Shown: positions 1 to 64,000 of the stretch, piece by piece
Layout of the letters: the number at the start of each line of letters is the position of its first letter
Numbering within the stretch: the stretch's first letter is position 1
Origin: Podarcis cretensis
Lineage: Eukaryota
Assembly: GCA_951804945.1 (NCBI GenBank)
Contig: OX638152.1
Location: 29,326,001 to 29,390,000, forward strand
Direction of reading: 5' to 3'
DNA: 64,000 nt
Position numbers and translations under genes: made by a program
The notes under the pieces: generated by a model
What the model saw: only the letters and a program-made list of their open reading frames with translations
Database searches by the model: none
Told to the model about the DNA's origin: nothing

Positions 1-3000
1 GCTTTTCCTCCAAGAGAAAAAACAAAACTGAATTTGGGGGTATAATTGGGATTGAGGCATAGGAATCACGGGGATCAACTGCCTTCCTATCTGCCTCAGT
101 CATGATTATGATTGTGCACCTGCTATTTCTTTTATTTTATTTAAAGGCACACGAAATGCAATTGCCAGTTTATTTTATTGACCCTGAGATTCTGAAGAAA
201 GACAGTGGTGAGCTGGGGTTCCTAATTGGTGGGATATGGTAGGCATGGCTATGAAAGCATAACAATAGCTGAAAAGGCAGAAACCCCAGGATGCAGTGTT
301 GTGGATGAAGGGAGATGAATATTATTTTGCTGGGTGCATAGGACCTGGCTGTGTGTTTCTTCTTTGGAAAGAAATCGCTGTCTGTGTTGGGAAGTAGGAT
401 GATGCAGCTGTCTGCTTTTTGTCCTGAGCATGACTTCTTTTTCAGAGAGTGAACCATATCATTTTGAAGAACACTTATAATGTATTTCTAATCAGAATGA
501 TTTAGAATTCTGTAATGTGTTAAATACTGGCTGCCTTGCACCTGGTGTTGCTCGGGGATTTTTGAATTCAGTGGTTAAAACCACTGCAGTTTTGAAAGGT
601 TCTGTCTGCCATCTTGATTCAGAATGGCATCCAGTTGTATACAACATAGACAAAAACCTGCTCCTTGAGCTCAGGAACTGCCATGCAAATTTGATTACAG
701 TATCTTAAGAGATTTCCAAATGCATAGCGGACAGGCAAACAAACAACTTTCCAAAATATAGCTATCTTCAGTACTAAGTTGCTAACTTCAGTGATGGGCA
801 TTGCAGTTGTGGTGCATTATATTGCTCATATTCTATCTTCTGTGTACAAATCTCCCAAGTTGGAGTGGTGGGAAACAATATGGATGTGGTTAGGGGGAAT
901 AGAGAGAAAGATCTCCCTTTGCCTTATGATAGCTCTCTTGCAACTGCAGTGTTATGGAGATTCTCACTTTTCATCTTCATATTGACAGGGAAATGTGAAT
1001 AGACAAAATGTTACATTTTTATGGTAGTTAATAAGAATTTAGTTTACATCTTCAGTCTTTTGGCACTATGCTAAAGCCGAGAAGCCTTTATTTTGTAATG
1101 AAACAAGTCTATTAGATCTTTATGAATCCTGAGGAAAACATCAGTATCTGTATTCAAAATTTAAAATAAACCAGATCTATCTGTTGAGAACTCTTTTGGC
1201 AGCGATTATTTTCACTGTCATCTAAACTGTATTTCACTAGACCTTTCAGTACCTTTTGTTGATGAAACAAAGTTTATGAAATAAATTTCAAGATTATTTT
1301 CAGTAAAGCTGATGATATATGTTCTTTTACTGAGGTTATATCAGAAAATCAATATTTGTAAAATTGAAACAGTATAGGTTTGTATTGATCTATGTGGCTA
1401 AATCAAAACTAAAGGCTTTGTAACAGCTTTCTTAGACAGCCAGCTACCTACTAGTGGCAAACTATCAATTTTAGCTTTCTACTGATAAATCAGCTTGAAA
1501 ATTGGATGTCAAATTTTTTTCAGTGAAGTAGTGATTTTTTTATGCCCTTTAACCTCCCCTTATATATTAGATAGGTTTATAAGGCTAAGCTTACCTTCCA
1601 TAGCCAGTTGTAAAAAGAAGAGGAGACATTTAGATGGTATTGTTTGTATTTTTTCAGAGTTCTTAAAACCTAATTTTATTTCCTCCTTTGTGTTTGCTCA
1701 TGAGCTTGGAGAAGAAATATTTTGAGATTTTAAAAAAATCAACTGTGATATTTCAGATGGATCTGTCTTTGACTCTGTTTCAAGCAGTGGGGATCAATCT
1801 TAAGATTTCAGGAATCATTTCCTTCCTAAAGGGGGAGGGTTGATACTTTGCATTAAATGATTGATTTCTTGCTCTGGTGTTAAGATTTTTAACAACTGTT
1901 CTAACTGCCAATTACAACTGTGCAATAAGGTGTTAGTTTGTAAGATTGCATGCACGTTTTTTCTCCTTTCCCATTTTTATAACAGAGCAGATGGCAAGCG
2001 TCGTCTTAGAATGTACCTCAGTATGTTATATGGTCTAAAGTAGGCTATAAACCCTTTGACTATAAGGAATACGGACTTCTTCTCAGTGTAATGGTATAGT
2101 CCTTGATGACATTTGACAGTACTATACCTTTATGCCTCTAGTCGAGACCATAAGTTAACTTAGGAAAGGGTATTGATTGTGAAGTTTTCTGCTGGATAAT
2201 TACTTCTTGCTGGAGAAAAATGTGGTGTGTATTGATCTGGATGGAAGCATTTCAGTTGCAGTTTCCCTTGGTTAACAGTGAGTGTCATCTTTCAGCCATA
2301 ATAAATGGTAACTTTGTGGCTCAGTATAATTACTTTGTGGTGAAATGAACCACTCAAACTCTTCTCCTAACCCCCTTTCCCCTTATCAAGGGGCTACCAC
2401 AATCTTACGTTGCAGGCCATGATTTACTGAACTAATCATTTTTTTAATAGAACAAAGTCTTCTCCAGTACGTTTTGGAGTAAATATTATTATTATTTGAA
2501 GCAAATTGCTTTATTTTGAGTCTGTAACTGTGTTTCTCCCCTAGCTCTTGTCAGTTTATCTTGACCAGAAAAGGACCTTTCCCTTAAGGCCGTCTTTGAC
2601 TTCAGTGATTGGATTCAGAGAACAATTTAAATGTACAGTATTGTATCACGATTTCATCAGTGCAGAAATAATACTGAAACAGTCATTTTATTCAGTAGTT
2701 CCAGAGTCAATGAGGATAGGATGGACTAAAATCTAAATAAATATAAAAATGTAAACCACAATGTCAATTTACAGCCACAGTATTTTGATGCAAACAATGC
2801 TATAATACATGTTGCATTTTGAAAACTAATGACTCTGGTTTCATGCCGTATATTTTACAGGACTACTTACTGTGTTACAACTACTACTGTCTCATTAAGC
2901 ATACTGAAGAATAGGCTTATTATTGCCTTGGATTTGTTTCCAAAAGCCAATTTTAGTGTCTAATTCTAGGTCAATGACTCTGTTCACATACAAGTCCAGA

Positions 3001-3470
3001 TTACATACCAGGGGCAGGATCTATTCTACTGCCAATTGGCCCCACAGTTAATTCTTCCTAATGTCTAACTTTAACTTAGCTTGAGGCTATATAGTTCTTT
3101 CCCCAGTGATTAGCTGACTGAATAATTCAGTTCATTTATATTGTTGCTAAGATATTTATAGACTATACTGTGACCCTATGTCTTGCTGCTTATAGTCTGT
3201 CTAAATTTAGCAGATTTAGTCATTTTCATAAATCACCATTTTATGTAGGCCGTTGGTTGCCATTGGCAAATTCTCCATATTCTTGATGTTAGGCTGTTTG
3301 ACACAGTGTTGTAAGGAGCCCATCAAGTTCATAGCTTGAATTTTAAAATGTAATTTCATGTACACATTAAACTATGTGGAATTTTGTGGTTTGGAGCAAG
3401 GAGCTCATGCTACATTTCAACTGTGCTACCTCACACCAAAAAAATCAGTTTCGCTCTTACATAAAACAAC

Positions 3471-3545
3471 TAATAATAATAATAATAATAAATTTTATTT
3501 GTATCCCGCTCTCCCCAGCCAAAGCCAGGCTCAGAGCGGCTAACA
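3471..3545 (-). mobile_element. 3' tail of an L2-clade LINE or L2-tailed SINE with (TTA)n tail
   Basis: Reverse complement reads tgttagccgctctgagcc...gagagcgggatacaaataaaatttattattatt: short CCGC/GCGG stem, AATAAA and simple-repeat tail. Same tail type as the end of the SINE at 23435. Confidence 0.55.
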
Positions 3546-3768
3546 TCATATAAATAAGACAATATGCATAATACAATATACAATATGCAAATAAAATAAC
3601 ATTCAACATTCATTAAAATAATATAGAATAATATTAAATATCAGCATTTCAAAATTAAACAGAAATCCACTCAACAATTACAATAAGTAATTTCTAAACT
3701 CCGATCAATAAAACAACAGCAAACCACAGTGCACAACATAATACAATACAAAATAAGAAGCAGAGACT

Positions 3769-3929
3769 GGAGGGTGGGGCAAGGCAGGTGGAAGAAGGCC
3801 TTGCCTGATGGAGTCTCTCCCCTCACAGTTCTTCCTCCAGGCACAGCTTCCTTATGAGGAGACCCAGGGCCGGAGGGTGGGGCAAGGCAGGTGGAAGGAG
3901 GCCTTGCCTGATGGAGTCTCTCCCCTCAC
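3769..3929. repeat. 58-bp direct repeat, 2 copies (3769-3826, 3872-3929)
   Basis: ggagggtggggcaaggcaggtggaag(a/g)aggccttgcctgatggagtctctcccctcac occurs twice with one mismatch and a 45-bp spacer. Confidence 0.95.
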
Positions 3930-6401
3930 CAAACTAAACTAAACTAATTTCTGCTAGAGCTAACAAAGGTTTTGCAAGGACTGGTGGCAGCAGCATTTGT
4001 TCAAGTGGTAGTGCAGTGTTGTTAGTTCTGCTACTCAGATGTCTACACTTAACACACGGGAAGTGTATAGGCATTGGGATGGGACCAGCATTGTCCTGCT
4101 CTGTGTGTGGACTCATTTCACAAGTAATATTTGTTATTTTTGGTGCAACAAACATTATGGACATTATCAAAGCATTGCATACAATATGGATTGAAACAAC
4201 CTAAGGAAAGTGTGGAAAATAAAGATTCTGCTCATGTGAATGAAATGCCTGCATAAAATGAAAGTTTATTTCTCAAGTGTGCTTCCTCTTCTTTTCACTG
4301 TTATTTTATCTATTAATATTTTATCTATTAGTTTCTGCCTTACTTTAAAGCCCATATAAGGCAAAATTGCTTTTTCTTCAGAAGGTATTGTGCTGTAGGT
4401 ATTTGAAGTTACAATAAACTTGTGCTGATTTGAAACCACAAACCCATATAACTTCATTTCAATTTAATTGTTAAGTTATAGAACAAAACAAAATTAGTTG
4501 AAAGAAAACAAAATAAGAAGCGCATATTTAGAAGCAGCTGATCAATTTGTAAAGAGAACCACTTTATCTGTTCTCTTTTCCTTTACAAAATCCAATAAAC
4601 TGCTATTATATTCCTTTTAAATGGTTCCATTACTAGGATTCTATAACAGACTAATCTCTTCATAATTATAATAAATGCCTATAATCAAAGCAGGAACCAT
4701 TTAAAATAGGAAGAAAGACTGTTTTCCATCAAACACTTTGTTGTTCTCTGACCTTTGGAGCATTAAGCTACAATATAACACTACCTATAGATACAACATA
4801 GCTTTTTCAACTTAGCTTGCTCAGATAAAAATAAGTGGTTGAGATCAATGAAAATGTGGATTGACATATTAATAGTTTTTTTTTCCTTTTCAACCTTTCT
4901 ACAAAGTAGGAAGAATTAAATGGATAATGACACTAGCATCTAACTGGGTATAAAATCTATGGAATTTAGATTGCAACCTTTGTAATTTAGTTAGAATGTA
5001 AAGATTCCTTTGAAAAGAAGAGAGATATTAGAAAGCTCAGTCAAAGTGAGCTGCACATACCACTGTTGCGCTTTATGAAAGTATTGTTTTCCTTAACACA
5101 AAAACTGGTATTGTATTCAGATGAACAAACAATCATTTCCAGAGATCATTTAAGTAACTGAAGGCTGATAAGATTACGGGAAATGACTATATGTGATCAG
5201 AATGGCTTTCATCTGCATTTTGTTAGACCAAGCATTGATTTCACTTTTCAGCTGTGAACAGCAAGAGGCCAGCTGTGGCCAAAGGAGCGAGCAAGCAGTG
5301 AACTAGGGTCACAACAGAGAAAATGCAACACTTTTAACGATTACAGCGTAGCAAAAAATCTTCATCTTACAACCGTTTGAAAATTATGTATCCACTGGAT
5401 CCGCAGACTTGTCAAAAATAGTGGGTTTAAGTTCTGAGGAATTAAACCTTTGAACTGTAGTTAAATAAGTAAACATAATTATAAGGCAAAAACAAACAAA
5501 GTGGGTCAAATACAACTTCAAGGCAGAAACTACATTTAACTTAGTATTCCCAGATGTGTTGAAGGGAAATTTACGAAAGTATTTTGAAAAACAAATTCCC
5601 ATTTAAAAGCGTTTTAGATTCAGTGAAACTAACCTTTCTTCAAACCCTTCACAGCTGTCCTAAAATGTTATAAAACTATTGTCAGGTATATTTTTAAATA
5701 GCTAGTGTTACTTAACAAACAGCCATTACTCAAAGAGCATATTAACATACTTCCAGTCCATTGTGAATGGCGTAATACAAAATGTCTACTGAAATACTGA
5801 TAGTACACTAAGTATAGCTTTAAAGAGACACAAATAACAACCTGGTGTGTAGAGTACCAATAATTTCTGGCAGCATATTTATTATTATATGTATTTCCAC
5901 ATGCAAATATGAGTGTTTTAACATTTATTTTCATTTAAAACACCATCCCTTTTTCTCCTATGCTTTCTGATAGCTTAAAATGATCAAAGACACTTAAAAT
6001 GCAATGAATGGAACAATAGCCATACAAATATTAAGTCACAATCTCTACCTGTAAATTTGAATTTGACAAGAGGCAGGAAGGGAAAGTTGTTCGTACAGGA
6101 GGAGTTGCTTTCCCAGATGCTTACATCCCAGACTATCAAAAACAACACCTTGAAATGGGCCTAGGAAACCCCAAACCAGCCAGTGAAATTGTCTCATTTA
6201 GTACAGGTTGGCTGTGTTACTGCCTTCCGGACGTAATAAGAAGGCAAGCTGTAGCATTCAGGTCCACTGCCTGCCATTTCCATATCATCTTCAAGGGTAA
6301 CCAGACGAAAGCACATAACAGCAGTTGATTGGCCATCCACTGTCCTGTGGGATGGATCCCAAGAGAAGGAAGCAGCACTTCAGAGTCTGCACTGGCTAGC
6401 C

Positions 6402-6537
6402 CAGGCATAGGCAAACTCAGCCCTCCAGATGTTTTGGGACTACAACTCCCATCAACCCTAGCTAACAAAGCCATTGGTTAGGGATGATGGGAGTTGTAGT
6501 CCCAAAACATCTGGAAGGCCGAGTTTGCCTATGCCTG
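6402..6537. mobile_element. Palindromic hAT (Charlie-type) MITE
   Basis: Ends caggcataggcaaactc / gagtttgcctatgcctg; the element is nearly self-complementary; 8-bp TSD ggctagcc (6394-6401) / ggctagac (6538-6545). Degraded relatives near 15550-15625, 42095-42190 and 57450-57510. Confidence 0.85.
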
Positions 6538-9500
6538 GGCTAGACAATCCCTGCAGGGCTCTGCTACCATCAGCTGCCCGGATTACTTTTGTATGTTGAT
6601 ATTGTTTCTTTGCTGTTGTTTTGAAATGTATTTCTTTTAAGCTGCCTCTGAAGGACCTGTATCCTAAAAGTCAGGATCTCTTGTAAGAATTGTAAGAAAG
6701 AAAATCACTTAATTTGCATCATTCCCTCTAATAGTAAACTTAGTCCCTAATTATCAAGTGAACAGTGCTAAGAAAAAACAAGGCATTATTTCCCCATAGT
6801 AGTGAGCCTTTTTATCTGGAAATGTGTGTGTGTGTGTGTGCGTGCGTGCCTGTACACACAAACTTATCAATTGAAATAAATTCAAAATTTCCTTTTGCTG
6901 CCTTCCACCTTTTTGCGGGGTGGGGTGGGGGAAATGTTGTTGCCAAAACATAACAGTACAGTCCTCGGATCCTGGATTTATTCATTTTAGTATAAGCAGC
7001 TCTCATTTCTAGTCTGGGGGAAAGGGTCAAAAAAGGAACAAGAAGTTGGGCAGACTGTGTGGATCTAACAATTAAGTCTATGAAGCCAGTTGGACCATTA
7101 AAGGTTGAAAGGATCAGTATAACCCTAAGACATTTGCATTGTATAGCCTAGCAGTTGAATGGTAGAGAAGAAGGAAGGGCTCCTCTGTGCACCTCAAACA
7201 GCACTACAAGCTTAAGGCTGCACTCTTTAGTTAGGGGCCAGGGATAAACTGCAACATTTTATTGTGAGACTCTACTTCTATTTTTCTGTTGTTAAACTTC
7301 TTTTTGAAATCTTAATCAGTTGGCTTAGAAGCCAGCAATTCTTCCGGGCCATTAGTAAGAAATATCCTGTATCAAATCTGGACAAATTGTCTTAGCAAGT
7401 GGTGAAGCTCAATGTGGAACAAATATCTATTCTTAAATTTAAAAAAACAAAACCCAAATAATATTGTGGAGGTTTACAAATACAATGGATCTTGAGCTCA
7501 ATGTAGGTGAAAGCTTCCTTTAAAAAAATCTATTGGGTGGCAATTATAAATTGGCTGTGTCACATTGGGTTGTTTTGTACAAACTAAATTATAGAGAATC
7601 TCTTTATTATAGGACAGTGCAGCAAAGCAATGGATTTTGTACTGTGTGCAGTAGCTTAATCAATTTCATTGCTCTCTATGCGAAAGAATGAGCTCTCTAT
7701 ATCTCTACCGATGACATAGGGAAATGGATAGAAAAATCAAAGGTTCAAAGTTTCTTGATTCAGAATGCAGCCATTTGACCCTGAGTAGAGTTTCTCTTAA
7801 ATCTTCATATAAATAATGAGCATTAAAAGTTGCATACTTAGTGGCAAATATTTTTATATAAGTACAATGTACCTTAAATAGCACACTGAGTTTAAGGAAC
7901 TTGATCAACAAGTTGAATTCCTAGGTTGAAAACCAATACATGAAAAGTTAAGTGGTGTCAAATTGTATACCTTGATCTTAATTTTATGTATTTGCTTTTT
8001 GAATTGGCCTGTATGGTCAATATATGCATGCTGCTAATACACTTCTTACGATTTTGGTGTCATATTTTTACACTTTACAACTTTAGTCTGTTGTCCAGTA
8101 ACGTGCAAAAGTTACCCACCCATATTTTGACTTTGTAATTTTAAAGAAGTTCCATTTGCAGCATAATTAGCTTTTAAGTGTATCATCTATTTAGAAAAAA
8201 GAATGAACAAATAGTTGCATCCAATGTTGTCAGATATCTGACAGAAGATTATTTAATCCACCCATTCAGTTTTCCCCACACCACTTTCTACTCTGCTCCA
8301 AAGGGTACCTCAACTTTCTGGAGTAAATTGGGAGAAGGACATAGGGAATTGGCAAAGATCACATCTTGCCTTCTGTTGGCAGAATCCTTTACTGGGTCAG
8401 AGTGCCCTCCATCAGTGAAGGAGCACAGTTGGATATAACCCAAATGCATTTTAACATTTTGAAACTATTAAAGAAAACATTTGTTTCCTTCCACTGCCAT
8501 CTCTTTTGCTATCTGCACTGGAGTATGTGAAGCTGATAAATTTCATAGTGAGGGCTGTAGAATTACAATTCTGAAGAGGATTCTTCTTGTGATGTTTCTG
8601 GAGATGGAAAAATGTGTAAAGTTTCAGTGGAATTGTATTTAGGTACAGGCCATCAAAACCTACATCCATCTCCAGTACTTATAAAAGGTTATCCTCAACC
8701 AACCAAAAGATCTTTAACACCATGAATTCTCTGTACATCTGTTAGTAATATTCTTCTTTCCAATATGTCCCACCCATAATTTAAGAGAAGATTTATCTGT
8801 GTTCAGGTATCTTTTTGGTGGCAAAGTTCAGTGTACATCTCTTTAAATTTCCGTAATGTTTACACTCCAGGTAACTTTAACAGCTTTCAGTAGTTACTTT
8901 ACTTTTGAAGATAAACTGTTAAAAAAGATTACCTCACAAAGGCATTTGCTATTTTTACCAATACTTTAGTTGCTGAAAAGTAAATACTTTTCTGTTTCAC
9001 TAGGAGTGTGTATTTAACTTAATGAATGCTAAGTTCACTACACTATTTTAATGTTTTATAATTCATTAACTCCTGTGTTTTAGAAAAAAACTTAGTCCTC
9101 AAATTCCCAAAACCCCCCATCTCTCCTCCCCCGTATCATTAGTCTGTGGCTTTTTCTCATCACTTTTCCTCATAGCATGTTATAAAGCAACAGTATTCCT
9201 AAAAAATTAAACCAGCTAACCTAAACAAACACTTCATCTTAGAGTATATTTTATCCTGTATGCTTTTGTATGTGTGTGAGAGACTAATCCTTAGTTATTT
9301 CTTGAAAGTGTGCCTTTATTTAGTCAGAACAATGTAACAGAAGCGTGCACATGTGTTATGGAATACGGATTTGTGTGAAAAGTGATTGAAATTGCTGGAA
9401 TACGTTCAAACAGAATGGGAGAAAATTGATGGCTTCCTGATCCAAGTTCTACTGAAACTAATTAACCTCTGTGTTTTGTTGACTTCAGTGTGATTTTGAT

Positions 9501-11521
9501 AGTTTCTTAAAAGTGCTGTGCCTTAATCCATGTGATCATACTTACAAGTGTTAACTGAAGTAAAGGTTGCTCAATCATCCATCATGATATCAGATTTTTA
9601 CCAAAGGTATATGGATATTAATTTTAGTTGTAATAGCATCAGAGAAGAAATATGTTTTAAAGTACAGATGTTTTTCATTCTCTTCTTTAAACTGTAGAGG
9701 TAAACTACATTATAGGAAGCTAGAACTAATATAAAGGTCTTCTCCTCCAACAACTACAGGTGAATAGCTAGCCAAATGTGGTCTAACAATAGATTTTTGC
9801 AAATAAGCAATGGTGCTTGGATACACATAAGTACCACTTTGGAGTGATTATATGCTGTGATCCTATACATGTATAACTGAATGTCATTCCCATTGGGCTC
9901 AATATACCTGTGCAGAGGATTGCAGTTCGTGTATCATACTAATATAAAGGACTTCAGAAGGATCTGATCAAGTGACAGAATAAGTAGCTGGTTCTCTTTT
10001 CTGACAAGTATTACAAAATATGATACAGCATTTCAACCGTTTTGGATGTAGACACTTGAGCAATAGGCGACTGTAAGCACAAAAATGATAGAAAATGTCC
10101 ATGTAAACAATATATCTATAGGATTAGTATGCTCCCAGCTATATAGTAATATAGGCCGCTAAATAGACATTCCTGCTTGTTCTGCAACAGTAACAAGAAA
10201 GCAAACAGCATTGGGCAAAGTGTTTGAAGAGTGGACTTCACTGGTATTCTTTCAGCAGTACTGTGTCATGTTCTACACAATAAGTACACACAAACTGAAT
10301 TTCTAAGTGTGGACTAAACATTATTACAGACCCATAGAATCTGCACACTGAGATTATCCAGCTACTGTCAAATATAAAATAACTGTCCTCATATGTAATG
10401 ATTTGTGTGAATGAAGAAAATAAATATAAAAGGAAGACATCACATTTAAAGATTTTCAATACATGTAATTAACCCGTTGAATCTATCTCAGCATATCATT
10501 GAAACAAAGAGAATGGTAAGAATTAAAGTTTTGTATCAATGAGATTTGCCTTGATAAGACTGGATATTTTTTCTGAAAAAATATTAAACCCTCATGCTTC
10601 AGTGCATAAGACAACTGCTAACTGATGGAGGTTAAGTGCAGCCTATCTCTGGCGTGACATTTATTCCATAAATGTCAACTACAAAGTTTCTTGCACCTTC
10701 CTTGAAAACATCTGTGTTTTGCCTGTTTTTCAGACTGACTTAGTTGAACCAGTTGTCCAGTTAAATGTCTTACTTGCTTTCGGGTATAGTTCCTTTGTGA
10801 GATACCAGTTCTATATATCTATCTAAATACATCTTTGTCTGCAACAGATTTAGCTTTTTCCAATGTTAGTTTCTGAAAAATGAGATGCCATAATTCATTT
10901 TCTCAAGGCAAATGATCGGAATAGGCGTTTTCTTAGTGGGACTTCCCATTTTCCCACTTGCATGTCAACACCAGTAAAGTTTCTGCCAACAACAGGTTTC
11001 TTGATCTGATTGCTTACAGGTAACTATATACACTTAATGTAATAAGCAATGAAGGACCAAGGCATGTTTCAAATTACTACTTTGGTTCTCTTTAAAAGGA
11101 AACTATTAGGCTTGTTAGATCTTTATTTTCAGGTTTTTTTAAAAAAATCATACATAATTGTGAAAAGATTTTGACTTGCTCTTTGCGTTTCATTAACAAT
11201 TTCTTAGTGTCTTTCATATTGAAGTGACCTTCTTGCAAATAGATACTGTAGCTTTCATTGGCTAACTCTTTACTTGCACCAGCCAATGGCAGTAATATTT
11301 TCATCCCTACTGGGGGTCAAATTATACTAGTTATCACTTTTTAAAAATGCAGTTCTGAAAGTGTGCGTACCAGTGCACGAAAGAAGGTGAACAGAGGAGT
11401 GATGGAGAGGTTTTGGAATTTATTGCATATGTATAAAGTTAAAAATTTAGTAACAGTTGTGTCTCCAGTATGCTCTGTGTTAATAACAAAGCTGTTAAGC
11501 TGGATCTGGATCTTGTCTATA

Positions 11522-11711
11522 CAGGCAACCGCCAATTTGCATGGGGGTTGTGTTCCAGGTCACCACCCACGACAGCGGAGTGCACATAAGCCCACTCTAC
11601 CCTGTTACCCCCTCCCCTGTTGTGTCGCCTTTTCTGGCCACTTCCAGCTCACCGCAATGTGCTCGTGCATGTTGCACATCAGTTGGACACATGTAAGACT
11701 TTTGCTGCCTG
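11522..11711. mobile_element. Old Tc1/mariner (Tigger-like) non-autonomous element
   Basis: TA|caggcaac ... gctgcctg|TA: short imperfect TIR with TA on both sides. Confidence 0.5.
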
Positions 11712-13311
11712 TATAGGGGGCCCACAGGAATAGCCATAGCAATAATTTGCTGTCTTCCATTGTACATATCACATTTAATATGGACTTATGTCCCCACTTC
11801 TAGTTGCCTGTGCAATCTGTCCAGTAGGAAAAATAGATGTTGATAGACCAGCCTAACCATAGCCTACAGTGGCGTTCATGGGTGCCAGTTCACTTTCAAT
11901 TTTATATATGTGGGGAGAGCGAGGTGTGTGAGAATGTGAGGCTGTCTTCTATGCCCACTGAGTGTATAACCTACTTCTAGGGTATCTGTCTGCCCCCCCC
12001 CTCAAATCTATGGGCACAGGAGGGTTTAAGCACCCATCCACTCCCATGCTAACGATCCCTTGCAACTGCCTCCCCACCCCCCATTCCCACTTTCCCAAGT
12101 CTAATTCTGAGAGAAGCAGGTGTGATTTAAAGATGGATAACTACTGAAACTTATTCTGCATGAACCATCATGATGGTGGTGGCTCTCCAGTCTTCCTGCC
12201 CCTCTTTTTTACATTTTTGTATTTATTTTGTGTAAAGACTTGCATTTGTGAAGGCATAAAACAGCCAAGATTAAGGTACACTCTAGTGCCATTCATACCC
12301 TACTATATCAGTAAATATGTAATGTACATGCCAAATACTAGTTTTGTTTCCATCCCAACCCCCCAACCCTGGTTTGCTGATGTAGTAAAACAGAGGTTTA
12401 AGCACTATCTTTTCTGTTCACCCATCATATTGACATGGAACCTGTAGATAAAATAATAATAGTTAGCATTTTGTCAGTGCCATATTGCAAATTTTGAGAT
12501 TCTTGACTGTTTCCATATTTAGTAACTAAATTTAATATAAATGAATGCATGTATTTGCACGTTTGGTAGGATATGGGTTAACAATGGTTTCTGAATCATT
12601 CTGTGAAACTTTAATATTGGTTCTGAATGCAAAACAGGCAGTGTGAAATGATGATGGCCATGGTTGTTAATGACTTGTTTTAGCTGGGAGCTATAAAATC
12701 ATCCAAGGACTCTGTTGGTGTTGGAATAATAATTTACCTAGACAATTACCACATGGTGGAATTTTTTGCAGCTCTAATTCAGAGTTATTAATAATGAATA
12801 AAATTGCAATTTTCTCAGGTTGCTGGGGGCAATGGGGAATTATTTCAATGAATATTTCAGCACATTATTTTAATCATAGTTCCACAAAAATTCAAGTGGG
12901 CAATATTTTGTACTTTTAAGTTTAGTCTGCTAAGAGACCATAATCATTAAGTTGCAAAATATTTGCTCTTAGGTCCATTCTATGATTTACAATCTTTTTT
13001 TAAAAGAAACACTGTAGAAGAAAGCAAGCTGTGTCATTAATACTTGTAATTTGATGCTGCATTTGTTAATGGGCTTGCTCTGATTAATGTTTTCTTTTTG
13101 CAGTAAGAGCGGTTTGAGAAAGTTGAATCCTTAAATGCTTCAATGAAAGTAATGAAGTACTCAAATGCTGCACTTTAATAATATATGCTGTAACATTTTC
13201 CTTGTACTGACTGAAAAAAGTAAGGAAATGTTTTATTGAGCTGCTGCTCCTTCTCTGTATCCCAGTGTAGTAGACACTAATCTTTTATTATTGTTGTTAT
13301 TATTTTCTTAG

Positions 13312-13436
13312 CCAACTGCATGATTTCTGGCGCTTAGATTATTGGGAAGATGATCTGCGTCGACGGAGGCGGTTTGTTCGCAACGCCTTTGGCTCCACCC
13401 ATTCTGATGCATTGCTCAAAGCTGCTGTGGAATATG
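13312..13436 (+). CDS. NBEA: Neurobeachin internal coding exon (125 nt)
   Basis: Acceptor ttttcttag, donor G|gtcagt. Encodes (S)QLHDFWRLDYWEDDLRRRRRFVRNAFGSTHSDALLKAAVEY(G), which I recognise as neurobeachin DUF1088-region sequence. Ends in phase 1, matching the next exon. Confidence 0.96.
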
Positions 13437-14094
13437 GTCAGTACTCATTGTAACATACCCACTCTCTTAAAAAGCTTTATTTTTATTTGTAAGATGTTTC
13501 TGAGAACCATCCACTTTACTCCCTTTTTCCTTTTAGTACCTTTTTGGCCTTGCATGAAAGATGCACATAGCTACAAGCTTTGTAGGGTACTCAGTGTTTA
13601 AAGCTCCTACTTTCCGAGGCCCTTCTTATCCCTCTGAAGGAGCTGACATGTTATTCAAATAGGAACATGGCTGTAAACATGACCCCTATTGTGTTCAGGT
13701 AAAGGAGAGGTTCTGGGTGCAGTAATTTTACTCAGTTATGGTTAAGGTTGCTAGCACTTTACTAGATACAGCAATCTGAGGTTACTATAAAGAGGAGTGT
13801 CCTGTTGGACAGGAGTAGTAAGGGAAAATATATGAGAAAGTGGAACGACATCACATTGTAGAGTGGGAAAGGGGGGGGGGGGAATTGTCAACAGTATTTT
13901 CCAATGCAGGATATTTATTAGCATGTCTCATTGGTGAAGGAGTTGCTCGGAGCTACAGCAGTGTCACAGGCTAGTAGTGGGCAGCAGATATGAGGATGCA
14001 AGATGATGTAAAAAATAATAATTTTGTAAGTTGTGTGTCTTTGTTTCTCAGTTTGATCCTTTTATTCTGGCTTGTTTTATTTGATGCTTCAGTG

Positions 14095-14165
14095 TGCTCT
14101 AAACCGCTTTGAGTTTTTTTCTGAAAAATATAAAGCAGTATAGAAATGAATTGAATAATAATAAG
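14095..14165 (+). mobile_element. Degraded L2-type 3' tail
   Basis: taaaccgctttgag...aaagcagtatagaaat...aataataataa resembles the L2/SINE tail seen at 3471 and 23620. Confidence 0.45.
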
Positions 14166-14637
14166 ACCATTGTCTAGAAAGAACAATGTAGCAGAGAGAG
14201 GTAAGCTAGCCAGTTAGTTGCTATGTCAGCCAAGAAGGCGCTATCTATAGGCCAAATTTGGTCTGTGGGGATCAGTTATCTACCTCAAATAAATAAATGA
14301 ATGTTCTTCATGAACTCTAATCAATCTTTGCTACGGTTTAATATTTCCAAGTTTGCAAAGTGTTCATTTTCAGAAACGTTTTGCGATTCCACACTGTAAT
14401 TAGTTCTGAGTAAAATTTCCAGGGGCTTGCCCCCATAATATACAAATATTTAAAACTCACAAGGTGAGCAACCAAACAGTGGTATGAAGTAGGACCTTAG
14501 GAAACATTTTATACATGTGCCTCATGACCACAGAAATATCTCCCAATCCATTAGGTTGCCCTTCTCTATAACCACAAACATTAGAAATTTGCTTCGGGAG
14601 TTTATTTTGTTTTTAAGATGTACTAAGATTCTAAAGC

Positions 14638-15002
14638 GGGACGCGGGTGGCGCTGTGGGTAAAAGCCTCAGCGCCTAGGGCTTGCCGATCGAAAGGTCGG
14701 CGGTTCGAATCCCCGCGGCGGGATGCGCTCCCGCTGCTCGGTCCCAGCGCCTGCCAACCTAGCAGTTCGAAAGCACCCCCGGGTGCAAGTAGATAAATAG
14801 GGACCACTTACTGGTGGAAAGGTAAACAGCGTTTCCGTGTGCTGCGCTGGCTCGCCAGATGCAGCTTTGTCACGCTGGCCACGTGACCCGGAAGTGTCTC
14901 CGGACAGCGCTGGCCCCCGGCCTCTTGAGTGAGATGGGCGCACAACCCCAGAGTCTGTCAAGACTGGCCCGTACGGGCAGGGGTACCTTTACCTTTACCT
15001 TT
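14638..15002 (+). mobile_element. Full-length Sauria SINE (young, CpG-rich)
   Basis: tRNA-like head gggacgcgggtggcgctgtgggtaaa (A box) ... ggttcgaatcc (B box); (TACCTT)n tail; 13-bp TSD taagattctaaag at 14624-14636 and 15002-15014. Confidence 0.93.
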
Positions 15003-15107
15003 AAGATTCTAAAGGTTTTGTTGAAGCTGCTGTATTCCATTTCAAAATTATACTTCACACTCCATGCTATTATTGGTTCTGTGTAGATATTTCAGAGCCC
15101 GTTGATA

Positions 15108-15110
<3 letters not shown>

Positions 15111-15150
<40 letters not shown>
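15111..15150. repeat. (GT)20 microsatellite
   Basis: Direct reading. Confidence 0.98.
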
Positions 15151-15151
<1 letters not shown>

Positions 15152-15260
15152 CGTTCACGTTAATGAAGTATACACAGAACCTGTGAATCACTATTTTTAA
15201 TCCTGGTTTGAATTAGTAAAATAATGCTATCTTGGGGGCTTTGTATACTACACTCTTAAG

Positions 15261-15390
15261 CAGTGCTATTTTTCTAGAAAAATAGGTGTCAGAGCTCACC
15301 ATGAACTTCTCCCTTGTTCTCTTAGAATGACAATGGCTTCTATCTGAAAGGTGCCGGAACTGAGCTCCAGCTGGAAAACAAAAAGCCCAG
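15261..15390. mobile_element. Short hAT-type non-autonomous element
   Basis: Perfect 8-bp TSD ctcttaag (15253-15260, 15391-15398); degenerate TIR cagtgctatt / aaaagcccag. Confidence 0.65.
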
Positions 15391-15849
15391 CTCTTAAGTA
15401 TTATATAGTTACTTATTGGAATATAGGAAGCTTCCTTCTACTTCTTTAGACCAGGGGTCATCTGAGTCAGTATTGGCTACACCAGAGACAGCCAGTGTTA
15501 CCACATTGTTACCACAATGTTACCACCCTTCAGAAGATGCAAAGTATAGCTCCCATTATCCCTAACCATTGTCCATGCTGATGAGAGCTGATGGGAGTTG
15601 TAGTCCTCAACATCTGGAGGGCACCAGTCTGCACAGACTTGCAGTGACTCTCCAGAGGTTTCAGACAGTCCTTCCAGTACTACCTTGAGGTATCAGGGAT
15701 TGCAATTGGAAGTTACATTCATAACATAGCACTATTCTGCTTGAATCGTCACAGAATCCTGGGCACTGTTCCTTGTTAAAGGGTGCTGACCTCACAGAGC
15801 TACAGTTTGACAAACTACCATTCCAAGGATTCTCAGTGACTGTCAAATA

Positions 15850-16090
15850 CAGTGGTACCTCAGGTTACAAACACCTCGGGTTACAAATGCCTCGGGTTCC
15901 AGACTCCGCTAACCTGGAAGTAGTACCTCGGGTTAAGAATTTACCTCAGGATGAGAACAGAAATCGTGTGACAGCGGCATGGCGGCAGCAGGAGGCCCCA
16001 TTAGCTAAAGTGGTACCTCAGGTTAAGAACAGTTTCAGGTTAAGAACGGACCTCCAGAATGAATTAAGTTCATAACCAGAGGTACCACGG
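15850..16090. mobile_element. Tc1/mariner (Tigger-like) MITE, copy 1
   Basis: TA|cagtggtacctc ... gaggtaccacgg|TA with repeated cctcgggtta subterminal motifs; same family as 61418-61643. Confidence 0.88.
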
Positions 16091-17429
16091 TACTGTAGTG
16101 CTTAAATGCAACATCTGTGTGTACAGCTTTTTGTTTTGCCACTGAGCTATATAGACCTACCTCAAAGCTGGCTTGTATCACACTGGGCTTTTTTTTATTT
16201 GTGTTTTATAGAGAAGAGGAAAGACAGTAAAGCGGAAAGATAGTGGGCATAATGAGACAAAACCAAATAAGAGGGTGAAAGAAGCAGGGAGGAATGAAAA
16301 GAAGCAGTAATGTATTTGGGCTAAAATTAGGTCCTGATCTGTACAGGGTGTAGACTATTGATCACAACTGTGGAACTGTATAAGATATACATTGACATAG
16401 CTGTAGTGTCAGATTGAATCCTGTACCTAGAAGCAAGCAGTCTAAAACTGAGGGATGCGTGTGAAGCAGGGGCAGCAAGATTTTCAGCCAAGCATGTTTA
16501 GGGCCAAGCACCCAGCAAACGAGTATACAAGGAAATGGGATTAAGAGGTATAGCAAACTACCCCCCCCCCCAAAAAAAATAGGCCCTTGCCGAGTAAAAT
16601 TAAGTGAACCTCATATTGTTTTCCCAATACTGTATTCAGATAAAGAAGGAATAAAACTGGCACATATGTGGAGAAATGTTGGCTGTGTCACTATTGGTTA
16701 TATTTCAGATCACAACAGAAGGAAGTCGCCACTTACGCGGTACTAACATAAATGTTTCTGAAGCTTTCAGTATCAAAATTAACAACAGCCTTCTAGAGGA
16801 ATTTAAAACAGCTTGCTGTGAGATTAAATCCCATAGATTTTACCTTGATGGACTTTTTGAGGCTTGTGCTTATGGATTTTAATATTAAAACTTTTAGTTG
16901 ACCTTACTCTATAAGAAAACATCCTTAACACTGATGTTATTTTTATGCCTCTTGGTGATACTAATGAGTTGAATAATTTATGAGGTTGTCATGTGAAAAG
17001 GATTTGGTGCAGTTTGATGTATTTTCAGCCTCTGGTGCTGGAATGTGATTAATAAAGCGCTAGAAGCACAGAATTTTTTTTCCATGGGGCTTAACTTTCA
17101 TTAGGGATTTTTCATCAGTGTTATTTTGATAATTTTTATAGCTGTCTGGTATAGTAGCAAAATTACTCTTAGTTTTAAGAATGAAAATCACATTAGACAA
17201 ATAAAATGGTTTTTTTTTGTTTTAAAGGGAGGTAGTTTACTCGCCTCGCATATCTTCTTAGTGGAAAATGACAGAGAGAGTAATGAGTCGCATAACGCAT
17301 TTTTGTGGGGGTTGTTGTTTGTTAAATCTTGCCTCTAAATGTAGTACCATGAATGCTGCTTTGAGTATCCATATAATAGTGGGAAACATCTTAGTAGTTT
17401 TTCGTTATCTACATTGACTGTCAGTTATC

Positions 17430-17990
17430 ATTTAGGGGGGTTGTGCATAAATATTGCAGCAAAGGAATGTTTAGTCAAAGCCTAAGTCAGCAAGCTCCTC
17501 TGTGTCTACGATCAAAGGCATCAGCTTAAATAGGTCTGATCAGGCATTGCAGACGAGGGCAGGCAGCTTCAGCCGAGCAAAAAACACAGAGCAAAGATGA
17601 CAAAATTAATCAGTCATTTCTCTGGCAATAAATAACAAGATATGCTGAGGTCTGCAGATGAGAGAATTTCTAGGTTCCTTGGAGATGTGCCTGCTTAATA
17701 CCCGATTTATCTAAGCTTGCACAGCCATCAAGATATGACCTTGATGAATAAAAGAGCACACTCTAACTAATCTCGACTTAAATCAGTATTGATAGTGAAT
17801 GCTTGGATACAGTAACAATATGATAGTCACAGTCACCAAAGAACAGGAAAATCTTGAGAATGGCAAAAATTGTCTGTGACTTTTTGCACCTGTTCAGGGG
17901 GGAGAACGTCAGCTGTTAACTAGTGAGCGGAAACACACAAAAATGTGGTGAAGATTACTTAGATGATTCGAGTGTCTATATATTCTATAT
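17430..17990. promoter_or_regulatory. Candidate conserved non-coding element / enhancer
   Basis: Repeat-free block with a TCF/LEF-type ATCAAAG (17511-17517), TAAT cores, TGACA (MEIS-type) and retained CpGs in an otherwise CpG-depleted intron. Conservation is not verifiable here. Confidence 0.35.
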
Positions 17991-18667
17991 ATTCCATAAA
18001 AAAACATAATAATCTTTGATTCTTTGTAAAACGCATCCAATTAATCTTTTGTTGGTAGAAAACTTGATATTCAGTTTGAGGGGGGGTCATATGTAGCCCC
18101 TTCCCACTGCTGCAGGCACCGCCACAGAAGGAAGCCAGAGGTTGAAAGGATTGGCATTGGGCAGCTTAGACCTTCCCCTTTCCACCCCACCTGCTTCCAG
18201 TTCCTTCCTCTCTACCCACCTGCCAGCCCCAAAGACCTGCCCACTCACCAGGCCAGATCACACTCTCTCCCCTTAAAGCTCAGCCCAACCACGCCTCTGA
18301 CACACCACTGGACAGGGCAGCTCCCCAGCAACCATCCTGCTCTGCTTCTGTTTTCCCCGTCCTTGGTCTCCAATGCTGCTGCAACCAAAATGGCCTTGTT
18401 GTGAGGCACGCAGTGGCAGCGTGGTTGCTGGGGAACTTCCCCAGATTTCTGACTGTTCCTTTGTGGCTTGCCCACCACCTGTGCTGCTTTCCTCGGGCAC
18501 CCATTCACTGAACTGTCTGCCTACCTGAAGCAGTCAACTGCAGTTCTTATGACAATTCTTAGAATTATATGCAAAGATAGTAGCTCATCATTGAGAACTT
18601 TCTTTTTTCTGTAAAATTATATTTTAATTTTTTTTTTCAAATCAAATTTTATTTTCTTTTGTTTCCT

Positions 18668-18674
<7 letters not shown>

Positions 18675-18728
<54 letters not shown>
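18675..18728. repeat. Compound (TG)13(AG)14 microsatellite
   Basis: Direct reading. Confidence 0.97.
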
Positions 18729-18732
<4 letters not shown>

Positions 18733-19179
18733 TTGCAAATTACGACACAGTCCCCAGAGTACAGTGGTTTGTTAACAGTACAACTGTTAGTGTTCTAAGC
18801 AGTTTATGCAATCTAGCAAGGTCAAAATGACCGTTAACTGTGCAGAGAGCTGCTTGTATAATTTCCTTGCCAATAGGGATTATGTGAGAGTTCTGCTGAG
18901 CTTGGCTTGGACCCGAGTCCAAACTGGATTTGAGCCTTCCAATCTGTAAGCTTCCTTTTCTGAGCCTTCCAGATACTAGCACTTAGCAAAGGAACCCGCC
19001 GTGTTAATTTCTTCTGTTCCAATGCAATTAATTCAGTGTGAAGCAGCTCCATCCACTAGCACTGGGATTGTGTGTGAGAGGAGAAATACTGCAGGGAGAG
19101 AGACCTGACTCCTTTGATCCTCAGTGGGGCTATCTACAGACATCTGGCTTTTGGTCTCCAGCCCCAGATTTGCTCCACA

Positions 19180-19207
19180 ACACACACACACACACACACA
19201 CACACAC
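19180..19207. repeat. (CA)n microsatellite
   Basis: Direct reading. Confidence 0.95.
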
Positions 19208-19442
19208 CAATCCCCTTAGGAACTAAATACAAATACCCCTTTGGTAAGTAAGGAGGTTCCTGACAATGGCCCTCAGATTGGCTCAATACAATTACTTGAG
19301 CATGTATCATTTGGGGCAGCAAAATTTCATGTTCATACAAGAAGACCTTCTGAAAGCTCACTAATTTCTACTTGCCACGTGGATATAAGTGCTCGTGATT
19401 CTGTGTATTCTGTCAGATGGTTGTGTTGTAAATTGTGGATAT

Positions 19443-19519
19443 ATAGAATCATAGAATCATAGAATCATAGAGTTGGAAGAGACCACAAGGGCCATCGAGT
19501 CCAACCCCCTGCCAAGCAG
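19443..19519 (-). mobile_element. CR1 LINE extreme 3' end (heavily 5'-truncated)
   Basis: Minus strand ends ...gtggtctcttccaactctatgattctatgattctatgattctat, the CR1 (ATTCTATG)n terminal octamer. Confidence 0.85.
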
Positions 19520-22500
19520 AGCAAAAAACACATGAAGGTCTCATGTATGTACTTTGGCATAGGAGTTTCATAAACTCTGGATCAGGTTCCAATAACATAT
19601 CTTTACTTGGTATGTGGATGGTGTATAATCAAGAAAGCACTATTGAGTTGTCTCAACAGTGGTGATGAAAATAAAGGTGGCCCCTAACATATGTATGACT
19701 GAAGCCATTTATGCTATGATGTCACAGCAGAAAAAGTCCTACTCCTCATAATTTCCAAAGCTGGTGGCAGACCAGGGCTTTCCCCAAAGATCTAGAAGGG
19801 TGGGGAAAATCGTATGTAGGGGAGCAGATAGTCACTGGGAAATAGAAATGGTTGATATGCAGCCTTGAAGCAAAGAATAGGGCATGGCACTGTCTTGATC
19901 TGTTGTATGGATCTGTTTGGGGTGGGGGGATAACAATGACCAGCTTCAAGCTGAATCTATGCCGTTTAGCTATAGAATTTAGTGCCTAGTTTAAAGGAGC
20001 ATAAATCTATACCACCCAGCATCCTATGCATGTGTTCCTATTTGTGAAGAGGAATTGGTTGTGCACACATGGATTTCCATTGCAAACAGAATGTCGCAAT
20101 CTCTCTTTGATTTCAACTTATCATTTGCTCATGCCTTTTTAGTTTTGTGACTTACAATTTGAATTAGGAATGTTCATAAAAGAATGCTACAAGATAAAGT
20201 GCGGGGAAATAACTGCTTTGATAATCATTCCTTCTAAAATGACTAAGCATTCCCATCTGTGCATGTGTACTACAGTTTCTTACTAGTGAATCATGCATTT
20301 TTCCCCCTACCAGGGGGAAAAGCTACTTTCATTTTCAGTGTCTTTTGAAAATAATATTTTCAAATGTAACGGTGCACAAAGCATAGCACGTAGCACAACA
20401 TTCTTTGTTCATTTTTATGCTGAGCTTTTACTTCAATATAAGTACAAGATGAGAATATATTTCTGGAACTTTTATGGAGTGGCATCCACTTCATGGACAG
20501 AGATTATGTAGATACTAATCTAGATATTACAGTGACGAGCTCTTTTAAAATGTGTATTCAGTGGTAAAGGGCTTCCAGATGTCATCAAATAACTCTTCTC
20601 TGTTCTTCAGTCTAAATGTGATGATCTCAGAGGAAGCAATGTAAGACAGGCATGTAAACCATTCCGTTTTACTTAAAGAGCATTGTCTTCCCCAGATTTT
20701 CTTCCTTTTTCTTTCTTTCTTTCTTTCTTTCTTTTTTTGCTGCTTTTGGTTCATTTATCAATCAACTTTTCCATTTTCACCCTGCATCTTTGCTATCCAA
20801 AATTTATTTCATTGCATTGATGCATGTTCATCTTTTTTAGTACAGTACAGATTTGTTAATAATTTCCCATGCACAGTGTGTCTTGTTTTGAGGTTGCTGT
20901 TCTCTTGTGAGAATATTGCGCTTTCCAAGCACAGTCCTGTGAATGTGGGGAAATGCCCCAAAATGTTCATTAATTGACTGCTATGATTTTTATGAGGACT
21001 GCTGCTGTTCAGGTGTGTTGGGTTTTTCTTTTGACAAGATAGCTATGTGCGCCACAGTGTCCCATTCTGCCACCATTTTGTGAGGATTTTTTTTTTAAAT
21101 TGCTTTGGAGACTTTTGCTTTGTTATGTGGTGAATGACCTCGTGAGTCAGGTATAGAATATTTTGTCTACTCTTAGAATTTCCCCTCTAAAGATAAAATG
21201 ATTTATACTCATTTATACTCTTGTGACTACCAATTTAAATACAGAATCAAAATTTACATGTGGAGCTTTTCAGAGGTTTCATCTCCAGTCCTGTGAATGA
21301 ATTCCTTTACTTCCCTGGACTTAGCAGCAACCCTTCAGATTCATTCTATAATTTCATTTTTTTTCAATGAAGGAAACCCAAGTTGTATTTAATTCTCAAG
21401 TGGCAAGAAGCATTGATGGGGGGCATTTTAATTATCAGGTTTGGAACCTTAGTTAGTTAGTTTTGTTTAGCTTTTGCTTGTTACATTTTAACCCTACTAG
21501 AAGATTCAATACTTATCATTTATGTGTAACCTCTAAGGCAAGTTTTATTATAGTCTATTTCAAAATAATTATCTACCTTCTCTTAAGAGTATTCCTACAT
21601 TATCTTGCACTTCCATAGTATACAATCACATTACAAGTGTTCAAGTCATATTGCAAATTCAAGAACACATTTTAGCTTTTTTAATTGCATTTTTTCTCTT
21701 GGTCTATTTTATAAATAACTTTCCTATCAATAAAAGCTATCTTTTATATAAATATAAAATATGTCTTCTTTTAAAAATATATTTTTGAACTAGTATTAGA
21801 AGGTAGGTAGGGTGTATTTGGAAAAGGAAATTGTGAAAACGCATTGCATGGCTTTTGAAAGTCAGTACACTCTATTAGCAAATCTGTCAATATAAAAAGT
21901 GCATTCCATTTCCACCTCTTGCTCTAATAACCTTTTCTATGTTACTCACAGGCAGTTCACATAATCAGAGTGTATTGTCAGCTTACTGGAGTTGGGGAAG
22001 CATGAAATGAAAATCACGTTAATATTGATCCAATTCTTTCTTGCAAGTGTCCTTGATGTCCTTTGCTACTGAGCAGTAGCTATTTATTATATTTGGGAAA
22101 ATAACTCAGTTATGACTATTCTTTGTAAACTGTATTCAAGCATAATTATTATTAATGTAGTTTTTGCTACTTGTCATTATTTTCTCCTTTTCAATATTTT
22201 GTAATATAAGATCATTAAATCACAAGTAATCACCTCCTTATTTGCTAGCCTTTGCTATATAATGAATGTCTGCAACTTAAGACATTATGTTAACTAATGA
22301 AAGGTATGTACAATATGGGTTAAATTATCTGGACATGTCCCTTATGAGATTTTCATTGACAAATGCTGCTTACAAGGTCAGATGTCATTGCTCTGTTCCA
22401 GCATTACAGTACTGAATTTTCTTAAGTACAACACCTCTCAAAATGAAAATAACCACCAGTGTTTGGCATGTTTATTGGAAAGCAGGGCAAAAAATGAATT

Positions 22501-22856
22501 CTCCTCATAATTAGTAGAATCAAATATTTCCTATTAGAATTGTTGATTGTGCTCTAAATCTATCTGTTTTTAACTTTAGATTGTACCTATATCCTCTCTG
22601 TAGTTTATTTTTTATACAGAGCTTAGAAAATCTAAGTGCCCAGTAATTGTATTCTTTTTATTTCAAATATAGGTTACCTGCTATTTCTCCTCTTAATCCT
22701 TTTCTCCCTAGTTTTTTGGGTTTTTTTTAGAATTCTTTTTCAACTCTGGAAAATTATGGAACTCTTAACAATTCATTAAGAGATGAGATTCTGTTGAGGG
22801 ATCTTGTGCTTATGGGCATAATTCCTGTATGAATTATTACTACTACTATTATACTT

Positions 22857-22896
22857 TCTTTTGTTATTGCTTCCTATCTTTTGTTATTGCTTCCTA
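22857..22896. repeat. 20-bp perfect tandem duplication
   Basis: tcttttgttattgcttccta x2. Confidence 0.95.
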
Positions 22897-23434
22897 TTTT
22901 GACATAATTTCACAATAAATTAAAAGTATATTTAAAACAGTTACATGTATGCAAACAATTAAAAAAAACCTGTATAAAAACAATTAATTATATATATATA
23001 ATTTGAATTTCAAATCCAATGCAGTTAGCAACTGATAATGGTGGCAATATCCCACTGCAGTGAATAGTCGAACCACTACGTTTTGCACCAACTGCAAGGG
23101 CTGTCTCACTCAGAGCACATTATGGTAATCTAATTTGGAGGTTACCAGCAAATGGATGGCATTCGTTAGGCTATCCTAGCCCAGAAATGGCTGTAGCTGT
23201 CCTACCAGCCAAAGGTGGTAAAAGGCACTCCTAGCCACTGAAGTCTCTAGTGTTAGTGATTGATCTAGGAGACTATGAACCTGTTCTAGTAGTTCAGTAA
23301 ACATTCAGGTAAGACTTTCAGCAAGACAAAATGGTAGGCAAGATTCAAGTAGGCCTCTGGTGAGGTGAGGCAAAGCTGATATTCAAGCAACAAAACATTA
23401 GTTTTGGGGAGTCTGTACAGCTACTACACTAGCT

Positions 23435-23656
23435 GAGAGCCAGTGTGGTGTAGTGGTTAAGAGTGGTGGACTCATAATCTGGTGAACCGGGTTTGCTTCC
23501 CTTCTCCTCCACATGCAATTGCTGGGTGACCTTGGGCTAGTCACACTTCTCTGAAGTTTCTCAGCCTCACTCACCTCACAGAGTGTTTGTTGTGGGTGAG
23601 GAAGGGAAAAGGAGATTGTTAGCCACTTTGAGACTCTTTAGGGTAGTGATAAAGCG
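23435..23656 (+). mobile_element. tRNA-derived squamate SINE (Squam3-like), cut by the assembly gap
   Basis: A box tggtgtagtggtt, degenerate B box, CORE-like gtgaccttgggc...tcacacttctctg, and L2-like tail tgttagccactttgag...aaagcg. Confidence 0.75.
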
Positions 23657-23787
23657 NNNNNNNNNNNNNNNNNNNNNNNNNNNNNNNNNNNNNNNNNNNN
23701 NNNNNNNNNNNNNNNNNNNNNNNNNNNNNNNNNNNNNNNNNNNNNNNNNNNNNNNNNNNNNNNNNNNNNNNNNNNNNNNNNNNNNNN
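23657..23787. other. Assembly gap (131 N)
   Basis: Run of N; probably covers the simple-repeat tail of the SINE. Confidence 1.
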
Positions 23788-24099
23788 GCCAAACCAAACC
23801 AGGATTCTCAACTGGGCTTACACACTGCAGTACACCTTCTGGCCATTATTAGGGAGGTGCTATACAGCAATAACCAGTCCAGCAGTTTCTTGGTGTGTGA
23901 CCTGCCCTGATTCTTCCAAAACGTTGCCCTGAGCCCTGCTGCTAGATCTGCAAGTTGGTGCCTGCTGGGACTTTGCAGTCTCATGATTGCATCTTTTAAA
24001 TTGTTTACCGCCTGACGCAGTTTTACTTTTACAATATTAAAGAAGGAAGACATGCCAAATGTGTACGTTTTCTTGCTCTCGTTTCATACCTCAGGTAAT

Positions 24100-24138
24100 G
24101 AAGTCCAATGCGCTACCCATTGCGCCACAGAGCCGCAA
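24100..24138 (-). pseudogene. Tailless retrocopy of the 5' half of tRNA-Arg(UCU)
   Basis: Minus strand reads ttgc-GGCTCTGTGGCGCAATGGGTAGCGCATTGGACTTC, i.e. nt 1-35 of vertebrate tRNA-Arg-TCT as I recall it (acceptor 5' strand, GCGC/GCGC D-stem, TTGGA anticodon stem). Flanked by a perfect 17-bp repeat atacctcaggtaatgaa (24086-24102, 24139-24155). No 3' half and no poly(A). Confidence 0.88.
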
Positions 24139-25399
24139 ATACCTCAGGTAATGAAATGTGTTATCTCTTAAGAGTTAATTCATTAGTACCCTTGACTATA
24201 AACTGAAACAGGGACATTATGCTAAAAAGCAACACAGGCTAAGATGCTTTAATAAGAAATAAGAAACGTCGTATAAGTGTCCAAGAGAGTAGAACTTCAC
24301 AAAAACATCTTTATTCTGTAAAAGATTTTTTAAATTAAATGCAGCATTTTATTGTGAAGCAGACAGAACTTTAGTTATGTCAAAACACTCTTTTAGGAGC
24401 CACATAAAGCTGTAAAAGACGGTATATGAAAAGGCATTCTTAAAGAAAAGAAATCACCATCCCATGAAGCTGATTTCCAGATGTTTGGAAACATTAGAAT
24501 TTCCTGTCAGTACATTTAGGTAACACTAAAATGAGTTAACTTTCCATTCTGCCAGCCCTCTTCAAAGATGAAAGAGAACTCTCTGCATAAATTGCCTTAT
24601 CTATAATTCACTGAAGTAAGCTGTGGAATGAACTCTGAAAGACGCAGAACTCTCCCTTGGCTTGTATCATGGCCTCTAAGCAAACTTTACTTTTATTTCC
24701 ACTCTCTTTTTAAAATGAAATTAGTGACCTTAAAAGTTGAATGGATGTTAATGAGTGATGATGTTGAGTGGTTTGTTTGAACTGAGTTATGTGCTTGGTT
24801 TGAATTTTGTATTTGTATTTGTATTTTTTTTGCTTCTGCCTCTCAGAAAGTCTGCCCATGTCTGAAATCAGCCACGTTATGAGTCTACATTTATTCAAGT
24901 AGCCTTGAACTGACTTTTTGTAAGCATGGACACAGCAGGTTATCTTTGAAGCTTAGCTTGCATACCTAGTACCAGCTGTGACCTGAAGAATCCAAATGAG
25001 AATTTACAAGTTTAAATGAAATTTGAGAGGAAAATATGGATGTTATCAAAATAAATGTTGACATGCCAAATACCGTTTTCAAAAGGCTCTCTGTCATTAT
25101 ATTTCATGCTTCTTGCTGTTTCATTGTACTTTAAAGAGAGAAAATATTCTTTATAATGAGTGCACTCCTTATTCCACTGAATCAGAGGCCCCATTCCCTT
25201 TGATTTGATGGAATCTGGATTAATGCAGGTCTGTACCTTGGTCTATCCGCTCATAATATATACTGGTCTCAGGTGATTCCTTGAGTAGAATTTGTGTTTC
25301 AGTGAGAAGGATTAAACTTTTAAACTCTTAGCTGCAATTTCATACACCCTTTAAAAAGGAAAGAGTGGTGCTCACATTTCCCTTGCTAAACACAAAGGA

Positions 25400-25790
25400 G
25401 GCCACCTATATGTTATTTACTAGATGGCATCTCCCACCGAGCAGACTGAGCCATTTACATTAGAGTTGTTCAAATTTGCCTTGATAGGGTTGTGGTCAGG
25501 TTTGAATGTATCTCTATACATAGTATAGTCCAAAAATGCCCAAAACTATTAAAATTCTGAAGGGAGATTCTGGCTCATATCAAAAGTGATATACCATTCT
25601 TTTTGATCCATGGATAGGGCTCTTCAGTGTCTTTGTTTCAGAGATAATTCATTGACTCAGTTACCCAATTACTTACTGCAGCTAAATTTCAGACAGCAAA
25701 GGCATAGAAATGTATCAATACCTCCAAAATTAGAAACTGGTATGAAGAACTGTGGGATCTACTTGTCATAGGTAAAATTTAGTCTCAGAT
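25400..25790 (+). mobile_element. Degenerate non-mammalian L1-type ORF2 C-terminal fragment
   Basis: Broken translations LFTRWHLPPSRLSHL...GCGQ, CPKLLKF and LLTAAKFQTAKA*K...IRNWYEELWDL match the cysteine-knuckle end of L1 ORF2; many stops and frameshifts. Confidence 0.6.
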
Positions 25791-28594
25791 CAAGAGTGTG
25801 GCTGACCTAGTTAATAAAAACCTTTGGGGGGGAATATTATCTCAGTCATGTTTTGCAGAAGACTAATGATACTGAACCCTGTTTAATATATCCTAGAAAA
25901 AATGGTATGTTTAAGTCTAACATGGTTTGCAGCACTCCTCGTATATTTGTCCTTTATTTTTCTCATTTCCTCAGACATTATATTCTGAGTTATAGTCTAG
26001 AATGATATTTCCCATCCTTTATTTCTATTTCTTTTATTCAAGATTTCAACATTTGTTTCTTCTGTGGTTATTTACTTAGTGGTTTTCCGCAAATAAAATG
26101 TTAGTAAAACAAGAGACTAGTAAATTCTAATTCCTTTATCATGCCATAGAACTTTTAGCTAGATTCTACTCAGAGTAGACCTAGCTTAGTGATGTTCATT
26201 CATTTCAATACGTCTAGTTTGAGTAAAACTTAACTGAATACCATCCTTCATTTTTAATTGTGGTTTTGGTAGCATCACAAGTGCTCTGTCAGATGTAAGC
26301 ATCTTAGGAAAACATTTATTATTTCAGCCATTTAAATTATGCACTTACAACCAAAAAAACAAAGCCAGAGCTGCTTTATTCTGCACTAGGCCCACATACT
26401 TACTTGTCAATATACTAGAGAAAGTGATTTGTAGATTTTTATCCAGTTCAGGTTTCAAACAGGAAACCAGTGTCCTTACGTAAGGTCCTAAATACAGGTA
26501 CACAGGTCAAAGTTTTAAGGCTAGAATAAACTGCAAGGAACCTGGCATCTGTAATCATTTAGGTGAACCAAACAGAGAGTAAAAATCAGTATGAGGGACC
26601 TGCTTTTCTCCTCTTTTGCATATTCCTTGCAGTGCAAATATAACCATGCCAATTCAGGAGTAAGTCCTGTTCAATGCAGTGGGGCATACCCTTAAGTAAG
26701 GAAACGGGGGGGGGGGACCCCAGTTTGTGCATTGTCACTTATGTGTCCAAAAGATACCTCGTTAGCTTGTAGCCCATGGTCTGGATCCAAAGACCCACAC
26801 AACTCGGTCTACAGGTCTAAGGGACTTCAGTGCTTGTGTCCCTCAAACAATAACTCCTGTTTCTCATAGCAGCTTTTGAAACAAAGGATACTCGCAAAAG
26901 CACTTTGTGATATAACCTAGAGACTGGATTCTCATACTATCAACAGGGTTGCATCCTGGATTGTCACCTTGTCTTACGAATCATAGTGAAAGGACAAAAA
27001 AATCCAGGATAATCAAGAAAAACATTCTTAGCCATTTTCCTGGATCTTTTCTCGTAGCTTCCTAATCTTCAGATACTATCTTTGTAGAAGCTGGTAGCTT
27101 GTAAAAGCTACAAGAAAGAGTTTTTTAAATTGCTTTCATATTTTTACCTCTAATGAAACATGTTAAATAAGCATACTTAAGTTGCTGTCCTGACCCCACG
27201 ATGGTAATGTCTTTAGAATGAGTTTAGGATGGTACGTAGGCCCCTCTTCACTAGCAGGGCAGGACTCTGCCATGGCAGAAGAACCAAGCAATGCCCTAGC
27301 AGACAGAAAGCTACTGACACTTCTTCTCCCACTGCTGATAAAAGACCCCACTGCTGAAGACCTCAAATGTGGCATGTCAGGGCGGAATAGCAGAGCCTTT
27401 GTGTGTATGAGATCCAAAGCTCCACAAATCTCCTGAGGACCCCAGATGGTGCAGCAAAAAAGGAAAGATTCCCTCTCTCACTCACACACCTCTTCTGCCT
27501 TGGCTGGCTGCAGCTGACTGGGCTTTGGAATCTGCCACTCTGCAGCTCCCCGGTCCTTGATAGATTGCACTGTCTAGATGTTTCCCTGGTATTTGTATTA
27601 TTTTAGAATAAATAAAATTATTTTTATTATATTTTAGAAATGCTAACAATACGAAGTACAGTTTGATTCCAAATGCAGATTTACAATCTTGCCAGTGTAC
27701 TTCTATAGAGAAATTAGAAATAATCAGCTTGTATCTTTTCTTTTGAGATCCTTCAAGGAAACAAAAAACCTTCAGGAGTATGCAATTAGAACATCTGTGA
27801 CAGATCTGTTTTTAACATATTTCGTACTTCAGAATCCAAGGAAGTCTGGTGGTCTGTGGAACTTGCTTGTTAATTTCTTGATGAATGGGCACTGAGGCCA
27901 AGAAGTGCACTCAGTACGGCATGTCTTCCAAAGATAGATTATCTCAAATAAATTCTATTCCCAATCAATTTTTGATTTGTTAGGTGTTAAACCACTTCTT
28001 TGTAAGGGCAGTGTTTATAAGCCTTGTAATGAGACAGCCTTCTGAGACATTACCTCTTCTTTCTGTAATTTTGATAAATGGAACTCTAATTCATAAAGGA
28101 TACAGTGATTGAAGGGCAACTTTCGGTCTCCTACACTTTCATTTAGATAAATGCCTGGTATATTGTGGCAAATTGAGGTATACTCAACTGAGTGATAAAT
28201 TTAAAGAAAAGCCAAGCCAACAAGCTTCTATCAAACCAAAGCAGGGTAGTTTTATATGTCTTTCAGATAAATGTATGTTTAATATTGTAAAACAAAACTG
28301 ATTTCAGAAAGATTTGTCTACATCATTAATCAGCACATTTGCCATATTCACCTGCGTGTCTAGTACAGTACCTTTCTGCTACAATGCATTGTCAAATTGA
28401 TGTGAGAGGATTACTGCCAGCAATGACAAGCTAGTTAAAAACAAGTTGGAGCCCAGCCTTCTGTTTTGAAGTTTACTACCATGCCTTTGTTCTCTAAGAG
28501 CACACATCCCCATGCATTAAAAGTTCTTAAAAGGCTGTTTTGAAGTGTATTTTCGATAATTGATATTTGTATCAGTGGATAGATTCCATCTGTT

Positions 28595-28789
28595 CAGGGT
28601 TGCCATATTTCAAAAAGTAAAATCCCTGACACTCAAAGTTGTTGTTTAGCTTTTTTTAGGAAGACCCCAAAATTGTTGAGCTTTTTTGGGGGAACCTTTT
28701 GGAGCTGTTTTCACTGCTTTTTCCATCACATTGCCATACATCCAAAAACCAGGGCATGTCAGGAATTTTCCTGACATATGGCAAGCCTA
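28595..28789. mobile_element. hAT-like (Blackjack/Tip100-type) MITE 85 bp upstream of an NBEA exon
   Basis: Ends cagggttgccatat / atatggcaagccta (12 of 14 complementary); TSD not clear. Confidence 0.6.
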
Positions 28790-28874
28790 ATTTGCTTTGT
28801 ATTGGAAAACAGGTTGTTGAGACTGATCTAAAGACCTAACAGAATTCTAAAATGTTTGTAACCTTTTTTTATAG

Positions 28875-29018
28875 GCACTGAGGAAGATGTCGTGAAGTCA
28901 AAGAAAACCTTCCGAAGCCAAGCTGTTGTCAATCAGAATGCTGAAACTGAGCTCATGCTGGAAGGAGATGATGATGCTGTCAGCTTGCTCCAAGAGAAGG
29001 AGATTGACAATCTTGCAG
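28875..29018 (+). CDS. NBEA: Neurobeachin internal coding exon (144 nt)
   Basis: Acceptor cttttttttatag, donor GCAG|gtaaaa. Encodes (G)TEEDVVKSKKTFRSQAVVNQNAETELMLEGDDDAVSLLQEKEIDNLA(G); phase 1-1, in frame with both neighbours. Confidence 0.96.
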
Positions 29019-31059
29019 GTAAAAATCTTTTTTTAAAAAAGTTTGATGTAAATAAATGATATAAAATTTAACTGGTTTTCTAAACTTTGCCAACTGTGTC
29101 TGGTATTGGCATTTGTGTGAGATAGTGAGCCTTCTTGTTTTGGAAATGCTTGGTACAGATTGCAGAGGTTCCCCACTGTTTTCATCTAATTTATCCTCAC
29201 AACTTTATAAAATACTGGTTAGTCAAAGATCTGATGAACCTGGGTGACTCATGTCCAAATCAATCACGCCATCTGTCATAATGCACTGATAAAAAAAGAT
29301 TGATCTATGTTTTAGAAAGTATATTTTGAGTGCAGTAAATTAGACGTATTAAAGGATTTTTATTGTGAAAATGTAACAAAAGGGAAAATAAGATGTATCA
29401 GCCTGACCAGTTATGTTTAGAAGTATTCCCACCCATGTGAACATTTTATTCAGGCAGTGGAGGGTGATTTTCAAAACTTTCCCCATTTGGATTACAAGAT
29501 TAGAAAACAAACCCCATGCCTGGGTTTGAATGACAGGACAAGCCAGATCATGGCTTGTTTCCTGACAGCATAGCAGGACCAGGACAAGCATATAACACCT
29601 ATGATTTCACTGGCGTGCACCTTCACACTGCTTGTTTGCCTTAAATCATACTTTATTTTAACTATGGTTTAATGTTGGATGCAGACCAGGTCACTGCCAG
29701 TGAAGGGAGTTACAAGCTCATAGCAATCTGCTGTATATATAGATCAGACAACATTTTCCAGGGCTTCAGACTAAGCATGTTTTGGTAAATAATAAGTATC
29801 ATTTGTTCACAAATGCGGTTGTAATCAGAGTCCAGCTCCAGCACAGCAATTGGTCCTAACATAAATAAAATGATTGCTGAAACAATAAATGTCATTAAGA
29901 TCCTCTTAACATAAAAGCAGTTAATTCTGGGGCGTTAATGGTAGCTTCAACACTTGAAATGAGAAGTGGTGGGGAATCTCTTCCTGGAGAAAAGTATGGT
30001 TTAACAGATACCCCATACTTCTCTGCCATCTGTCTTGCATTCAGTGTAATTACTCCTTCCCATTTCCCCATACCAGTTAATCTAGACAAGTTTTAGGTTA
30101 ACTCACATTTTCTCCTAAAGTTCAAAAGGCTGAAGGAAGCAGAAGGTGCTTGGCAGTTGTTAGAGATCAAAAGGAAACTTTCAGCTAGGCTTCAGATTCA
30201 AAGGGAAAACCTTTGTACCTATGTTTTACAGCAGACAGGTTTTAGTCTTGTGAATTCTGGTGGGTGTGCTGCAGGGGCGATGAGGGAACTATGCACATTC
30301 TGTGAAGTAAGTGTGAAAAATGACTTCACATTTTCAGGGTTGTTCTGACAGTTTAATATGATATGGAATAACAAAGTAGCTTATTGTAGCACAGATGGAA
30401 CAATATTAGATAACTGAACTGCTAAGTATTCCATAATTAATTTGTATAAATATAAGCATAATACCTTAGACTACTAGATTTACCACTTTATGAAGATACA
30501 CTTTCAAAATCTGACCAAAAACAAACAAATGATGCACTATTGTTAGTGCAAAATTTCATTATTCCAGAAAATACTATGTAAAATTATGTTTTGTCACTTT
30601 TGAAATTGTAGTGAGGGACTGGGGTTATTTCATTATATACTTTTGTTAAGAAATGCCCACTTCTTGTTGTCCTGAAGAAAACCGAATGTGATAGAAGACT
30701 ACACAAAATAGCATTCCTAACTAATGCAAAATCTACATACATTAGTTACATTTAATTTAACTGAAGTCTCGGTCCTATTTCAATGAATACAGCAGTAGCA
30801 TACCATAATTCATGACGTTATGTAAAACAGAGAGCCAAAGTTTCCAAAAACCTTCATTTGGGTAAATGCCACAAAACACCCAGCCAGTATTTCTAATCAA
30901 TTTCTCATCTGTCTCTCCTGCTTATCTTACCAGCGTTTCCTCCACATCTGTGCTACTGGGGTTCTCATTCCTACCTACTATTTTCGCAGCCCTTGCTACT
31001 GTCCTTTCTCCCTGCACAGCCATTGCAGCTACCTCTTTTTCCTTCCTGCCCAACAATTA

Positions 31060-31791
31060 CAGTGGTGCCTCGCAAGACGAACGCCTCGCAAAACGAAAAA
31101 CTCGCAAGACGAAAGAGTTTTCCATTTTTGAGTCGTTCCGCAAGACAAATTTCCCTATGGGCTTGCTTCGCAAGAAGAAAGCCCATAGGGAAATCTCCGG
31201 GACCTCTTTTAAAATGCTGGCCGTCGGGAGCAAAGACTTTCGCCCACCGCCGGCCTTCAGAAGAGGTCCTGGACCTCTTCTGAAGGCCGGCGGGGGGCAA
31301 AAGTCTTTGCTCCCCCCCCCACCTGCCTTCCCGGGATAGCGGAGAAGCGCAGCACGTTTCTCCGCTATCCCGGACGGCTTTTAAAGGCAGGCGGGGGGGA
31401 GGAAAGACTTTCGCCCACCGCCTGCCTTCAGAAGACCTCCGCTGTCCCGGGGCGATCTTAAAATGCTGGCGGGCAGCAGCGAAGCCCTCCTGTCCCCGGA
31501 GCTTGCGGGGCGGGAGGTGGGGAGAAGGGCTTTTCTTCCCACCGCCAGCCTTCAGAACAGCCTTCTGAAGGCTGGCGGTGGGAAGAAAAGCCCTTGTTCC
31601 CCCCCCCCCCAGCCTTCAGAAGAGGTCGGGGGACAGACTGTCCCCGGACCTGGTCTGAAGGTGGTTTCCATAGGAACGCATTGATTGGTTTTCAATGCAT
31701 TCCTATGGTTAACCGTGCTTCGCAAGACGAAAAACTCGCAAGAAGAAAAAACTTGCGGAACGAATTTATTTCGTCTTGCGAGGCACCACTG
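31060..31791. mobile_element. Tc1/mariner (Tigger-like) non-autonomous element with internal fold-back palindromes
   Basis: Perfect 22-bp TIR cagtggtgcctcgcaagacgaa, TA on both flanks (31058-31059, 31792-31793), subterminal tcgcaaga repeats, CpG-rich (young). Confidence 0.93.
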
Positions 31792-32809
31792 TACTGATAA
31801 CGTGCAGATACCTTTTACCCATACCTGTGGTGAAGCCTTACAGTTTGTGCTGTTGTTGCCTAACTCAGAGGCTCCCATGATGCTACTCTGCATTTGGCAC
31901 AGGAAAAGAGAAGGGCCATACCTCTAGAGCACATGTACACTGAGCTTTCTGGTCATTTTCAAGTTTCACAGCTTGACTACTTTTTGTGTAAAACTAAAGT
32001 ACATAGGACTGCTTTCATTTTCTTTAGTGTTAGAATCATGTGTGGCTGAAATCTTATTACAGTTAAATAGTGTTTAAAATCTGATAAATGTTATTAAGGT
32101 TTTAAGAACAACAATAATGTAGCCACCTAATGAACTGCAGTCAACTTTATAAAAAAAAACTTTGTATTTCATCACCTTATTTCATAATAATAAATATTTC
32201 ATAATTTTCTGTTTCAATTTTAGCTCCTAAATTTCTTCCCAGACTGTTCATTTCAAGAGGCAAGTTGCTTATTGATAAATCACTTGAGAAAAATCAATAA
32301 CTAGTAGTACTTTTTGGTGTCTAAAACTATGAATCAGCAGCATCTCAGTTTGCACAATTGTAGCGAATTGATTATTATTAACTTGTCCATTTATTTTCTA
32401 TGTCATAAATGTTTAAAACATGATTTTGATTAATTTCCTGAATAACAAATCTACTAACTTGTAGTTTAGAAGTATGCTCCTAGCATTCTGTGGTCATTTA
32501 CTGACAGATAGTGTAAAGATAATAAGAGTTGGTTTGAACGTGGGGCTGAATATTGAATAATCAGTAACTTCTATAACAAGTGTGATCTGTAAAGCACTGC
32601 TTTATTTCTGAACACCAGAGATCTGGACTCCAACCCTTGATGGAGATTCAGAAATAGTAAACAGGGCCATCCACTAAATTTACAGGGGTATATGAAGCTG
32701 TGTTACACTGTATTAGACCACTGGCCTTTTTAGCTTACCCCCTGTCTATGCAAATGGGTTCTGCTTCTCCCAAGTCGCAGGCAGAGGCAGTTATTCTGCC
32801 ACCTGAAAT

Positions 32810-32880
32810 CCTTTTCATTGGAGGCAGTAGGGATTGAAGCTGGGACCTTCCGCATGCAGAGCATAGGCTCTGCACAGGAG
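32810..32880 (-). mobile_element. Degraded tRNA-derived SINE head
   Basis: Minus strand ...ctgcatgcggaaggtcccagcttcaatccc resembles a tRNA T-arm/B box. Confidence 0.4.
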
Positions 32881-35407
32881 TTCCTGGTATCTCTTAAAAA
32901 GCGGGAGTGTTACAAGTCCCACTCTGTTGAGCCAGGCCTACTACTTTTCCTCTTGGTTCCATCTATGGCTCCCAACCCTGCTCTCTCGTGAAAGTATCTC
33001 CTATCAACCATGATATGTAAGCAAGCCTACATGTTCTGAGGCAGTATTCCTAGGAATACTGGATTCTGGAGACAAGCCACAGGGGAATGCTGTTGGCTTG
33101 TGCCTTCTTTGTAAGATTCTCGGGGGACATCTGACTTGCCACTGTTGGAAAGAGAGTGCTGGACAAAAGATTGAAACAAGCAGTTATCAAGACCACACAT
33201 TGAATACAAATCCGCGGTGAGGTCTGAGCCCCAAACACCCCCTCCCCAAATTATTTCCCCTTCTAAAAATGACTCCTCTTGACTGATTTGCTGCAATGCC
33301 ATTGAATGCCATGCTCTGAATTGCTCCTCCTCATCCAACTTCTCATGTTTAAAAAAGGCCAGAGGGAAAAACAAATTCAGGCAGCCTCACACAGCAGTAT
33401 TGCACACATTATTTCTTCACCCTTGAAAGATTTTTTTTTCCATTTTAGAATATGCTGCTGCAGATGTTATGGCTGCTAGCTTAGAAGGCTTTTAAAAATG
33501 ATAAGATCAATTTGTGGAAGATTAGTTATGAACAACTATTGTCTGTGACAGCTAAATGGAAAGTTCGTGTTCAGGGGCAGTGTACCTCTGAATATCAGGT
33601 GCTAGAGGAAAATAGGGGAAAGCTGTCATCTTTGAGTTTCCAGGGAAATCTGGCTGGCCCAAGTGTCTCCAATAATTCATGCCCCCAGTTAACGCTTCCC
33701 TCTGCTGCCCGTCCCCCAAAAGAAAACTTCCCATTTTTCCAAACCATAAGCTCTGTCTTCCCAAGTCTTTTCTGCCCGGTGTCCATTTTCTCTTGTTCTG
33801 TTCAGAATAAGTTGGCAGGAGGATCTCTTCCCATCAGTCTTCTCCTGTCCTAACAATTCTGTTTTCTCCTCCAGATGGGAGAATGAAGGTGTGAAATTTT
33901 AGAATGGTCAGCTGCTGTCCAATAAGCAAGTCTGCACCACTGCCCAGGTAGCAAACCTGCCCTTTTCACTCATCCCCCTTCCCAGTGCCACAGCACAAGT
34001 GCCCATGCAATATTTTGGACTAATTTATAGGAGCCAATTCATTTTGTACAGCTGTGTTGGCATACTAGTGCCAGCGGGTACACCCACTCTGAGCTTTAAA
34101 AGCAAAACCCTAAGTTTAAAATTGTGTCAGTTGCACACATGTACATAGATCTTTTAAGGATTCCCCCCTCTTTTCCAAAATGGTAGGTGACAGTGTGCTA
34201 TGCAGACCGAATAAGAAACTCTGCACCTGCACTAAGATGCACCTCCCAAGTGATTCTGGGTTCTGTAACATTCTTTTGTTTTTTTAAATCCATAAATTGA
34301 CTGTGAACTGTTCTTCGGCTAGGGAAAAGTCTAATGGTTGATTTACTGGGAAATACCGAAATAAAGAAAGAAAAACATTTAGTAACTAGTCAGGTGTATG
34401 ATACTTGCTGTAGAAAGCTGCAACATTGTAATTATCCTATGCAAATTGCTTTCTTGGTTCTCTGGTACCTTGGCATGTTGGCCCTTTTCCAAGCTTGTTT
34501 GTAGCACTCATTAAGATGTGGCACAAACACCTCCCATCTTGCAGTGGCATTGCGTCCCTGCCTTTGTCTATTCCACCCCAGGCTCATCACAGGTGTCTGC
34601 CACCTACCAGCTCCCTTGCCCTTTGTGTGCACATAGGTATTGCCACCACAAAAGGTAAGTGTCTCATTAGTCATTCACTTAGCTTCTCCTATCCTCCTCT
34701 TTGGGTGCTGGGTGGCATTTTTTCAGAGGGCTCATCTTTCCCACTCTGTTGCCTGCTATCCAGGTGGCTGACAGTTTTGAGAGGTGGCAAGTAAAGCAGA
34801 GCTCTGTGTCTTCTGCATCCGTGTCTAGCTCTTACCTCTAGCCTCAACAGAGCTCCTGTTTTAGGGAAACTATAGCTCACTGCTGTGCAGCCAAAGAGAA
34901 AGTGGGACAGTAGTGTGGTGTGCCAGGTTATATCTGAGGTTTCTGTCTTGTTTCTTAGCAGAGAGAGAGGAGTGAGGGATGGATGTTATCCATCTCTATC
35001 TGATTCCAGCTCCCTCCTGTCTTTCTGGCTTCCAGCTTGGAGGCAGGACAGAACTGCAGGAACAGCTGGCTTAGCACACTGCTGTGGGGACTGTCCATCC
35101 TGAAGGCAGATGGAGGAATTGGGGGAGGCAAGCAGAGCAAGAAATAGGTGGTTCCTCCTTGGATAATTACTTAAATGGCTACGCATATTTACATGATTGA
35201 AATATTTGTTTGGTTTTTTTGTTTGAAGATTTGTGAATTTTTAAATTTCCCTCTGGACAAGCTTCAGCAATTTTTAGCAACACAGATTTAGATGTAGAGA
35301 TGTGGCCCATGTGCCCACTAGGGCTTTCCTGGCACTTTCCTGTTCAGCCCTTGCACTTCTTAAAAGTCGATCCTGAAGACTGGAGAGCCCTCTAGTTCAG
35401 TGTAGGG

Positions 35408-35677
35408 CAGGGAACAGCAAGGTTTATCTTGCCTAGGCTGGATCGGTCCCATGGAGATCCCTCCGTGGGCTGGATCGTGCGCATGTGTGAGCACCCACAA
35501 TTTTCAGCACATGCGCATGCGCAGATGATATTTTCGGCACCGCGGAAGCAAGTCCCCACTCCACACTGCACTGGTTTAGTGCAGCGCACGAGCAGGCAGC
35601 TTGGTTCGGGATGTGGGCTGGTCAAACGACCTCCGCGGGCCACTTCCGGCCTATGGGCCTTAGTTTGCTGACCCCTG
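35408..35677. mobile_element. hAT (Charlie-type) non-autonomous element
   Basis: Perfect 8-bp TSD gtgtaggg (35400-35407, 35678-35685); TIR cagggaacagcaa / ttgctgacccctg (11 of 13). Confidence 0.85.
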
Positions 35678-36431
35678 GTGTAGGGCTATTTGAAAATGTG
35701 CTGTTTGAAACAACTCAGAAAACATCAACTAAGCTATCATTCCAGCCTCTCCTTCCCCCTACCAACACAACTCCATTCGTTGAAAATGAGCCCAAATGAA
35801 AAACATCTGGAAGTTCACCATTTTCCCCAAACCGATGGCAATATTCAACTAAACAGTTTCACTAGCTCATTGACATTTAGTTCCCTGTTCTGAGGGATCA
35901 CTCACCTCCAGAGCAGATTTAGGGTGTGCACGGGGAGGAGAGAGGTTTAGGAAATTTGGTCGGGTCACTAAAAGTCTTTGTGCTGGCAGAACTGTTCAGT
36001 TGCGGCAACCACTGAAAATACTTTTATACGTGACTTTGTGTTGACTGGGTGGAAGCATAGCATAGGATGCAAGAGTGAAGGCTTGGCTGCTTATGGACAG
36101 TGACTGAATCAGGTGGAGGCTAGTGCAGAATCACTTCAATTTGTCTCATTATTTGGGGTACACACAGAGCCAATGGACATCCCTACAACTTGTACATCCA
36201 TGAGCCCTTCTTATGTGAGATGATGCATCTATTTCGTACTCTGATACTAACATCCACATTAAAATATATTGAAATGTTCCTTAGAGGCAAAAATGGCAGA
36301 AATTAAATAATAAAGGCAAACTTACCAAGAGGTTCTGTGAAAATATAGTATAAAGAATAGAAAGACAGGTGCTTTTGTCCAGCAGTTTGATTTTTTCCCC
36401 ATGTTCTATTTCAGGATGTTTTATAATGAGA

Positions 36432-36433
<2 letters not shown>

Positions 36434-36478
<45 letters not shown>
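36434..36478. repeat. (CA)22 microsatellite
   Basis: Direct reading. Confidence 0.97.
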
Positions 36479-36480
<2 letters not shown>

Positions 36481-37889
36481 TACTATGTTTTCATCATGTT
36501 TATTCAGTCACTATTTTATGTGACTAAGACTGAACTAACAATAGTTCATGGCCATGTATGAATTGGTATATTCGTTTTAAAATTTAGAAGTGTTCATGAT
36601 TTAGAAGATGGTGGCTAACTAATTCACCACCATCACTTTAATGGTAAAAGCTAAAATTTCTGTCCCTTTCAGATATGATATTCTGATTGGAGGTAAGGGG
36701 TCTTTACTTAAGAGTACAATCCTATGCATTTCTACACAGAAGTAAGTCTCACAGAGTTCACTGGGGTTTATCCCCACAAGATCACAGCCTTAGTACCATA
36801 CAGCAGATGTGAAATGACCTTTCCAATGCACCACTTCATTTAGGGCTGCTTCAAGTGACAGTAGTACCTTTATCATCTGCAACCCCGTAGGCAGCCATGA
36901 GTGTAAGTTCTAAAGCAGAATACAGAAATTTGATTGGCAGGCAAGCTGCATTTTTTCTGGCCTAGCCTTAGCTCATCTATCATCACTTACAAAAAACGTT
37001 ATAAGGATATTTTTCACTCATGTTCCTGTAAAACGTTGAGAAGACAAAAGAACAAATCTAGAATCTTATAGGAAACTCTTCATCCAAAATGGTCACAGTT
37101 TCTGTGCCAGATGCAGATGATTAAAAGTAGTTCTTGGCCATTGCTGATACATGATCACCTGGCATCAGATGAGAGGGGCTTTTAACTTTGTCCACAACCA
37201 TGTTAAATCCATGTGAACTGTTAGTTTTTAGCACAGTTCAAAAGCATTGTTTCAACTTTATCTGCTCTAGAAAGGAAGAACCAACATTTTTCACAGTGTC
37301 ATGGGGCAAAACTATAGTGTATGTTGGCTCTGCAGTACGATTTAAGTTGTTTTAATGAGCAAATAACTATATGAGCCTGCTGCAGGGGAGAAAAATAGCC
37401 AGAGTTTACTAAAATAAGCAGTATATATACTTGAAGGCAGTAGATGCCTTCAAGTATATATAGCAAAGGTATGTCCCAATGTCTGCAGCAATATAAATAT
37501 ATTGAGAGGAAATGCTTACAATATGTGTAAGTGTGAAGAAATAACAGGCTCCTGAATTTATATGCAAGTTACCCTTGAAATCTAGACTATGCATACACCA
37601 TGTGGTAGATTTTCCTCTTTAATGCTGAATAGTCTTTTTTTGCACTTTTGCACAGTTAATTTTATTGTGTACATCACTGATAAATTCATTTTTGAAGCTG
37701 TTTATTCGCCAGTTTGTCAGGAACAGAGTTGCTGGAAATCTTTAGTTTTTGCTTTTGATACAGATGGGTGGAAATAAGTTCTTGAAAACTTAAACTTCAC
37801 CAGTTATGCAGCCAAAAGTCAAATTCCACTTGATCTTAATATTAAAGAACAAAAATAGTGAAATTGTGGTGTGTTACATATTCTTAGAA

Positions 37890-37941
37890 TTTCTGCATGA
37901 ACTTAGAGTTCATTGTTTCTGCATGAACTTAGAGTTCATTG
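37890..37941. repeat. 26-bp perfect tandem duplication
   Basis: tttctgcatgaacttagagttcattg x2; each unit contains the palindrome atgaact-tag-agttcat. Confidence 0.95.
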
Positions 37942-40029
37942 TTTTCTATAACCGTTACTTTACAGACTACATGTTAGTGAATATTACTTATTTTATTTGT
38001 TGACTATTTTTCTTTAAAAATACTGTTCACACAGCAAGGGAATTCTCCAGCATCTAACTAGTTTATGTTTTGCATTTTTACTTTGTTTTGTAAACTATCC
38101 ATAGCTTTACAAACTATACCTGAGGAACAATTAATTTCATTTGATACAAATAAAACATATTTCCAAGAAATTCTCCCAAGTAAGTACATAATAGTAGCAA
38201 AAATAAAAATAAAGTGCAGGATCCAGACCATGGACATAGCGTCTTCACAGAGTATTCTCAAAGGCTAAGTAGAGCCCTGTCTCCATTCTCACTCTCCCTC
38301 ACATACTGGGACAATGCAAATATGGAATTAATGGTCTGTGCACACCTCCCTTATCCCATCCAACCATTCTTTTTGCCCCGATACATGTTTCTCATGCTGA
38401 GTAACATTGACAGAAAACAAAGTGCCAGATGGGGATATTGGCGGCAGACATGCTCCTTTGATTCCCCTTACTATCCCATTTGTGCATTTGTGTTCACACC
38501 TGTATTTCTGTAGACGAGGGGAGAAATACGGTTCTGAGCCTATGGCAGTCTTCTCTATGTGAACACTACATGTGCAGTGGATAGATTGTTCCCTGTGTGT
38601 CTACATCTTGTAGAAGAATATGCTGTTAGGCTTTTATACAAGTTCATTGACACTGCCTTTACATTCTCCCACCCTTCTAATTCTTGCCACTTTACAATAT
38701 AGTAAGCCTAGAATCTTGCTGGTTGTATATATAGATTTTCAAAATGCCTTACAGCGTAATCCTAAACCATGCCCTGCACAGGAGTGAAATCTTATTCAGT
38801 GGGGCTTACTCCCAGTTAAGTGTGGTTACAACTGAAGCCCTAAAAAGTTTGTTCTAAACTAAATAGCACCTTGATCTTAAAGTTACTTATTTAGAAGCAA
38901 ATCCTGTTGCTTCTAGTTAACAGTGCTTGATGTGGTTTGGCAGTCCACCAGTAGGTATCCCATGTGAAAATGGACCATAAGTTCTATACCTTGTCATTTT
39001 GGGGAAAACGTCTTCACATCTGGGTTGTTTCTGAAAATTATTTTGTTCTTCAGCTGTCTTCTTTTTAGTCTTGAACAATTATTAAATGCCAATTTTAATA
39101 TAGTAATCTGGGGAAATTGACTATTTCAGGTTGACTTTTTTTTTAGAGACAAAAGTCGATCTTACATCCCAAGTTCATTAATACTTTGGAAATTTATTGT
39201 TCTTCTGAAACATGTCTTTTCAGGGTCAGCTTATTTTTGTTTTTTGTTTTAGTTAAAAGAAGCATTTGATTCTAAAGTGCCTAAATTATTTTAACTTTAT
39301 AAAAAATCCTTATTACCTATTTATTAAATGATTTGATACTGCCCTGGAACATAGCAGCTTGTTAAAACTTTCTTTTTTAAACAAACCCTGCAAAACCATA
39401 CTGGTGGATTAATATGTGTAAAGCCATCTGCAGAATTTAATTGCAATAGCACCAAGAGGTCCGGTACTATTTAGTTGCTTTATTAGCTATTTTATGCTTT
39501 AAATGCCTTCACTGAAATTAGAAACACTGTTCTGGCAGGTACATAAAATTGGAGCTAATGATTAACAGGAAAAGGGAGTGATCCAATAAGCGCTACTTCT
39601 GTGCAACCCGCGTTTCCATTTATTCGCAGCAGGGCTTGAGCAGTAGCACTTCCAATGCACATCCTGTTGAGCACTGTAGAGAAAGTGCTCCCGTCTTTAG
39701 CAGAACTAATCCTGTCTTTGTTTTCCCGGAAGTAATTCCCAATGAGTTCGGTGGGTCTTGTGCCCCGAACTGCTGCCTTAGGCTATAATCCATACCTGGC
39801 AATGCACACCAGGAATTCAGTGGGGCTCAGGTCGAACAACTCCCTCGTGGCTTCTGCTCTTTAAGCTGTGTGAGCTTGTACAATTTAGTTTGCATCGACC
39901 GACCTTCATTAGAAGTCTTCCAACAAGCCAAACGAAATTCAGAAGGTGTTGCCTCCTGAATCTATACCCGACTCTTTCTTCCCTGTTACTCTTGTGTGTG
40001 TTTTGTCTAAAAGATGTCTAAAGGTCAAT

Positions 40030-41420
40030 CTCGCCGTTTCTTTCTGGAGACGCGGCGCGCGTGTTCCCCAGGCGTCACTCGCCCCGGGGCCCTTGGGCTG
40101 CGCGCTGCGAGCTCTGTGCGCCCTGGCGCCTCTCCGCCGCTCGGCCTGCCGCTTCTTCGGCTGGGCTGCTGGGGACGCCCAAGCGGGGATCCTCCGTCCA
40201 AGCCCCGGCGCGGCGGCTCGCCTCGGCCTGCCGCCCTTTGTTCTTCCGTCCGCCGAGGGACAACAAAGCGGACGGGCCTCCCTGGACCAGTCACGGCCGC
40301 CGGGGCCGGGCGGGCGCAGGTGGGAGCATCTGCAGCTCCGTGGCGCGATTTGGCACGGTCCCGGTGGACGTGGAAAGCGGCTCCTGGCTCCGCAGGGGCA
40401 GCGCTCAAGCTTGTGCCGATAAGTGGGTGGGGGTGGCGGGGTCTCACTTCTTTCCCCTGCTGTTTTGGACTTGGGAGTGTGGCGCTTCCCCCCTCCCCAA
40501 AGGGGTGGAATTGCTTGGATCGGCAGCGCCTGGCGCGCTCTCCGCGCTCTCCATCCCGTCCATGCCCGGTGCGCCGCATTATTGTTTTGGGGAGCCGTTT
40601 GGGAAGCGGAGCCAATGCCGCGCTGCTATCTCGGGGCCATATGGAGAAGCTGCACTATTTTGATTACGCCTGGTGTAAACATTTTAATGTCGGATCCTTA
40701 AAATCCAGAGCCTCTCCCAAAGGGGATTAGAACATAATCCTCTCGCTCTATAGCTGGAGTGGATTAATTTCGTATTCTCTCAGTGGCGGGTTTGCTCCCT
40801 GAAGGCTCGAACAAAAAGACTCCGCGCTCCTTAAATGTGCCGTGGTATTGGGACTTGTAATTGGAGATTTCCAAAGGACAAGTGTAAAAATGACACACTA
40901 TTAAGAAGGAGCGTTTCATTCGGTGCCTTTTCAGCGGGCGGGCGGGAGGGGGGCGCTTCAGAGGCTCCGAGTGAAATATGTGAAATGTTACACTCAGGTT
41001 ATGATGTGGGGGAGGGGCGCCAAGTGCCTTTGGATCCCTGTCCTTTTGCTAACCTCACCCAGAAGGCCCAATCCATCCCGCTGTAATGCCAAGGGACAAC
41101 TGGGAAGGGGGCATCTGCCACCTCCTCACTTGCGCTGTCCCTCCGCGTGTCCAGCGCAGATCGTCCTCCCTTGCTCGGAGAGCGCGCAGGTAGAAGCTGC
41201 TTGACCTTTGAGCAGTCGCCCCTGCCTTTGCCTGGCAGCTTGTGCGCTGGACGCGTTCCCGGATCCTATGATCTCCTCCTGCAGGCCCTTTTCGAAGGGG
41301 CTGGAGGAGCAGCCACCGTTCCAACGCCAATCCTACAAGCTGGACCCTGGCAACACGCCCTCTACTTTACTTTTTTTCTGCCTAAATTGGGAGAAAGTGC
41401 GCTACGCCGCGGGTAGGGCA
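40030..41420. promoter_or_regulatory. Orphan intronic CpG island with candidate enhancer core (40650-40940)
   Basis: Abrupt GC- and CpG-rich block with no repeat hallmarks; core has three K50-homeodomain GGATTA/TAATCC sites and a FOX-type TGTAAACA. Confidence 0.7.
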
Positions 41421-42389
41421 TATTTGCGAAGCAATAGCGGAAACTCCTAGCCAAGCCTAAGCCTGACCTCTCCTCTTCCTGTGTGCTAAAGCTAGCAGGG
41501 TACCTCAAGTGGTGGCAGCGAGGCGGATTTCGACCAGGGAGTGCTTTTTAAAATACACTCCAATGAAGCAGTCCAATTACGTAAAGTTTATTCAAGACAG
41601 TTATAAAAGCAAATTAAGAGGGAGGTCATCAGACAACAAAACAGTTTCTGGCTAAGCAGTCTAGTGCAGTCTAGTTTAGCCATGTCTTTTGCATCGTCTC
41701 TCCTTGCTCACCCTGAGAAAAGTGAAGTCTTCTTGGATATCTATTGACTATGCCATTAACCCTTTCGTTTCAGTAGAGGGGGTTGAGTTCTATAGGAATA
41801 GCCACTGAGACCAGTGCACCTCTGCACATAAGGAAAAGGTTGCAATTTTCACAGTTTTAACTCCAGAGATAAGACTCTGTTTTGATGTATTGTTTGAGGG
41901 GATAGGCTATCAGCACTGGGAATACCCTAGAAAGGTGAAAATTAAGAAGGATGCAGATTGTGGATTTAAGAAATCTTGGAAGGACATAATCTGATAAATC
42001 TCTTGATATGCCTTATAGTTATTCCAGCCAAATAGATACGGGGTTCTTCAAAGTGTGCAGGTCTGTAGAAAACATTGGTTATAAATCTAAGATAGTCAAC
42101 CTGGTACCCTTCAGATGTTGCTGCACTTCAACTCTCATCAGCCCCAGCCACAAGTCCAGTGGCCAGGAATCATGGGAGCTGTAATCTAACCATATCTTGA
42201 ATTTACCTCTAAGTGATAAGCAAATGTTCATTTGCTCTTATTGCTGAGTATATTGTTCATCGTTGTACTTTTTTCAAGCACTGAATTAAAAGCCTGATTT
42301 TAAAAAAATTGTTTAATTGTATTGTTTTGTGGGCTCACTATTAGATGCCACTATCTGGACTAATCCAGAGGTGTCTAGAGCACCATCTG

Positions 42390-43500
42390 CTCCAGTTTAC
42401 TTGGATGAGTTTAAATTGTTGCAGCCTGATGTTGACAAACTGCTTGGAAGTGGGTCTGACTGATCACTTGTCCTTTCAACTTTTGCCCATTGTGATGTAC
42501 GAGAATGAACCTGAGGGGTTTTAACAGCATAGGTCCAGGGAGTCGTGAATGCCATGTTGCAGGATGGGGTACCATTGGCTTTTAAAGATATAGTGTTGTG
42601 TCCTCTCCTTCAGAGAACCTTCCTGGACTTAGAACTGTTGAATAACTATTGTCCAATTGCTAACAATCCCTTTTAGGCACGATGCTCAAGTTTTTTGTGT
42701 CAGTTCAACTTACAGGTGTGCTTGGAAGAAGTGGATTACAGTCTGGGTTCAGGCCCAGTTATGGCACCAAAGCTGCCATGGTCGTCCTAGTGCTACCTTG
42801 TAGGCATTTGATACTGCACACCATAGCTTGGAGCAGTTTCATGGGTTGGAAATGGAGTCCCCTCTGCACCAGACTGCTGTTGTTTCACGCCTACCTTCAT
42901 GCTTCCAGAGACTTATCAATGTTGAACTATAACTTGACATCATAGAAGTTTGGTGACCCGCAGGGATCACTCTTGGTTCTCATGTTATTCAACATATGCG
43001 AAGCTGTTGGAGGATGTCATCAGGGGAGTTGGAGTGAGGTATCAGCTGATGACCTTGAACTCTATGTCGCTTTACCACCTGAATCAGAAAATGCAGTTCA
43101 GGTGCTTGATGTGGACCAATAAATTGAAATTTGATTCCAGACAAAATGGAGATGTTGTGTGTTGCAGGCTCTCACCTGTGGGAAGTGAGTAAACAACCTG
43201 TTCAGTTTGGAGTGGCACTGCCATAGAAATAACAGGTTTGAAGCTTAAAAATGCTCTTAGACCAAACGCTGCCACTGGAAGCTGGCTTTAGTAACTAGGA
43301 ATACTTATTTTTGGACAGAGATGGTCTGGCTCTAGTGCTGCATGCTCTGGTAACCTCAGGGCTGGACTACAGTACTGCATTATACATGAAGCCTGCATTA
43401 TACATGAACCCTTGAAGACTGTTCCAAAGCTACAGCAGTTGCAAAATGCAGCGGCCAGGGGGCTGGTAAGAATTCCTAGCTAGGCACAAATTACAGTAGT
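42390..43500 (+). mobile_element. Degenerate L2 LINE ORF2 (reverse transcriptase) remnant
   Basis: Broken translations QSGFRPSYGTKAAMVVL, PQGSLLVLMLFNIY, ADDLELY and HALVTSGLDYSTALY...PLKTVPKLQQLQNAAAR, typical of L2/CR1-clade RT and downstream motifs. Confidence 0.8.
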
Positions 43501-43838
43501 TCAGAGCATGGTTTCCCTAGTCGTTTTGTGTATTGTGGAATGAATCCCATCTGTAAACTGGGATAGTATGACTAACTGAGAAGTTGGTGTTCCATGTCAT
43601 TTTTCCAGAATATCATTTACAGCCCTGAAGAGGTATTGGAACTTGTTTTCTGAGCAGGTTTTGTGGCTTAATGCATGAAACCCATCTAGCTATGTGTGAC
43701 TGGTGGATATGGATAATTAGGCGAGCTCAGAAGTTAACATTCCAGAGCATTTACTCTGTTTATGACCCAGAGCAGGTAGTTCTGTGGAATATTTTTGTGG
43801 TTTATATTATATATGTGACTTGTGAATGTGATAGATCT

Positions 43839-44265
43839 GTTGTTGTTTAGTCGTTTAGTCGTGTCCGACTCTTCATGACCCCATGGTCCAGAGCACGCCA
43901 GGCACTCCTGTCTTCCACTGCCTCCCGCAGTTTGGTCAGGCTCATGTTTGTAGCTTCGAGAACACTGTCCAACCATCTCGTCCTCTGTCGTCCCCTTCCC
44001 CTTGTGCCCTCCATCTTTCCCAACATCAAGGTCTTTTCCAGGGAGTCTTCTCTTCTCATGAGGTGGCCAAAGTATTGGAGCCTCAGCTTCACGATCTGTC
44101 CTTCCAGTGAGCACTCAGGGCTGATTTCCTTAAGAATGGATACGTTTGATCTTTTTGCGGTCCATGGGACTCTCAAGAGTCTCCTCCAGCACCATAATTC
44201 AAAAGCATCAATTCTTCGGCGATCAGCCTTCTTGATGGTCCAGCTCTCACTTCCATACATCACTA
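43839..44265 (-). mobile_element. 5'-truncated Bov-B (RTE clade) LINE
   Basis: Uninterrupted 138-aa C-terminal ORF MYGSESWTIKKADRRRIDAFELWCWRRLLRVPWTA...WRALDHGVMKSRTRLND; (CAA)n tail; 11-bp TSD gtgatagatct (43828-43838, 44266-44276). Confidence 0.95.
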
Positions 44266-44463
44266 GTGATAGATCTAGTTAGCTCTGAAGTTGTTGTGCC
44301 CTGGCCATTCCTCTCTTACAGATGGGTTCTGGTTGCGAAGGGGTTAATACATAATATTTGAAGGGTTTCCATTCTAAAATATTATGTCTAACGCAACTTC
44401 CCGGTTTGGGCATTCCACCATGTTCCATAGGAAAGGGACCATAAACCAACAGTAAGGAAAGTA

Positions 44464-44602
44464 TCACTTGGTAGAGCATGAGACTCTTAATGTCAGGGTT
44501 GTGGGTTTGAGTCCCATGTTGGGCAAAGTATTCCTGCATCCCAGGGGATTAGCCTAGATGACTCCGTGGTCCCTTCCAACTTTACAATTCCATGATTCTA
44601 TG
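44464..44602 (+). mobile_element. tRNA-Lys-derived SINE with CR1 3' tail (POM/Squam2-like)
   Basis: ggtagagcatgagactcttaatgtcagggttgtgggtttgagtcccatgttgggc resembles tRNA-Lys(CUU); ends ggtcccttccaac...catgattctatg (CR1 tail). Confidence 0.8.
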
Positions 44603-45219
44603 TGGATTTCCCTTACTGGACTCTTCCCTACCACCCCACCCAGCAAGAGAGGGCCAAGCAAACAAGTGGAGTGGTGGTTGCTCTTGCCACCTCTCCCTGG
44701 GTGGCCCTCCAGGGCCCAGTCCCCACTCTCCAGCAGACCGGGGCGGGGGGGGGGGGTAAATGAGAGAGGTACAGACGTTCTTGCAAAGGGCAGCCACCAT
44801 CTTTTATTGCACTTTCTTCAGGTGCCACCACTGGGCCAAATGTCTTTCCCCTGCATGAGCCAGATAAGAGATGGTCAGTGATCAAAGCAAGGAAGTAGCT
44901 CCTTGCAGCCACCGCTCAGTCACCCACTTTTTGTTGGGGAGCAGGAAGCAGCTGCCTTCTGGTTCGGGGGGGGGGGGATGGCAGAAGCAATGGGCTGGCG
45001 AAGCCCAAAGCAAGGGGTGGTGGCTGGGTAAAAGGACCAGTACTTAACACACCACCCCCAGACACAAGGGCCCTGAGTGCTGACTCTGCTTTCCATCTCT
45101 GATACCTCCTCGCTGGGATAATATCAAGGCTTGCTTACTTACATGGGTTTTGATAACGAACTAATCAGGAATATTCATGCTGCTAAGTAACACCCCCCCC
45201 CACCGCTTTCTTCCATTTC

Positions 45220-46700
45220 GCGGGAGAAAAAAAGTTAATGGAAACATCTTGTGATCCTTCGAAACGCCGCTGGTTTGAGTGGTAGCTGTTTTTGCCTAGT
45301 TCAGGCTCGTATAGGATTTCACAAGGTCGTTTGTTCAGAGCGCTTGGAAGTGTGAGGGGTTCCTCGCAGGCCTTTTGCTCGGAAATCTCCGCGATGCACT
45401 TATTTCCAGCAGCCATTCTGAAAATTAAACCCGGCTCGCCCCTGTCATTCTCCCTTGCGCACCCACGCCCCGCACACAAAAGATTTAGGCATTCTCTCTC
45501 TCTCTCTCTCGATGAAGAAAAAGATTTCTTGTTATAGTCTCTGGCCTCCTGACCGCGAACTACCAGCCACTTCCTTTTTATTTTGCCCATATAACAAGCG
45601 GGGAGCCGGGAGGTAATTGGGTTAACTACCTGATCTTCCTTCTGGGAGCGCGCAAGGCCCACTAAACGCCGCCTTATCATGATCGACTATCACGCGGCTC
45701 CCCAACTGCATCATCTTTAAGGGACTTTTTTTTTATTTTTCTCGCCGAGGCCTGTAAAGCCCCGGCGCTCGGGTGGCGAGGAAGGGTTAAAGGCAGACGG
45801 GGGCGGGGAGAGGAGAGGGGCCGGGGTGGCGATCGCAGAGGGGCGGAGAGAAGCAGCAGCAGCAGCAGCAGCAGGGCCCGGGAGCTGCTGCTGCTGCTGC
45901 TGCCGTCTGGAGAGCTCGGCCTGCCATTACGCACAAAGGCGAGGGGCCTGGGGAATCGAAACCCAAATCCACTTGTAATCGCACGAGAGAATCGCGCGTA
46001 ATTACTCGAGCGACCGAGATTAAGATTGATGAGCCTTTAAAGCGCCGTTTCGGATCGATCCGCTGCCCTAAGCAGGAGCCCCGCCGGCCCGGAGGGCGGC
46101 CCGCTTGCCGGCCCGCTTGCTCGCTCGCTCGCTCGCCGAGCGCCACTGGCGCTGTCCGGCCGGAGGGGGAGGCGGCAGGGAGGACGGAGCAAGGGCGATG
46201 CCCAAGCCCCGCGCGTATGGTCCGCATCAGCTGACCGGGGTGAAGAGGCCAGGCTGGCCTATTAGGCGCGGGGAAAACAAGAAAATGAACGAAAATAGAG
46301 TTTGTCTCCATATTATCCAGCCCCTGGTGGGCTGGCTTGAGAGCTGTCAGAGGCGGGAAGCCGAGCGTTGCCTAGGGCTGGGTGGAGAGGAGGGAAGGAG
46401 GCGATGCTTGGAAGGGAGGGAAGTTAGCGCTGAAATGAGGCCTGCCCCGCTCTCCGTCAGGCCGAGAGACGGGCTGAGGCCGGGCTAAGTGGCGGGTAGG
46501 AAGGGGATCCGTAGAGGCAGGAGACTGGGCCCTGGAGGAGGGCAGAGCTTGGCAGCTCAAATGGTGGTCGGACCGAGCGCCAGCCAGCCAGCCAGCCAGC
46601 CAGCCCCTACCTCAGCTGCCTTCCCCACAGAAAAGAATCCGGGGAAAGGCTGCTGGAGAGACACCAGAAACCAAATCCGACCGAGCACAACATTTCACAC
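45220..46700. promoter_or_regulatory. Intronic CpG island with TAAT-rich candidate enhancer blocks
   Basis: High CpG density; blocks such as gaggtaattgggttaactacc and tgtaatcgc...cgtaattac...gagattaagattgatg; includes the (CAG)7/(CTG)6 inverted repeat. Confidence 0.7.
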
Positions 46701-46983
46701 ACACACGGAATCAACAGTCTCAGCACCTAAAGGAAAAAAACAACAACAACACCAGCAGCCAGATAATACTATGCCTTATTATTTCCCAGTTTCTAAAATG
46801 TGGCATCAGTGTATTGCATTTCATGTTATTTGAATAGATGTCTCGGTTTATTTATCCATATTGGCTCAATATCCCATTATTCCATGCATTTATTTTTATG
46901 CGATCTGCATAGATCTCGAGATGGAATTTCCAGTAAGGATCCGGATGGGAAGTCTCCTTAGAGTCAATGTAATAAAGGTCCGC

Positions 46984-47060
46984 AAACAGCAAAGAGCCTT
47001 ATGGCACCTTAAATGTTAACACATTTATTATGGCATAAGCTTGTCAGACCATCAGATGCC
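46984..47060. mobile_element. Penelope-like element terminal fragment (degraded)
   Basis: aaagagccttatggcaccttaaatgttaacacatttattatggcataagctt matches a reptile PLE-associated terminal repeat that I recognise; second copy at 62803-62890. Confidence 0.5.
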
Positions 47061-48029
47061 TGGTTCCTATTACTGGTCCTCCTGCTCTGAGGAGCCCCAT
47101 GGCGCTTGGCTCTAAGGTTGCCGTCGCCAGGACCCTAACTAGGCAGCCTGACTCGCCGAATACAGCCGGATCCGCCTCCCGAGGAAACCTCCAGAGGATT
47201 GCGTTGCACAGTACTAGAAATGCCCAAATAATTTCGGGGTTTTCTTGCAGGTTTGAGCTACGATTCTGTGCACATTTACTTGGGACTAAATCCCGATGAA
47301 TTCTGTAGAATATACATGCGTGTAAGCAAGTTAGAATAACTCTGAATATTTTTGTTTTGAAGTAATTATGCTCTCAGCATTAACATTTCAATAAATTTCA
47401 GAGGGAGAGAGATTGTTTCTGGCGTCTTTGCGGAGACAAATCGTTTTCTTTATAACAACTGTTTGTTTCACAATAAAGGCTGCACTTTATTTTACACACA
47501 CATACACATTTTCTTCACACAGAGAGCCCTCGTCTGGCATCTGATGTCTCGCAGATAGTTTTATGATGTAGAAAACACTGCATTGCCTAACGTCCAGAAT
47601 AATAAAAAAGAAGTAAAACATATTCGATATGTGTGGTGCATAATTTGTATTGTAATTTTATGACTAGATACAGGAAGCGTAACTCTAAATGTATTTTATT
47701 GGAAGCCCCTCTGATTTTTATTCCGTGACACTGCTTTTCTAAATATTCGCTGCCCGTCTTAGGCTGCTCTTCATACACACGTGCAAACCGGTGAATTTAC
47801 TGAACTGAGTGGGACCTGCACTCGACCTTTATGGGATCGGGCTTCGAGATAGGAAGAGAGGGGCTATTTTCATCAGCGGGCTGTGATCCCCCCACCCGAA
47901 CCCCGCTAGTATTCTCAAATCAATCTTCCTAAACACAACCTAGTTCTTGGGTGTTGTTTAGTTTGAAAGACCTATAAAGTGGCCTGCTGTTCCCTTGACC
48001 ATGCTTTGAGGTTCAGGCATACACAGCGT

Positions 48030-49400
48030 CCCGCTTCCTGAAGCCTAGGTGTCCCGGCAGCGCTCCGTAGGCATCCTTCGCCTGAGTCCGACGGCTTCCT
48101 CGCTCGGCTCTGCTGTCGTCGGGCAAAGCAGCCGGCCTCTCTTTCGCAGCCTCCTCACGCCGCTCCGTCTTGTCTTGCAGGCCCCGTGGTCCTCAGCACG
48201 CCGGCCCAGCTCATCGCGCCGGTGGTAGTGGCCAAGGGCACCCTCTCCATCACCACCACCGAGATCTACTTCGAGGTAGACGAGGAAGACCCGGCCTTCA
48301 AGAAGATCGACCCTAAAGTGAGTACAGGACCCAAGTTGGGGGGTTGGGGTTGGGGGGAGGAGGGGGAGGTTTCCCATAACCATGAATTGAGGAATGCTCC
48401 CAAGTGCCTGGAAGCGCCCCCCTTCGTCTGACTCCGTGGCTGTTTTATTTAAGAGCGCAGCGCGTTAATGATGTAAAATCCGCTCTTACTCCCGCGCTCG
48501 CTTTTTAACAAATCCCCCCCCCCCGCACTTCCCCCCGAAGGCCTTTGTATGAACGTGGGCAGATTTAGCAGTTAAGCCAATTGCTCGGAAATCCCTCGAG
48601 GTAATGGCGGGCCCGCACTCCAGCCTCTTTCCTCGGGCACCCGCGGCAGAGAAGGAGGCGCGCTCCCTCTCCGTCTGCCTTCGACGCAGTCCCCAGGGAC
48701 TGGAGCTTCCGCCTCTGCGCGGGTGCGCGTTGCAGGGGCGCGCGGAGCAGCAATTGCACAGCCCGGGCCTGTAGGAACTAGCAAGGTTGGGGTGCGCAAA
48801 GACAGAATCTCTCCCGAAGACCCCTGGAGCAAGGAGATAGAGCGGAGATTTGCCTTGTTACAGAATTCAAAAGTTCACGTCCATGTCGTTTTCCTTCTCT
48901 CCGGATCTATAGTGATATTGTTATTTTAATTTCACTTTCGTAGCCTTGTGTAAATACACACTATTGTGGCCTCAATGTCGAGGCCATCCGTCTGTTGCCC
49001 GCCTGCCAACCTTGACAGGAAGAATTAAAAGTGTCTTCCGGGTTTTAAAACACACACGCAAGCAAAGCAAAGCAAAACAAAACAAAACATGGAGTTGGGT
49101 AACATGGCGAGTCTAACGGTTTTGCTGCAGCGCATCCAAGCGCGGGCAGAGCGCAGCTGAAGTTTGAAACAGTATCACCTGGGCAGATCTTGAGCACATT
49201 GTTGCACCCCCTCAATGCTTGCCGGCATATTTGCCCTTTGGCTGAATCACGGTTTGCATCAGGAAGGAACTGCCTGCTGCGCTCTCGGCAAGGGCAGGAC
49301 GGGGCTTCTGGCGGAGGCGGCTCCTTTGCTCCGGCGGGGCCTCCGGAGAGGCCGGCGCTCGATTTCCCCAAACACAACTGGCGGCGGCTTTATGGCCAGG
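48030..49400. promoter_or_regulatory. CpG island overlapping the NBEA exon and the region downstream of MAB21L1
   Basis: CpG-rich, repeat-free sequence around exon 48181-48317. Confidence 0.7.
48181..48317 (+). CDS. NBEA: Neurobeachin internal coding exon (137 nt), start of the PH-like domain before BEACH
   Basis: Acceptor cttgtcttgcag, donor AAA|gtgagt. Encodes (G)[45 protein letters not shown]; phase 1-0. Confidence 0.96.
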
Positions 49401-49886
49401 CTGGTGATGTTTAGGGCAAAGGTAGCAACATGCTTTACCTGCCGATTGTTGGCTTGACCCCCGCAAATCTCTGAACGTTGCAGTTTCCCCCTCCCTTCTC
49501 TCCAAGTGCTGTTAATTTTGTTACAAACTAGGCTCACTTGGGTAATGCGTGCCTTCAGCTTGGTTCAAAACCGGACAGCCGCGTTAGCCTGGCCCACTAA
49601 ATCTTTTGAGAAGTAGATTTATTTCCTGAGGGTTGTAAAAATGTTACTCGCTTAATTGCCACACACCAGAGTGTGACCGATGTCGATGGCCTTCAGGACC
49701 CCATTTTTTTAGGGTAGGCTACACCGATTTTTATCTTCATTTTAAATTATGCTACTTTTAACAGGCCGTCAAGGGCTTCAGACCCGCTTTACACCGCCCC
49801 TCCCGGCCCCCCAAAAAGAGAGAATGTAGCAGACTGAGGGCTTGCACAAACCCAGATGGAATCCAGCACTGAAACTCTTAAGCATA

Positions 49887-49907
49887 TTTATTTTACTTTT
49901 ATTTATT
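49887..49907 (-). terminator. MAB21L1: Clustered polyadenylation signals of MAB21L1
   Basis: Three AATAAA on the minus strand (+ tttatt at 49887-49892, 49898-49903, 49902-49907) at the end of an AT-rich 3' UTR, with GU-rich ctgggtttgtgc downstream. Confidence 0.65.
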
Positions 49908-50789
49908 AGCTTGTAATTAAATAAAATCAGCAACAGAAATTTAAATCACAAAAAGTAATTATCCAGTGTATTTCAAGTGCATTTTTCCAATATATAATTC
50001 CAATATTCACAATTATATAAGCAAAATCCAAATTTCTTCTGAATATATTTAAATAACATTTCAAGTATATTTATGGAATGGTAGAAATAGAACAAGCAAT
50101 ATATTTGAAACAAAAAAAATGTAAACTTTTTTTTTTAGCTTAGACACTTCAAAAGACAAGTAACAAAAGTACCATGATAAAATCTACCTTTTTTTAAGCG
50201 GTATCTTCTTGAGCAGAAAATGTCCTGAAGTATCCAAAATGGCAATTTAACTTCTTTTCACCAAATCACAAAACACTAACACCCACAATTTCAAAGACAA
50301 TGTGAGATCACAATATTCCATACAAATTTTTTTAAAAAATGTACAGGGGAAGAGTTGGAACAGTTGTGGTTTGTTTTGTTTCTTTTCCTATCTAACGGTT
50401 GTGGTTATTTGGGTGGCATCTTCAGATTCTCTCTTACTCGCACAAAAATCCCGGCCTCGTTATAATCCATTGGTCTGGTTTCTAGGCGGAGTGGTCACAA
50501 TCAGGCTAAAAACGGCAGCCAATATTGCATTTCCCCTGGTGATAATCATACACGGTTTCGTTTTGTTTTGTTTTCCGGGCAGGCTTTTAAAACCGGGATA
50601 CCGGCAAGAGTCATAATACTTGCAGTTGCCTTGGTGTGCGTGTGCGCGCAGGCGGGCAGCCTCTTCCCCGAAGGCAGGGCGACGTTTGCCCCGTAAAACC
50701 CAGCAGAATCCTCCGAAGAGAAAGGCAGTTTTTTCTTTTCTTTTCGCGGGGGAGAGAAGAATAGCGTCGGGCCGCCGCTGGCTGGCCCT
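49908..50789 (-). other. MAB21L1: Probable MAB21L1 3' UTR
   Basis: Between the TAG stop and the poly(A) signal cluster; distal half is very AU-rich with several AUUUA pentamers. Confidence 0.6.
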
Positions 50790-51869
50790 CTAAAGTTTCT
50801 CCAAACTTTTGGGGTTGGTGAGGATCTCCCTGGCCAGCCGCCACGTTTGTTTGGCCGCGTTTTCGAGGGCCGAGTGCGGCTTGCCCTGGAAGAGGTCTAA
50901 GTTGGGCAAGAAGTAGTGCGGGCAGCGCCTGCACTGCAGGCACGAGATGAGCTGCAGCAAGATGCCGTTGAGCCGGTCGCCCAGGCACGACTCGTCCCAG
51001 TCCGACTCGCGGGGATGCTTCTCGCACTCGTACGACACCAGAGTCTTCATGTGGTAGTTGTTGAGCGGCTGGCCGGGCAGCTCGAGGTGGCGATCGCGCA
51101 GCGTCTTGAGGATGGAGAGGCATTTCTTGCGGCAGCCGCCCATCTGCAGCCGGTTCTCGGCCTCGGCGAACTGCAGCACCCAGGCGTCGCTCTCGGCCGA
51201 GCTCTGCTTGCCGGCCAGCGAGTGGCACTCCTTGGAGAGCAGGTTGAAGCCCTCGGCCTTCACCTCGGCCACGCGGTTGGGCCCCGGCCAGGGGATGTGC
51301 GGCAGCGGCCAGTGCGCCGCGCTGCGCGGCCAGATGCCCGTGCACTTGAAGGCGGGCGTGATCTGCACCACGTAGCGGTCGCGGATGCGCAGCTTGACCT
51401 CGCTGGTGTCCGCCACCATCTTCACCACGTCGCGGTAGCTGCACTTGTCCACGGCCTGCGCCACCAGCGTCTGGAAGCGCGAGCGGATCTTGCGCGCCGA
51501 CAGGTAGCCCGAGGCCGTGATGAACTCCACCCAGAGCGACATGCTCCGCTTGCGCCCGTCGCTCAGCTTGAGCACGGCGCAGCCGGGCAGCGAGCCGTCG
51601 TCGACGAAGTTGAAGACGCCCATCTGGTTGAGGTAGAGCACCACCTCGAACTCGGTGGGCGAGATGACCTCCAGGCCCTCGTAGCGGTTGTCCATCTCGT
51701 TGAGGGAGCTGATGAAGCGCGGCTCCTGCACCTCCACCTCCTTCAGCACGTCCGACACCACCTTGCACACCTCGCGGATGGTCTTGGCGATGGCCGCCTT
51801 GCGCGCCTGGCACTTCTCGTTGTAGTATTTGTTGAGGTGGTACACCAGCTTGGCCTGCGCCGCGATCAT
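50790..51869 (-). CDS. MAB21L1: Mab-21-like protein 1 (cGAS/nucleotidyltransferase-fold developmental regulator), single coding exon, 359 aa
   Basis: ATG at 51869 (cccaacATGa) to TAG at 50790 is 1080 nt. MIAAQAKLVYHLNKYYNEKCQARK...TNPKSLEKL; the H/NEK and SLEKL residues distinguish L1 from MAB21L2, and the host gene is NBEA rather than LRBA. Confidence 0.98.
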   Translation of the reverse strand: MIAAQAKLVYHLNKYYNEKCQARKAAIAKTIREVCKVVSDVLKEVEVQEPRFISSLNEMDNRYEGLEVISPTEFEVVLYLNQMGVFNFVDDGSLPGCAVLKLSDGRKRSMSLWVEFITASGYLSARKIRSRFQTLVAQAVDKCSYRDVVKMVADTSEVKLRIRDRYVVQITPAFKCTGIWPRSAAHWPLPHIPWPGPNRVAEVKAEGFNLLSKECHSLAGKQSSAESDAWVLQFAEAENRLQMGGCRKKCLSILKTLRDRHLELPGQPLNNYHMKTLVSYECEKHPRESDWDESCLGDRLNGILLQLISCLQCRRCPHYFLPNLDLFQGKPHSALENAAKQTWRLAREILTNPKSLEKL

Positions 51870-52020
51870 GTTGGGACAGAGATCCGGGTTGTAGACCGGA
51901 GTCTCGCAGTAGGCGCTGGGATCCAATGCGGCTGCTAAGGCGGGAGCCAACTTCAGACGGGAATCCGGACGCCCGGCGCGGGGAAGCGGAGCCCCAGGCC
52001 GCCCAAAGGCGCTGCTCTCG

Positions 52021-52041
52021 CCGCCGCCGCCGCCGCCGCCG
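52021..52041 (-). repeat. (GGC)7 triplet repeat in the MAB21L1 5' leader
   Basis: + strand (ccg)7 with short CAG-type remnants on both sides. Confidence 0.95.
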
Positions 52042-52211
52042 CTGCTCTTTTTGCTGCTCGGCTCCTCCTCAGCTCCGAGGCTCGCTCGCAGGCTCTCTTT
52101 CTCTCTCCTTGCAGGCTGAAGGTGGACCCTTCTGCCCCGGACAGATCTCCGAGTCTTTCCCAAACACGCACAGGCACACAAACCCCTGGGTTTTTTGTTG
52201 GAAACGATCCT

Positions 52212-52232
52212 TCAGGGAGCAGAGGAAAGCAT
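52212..52232 (-). other. uORF2 in MAB21L1 leader (MLSSAP*), in the same frame as the main CDS
   Basis: ATG CTT TCC TCT GCT CCC TGA; 52232-51869 = 363 nt = 121 codons. Assumes the TSS is upstream. Confidence 0.55.
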
Positions 52233-52245
52233 GGAAGAGCTGCAG

Positions 52246-52326
52246 TTAAAAAAAGGGAAGCAAAGTTTGCGCCCAGTTGCAGCCAGGCTCCCACCAGTCA
52301 AAATAATAACACATCGGAGCAGGCAT
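52246..52326 (-). other. uORF1 in MAB21L1 leader (MPAPMCYYFDWWEPGCNWAQTLLPFF*, 26 aa)
   Basis: Two in-frame ATGs (52326, 52314) and TAA at 52248-52246. Assumes the TSS is near 52500. Confidence 0.5.
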
Positions 52327-52509
52327 TTATTTTTCTCCTGGAGTCACCACGGGGTGTGAGTGTGTGTGTGTGTGTGTCTGCGCGCAATGTTGGTAGTCAG
52401 ATGGGGGGGGCGGATTTCTGGGTGTTTCTCTTTCTCTCTCGCCCCCTCTCTGTGTGTGTGTGTCTCCCTGTCTCTGAGTGTGTGTATATGTCAGGAGAAG
52501 CTGGCTGTT

Positions 52510-52640
52510 GGTTTGTATAAGAGCCCAGATGCACTCGCGTGGAAATTATAAAGGCAGGGCCAGGCAGGCGGGCGGCCAATCGCCACTGGGCTCGTCACGG
52601 CAGCCTCTTCCAGCTCCAGCCTGGTTAATTAATCCCTCTC
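52510..52640. promoter_or_regulatory. MAB21L1 core promoter, possibly bidirectional
   Basis: aattataaag (TATAAAG on + at 52547-52553, TTTATAAT on -), CCAAT 52576-52580, CRE half-site CGTCA 52593-52597, TTAATTAA/TAATCC 52625-52635. Confidence 0.6.
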
Positions 52641-53059
52641 GGGGAGACAGAGAAACGCACAAACTCAAGGTAGGGGGCTGGTGGCAGAAAGGGACCAGCC
52701 AGGCCAGCGACCCATTGGGCAGGCGAGGAGGCGGAAGGCGGCTACGGCGGTTGGGGAAAGGACTGCTTGCCACTCTTCTCGCCAGGCGTCCTCCGGAGCC
52801 TGCTCGTGGCGCAAAGGGGACCGCAGGTGCCAGGAACCCGGCACCCTTCTCCCGGCGAACTGGAGAGGCGCTTCGCTCCGGGGAAAAGGAAGCGGAGACA
52901 TCACATGCGAAAACTTGGCTTCAACTGGCGCTGCCTGATAGACGTTGGAAACAGCTGGGAAGTTCTCCGCTTGTCAACCGGGCTAGCCTAGTGTTAGAAA
53001 GTCACCGGTTGTACGATAGAGGGGAAATATGTACCAGGAGCAGCACCCGCCTCCTCTTT

Positions 53060-53365
53060 CTTCTTCCTCCCCAATTAAATAGCACAAAAGGCGAGCTGAC
53101 GGGTCTCAATCGATTGGATGCAAATGGAGACGCGTTTTTTACCTGGCTCTTTAGATTGGTAGCAGCTGAAGGAAGCGACCAGTCGCTGGCGGGCTTGACA
53201 GTTTTCCGGATTGAGTTTCCGAAGACGCGCAGCCCTGGCGAGCAATGAGTTAGTTGCCTTGTTGCCGCCTTTGTGTACCGCACGTGTCGCAAAGGTGCCC
53301 AGCCGCCTCCGCTGTCATTAGCAGCAACATTGTGGCAAAGTAAATGGCAACTCTTAATGGTCTGA
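53060..53365. promoter_or_regulatory. Candidate proximal upstream regulatory element of MAB21L1
   Basis: caattaa, palindrome caatcgattg (53107-53116), octamer ATGCAAAT (53118-53125), TGTCATTA and SOX-type CATTGT motifs in repeat-free DNA. Confidence 0.4.
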
Positions 53366-53892
53366 AGTGGGCAGGTTTCTGCACCCCACCTCACCCCCGT
53401 GTGGACTGTATTTGCAGTCTGGGTGGATTGTAATGGGAACGCGGGACAGAGGAGGAGCGGGAGAAATCGCGGTCAAGCTGGCAGGCAGCTTTTCTGTCCC
53501 ATTTGGACAGTCCAGGTTTAGGGTAGCTCTAGTTATGAGCCACTATCCCATCCAGCGCCTCCAAGCAATGCTGTTGGTTGCGCATAGCCGGCCAAACCTT
53601 CTGGTTTGCCGCCTGCTCTCTTGTTCCAAGAAGCAACACAGTTCGGAACTGGGAGGGGAGCCCTGGAGCAGCTCCACCTTCCCCTCTCCCTTGAACGGCT
53701 TCCAAAAGCATCTAGGAGCATCTTAATGTTAAAATTAATTGGGTGCTGTCTAGGGAAAGTTAAGCGCGCTTTAGTTAATTCGAAATCAATGGGATTTAAG
53801 CCTGCATCCTAAAGATGTTGCTCAGAAATATCCATTAAAATCAATTAATAAGCGTAAAACTAGACTGATGGGTGTTTAAAAAAATATTTGCT

Positions 53893-53985
53893 GCTCAAGC
53901 CTATATACGTCTACTCGTAATTAAGTCCCACTGAGTTCAATGGGACATACTCTCAAGTAAATGAATATAGAATTTTAGAGCCTTA
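53893..53985. mobile_element. About 90-bp palindromic squamate interspersed repeat (representative copy)
   Basis: cctatatacgtctactc...taagtcccactgagttcaatgggacatactctcaagtaa...tatag; related copies near 9855, 26640, 36715, 38755, 54080, 55530, 61350 and 61650. Confidence 0.65.
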
Positions 53986-54199
53986 GGCTGGTGCCTAAAC
54001 CCCATGGATTTCAGTAGAAATCAGGCGCGCTTGATTTGCCCTGAATTTAAGCCCCTTTGTTTATCAGTTGCTCCCTTAAATCTAATGCATGTCTACTTAA
54101 GTAAGGCCAACTGAGTTCAGTCGGGTTTACTGCCAAGGAACGGAATAGGATTGCAACCTTATCCTCCTGCACTCTTGCAGAATTCGTTCCTCGGGTGTC

Positions 54200-54200
<1 letters not shown>

Positions 54201-54248
<48 letters not shown>
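54201..54248. repeat. (ATT)16 microsatellite
   Basis: Direct reading. Confidence 0.97.
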
Positions 54249-54299
54249 TCGCTGCATTGATTAGACCTACTTCCAGATAATGGTGAACTTCCTTATCGC

Positions 54300-55050
54300 C
54301 CGGCCCTAAAGGCATTTGCTTCCAAGCAAGTCCATCGACAAGTCGCGTGTTGGGCATTGCAGCAACCTGGTCCCTTTAGGATCCTATTGTGGCTGCTTGG
54401 CCCTTCAGATCACCTTTGCGTCTAGCGATCTGTTTGGGTTGCCTTCACTTTGCACTTCTCCGGGCGTGTTAGGTCGTTGAATTAGATAGAGGCGAAAGGA
54501 GGAGAAACTGGAGCCGCCGCCCAGGGCGCGGGGAGGCAGCGGTAGCGCACCCTCCTGTGGACAAGGATGAGGATCTGGCGGGCCGCGCATTTTCTGCGCG
54601 GCCGTTTTCTGTCTGGGCAGGGATTGCAAACGGCGTCGAGACGCTTCCAGACAGCAGCTCACCAGCGTGGCCTTGCCTGAGCTTAGCTTCAGAAATGTGC
54701 GTGGGGCAAGGAAGGATCGTGGGCGAGCGGATAGGTTGGGGCCGAGCAGCCCAACAACAGGTGGAGGGGCGCCAGGAGAGACGCTGCGCAAGCAAATCTC
54801 TTTCCCGCAGAGAAGAGACCCGTCTGCACCCCGTCCTGCTATTTCCCTTCGCCCTCTCGCCTCTAAGAGGCTAAGGCTTGAGCTTGCGAAGGGGAAAGGC
54901 ACTAGCGTGGCGCTCTCACATTTTATCTCCTTCATCCCGAGGGTGTTTGGGGTCGGTGGGAGAAGGGACCAGAGTCCTGCGCAAGGAGAGTCTGGCAAGC
55001 ATCTCGACTTTGCTCCTCTGAACCGGGAGCCCGGCCCCGGAGCACAGTCC
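54300..55050. promoter_or_regulatory. CpG island upstream of MAB21L1
   Basis: GC- and CpG-rich block that ends abruptly at about 55050. Confidence 0.65.
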
Positions 55051-58000
55051 CTGCATTTCTTTTTAACAGTACTGTATTAGTAGCGAACAGGCTGTGTTGT
55101 CCAAATACAGAAATTTAGCTGGAACTGTGCAGTGATCTACTGAACCGCTTAGTACAGGGGAAAACACATAGTAATAAATTGAAATTCGGTTCTCAGTGGA
55201 GGTGCAACAAAACTCCTCTGTGATAACTGAAAATCTTCACAACAAAGCACTCTCCTGAAGTGGTTCCTCTATGCTCTTCTAGCTGCTGAGATGACACACA
55301 CAGTGAAGTCTTTAGACTTATATTTAGCTTGTTTCCATAATGATAAGGTGAAGGTTAGAATCAACTCCCTTTCAAATTCCTTACATTGGTTAGGATTGAG
55401 CTATAAATGGGTTGAATTATCTGTTACACCACAAAGTTGTTAATGTTTCTTGCAGAATATTGTCATTAAATATAAAATAATTACAGCAATTTATAAGCCT
55501 GCATTAGCAAAATGTTGCTACACCTCATATTGTGATCGGTGCATGTCTACTTTGTATGTAAAATATAATTAATTCAGTGGAACTTACTACTTGGTAACTA
55601 TGTATGGAATTGGAGACTAAAACTGCAAGCTTGTGTACTTGGCAGAGTAGGTTCTGTTGTAGGCAATGATTGAACTCCAGTTTCACTAGAATAAATATTC
55701 CTTTATAAATTTATAGATCAAGCTGCTTTTCACATAGTGTTAAAAGTTTTGATTCTTTAAAATTAATTCAGTAACTGATGCAGTTGGTCCAGATATTTTG
55801 ATTTATTTGAACTGTAAACTTAATCTAATAAATATAGAAGGATAACATTTAGGGATTATATTATTATTATATTAAAAATATTGAATTTGTTGTTGCATAC
55901 AAAAAACACGTAGGCACTGAGAAAAGTTGTGTAACATAACAATGATGTTATAGAATTTAGCATACTAGATTAAAATTAATTCCAATTTTCAAACATTTTG
56001 TAAGGCATTTTTTTTAAAGGTGTTTGGAAGTTTTTCACATCCACTTGTAGTAAGGGTGTTTAAAACTAGCCTAGATACAAAATTCAATGTGAACTTTAAT
56101 TTTATTTTAAAAATTTAGTCCTTCCAGGATTTATGCCAATTTTAATTGCACTGAATCCAAATGCAACTAAACTGAATGAATCCCTGTGCTTCTCTTTGTG
56201 ATGAATTGGACTGAATGTTAACAAAGACTTTTACACTTCATAGTCATACAGAAGTCTCACATTAGATGAACAAATATAAATTAAGATGCTTGTTTGAAGG
56301 TGGTTAGCACACTTTACATATGCTCCTATATTTAAAATAGTCAGTTTTCTGTTTTCATTACATCCACCTATCAACTGAATCAAGTTTGGTCTTAGCGATA
56401 AGGACTTCTATCAGCAGAGCAAGATGAAAATAACCAAGTGGAAATTAGGATTGATAATTGTGTAAGGAATTAAAGGTGTAGGAAAGTCTGAGGAGTGACT
56501 TTCTTCAAATTCTGCTGTTGTTGTTCCTGTTGCACAGTCTTGCTCACTTTTAAAGACTCTGCTGGGAACTCCCGCTCCCATACTTTCACATAAAATATTT
56601 TGTGCAATATTGTTGCAGTATTATTCAAAAAGTCTTATCTCAGTTGGAAAAGAAGTGTGCCTAGACTGATTTTGTGTTCAGCAAACATAATTTGTTAATT
56701 AGCAACTTCATTTTTAATTTTACGAATATTGGCTTTCCAGCTAGAGAAAACATGTTGGTTGCTTTGAATGCACAAGCTCTTCTATTTATGCCACATTGAA
56801 TTCTCTTTGTGTAGTTGTGATTCTTCACACCACTGTTCATAAGTTTAAAGTCTTGTTTTTTAATATCTGTGTATTGCACTAGGGAAACAGAATATGAAGT
56901 GGGTTTTATTGAATTATTTATCCCTGTTGTTGGAGTGGGTTTGAAGGCTCATTTAATGTATCTGATATTCTAACAGTTCTCCACCCCCACCCATTTCATT
57001 ACACATCATCCTGCAAGCCAAAATAAATTTCTTTTTTCCACTAGAGAAATGAAGCATACATCTTTGTAGCAGATTCACTTTTATTGTCATTGGGAAAAAA
57101 ATAAAGGTGTATTTTCTTCCAGTTTAATTTATGGTGACTTTGAGTTTTTGTATTTCTTTTGTTATGACTCTTTCAAACTAAGAGTGGGGAAACATACTAT
57201 TAAAAGGGTAATCAGAGTAATGTCCATAATGCTTTTTCATGTTTATAATTATTAAATACTTTATCTGCAGATAGAATGCATTATTATATTACAAAGGACT
57301 TGTGCATAAGTTTATTTATTTACAGTTGCTTAGAGAGAAATTTCACAGGGTACGACTCATGCAAAAATTACGACTGTGGCCATACCATTAGTACTTGACA
57401 CAGTTACAGTCCCAGAGCTTTTTTTACACATATATTCTCTATTCCTGATTTTGCTGAACTACAGCTCCCATCATTCCATTGGCCATGTTGGCTGAGGGTG
57501 ATGGGAGTGTTCCACGGCTGGTCTAGAAAGAATTATGTTCTCTGCTCTTTTCCCTCCCCCCATTACTTCCTTTCTCCAAAACATTGCGAATGTATTACAA
57601 ATATTTCAGCAGTGTCATTCGGCTTTTGGAGAAAAAGGTGAACAGGGTTATTTCCACAGTGACTCTGTTTGCGGTTAAGTTGATACAGGTTTCTAATTCT
57701 CTGCCTGCCTCCTTTGCATTCTGACTGAGAAGTGCCCCCACAAATTGGACCCCAAACCCAGTATTGTAATGAAGTTTAGGGATGGTTGTTGTCTGTTTTC
57801 CTGTTTCCCATGTCCCAGATAATCCATCACAGCATGTAGGAATTTTATAATCTGTGTTTGATAGCTGCCATGGGCTGCTCAAGCCTCTTCTCCTGTCTCT
57901 TTGAAATGCAGTTTTTTCATTCCCTCTCCTCTGCCAAAGCACTATCCTAACTGCTTTCCCCATATATATAATTTAGTGCTATGATTCTTGGGAAGAAAGA

Positions 58001-59419
58001 ATTAAAACAGTACAAGCAAAAATCGCATATGAGTACTGTGTATCACACAGAGTCTTATGTCACTTACAGAGCTCAGGCATAGTGGGTAATATCCAAATAA
58101 TGTTTCTCACAGATTAGTTATGGCGCTGTGCCAAAAATAAGCCAAAGTATCTCCGTAAATTTCCAAAATGGTATTTATACTACATTCTGTTCTTCTGGAG
58201 ACTTGAGAACAACCACTAAGATCTCTCTTTTATGTTTTAAATAAACCATTCAGTGTTGTTAGAAGAATGTTTAAGACAAGCACACTTTCTTCTTTGCAAC
58301 AACAGGTTGTATAGTGCTGGCAAGTAAATAGCAGGCAGGATAATATGGGGAAATGCACTGCCGTGTTTGGTTTATTTATTTATCAACTGCATCAAAAGCA
58401 GACATTCTCAGCATGCCTGATTTCAGTTAAAGCAGTCCAACAGTGACGTTTTAAGAATCCTACTTTGGGAATGCTCTTTTTTTCCTGAACCCAGAATGGT
58501 CCATGGAATCAGAGGGGATTAGCTCCCTTTAATCTACTGCATCTGCAGTGGGTCAACCAACAGAACTTTCATTACTGTTTCATGTTGTATGTGATTAAGT
58601 GACTAAAATATTCAATACTGACCTTGAAAATGAAGCAGCATGTGTTGGATAAACAGCTTTGAAAGCTTAAAGTAATCTTTCCTATAAACAAGATTTCTAA
58701 AATGTATTGTTTAACAGAGTGAACAGGATGACCAGAAAGGCATCGTTTGTAAGAGGGAACTGAATTTCTAGAAGCAGACATAAGTAAAAATGTACAAAAG
58801 ATTAAAACACATTCATATACTATCAGATGTTATTCGGATGGTTAGCACGATGCACACAAGCTGCCTTAATTATTGTGAAGTACTCGTGCTTAAATGGATT
58901 TTTACCTCACCTTAAGGACATTTACTTGGAAGCGTCCTACTGATTTTAGTTTAATTCGCCTCCCAAGTAAGGGCTGTTTTGAGATCTATTTTTCATATCT
59001 AAGGCCACTATTATGCATGATACTAGGTAGAAACCAGTGTGAGAAAAATACATAGCTTTTCTTTTAGTCACATGGAATCTGCCACAAGTATTCGGAGGCA
59101 GAAGTTGTAAATGAATCATTGTAGGTATGAAGCTGAGCATGAGTTTTAATAGGCCACTGTTAGGCATGCATTACACTGGGCTGAAACCAGTGTTTCTGGA
59201 AGTAGTGCCTAGAGTCACACAGCATCTGTGTTTCTGGAGTTAAAAGTCTGCAGTTAGAACCGGATTTTGCAACACAGTATTTTCAAACTTTTATGCTGTG
59301 ATTTTGAACTTTAAAAAATACATTGATTTAAGCTGTGAAATTCCTAGGTACTGAGAATCTGCAAGGCAACAAATTGCTGTACACCTGATTTTTAGAAGTG
59401 TCGTGAATTTAGTGGATAG

Positions 59420-59780
59420 GTAAAGGTAAAGGTACCCCTGCCCGTACGGGCCAGTCTTGACAGACTCTGGGGTTGTGCGCCCATCTCACTCAAGAGGCCA
59501 GGGGCCAGCGCTGTCCGGAGACACTTCCGGGTCACGTGGCCAGCGTGACAAAGCTGCATCTGGCGAGCCAGAGCCGCACACGGAAACGCTGTTTACCTTC
59601 CCACTGGTAAGCGGTCCCTATTTATCTACTTGCACCCGGAGGTGCTTTCGAACTGCTAGGTTGGCAGGCGCTGGGACCGAGCAGCGGGAGCGCACCCCGC
59701 CGCAGGGATTCGAACCGCCGACCTTTTGATTGGCAAGTCCTAGGCGCTGAGGCTTTAACCCACAGCGCCACCTGCGTCCC
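59420..59780 (-). mobile_element. Full-length Sauria SINE (young)
   Basis: Reverse-complement near-copy of 14638-15002; 15-bp TSD gaatttagtggatag (59405-59419, 59782-59796). Confidence 0.93.
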
Positions 59781-60529
59781 GGAATTTAGTGGATAGTTCA
59801 AGGCAAATTCAAAAGCACTCCACCACCAGTCACCTCCATACTATACTCCTACTCCTTATAGCCATTAACAAGAAGCCACTTATCCTGAGAAACCAAAGAA
59901 ATATCTGGATTCAATTAAGCCAAGGTCCAGAGGCTGGTAGAAAATCCTTGTTACTGCTGCAACTGATGAAGATGTATCAACCATATATGCTCAGCCATTG
60001 TTAGCCTGTGGCACTAGTTTTTTTTCCAAATTTGGCATTGTTGCATCTTTTCTCAGTAGTTGCAACAGCACAGGCCATTGTATGACTTATGGACATTATG
60101 GTATTTGATATGTTTTTAGATGGAGAGGTTTTGGTTGAACTGGCATTAGAAAGGGGAAATGTCATGGCAACACAGCTGTGTATGGACCACACTGCATGGT
60201 GGAACCATAGAGTTGGCAGGAATGAATAGTAACACACTCTTATGCCAAAAAAAGGCCAATAACAATAGTAACACAGCAGCTTTATTTTAGTGACTTCTAT
60301 ATACCATGATCTAATAATTCTTTAGTTGAAATTTGGAAACTATTTTGCAAATCAATTTTTCATATTTGAAGCCTAATGGTAGACTAACAAATGTATTTTA
60401 AGTTATAGTCCACTTGAAGTAGCTTAGAATAATATTAAAGCAACACAATATAGAAACAACAATGGCAGACCTGAACAAAAAAGCCCAGTTAAAATAAGTA
60501 GCAAGCACCAGTCTTAACTGGGGTTTGTG

Positions 60530-61205
60530 GGGTGCTAGGGGAGGGGCAGTACCCTTGGTGATCCTTCTAGCATAGTTTGTCCATCTTTGGTCCCCATGCT
60601 GCACTCAACTCTCACCTATGGCTCCTAGAAGCTCTCAGCATGTGATAGCAGCCACACCCCAGGAGTGACTTCCAACTGGCTTCCAACCCCTCAGTGAGTT
60701 AGGGACTTTCCCTGCATGTGAAGACAGGCTCCAGCAGACTGAACAGATGAGACCAGTAGTGGGTTCAATAAGACAGTTTATGCACATTCTGTTGAGGGAA
60801 GTGAGGTCCAGATAGGGCTTGTCCACCTTGGAAGATAGCCCATCTAAGAGAAGGAAAACTCTAGTTCTAAACCTGTACTGCTTTGGGGGATATATTCAGG
60901 AGAAGAAAGGGCTAAGGAGTAAACCCTACACAAATCTATAGTGGGGTACTTGTACCTAAGATAGTTGAATGGTGCTTTGTGTGCCTCCTTCCAGCAACTC
61001 CTGCAGCTAAGCTGGTGCAAAAGGTATTGCTCTGCTTTCCTTTGGACCACATCAGCAAGGCCTAGAGGGGTGTTTTGTTGTCTGGGCAGCCCAGGACCTC
61101 CGTGCACACTGCCCAGGTTTGCTCCCCAGGAAGGTCACTTCGGTGCTGCTAACACAGCGGTTTGACTTCACTCCTGGAGGTGCACTCCGTTGACTCTCGA
61201 GACAC
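60530..61205 (+). mobile_element. RTE-clade LINE 5' UTR-related non-autonomous element
   Basis: ggaagatagcccatctaagagaaggaaaactct...aaacc resembles a motif I associate with RTE 5' UTRs; GC-richer block with no ORF; boundaries approximate. Confidence 0.5.
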
Positions 61206-61417
61206 AGCAACAATATAAACTGCAGCCCCATAGTAAACCTCTCTCTCTCTAATATGCAAAGTCTCAGTAGTGGACTATCTACTCTTTGTGGGAGGCGGGA
61301 GCACTTAAAGCAGAATTTCCACTGTCCTATGATTCTCCAAAATAAATGATCTTGTACATCTTTACTTGGAAATGAGTCTTGCTGAGCTTCAATGGTTATA
61401 ACTCTCTAACTGTGATA

Positions 61418-61643
61418 CAGTGGTACCTCGGGTTACATACGCTTCGGGTTACAGACTCCGCTAACCCAGAAATAGTGCTTCAGGTTAAGAACTTTGCTTC
61501 AGGATGAGAACAGAAATCGTGCTCCGGCGGCGTGGCAGCTGCAGGAGACCCCATTAGCTAACATGGTGCTTCAGGTTAAGAACAGTTTTAGGTTAAGTAC
61601 GGACCTCCGGAACGAATTAAGTACTTAACTCGAGGTACCACTG
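61418..61643. mobile_element. Tc1/mariner (Tigger-like) MITE, copy 2
   Basis: TA|cagtggtacctcgggtta ... taactcgaggtaccactg|TA (17 of 18 TIR). Confidence 0.9.
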
Positions 61644-62802
61644 TATAATTTTACATGCATTTACTCAGAAGTAATCCCCATGAGTTCAGTGAGACATACT
61701 CCCAGATAAGTGAGTATTCAATAGCAACCCTAATGACTGTTTTAAAATATACAAGGCAGCAGTGCTTTCAGTAATGCTTCCTTTGCCAGTGTGAGGAATG
61801 TCTCTAAATGTCCCCATTAATGACTGCTGGAGAAATTATTTTGATGAGTGATATGAAATGCATCTCCTCTGGAACACATTCTTTAAATATTCTAATTCCG
61901 GATGAAGCCATGACAGATTATCCAAAAAGTCAACACTCATGCAAGTTTTTCCCCAAACTACACTTTAAAGCAGATTAAGCTGTGATTAAAAATGTGGAAT
62001 TCAGGGTGGCCCAAGTCACTGAGCTGCCTGAGACAAAGCACAAGATGGTGCTCCCCCAACCTGTGTTCCACAATTTGCAGCTGCACTGACAACTGAATCT
62101 TAACCTCAACATTGTCCATCTGCCAATGTCTTCCACTGCATCCCAAGGCAGTTCAGAAAATGTCTGAACCACACCTTTATTCAGAAGTCTATCGGGCGGT
62201 GAACATAAAAGCAACGCAGTATTAAGACCAACAACTAATAAAATCAAAACAACATGAAATTTGAGGAAAATGCTTAGAGGTTGCAGGACAGGCAAAGCTC
62301 TTTCAGCCAACACCTTGCTACATCTGTCCCCAACCCCCTCCATGGCATCCACATTTTTCTGCCTAGTGGTAGGGTTAGTCCTGATGGAATGTCATTTTCC
62401 TGCCTTTCTTCTTTTACTGACTGGATGAAGCAACTGTCCACATTGTACTTCAGTGTGTCAAGAGGACTGGAGGCAACTGCTTACCTGGGCATCATAAAAT
62501 AAAAATCTGAAATATTGGCTTAGGGTAGAAGGTAAATAACTGCTGTTGGCTTGCAAAAAGCTGAAGCTAGCACCTAGGATTTGCTGCTTTTTCCTTTTTG
62601 AGCCGTGCTCTTCAACGGTCTATAAAATATGGTATCCATTCCTAAATGTCATTGCTATATAACTGGTGGACAGCCATGCATCCTGTCTCCATTTGCAGTT
62701 CTTTCTTTGCTGCTTTCTGCTGCTTGCTTTGTGCTGGTAAAACTCACTCTCAGTGTCTCTGTGGTCTGTAACTTTCAGCAGTAGCTGTGTTGCCCTATTG
62801 CA

Positions 62803-62890
62803 GCAAAACAACAGAGTGTCCCCAGGCACCTTGAAGACTAACAGGTTTATTGTGGGATACATTTTCATAGGCCTCACCGCCCGCTTTCAC
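62803..62890. mobile_element. Penelope-like element terminal fragment (degraded)
   Basis: gcaaaacaacagagtgtccccaggcaccttgaagactaacaggtttattgtggg, similar to 46984-47060. Confidence 0.5.
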
Positions 62891-64000
62891 TTTTCATTTT
62901 CAATCACATACAGCTTATTTCATGATCTTCCTTGTAGTTCTTCTTTGTGCCTTTTTCTTTCTCTCCAAATATTTAAGTGTAGATAAATCTTAAAAATTTA
63001 CTACGGAAGATGTCAAAGGGAAACCCCTTGCTGCATCTTTTATTCTAGTAGTACATCAGAAGAACCACGTCAAATAGAGGTTGCACTTAAAGCTAACTAA
63101 CAAAATTAAAAGCTGAATAACATTTACCCATACATTCTCGAAAAAACTTGGATGTGAAATACCTGAACTTACATGTGTATGCAAATCTGGCTTCTCGTTA
63201 AAAGACTTGAAAGTGGTCAAGATATTATTTTTATTTTATTTTATTTTAAAAACAAGAAAACTACAGACTTATCCGCCTAACCCCTTTTCCAGGCAAGCAC
63301 AGAATGCATTATGAAAGCTAGAATGGTACATATAACCAATCTTGTTGAGGAACAGTCAATGTGCTTGTTACAAAGGGAGGTTTGTCTCACTAACGTTTTA
63401 AGTTCTTCTACACCAGCTGCTTTTCTTGAGAGATGTACTGAAAACAGCTTGTGCAGTCTGTACCTCATCACTGTACTAGCCTTAATTAGGATTGATTTTG
63501 GAGGGAGGGGGTTAGTGGGTACTTTTTAAAGGAAGCACTCATTTTATCTGTATGTTGTCTCATGATGCCTGTCAAACAGCAGGCTGGAGTACATGTACAC
63601 ACAACCACGCACACACACCAGCAGCAGCGAAAGGTTTTTCCAGCTTTTCTACTTAATGCAGTTCTCCCCCACTGTTCTTCTCTATAGGGTGAAGTCCATC
63701 TTCACATGCATCTCCATGCCTCATCTGTTGGTAGGAAAGATATGCAGTTCGTTTCTTTATGCTGTGCCATGAAAACTAATAGCACAGGACTTTATCAGGG
63801 CAAAGAGAGACAAATGTGAGAGACCCTACTTGTCCCAGAAATAAACAATTTGGTGCAGACACATAACCTTAAAAGGGATTTTTTTTCTTTTTCTTTTAGG
63901 GGTAAGAGTAGCTGCTCATTTACACAGAACACATCCAGTAGACATGATCTTCTTGGGTTGTCAAATAGGCTTTTGCCAAAGCCCCCCTGATTGATATAGT

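Follow-up and report, generated by a model that had tools for sequence, protein, structure and literature searches.

Tailless retropseudogenes are 5'-complete, 3'-truncated copies of small RNAs that carry no oligo(A) and are flanked by target site duplications (TSDs) of 8 to 35 bp. According to the sections of Noll 2015 (PMC5322556) drawn on here, they end in a single-stranded loop with 2 to 18 nt of complementarity to the target, extra 5' bases are allowed for precursors, and internal priming was concluded by default. The human table of that study has 32 Arg-TCT rows, and the copies among the 30 listed, given as coordinates only, are 36 to 66 nt long, the shortest being 36 to 37 nt. Outside human, its screens covered U2 and 5S only; tailless U2 and 5S copies were found in the green anole, where a relaxed L1 was predicted. 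The corresponding sections of Doucet 2015 (PMC4476161) describe 25 3'-truncated U6 copies in anole, as well as U6 chimeras with L1, L2, and RTE-X. These two reports contradict the first-pass annotation of the locus studied here, which held tailless copies to be essentially mammalian. We found no description of tRNA-derived tailless copies in squamates in the full-text literature, as judged from titles and the starts of abstracts, with most subscription papers falling outside the search. The other system of relevance is Bov-B, for which excerpts of Nakatsuka and Ohshima 2026 (PMC13295347) give a Tn-TA signature, i.e., a T-run about 10 nt upstream and TA at the start of the TSD.

The insert lies in a window of 64,000 nt from the lizard Podarcis cretensis (contig OX638152.1, positions 29,326,001 to 29,390,000; coordinates below are those of the window). 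A perfect direct repeat (17/17 bp; 24086-24102 and 24139-24155) encloses 36 bases, and all features are read on the minus strand. Read along the tRNA, the upstream 17-bp TSD copy (24139-24155, 100% identical to 24086-24102) is followed by four extra bases at the 5' junction (24138-24135) and then by nt 1-32 of tRNA-Arg(UCU), comprising the acceptor 5' strand, the D arm, and the anticodon 5' stem (24134-24103), with one D-loop substitution at 24116. The next three bases of the tRNA, nt 33-35, are shared with the downstream 17-bp TSD copy, of which they form the start (24102-24100 within 24086-24102), a 3-nt microhomology that probably marks the priming site in the anticodon loop. There is no poly(A) or simple-repeat tail at the 3' end, which falls in the single-stranded anticodon loop with 3 nt complementary to the target. 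Over nt 1-35 the insert is 34/35 identical to the Arg-TCT genes L002, L003, and L004, the sole mismatch being in the D loop. The anatomy and coordinates first reported for this locus were thus found again, and we agree that the junction departs from the canonical TT|AAAA site. Set beside the published class, the insert is 5'-complete (nt 1-35), at least 30 nt long, tailless, flanked by a 17-bp TSD, and terminated in a loop. These features support its identification as a retrocopy of a tRNA 5' half that has a TSD, 3 nt of microhomology, and no tail; among genomic fossils, it is an unremarkable representative of a class already described.

Exact 17-nt repeats spaced 30 to 120 nt apart occurred in 0 of 100 shuffled windows, and a reversed control pattern had no match across the 1.5-Gb genome. 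The flank at 24137-24420 is single-copy, and no paralogous empty site for the insert was found in the genome. Two read sets from different samples contain 1.00 and 0.99 of 103 words sampled from 23790-24700; both belong to one study, and one is possibly the assembly's own source. By our estimate about 8 of these words should fall across the insert or its junctions, so that the insert is very likely to be present in assemblies built from the reads. The word content argues against an assembly artefact. A stretch of N lies 300 bp from the insert, and the letters of the window do not by themselves make it an assembly gap. Sequencing runs of other organisms contain 0.43 to 0.72 of the sampled words, values that have no bearing on the presence or absence of the insert. 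The tRNA half was undetected in the window by ARAGORN and Rfam, an uninformative result, as the half is too short for either.

A search of the whole genome with a 35-nt pattern and 2 mismatches returned six matches, the insert and five intron-bearing Arg-TCT loci. With a 24-nt pattern and 3 mismatches there were nine: the previous six, the Arg-TCT locus L015, and fragments L013 and L014, at neither of which was a TSD found. The tally is therefore six full Arg-TCT loci, one insert, and two other fragments. Because no other Arg-UCU 5' half with a flanking TSD was found in the genome, and no SINE body adjoins the matches, the insert is not the head of a SINE; this candidate was rejected (0/9 matches run into a SINE body), and the abundant Arg-tRNA SINE that had been named as a possible undoing of the retrocopy reading did not appear among either the six or the nine matches. 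The statement that Arg-UCU tRNAs contain introns holds true for the Arg-UCU genes of this genome. The proposal that some Arg-TCT gene would carry the D-loop base of the insert fared less well, as the variant is absent from all six loci; unassembled or more diverged genes could carry it. Most simply, the difference arose as a later substitution or a copying error. Two loci, L006:1437-1544 (-) and L015:1497-1610 (+), appear to have been copied from unprocessed pre-tRNA-Arg(UCU) of gene L004. The tailless L006 is 98% identical over 108 nt to the L004 precursor, starting with a leader of 9 nt, crossing the intron, and reaching the terminator Ts, and no TSD was found there.

It is very improbable that the locus arose by something other than retroposition, that is, by templated insertion during DNA repair, as an assembly artefact, or from a truncated Arg-derived SINE. 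The last two extra bases do equal the genomic leader of two genes, as they would in a DNA-level copy. Against this stand a start at or just before nt 1, an end in the loop like that of the other halves described below, and the perfect 17-bp TSD, together with the absence of a SINE body at the genome matches and the word content of the read sets.

An L1 is present in this genome and copies small RNAs. Our L1 control set (n = 17) consists of 14 of 30 U6 loci, chosen for an A-rich end and a TSD of at least 11 bp, and three poly(A) U2 copies; the U6 loci left out are one with a 10-bp TSD, one chimera with Sauria, one that was doubtful, and 13 lacking a TSD of this length. The control sites have TSDs of 11 to 18 bp and show a pyrimidine followed by A-rich purines, a consensus that is partly built in, since the L1 matrix was aligned under the rule that a pyrimidine-purine step marks the nick. 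At four of the 17 poly(A) sites, U6 is fused to sequence that matches a two-ORF poly(A) element. At one locus (L203:581-6843, plus strand), U6 and a near full-length, poly(A)-tailed, two-ORF L1 share one 13-bp TSD, with ORF2 broken by a stop and frameshifts. Among solved structures, the two-ORF element comes closest to human L1 ORF2p (E 1e-82) and, with a weak match, to ORF1p. A Pfam search for L1 ORF1 gave no match and its controls were likewise silent, so it is uninformative. The near-perfect copies suggest that a relaxed L1 was recently active in this host.

The Bov-B system is represented by elements that we named Sauria SINE and Bov-B from the tails described in excerpts of PMC13295347; their occurrence in the window by itself points to a squamate host. 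Sixteen of 36 full-length Sauria SINE copies in fetched DNA have a TSD of at least 9 bp, and all of these are 9 to 15 bp long. In a first sample (n = 11, two doubtful rows of 13 having been removed), 10 TSDs start at TA and seven of the 11 also have an upstream T-run, which agrees with the signature reported in those excerpts. Bov-B LINE 3' ends yielded a credible TSD in two of 18 cases (11 and 13 bp); a third candidate was judged spurious. Within the window, two full-length young Sauria SINEs (14624-15014 on the plus strand and 59405-59796 on the minus strand) are 96% alike and have TSDs of 13 and 15 bp, both with the T-run/TA signature, and a 5'-truncated Bov-B 3' end of about 430 bp (43828-44276, minus strand) has a (CAA)n tail, an 11-bp TSD, and a T|A junction. 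Young Bov-B-system copies with TSDs of 11 to 15 bp are thus present in the window, as the first-pass annotation had said (11, 13, and 15 bp found). The window also holds internally repetitive elements at 15851-16092, 61425-61645, and 31069-31750, which resemble non-autonomous DNA transposons, and a 14-bp direct repeat flanking 340 bp (20932-21299).

Small RNAs have been captured by Bov-B in this genome as chimeras with its own or a SINE 3' end, as at L176, which bears the Bov-B signature, and at L069. The former is a U6-Sauria SINE chimera within one 13-bp TSD and the latter a truncated U2-Sauria SINE chimera with a 10-bp TSD. A second truncated U2-Sauria SINE chimera is L066, while L074 has a U2 fragment preceding Bov-B-like sequence and L059 has U2 followed by the start of U6.

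The tailless class is best sampled here by U2, whose 5' end has 143 matches in the genome. All 59 perfect non-gene matches were examined (seven genes and 77 mismatched matches were left out), and 55 of them are 3'-truncated, mostly at nt 33-44. A TSD of 10 to 21 bp flanks 31 of the 55 truncated copies, three of which (L077, L084, and L089) lie in repetitive targets; the other 24 have no TSD of at least 10 bp. The full Bov-B signature occurs in none of the 31 sites, whereas a pyrimidine precedes the TSD in 25 of them, with A enriched after it. TSD lengths are like those of the poly(A)/L1 set (Mann-Whitney p = 0.54, n = 31 and 17) and differ from those of the Sauria SINEs (p = 0.002, n = 16); TSDs of at least 17 bp occur in 14/31, 6/17, and 0/16 cases, respectively. 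The fit to the L1 matrix is moderate, with a median at the 81st background percentile, 8/31 sites above the 90th, and 7/31 scoring below -5; on the Bov-B matrix the median is at the 49th percentile and only one of 31 exceeds the 90th. In five U2 copies (L083, L105, L112, L126, and L128), the last two to five copied bases occur a second time at the 3' junction, as would follow if reverse transcription slipped and re-primed at its start.

Other tRNAs have left similar copies. Six hits came from a search for halves of Gly-TCC and Asp-GTC: five are 5' halves with TSDs of 9 to 20 bp that end at nt 37-38, and one has no TSD. In three of the five the site reaches L1-matrix scores of 4.9 to 5.6, as true poly(A) sites do; a fourth has a weak L1-type site and the fifth a Bov-B-like one. 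This last (L142:1494-1531, plus strand) is a Gly-TCC 5' half that has a 9-bp TSD and site scores of 7.3 for Bov-B and -8.1 for L1; it is a candidate for a tailless copy made by Bov-B, as a single weak case. At L141:1494-1530 (plus strand), an Asp-GTC 5' half lies within a tRNA-like SINE head and has 6 to 10 extra 5' bases, maybe a gene leader. A search of the genome for Ser and Leu halves gave no hits. A search for Lys halves gave 119; none of the 30 examined has a TSD of at least 9 bp, and most are Lys-derived SINE heads. When a four-tRNA cluster served as the BLAST query, nearly all matches were full genes. The six tRNA halves, counting the Arg insert, are a lower bound from a survey that covered Arg-TCT, Gly-TCC, Asp-GTC, Ser, Leu, and Lys. 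The scan for further tRNA halves with TSDs that the first-pass annotation had proposed thus yielded five additional copies, and their sites are mostly L1-like.

Based on this class of insertions in the genome, and not on its own site alone, we consider it probable (about 70%) that the Arg insert was made by a relaxed LINE-1. The site itself fits L1 only weakly: its best score on the matrix of 17 local poly(A) sites is -0.6, at the 62nd background percentile, which is why L1 is inferred from the class. This score is below that of 15 of the 17 poly(A) sites under leave-one-out scoring, and it falls inside the spread of scores of the tailless U2 sites (n = 31). Many of those sites are equally loose, so the earlier step from a non-canonical junction to a non-L1 enzyme does not follow.

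The first-pass annotation had favored Bov-B/RTE as the enzyme that reverse-transcribed the tRNA half, and Bov-B and Sauria SINEs are indeed young and abundant here, form chimeras with U6 and U2, and may account for the Gly half at L142. At the insert, Bov-B is directly disfavored. None of the four possible nick positions has TA at the junction or a T-run about 10 nt upstream, features of which TA marks 10/11 and both mark 7/11 of the sampled Sauria SINEs. The site ranks at the 28th background percentile on the Bov-B matrix, and the insert has neither a Bov-B-derived 3' end nor a microsatellite tail. The 17-bp TSD is longer than that of every Sauria SINE (maximum 15, n = 16) and of the two Bov-B LINE copies (11 and 13 bp), in what is a small sample. 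We therefore regard Bov-B as a very unlikely source, if marginally less so than an origin without retroposition.

A different non-LTR enzyme, neither Bov-B nor the L1 profiled here (e.g., a divergent L1/Tx1, RTE-X, L2, CR1, or Rex1), is unlikely, yet deserves more weight than Bov-B. The insert site is not L1-like by itself, some tailless U2 sites fall below -5 on the L1 matrix, and many clades are active in lizards, the anole U6 chimeras in the cited sections of PMC4476161 involving L2 and RTE-X as well as L1. A need to pair with an RNA end other than A would be expected to relax the consensus of the site on its own, and a shifted consensus is also reported in the cited part of Noll 2015 (PMC5322556). 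L2, as treated in the passages of PMC4476161 drawn on, has 1- to 9-bp TSDs in platypus and is called stringent, and the TSD lengths of the tailless copies agree with the poly(A)/L1 set. The profiles compared here are those of L1 and the Bov-B system. A broader version of the idea, which we find doubtful but slightly less so, is that more than one enzyme lies behind lizard tailless copies: L1, a second non-LTR reverse transcriptase that nicks more loosely, and occasionally Bov-B (as perhaps at L142), with the insert as a product of the second. If this were true, a second enzyme would capture tRNA precursors or fragments without a LINE-like tail, and tailless retroposition would no longer mark relaxed L1.

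Whichever enzyme acted, the template can be considered separately. The exact four-base sequence is absent upstream of all six Arg-TCT loci, contrary to the suggestion that it might precede one of them. The leaders of L002 and L003 match the last two extra bases and differ at the third by a CpG-type transition; in simulation, chance yields the two-base match in 17% of cases, and in 8% when the third base is counted as a transition. U2 has no leader, and 5/31 tailless U2 copies also carry one to four extra 5' bases, three of them having four. The four bases in the insert (24135-24138) may be an untemplated addition or a decayed pre-tRNA leader. Extra bases are more frequent among the tRNA halves (4/6) than among the U2 copies (5/31; Fisher p = 0.02), and this excess, with the precursor-like copies L006 and L015, gives a hint of nuclear precursors, in small numbers.

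Microhomology of at least 2 nt is seen in five of the six TSD-flanked tRNA halves and in 12/31 U2 copies, where chance gives about 7%. This excess fits pairing of a nicked DNA end with an exposed loop, and the evidence leans towards internal priming over a cleaved half as the explanation for the insert. The Arg copy stops two bases before the splice site, so that any of three RNAs (mature tRNA, pre-tRNA, or the splicing 5' exon) could have served as template and no cleaved half need be invoked. It is possible, though rather unlikely, that the template was instead cut beforehand, either as a stress-cleaved 5' half or as a splicing 5' exon whose last base is nt 37. The 3' ends of all six TSD-flanked tRNA copies fall in the anticodon loop (nt 35-38), but the search design could find only such ends; the intron-bearing Arg-UCU genes imply that a free 5' exon exists, and the excess of extra bases and the resemblance of L006 and L015 to unspliced precursor point the same way. 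An end at nt 35 falls short of the exon boundary, and microhomology far exceeds chance. U2, which is not known to be cleaved at nt 33-44, yields the same product class. In the parts of Noll 2015 (PMC5322556) cited here, no truncated RNAs match the 5S and U2 copies.

We propose the following sequence of events for this tailless tRNA-Arg(UCU) 5' half, with its perfect TSD and three shared bases at the 3' junction. A relaxed LINE-1 would have nicked the chromosome, and the DNA 3' end would have annealed to nt 33-35 in one of three RNAs, an intact mature tRNA, a pre-tRNA, or a splicing 5' exon, which was then copied up to the RNA 5' end. When the second strand was joined, the four bases may have been added or a leader may have been their template, and the TSD would have come from a second, staggered nick. 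Without a B box, the insert would be dead, a neutral fossil.

As a single locus, this fossil is of use, at most, for scoring presence or absence among related lizards. Together with the five Gly/Asp halves, it extends tRNA-derived tailless retropseudogenes to squamates. The local site comparison is a first test, in a genome with active L1 and Bov-B, of the published prediction that lizard tailless copies are L1 products, and its importance would rise if some of these copies proved to come from a second enzyme. Compared with the tailless retropseudogenes in the cited parts of Noll 2015, the insert has the same build, whereas the host is a squamate and the source a tRNA, and its target does not follow the human consensus TT/WAAAAWW (PMC5322556). 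Anolis and this genome both have truncated copies and U6 chimeras with L1 and with non-L1 elements; the passages of Doucet 2015 (PMC4476161) used here concern snRNAs, not tRNAs, and contain no lizard target-site profile. Like Bov-B LINEs as well as Sauria SINEs (excerpts of PMC13295347), a system active in both the genome and the window, the insert is a product of target-primed reverse transcription with a TSD. Those elements have a (CAA)n or (ACCTTT)n tail at their end and show the Tn-TA signature, whereas the insert has neither and its TSD is longer.

Follow-up and report, generated by a model that had tools for sequence, protein, structure and literature searches.

A conserved in-frame extension upstream of the AUG of MAB21L1 and MAB21L2, probably translated from UUG codons into minor longer proteins

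N-terminal extensions started at near-cognate codons are known from several vertebrate genes. In VANGL2 (which uses AUA), SFPQ, FXR2 and PTEN-L, as described in the sections consulted of Ivanov 2011 (PMC3105428) and Fedorova 2022, an in-frame near-cognate start lies in good context, the AUG is retained, and the conservation is of coding type up to the near-cognate codon. MAB21L1 and MAB21L2 resemble these genes in all these respects; they differ in that their start is UUG and their arm is short and common to two paralogues, and whereas several of these genes are backed by peptides or by function (VANGL2, SFPQ and FXR2, for example, by non-zero proteomics counts in the tables of PMC9789052), the counts of MAB21L1/2 are 0. 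The closest described cases are the two genes themselves. Supplementary file 9 of Fedorova et al. 2022 (PMC9789052) includes both among its 60 PhyloSET genes, with the same TTGs (+27 and +19) and positive PhyloCSF in 120 mammals. For human MAB21L1 this file gives 36 open codons, a PhyloCSF of 228.3 and a start at TTG 991-1072, i.e. +27 codons, with a Ribo-seq rank of 1950, a coverage of 40.9% and a proteomics count of 0; for human MAB21L2 it gives 20 open codons, a PhyloCSF of 291.6 and TTG 1052-1109, i.e. +19 codons, with rank 4331, coverage 7.1% and again a count of 0. Since the human MAB21L2 frame is open for 20 codons only, any start must lie inside those. Both genes fall outside the top-500 RiboSET tabulated there, and the 2024 addendum (PMC10764858) retains both with recalculated PhyloCSF values of 251.0 (MAB21L1) and 193.3 (MAB21L2).

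These published entries are table rows covering mammals; the sections consulted of the main text of PMC9789052 do not name the two genes, which are not among its 30 re-annotated genes. The supplementary files consulted of PMC3105428 (2 of 3), PMC11317171 (one file) and PMC12045569 hold no MAB21L1/2 row, and a full-text literature search that took in few subscription papers found no experimental test of the extension. Both TTG starts, and the extension with them, thus already stand in print as a prediction, and the feature is of a known kind. The first-pass annotation of the present DNA, made from the letters alone, had proposed an unannotated extended proteoform; a conserved, coding-like in-frame extension is indeed there and both genes are missing from the re-annotated set, but the two starts were already predicted in print. 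What the present analysis adds is the depth to sharks and teleosts, the homology between the paralogues, the two-step layout, the AUG-started arm of invertebrates and the reading of a human variant.

The window, that is the whole stretch of 64,000 nucleotides analysed here, carries the AUG-started MAB21L1 CDS on its minus strand at 50790..51869, a single unbroken frame of 359 amino acids plus TAG with a GC3 of 96%. Its product has the Mab-21 domains and vertebrate MAB21L1 orthology, its body is the same as that of the named amniote MAB21L1 proteins placed beside it in the tree, and it aligns without a gap from Ile2 to the end with human MAB21L1 (PDB 5EOG, E 1e-248). The annotated AUG at 51869 (cccaacATGatc) has A at both -3 and +4, so that it lacks the +4G, as the first-pass annotation had remarked. 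The same annotation was right that the frame 5' of this AUG is free of stops for 114 codons, up to the TGA at 52212-52214 (minus strand). This TGA terminates an in-frame 6-codon uORF (52212..52232, minus) whose AUG at 52232 is the sole in-frame upstream AUG, and the unspliced sequence therefore offers no AUG further 5' from which the extension could be read. In both paralogues the stop-free frame is joined to the CDS with no in-frame upstream AUG opening it.

The core 19-codon extension, (L/M)DPSAYCETPVYNPDLCPN, occupies 51870..51926 (minus); in the window it reads LDPSAYCETPVYNPDLCPN, and it is common to MAB21L2. The arm is free of Lys and Arg, the first such residue of the extended protein being Lys8 of the CDS. 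It begins with a TTG at codon -19 (51924..51926, minus; gccgcaTTGga, with G at -3 and G at +4), the likely near-cognate start of a +19 form in both paralogues. Upstream of it lies a MAB21L1-specific step of eight codons between both TTGs, LAPALAAA (51927..51950, minus), of which only three GCN codons are common with MAB21L2, and this step opens with the TTG at codon -27 (51948..51950, minus; ctgaagTTGgc, with A at -3 and G at +4), likely the near-cognate start of a +27 form of MAB21L1. Both in-frame UUGs, at 51926 and 51950, thus have the purine at -3 and the G at +4 that had been claimed for them. The CTG at codon -29 (51954..51956, minus; tcccgtCTGaa), also proposed at 51956, is present, but with a pyrimidine at -3 and A at +4 its context is poor, and its residue varies among the MAB21L1-type rows reaching that far (L in 11, P in 7, other residues in 8). 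We discarded it on these two grounds, and it is probably no start. The remaining stop-free frame, codons -30 to -114 (51957..52211, minus), includes a (GGC)7 run, is not conserved and is incidental.

Some further features of the locus were recorded. The (GGC)7 run of the MAB21L1 leader lies at 52020-52040 (minus), and in the MAB21L2 leader of the same genome a run of CTG repeats (locus L002, about 1362-1392) lies some 180-210 nt 5' of the AUG; the human MAB21L1 leader appears to carry a CAG repeat. Two out-of-frame upstream AUGs at 52326 and 52314 (minus) open frames of 26 and 22 codons with a common stop ending at 52246, and three out-of-frame upstream AUGs (24, 3 and 1 codons) occur in the MAB21L2 leader; the upstream AUGs of both leaders may gate the flow of ribosomes to the UUG and AUG starts. 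Inspection by eye showed, at about 52545-52580 (minus), a CCAAT-box-like ATTGG with TTTATAAT some 30 nt after it; this pair would place the start of transcription near 52520, so that the UUGs would fall within the leader. An alternative frame of the same strand, stop-free for 485 codons (50611-52068, minus), overlaps the CDS over its full length and is most likely a by-product of the 96% GC3. A single run of 131 N at 23657-23787 is unrelated to the extension. Four of the 24 public runs listed were compared with the stretch and proved uninformative: two DNA runs gave contigs matching the MAB21L2 paralogue only and two RNA runs gave none.

The length of the open frame and its GC3 had been offered as signs of coding. 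The count of 15 G/C third positions in 19 codons is correct, but the likeness to the CDS did not stand, the extension being lower than the 96% of the CDS (Fisher p=0.007). The same 15/19 is equalled in two of the five other upstream 19-codon blocks (-39..-57 and -58..-76), Markov simulations of the leader yielded an open frame of 19 codons in 58-68% and of 114 codons in 4-10% of cases, and the human frames upstream of the AUG are open for only 36 (MAB21L1) and 20 codons (MAB21L2). Frame length and GC3 were accordingly discarded as evidence for coding. What exceeds chance in the MAB21L1 leader is conservation, and since this ends at -28/-27, neither the 114-codon length nor the CUG at -29 carries the signal.

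The genome search returned one further match besides MAB21L1, namely MAB21L2 (2 of 2 candidates). The MAB21L2 leader encodes LDPSTYCESPVYSPDVCPN-M and is preceded by GCN-GCN-GCN-TTG-GAT as in MAB21L1. Over codons -19 to -1, ten codons are identical between the two genes, five differ synonymously and four by conservative changes (A/T, T/S, N/S and L/V), with no indel. The likeness to MAB21L2 that the first-pass annotation had suggested is therefore borne out, with 15 of the 19 residues identical and the same TTG. Each of the five other frames gives 9-12 identities, and over -40..-20 only 4 of 21 residues match. At the nucleotide level the paralogues share 44/57 positions in the extension, 21/57 further upstream and 19/57 after the stop. 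Under a model of 13 randomly placed substitutions that takes no account of transition bias, the frame-specific identity has a P of about 0.0008; the third-position excess alone (7/13, p=0.10) is not significant. This frame-specific identity, together with the published positive PhyloCSF, amounts to a protein-coding pattern of substitution. The similarity has its 5' edge at GCN-GCN-GCN-TTG, codon -22, and from there runs to the AUG, whose context is the same in both paralogues (A at -3). TTG makes up 3 of the 41 Leu codons of the MAB21L1 CDS and none of the 45 of MAB21L2, and its retention at -19 in both genes, in spite of this rarity, speaks for selection acting on this very codon. A block in L002 at 1471-1485, CGTCTGGAGCAGGCT, resembles the CTG-AAG-TTG region of MAB21L1, 12 nt further upstream and without the TTG; it is possibly a decayed -27 start, or chance. 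The arm would have arisen before the duplication that gave MAB21L1 and MAB21L2.

To follow the extension beyond this genome we collected 217 proteins by protein searches and cluster look-up, comprising 107 vertebrate-type, 103 invertebrate-type and 7 unplaced rows; the rows cannot be counted as independent species, and protein searches return open frames only and cannot show stops or frameshifts. Of the 107 vertebrate-type rows, 60 begin with the AUG-encoded Met and therefore carry no information on the extension. The remaining 47 have upstream residues, all 47 ending in CPN, and the whole arm is kept in 42 of the 44 vertebrate rows with at least 19 upstream residues; two rows (P0170 and P0171) have no more of it than the proximal 14-15 residues. 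Named rows bearing the arm come from catshark, several teleosts, Xenopus, salamander, gecko, rattlesnake, pigeon, sparrow, sheep, bat and rodents, and the suggested conservation across vertebrates thus holds at the protein level from catshark to mammals. Positions -10..-1 are nearly invariant in 35-36 of the MAB21L1-type rows. Four arm rows have in-frame insertions, of one residue in three and of 22 residues in P0015, a fast-evolving MAB21L1 copy grouped with cod-like fishes which nevertheless retains LDPSAYCE and PDLCPN; a search for jawless-vertebrate arms via P0015 gave no new vertebrate rows. The upstream step behaves as a feature of MAB21L1: [L/M]AP stands at -27..-25 in 23 of the 29 MAB21L1-type rows and the step is missing from the MAB21L2 rows, while conservation among the MAB21L1-type rows fades past -28. 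A near-cognate codon in good context therefore lies at the 5' edge of conservation in both comparisons, at -22 between the paralogues and at -28/-27 among MAB21L1 orthologues. Nine database rows begin exactly at -19 and two exactly at -27; most of them are apparent prokaryote-style gene calls, and these proteins suggest that a TTG stands there too. The arm also has an S/T-P site at codons -11..-8 (51891-51902), TPVY in MAB21L1 and SPVY in MAB21L2, where catfish and characin MAB21L1 rows (P0144, P0145 and P0161) have PPVY, which has the form of a candidate WW-domain-binding motif.

A metagenome scan for DNA of vertebrate orthologues gave 80 loci, and the vertebrate-type arm was absent from the 60 of them in which the anchor was found. 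Outside the vertebrates a different arm appeared. Protostome Mab-21 proteins are coding 5' of the vertebrate-start Met and carry a Pro/Asp-type cap before the spine helix (MLVP[P/S/A]D-M in arthropods, MLL[E/D]G[S/N]SPD-M in molluscs), comparable to the vertebrate PDLCPN-M; they differ in being AUG-started, in having only 6-9 residues and in lacking the YC..P.Y motif of the vertebrate arm. To judge from the protein sequences, the likeness between the two arms is probably limited to this cap. Directly before the Met, MLVPxD is found in 57 of the 103 invertebrate-type rows and the MLLEGSSPD type in 9; 13 rows start at the Met and 24 have other upstream sequence, and nine of the 103 have no Met at the vertebrate-start position. 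Amphioxus rows are annotated from the Met, at the protein level. In metagenome loci the short protostome-type arms are started by a true ATG at the DNA level (e.g. L006, L008, L010 and L012). The vertebrate 'Met1' is therefore internal in many protostomes, and we found these upstream-AUG arms nowhere in the literature searched.

Combined together, these observations make it very likely that the extension of MAB21L1/2 is real and very probable that it is coding. We consider it probable, on balance with some assurance, that the conserved 19-codon stretch of MAB21L1 and MAB21L2 is translated by leaky scanning from UUGs into minor extended proteins, and the good context of the TTGs and the sharp 5' edge of conservation at them support UUG starts. 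The published human Ribo-seq signal adds modestly to this, whereas the low MAB21L2 coverage, the place of both genes outside the top-500 RiboSET and the proteomics counts of 0 weigh against it. Scanning ribosomes that pass the short uORFs, or re-initiate after them, would meet the UUG at -27 (in MAB21L1 only), then the UUG at -19 and then the AUG, giving forms of +19 amino acids in both genes and of +27 in MAB21L1 only. Most ribosomes would skip the UUGs and initiate at the AUG, so that the 359-residue form should be the major one. In the reporter library of PMC5778536, in the part consulted, UUG initiation reaches at most 5-10 where the best AUG is set at 100; by these data each UUG would account for some 5-10% or less, leaving the extended forms in the minority, and the weakness of UUG together with the A at -3 of the AUG is what leads us to infer that the +27 and +19 forms are minor.

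It is quite unlikely, in our view, that the UUG-started form is instead the main or functionally essential one in embryonic tissue and the annotated AUG largely an internal Met. The near-invariance of the proximal arm (-10..-1) is strong constraint for a minor product, the equivalent Met is often internal in invertebrates and missing altogether from nine invertebrate-type rows, and the AUG lacks the +4G; yet this same AUG has A at -3 in an identical context in both paralogues, the Met is retained in the vertebrate rows, with the exception of a frameshifted frog copy (P0008), and UUG is a weak starter by the published part of the reporter data (PMC5778536). Moreover a heterozygous MAB21L2 c.1A>C is recorded as likely pathogenic in the section consulted of PMC11511899, a single case which fits a need for the AUG form. 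Conservation at the level of DNA or RNA, be it of an enhancer, an RNA-binding site or a translation-control element in which initiation itself matters, with the peptide irrelevant or unmade, is very unlikely. Conserved non-coding sequence abounds at the MAB21 loci, according to PMC11511899, both the GCN codons and Lys/Gly/Asp at -28 are readable as Kozak context, and peptide reports are none in the tables consulted of PMC9789052 (proteomics 0). Against this, substitutions favour the frame of the extension and the nonsynonymous ones are conservative, PhyloCSF is positive, and the insertions are in frame, that of 22 residues included, which would be unlikely in a DNA motif, though the bias of protein searches applies to them. 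No RNA fold is common to the paralogues and Rfam gave no match within 49000-54000; a shared hairpin downstream of the UUG, which might raise its use, was sought and is not supported, with z -2.17 in MAB21L1 (4 of 200 shuffles), +0.33 in MAB21L2 and -0.72 when taken from the -27 codon. That the arm is translated from an AUG in a further 5' exon missing from the annotation, and spliced in through an AG close to codon -28 or -22, we regard as highly improbable, for although an AG precedes both MAB21L1 steps (ctgaag|ttg and ccttag|cag) and the arm is linked to an AUG further upstream in many NCBI gene models, the upstream sequences of these models are mutually unrelated, as expected of ab initio joins, the human extension coordinates in the tables consulted of PMC9789052 are contiguous within one exon, and in MAB21L2 the nearest AG of L002 stands about 33 nt 5' of the TTG, whereas codon -21 already closes the frame in human.

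If the minor UUG-started forms are made, the question is what the arm adds. The body of human MAB21L1 solved in PDB 5EOG/5EOM, a cGAS/MAB21 nucleotidyltransferase fold, matches the window protein from Ile2 to the end, and the solved chain is without the arm; so are the N-terminally FLAG- or GFP-tagged constructs described in the sections consulted of PMC8238893 and PMC9681113. An AlphaFold model of the +19 form built on 115 sequences reached a mean pLDDT of 88 and a pTM of 0.87, superseding a poor first model from 56 sequences (pLDDT 63, pTM 0.49). In it residues 1-13 have a pLDDT below 50 and residues 11-20 average 54, and helix alpha1, the spine helix, is extended back to Leu-4 with moderate confidence. 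The model gives no support for docking of the arm onto the catalytic or ligand surface, and the near-invariant arm offers little contact signal. In the part of the crystal structure report consulted (PMC4897736), alpha1 residues I2, A6 and Y10 lie in the pentamer interface, the conformation is inactive with Gln169 replacing the third catalytic acid, and activity was not detected; PMC9681113, in the part consulted, likewise detected no NTase activity, using N-terminal GFP fusions. The first-pass annotation had suggested a Tyr/Cys/Pro-rich regulatory arm on a cGAS-like enzyme; a role of the arm as the missing activator is, with residues 1-13 below pLDDT 50 and a crystal form inactive with Gln169, so far unsupported. 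The arm might mostly be flexible, replacing a Met-Ile-Ala N-terminus by Met-Asp-Pro, and might add one turn to the spine helix. The acetyltransferases and degrons that act on Met-Asp N-termini differ from those for Met-Ile. Tentatively, the arm most likely tunes stability or the contacts with partners or within the oligomer at alpha1, rather than turning on catalysis.

The extension also touches the reading of human variants. The section consulted of PMC8238893 reports MAB21L1 c.-68T>C, found in trans to p.Arg62Cys, and classes it as non-coding and of uncertain significance. This nucleotide is the middle base of codon -23 in the +27 frame, a TTA (Leu) in the window at position 51937, and with the codon read from the window sequence and the amniote rows, the variant would be missense in the +27 form, a reading which the literature searched does not contain. 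Position -23 is Leu in the amniote rows; fishes and amphibians have Gln, Pro or Ser instead, which argues for tolerance of change there. MAB21L2 c.1A>C would abolish the AUG form and leave the +19 form with Leu at that position. A more far-reaching joint reading, unlikely as a whole, would make the UUG-started forms of MAB21L1 and MAB21L2 functionally essential in the developing eye and brain: vertebrates would have exchanged the AUG of an ancestral N-terminal arm for a stringency-sensitive UUG, the arm would cap the spine helix and control oligomer or partner binding or activity in a manner missed by arm-less biochemistry, c.-68T>C would be missense at Leu-23 and MAB21L2 c.1A>C would be no full start-loss.

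The value of the extension lies in a cheap and well-defined test and not in a new kind of system, the prediction being in print. MAB21L1 and MAB21L2 are human eye-malformation genes without known biochemical activity. If the longer form exists, c.-57 to c.-1 in both genes and c.-81 to c.-58 in MAB21L1 would count as coding sequence in the interpretation of variants, and the assays of activity, oligomer and interactome made on the AUG form would deserve to be repeated with the native N-terminus.
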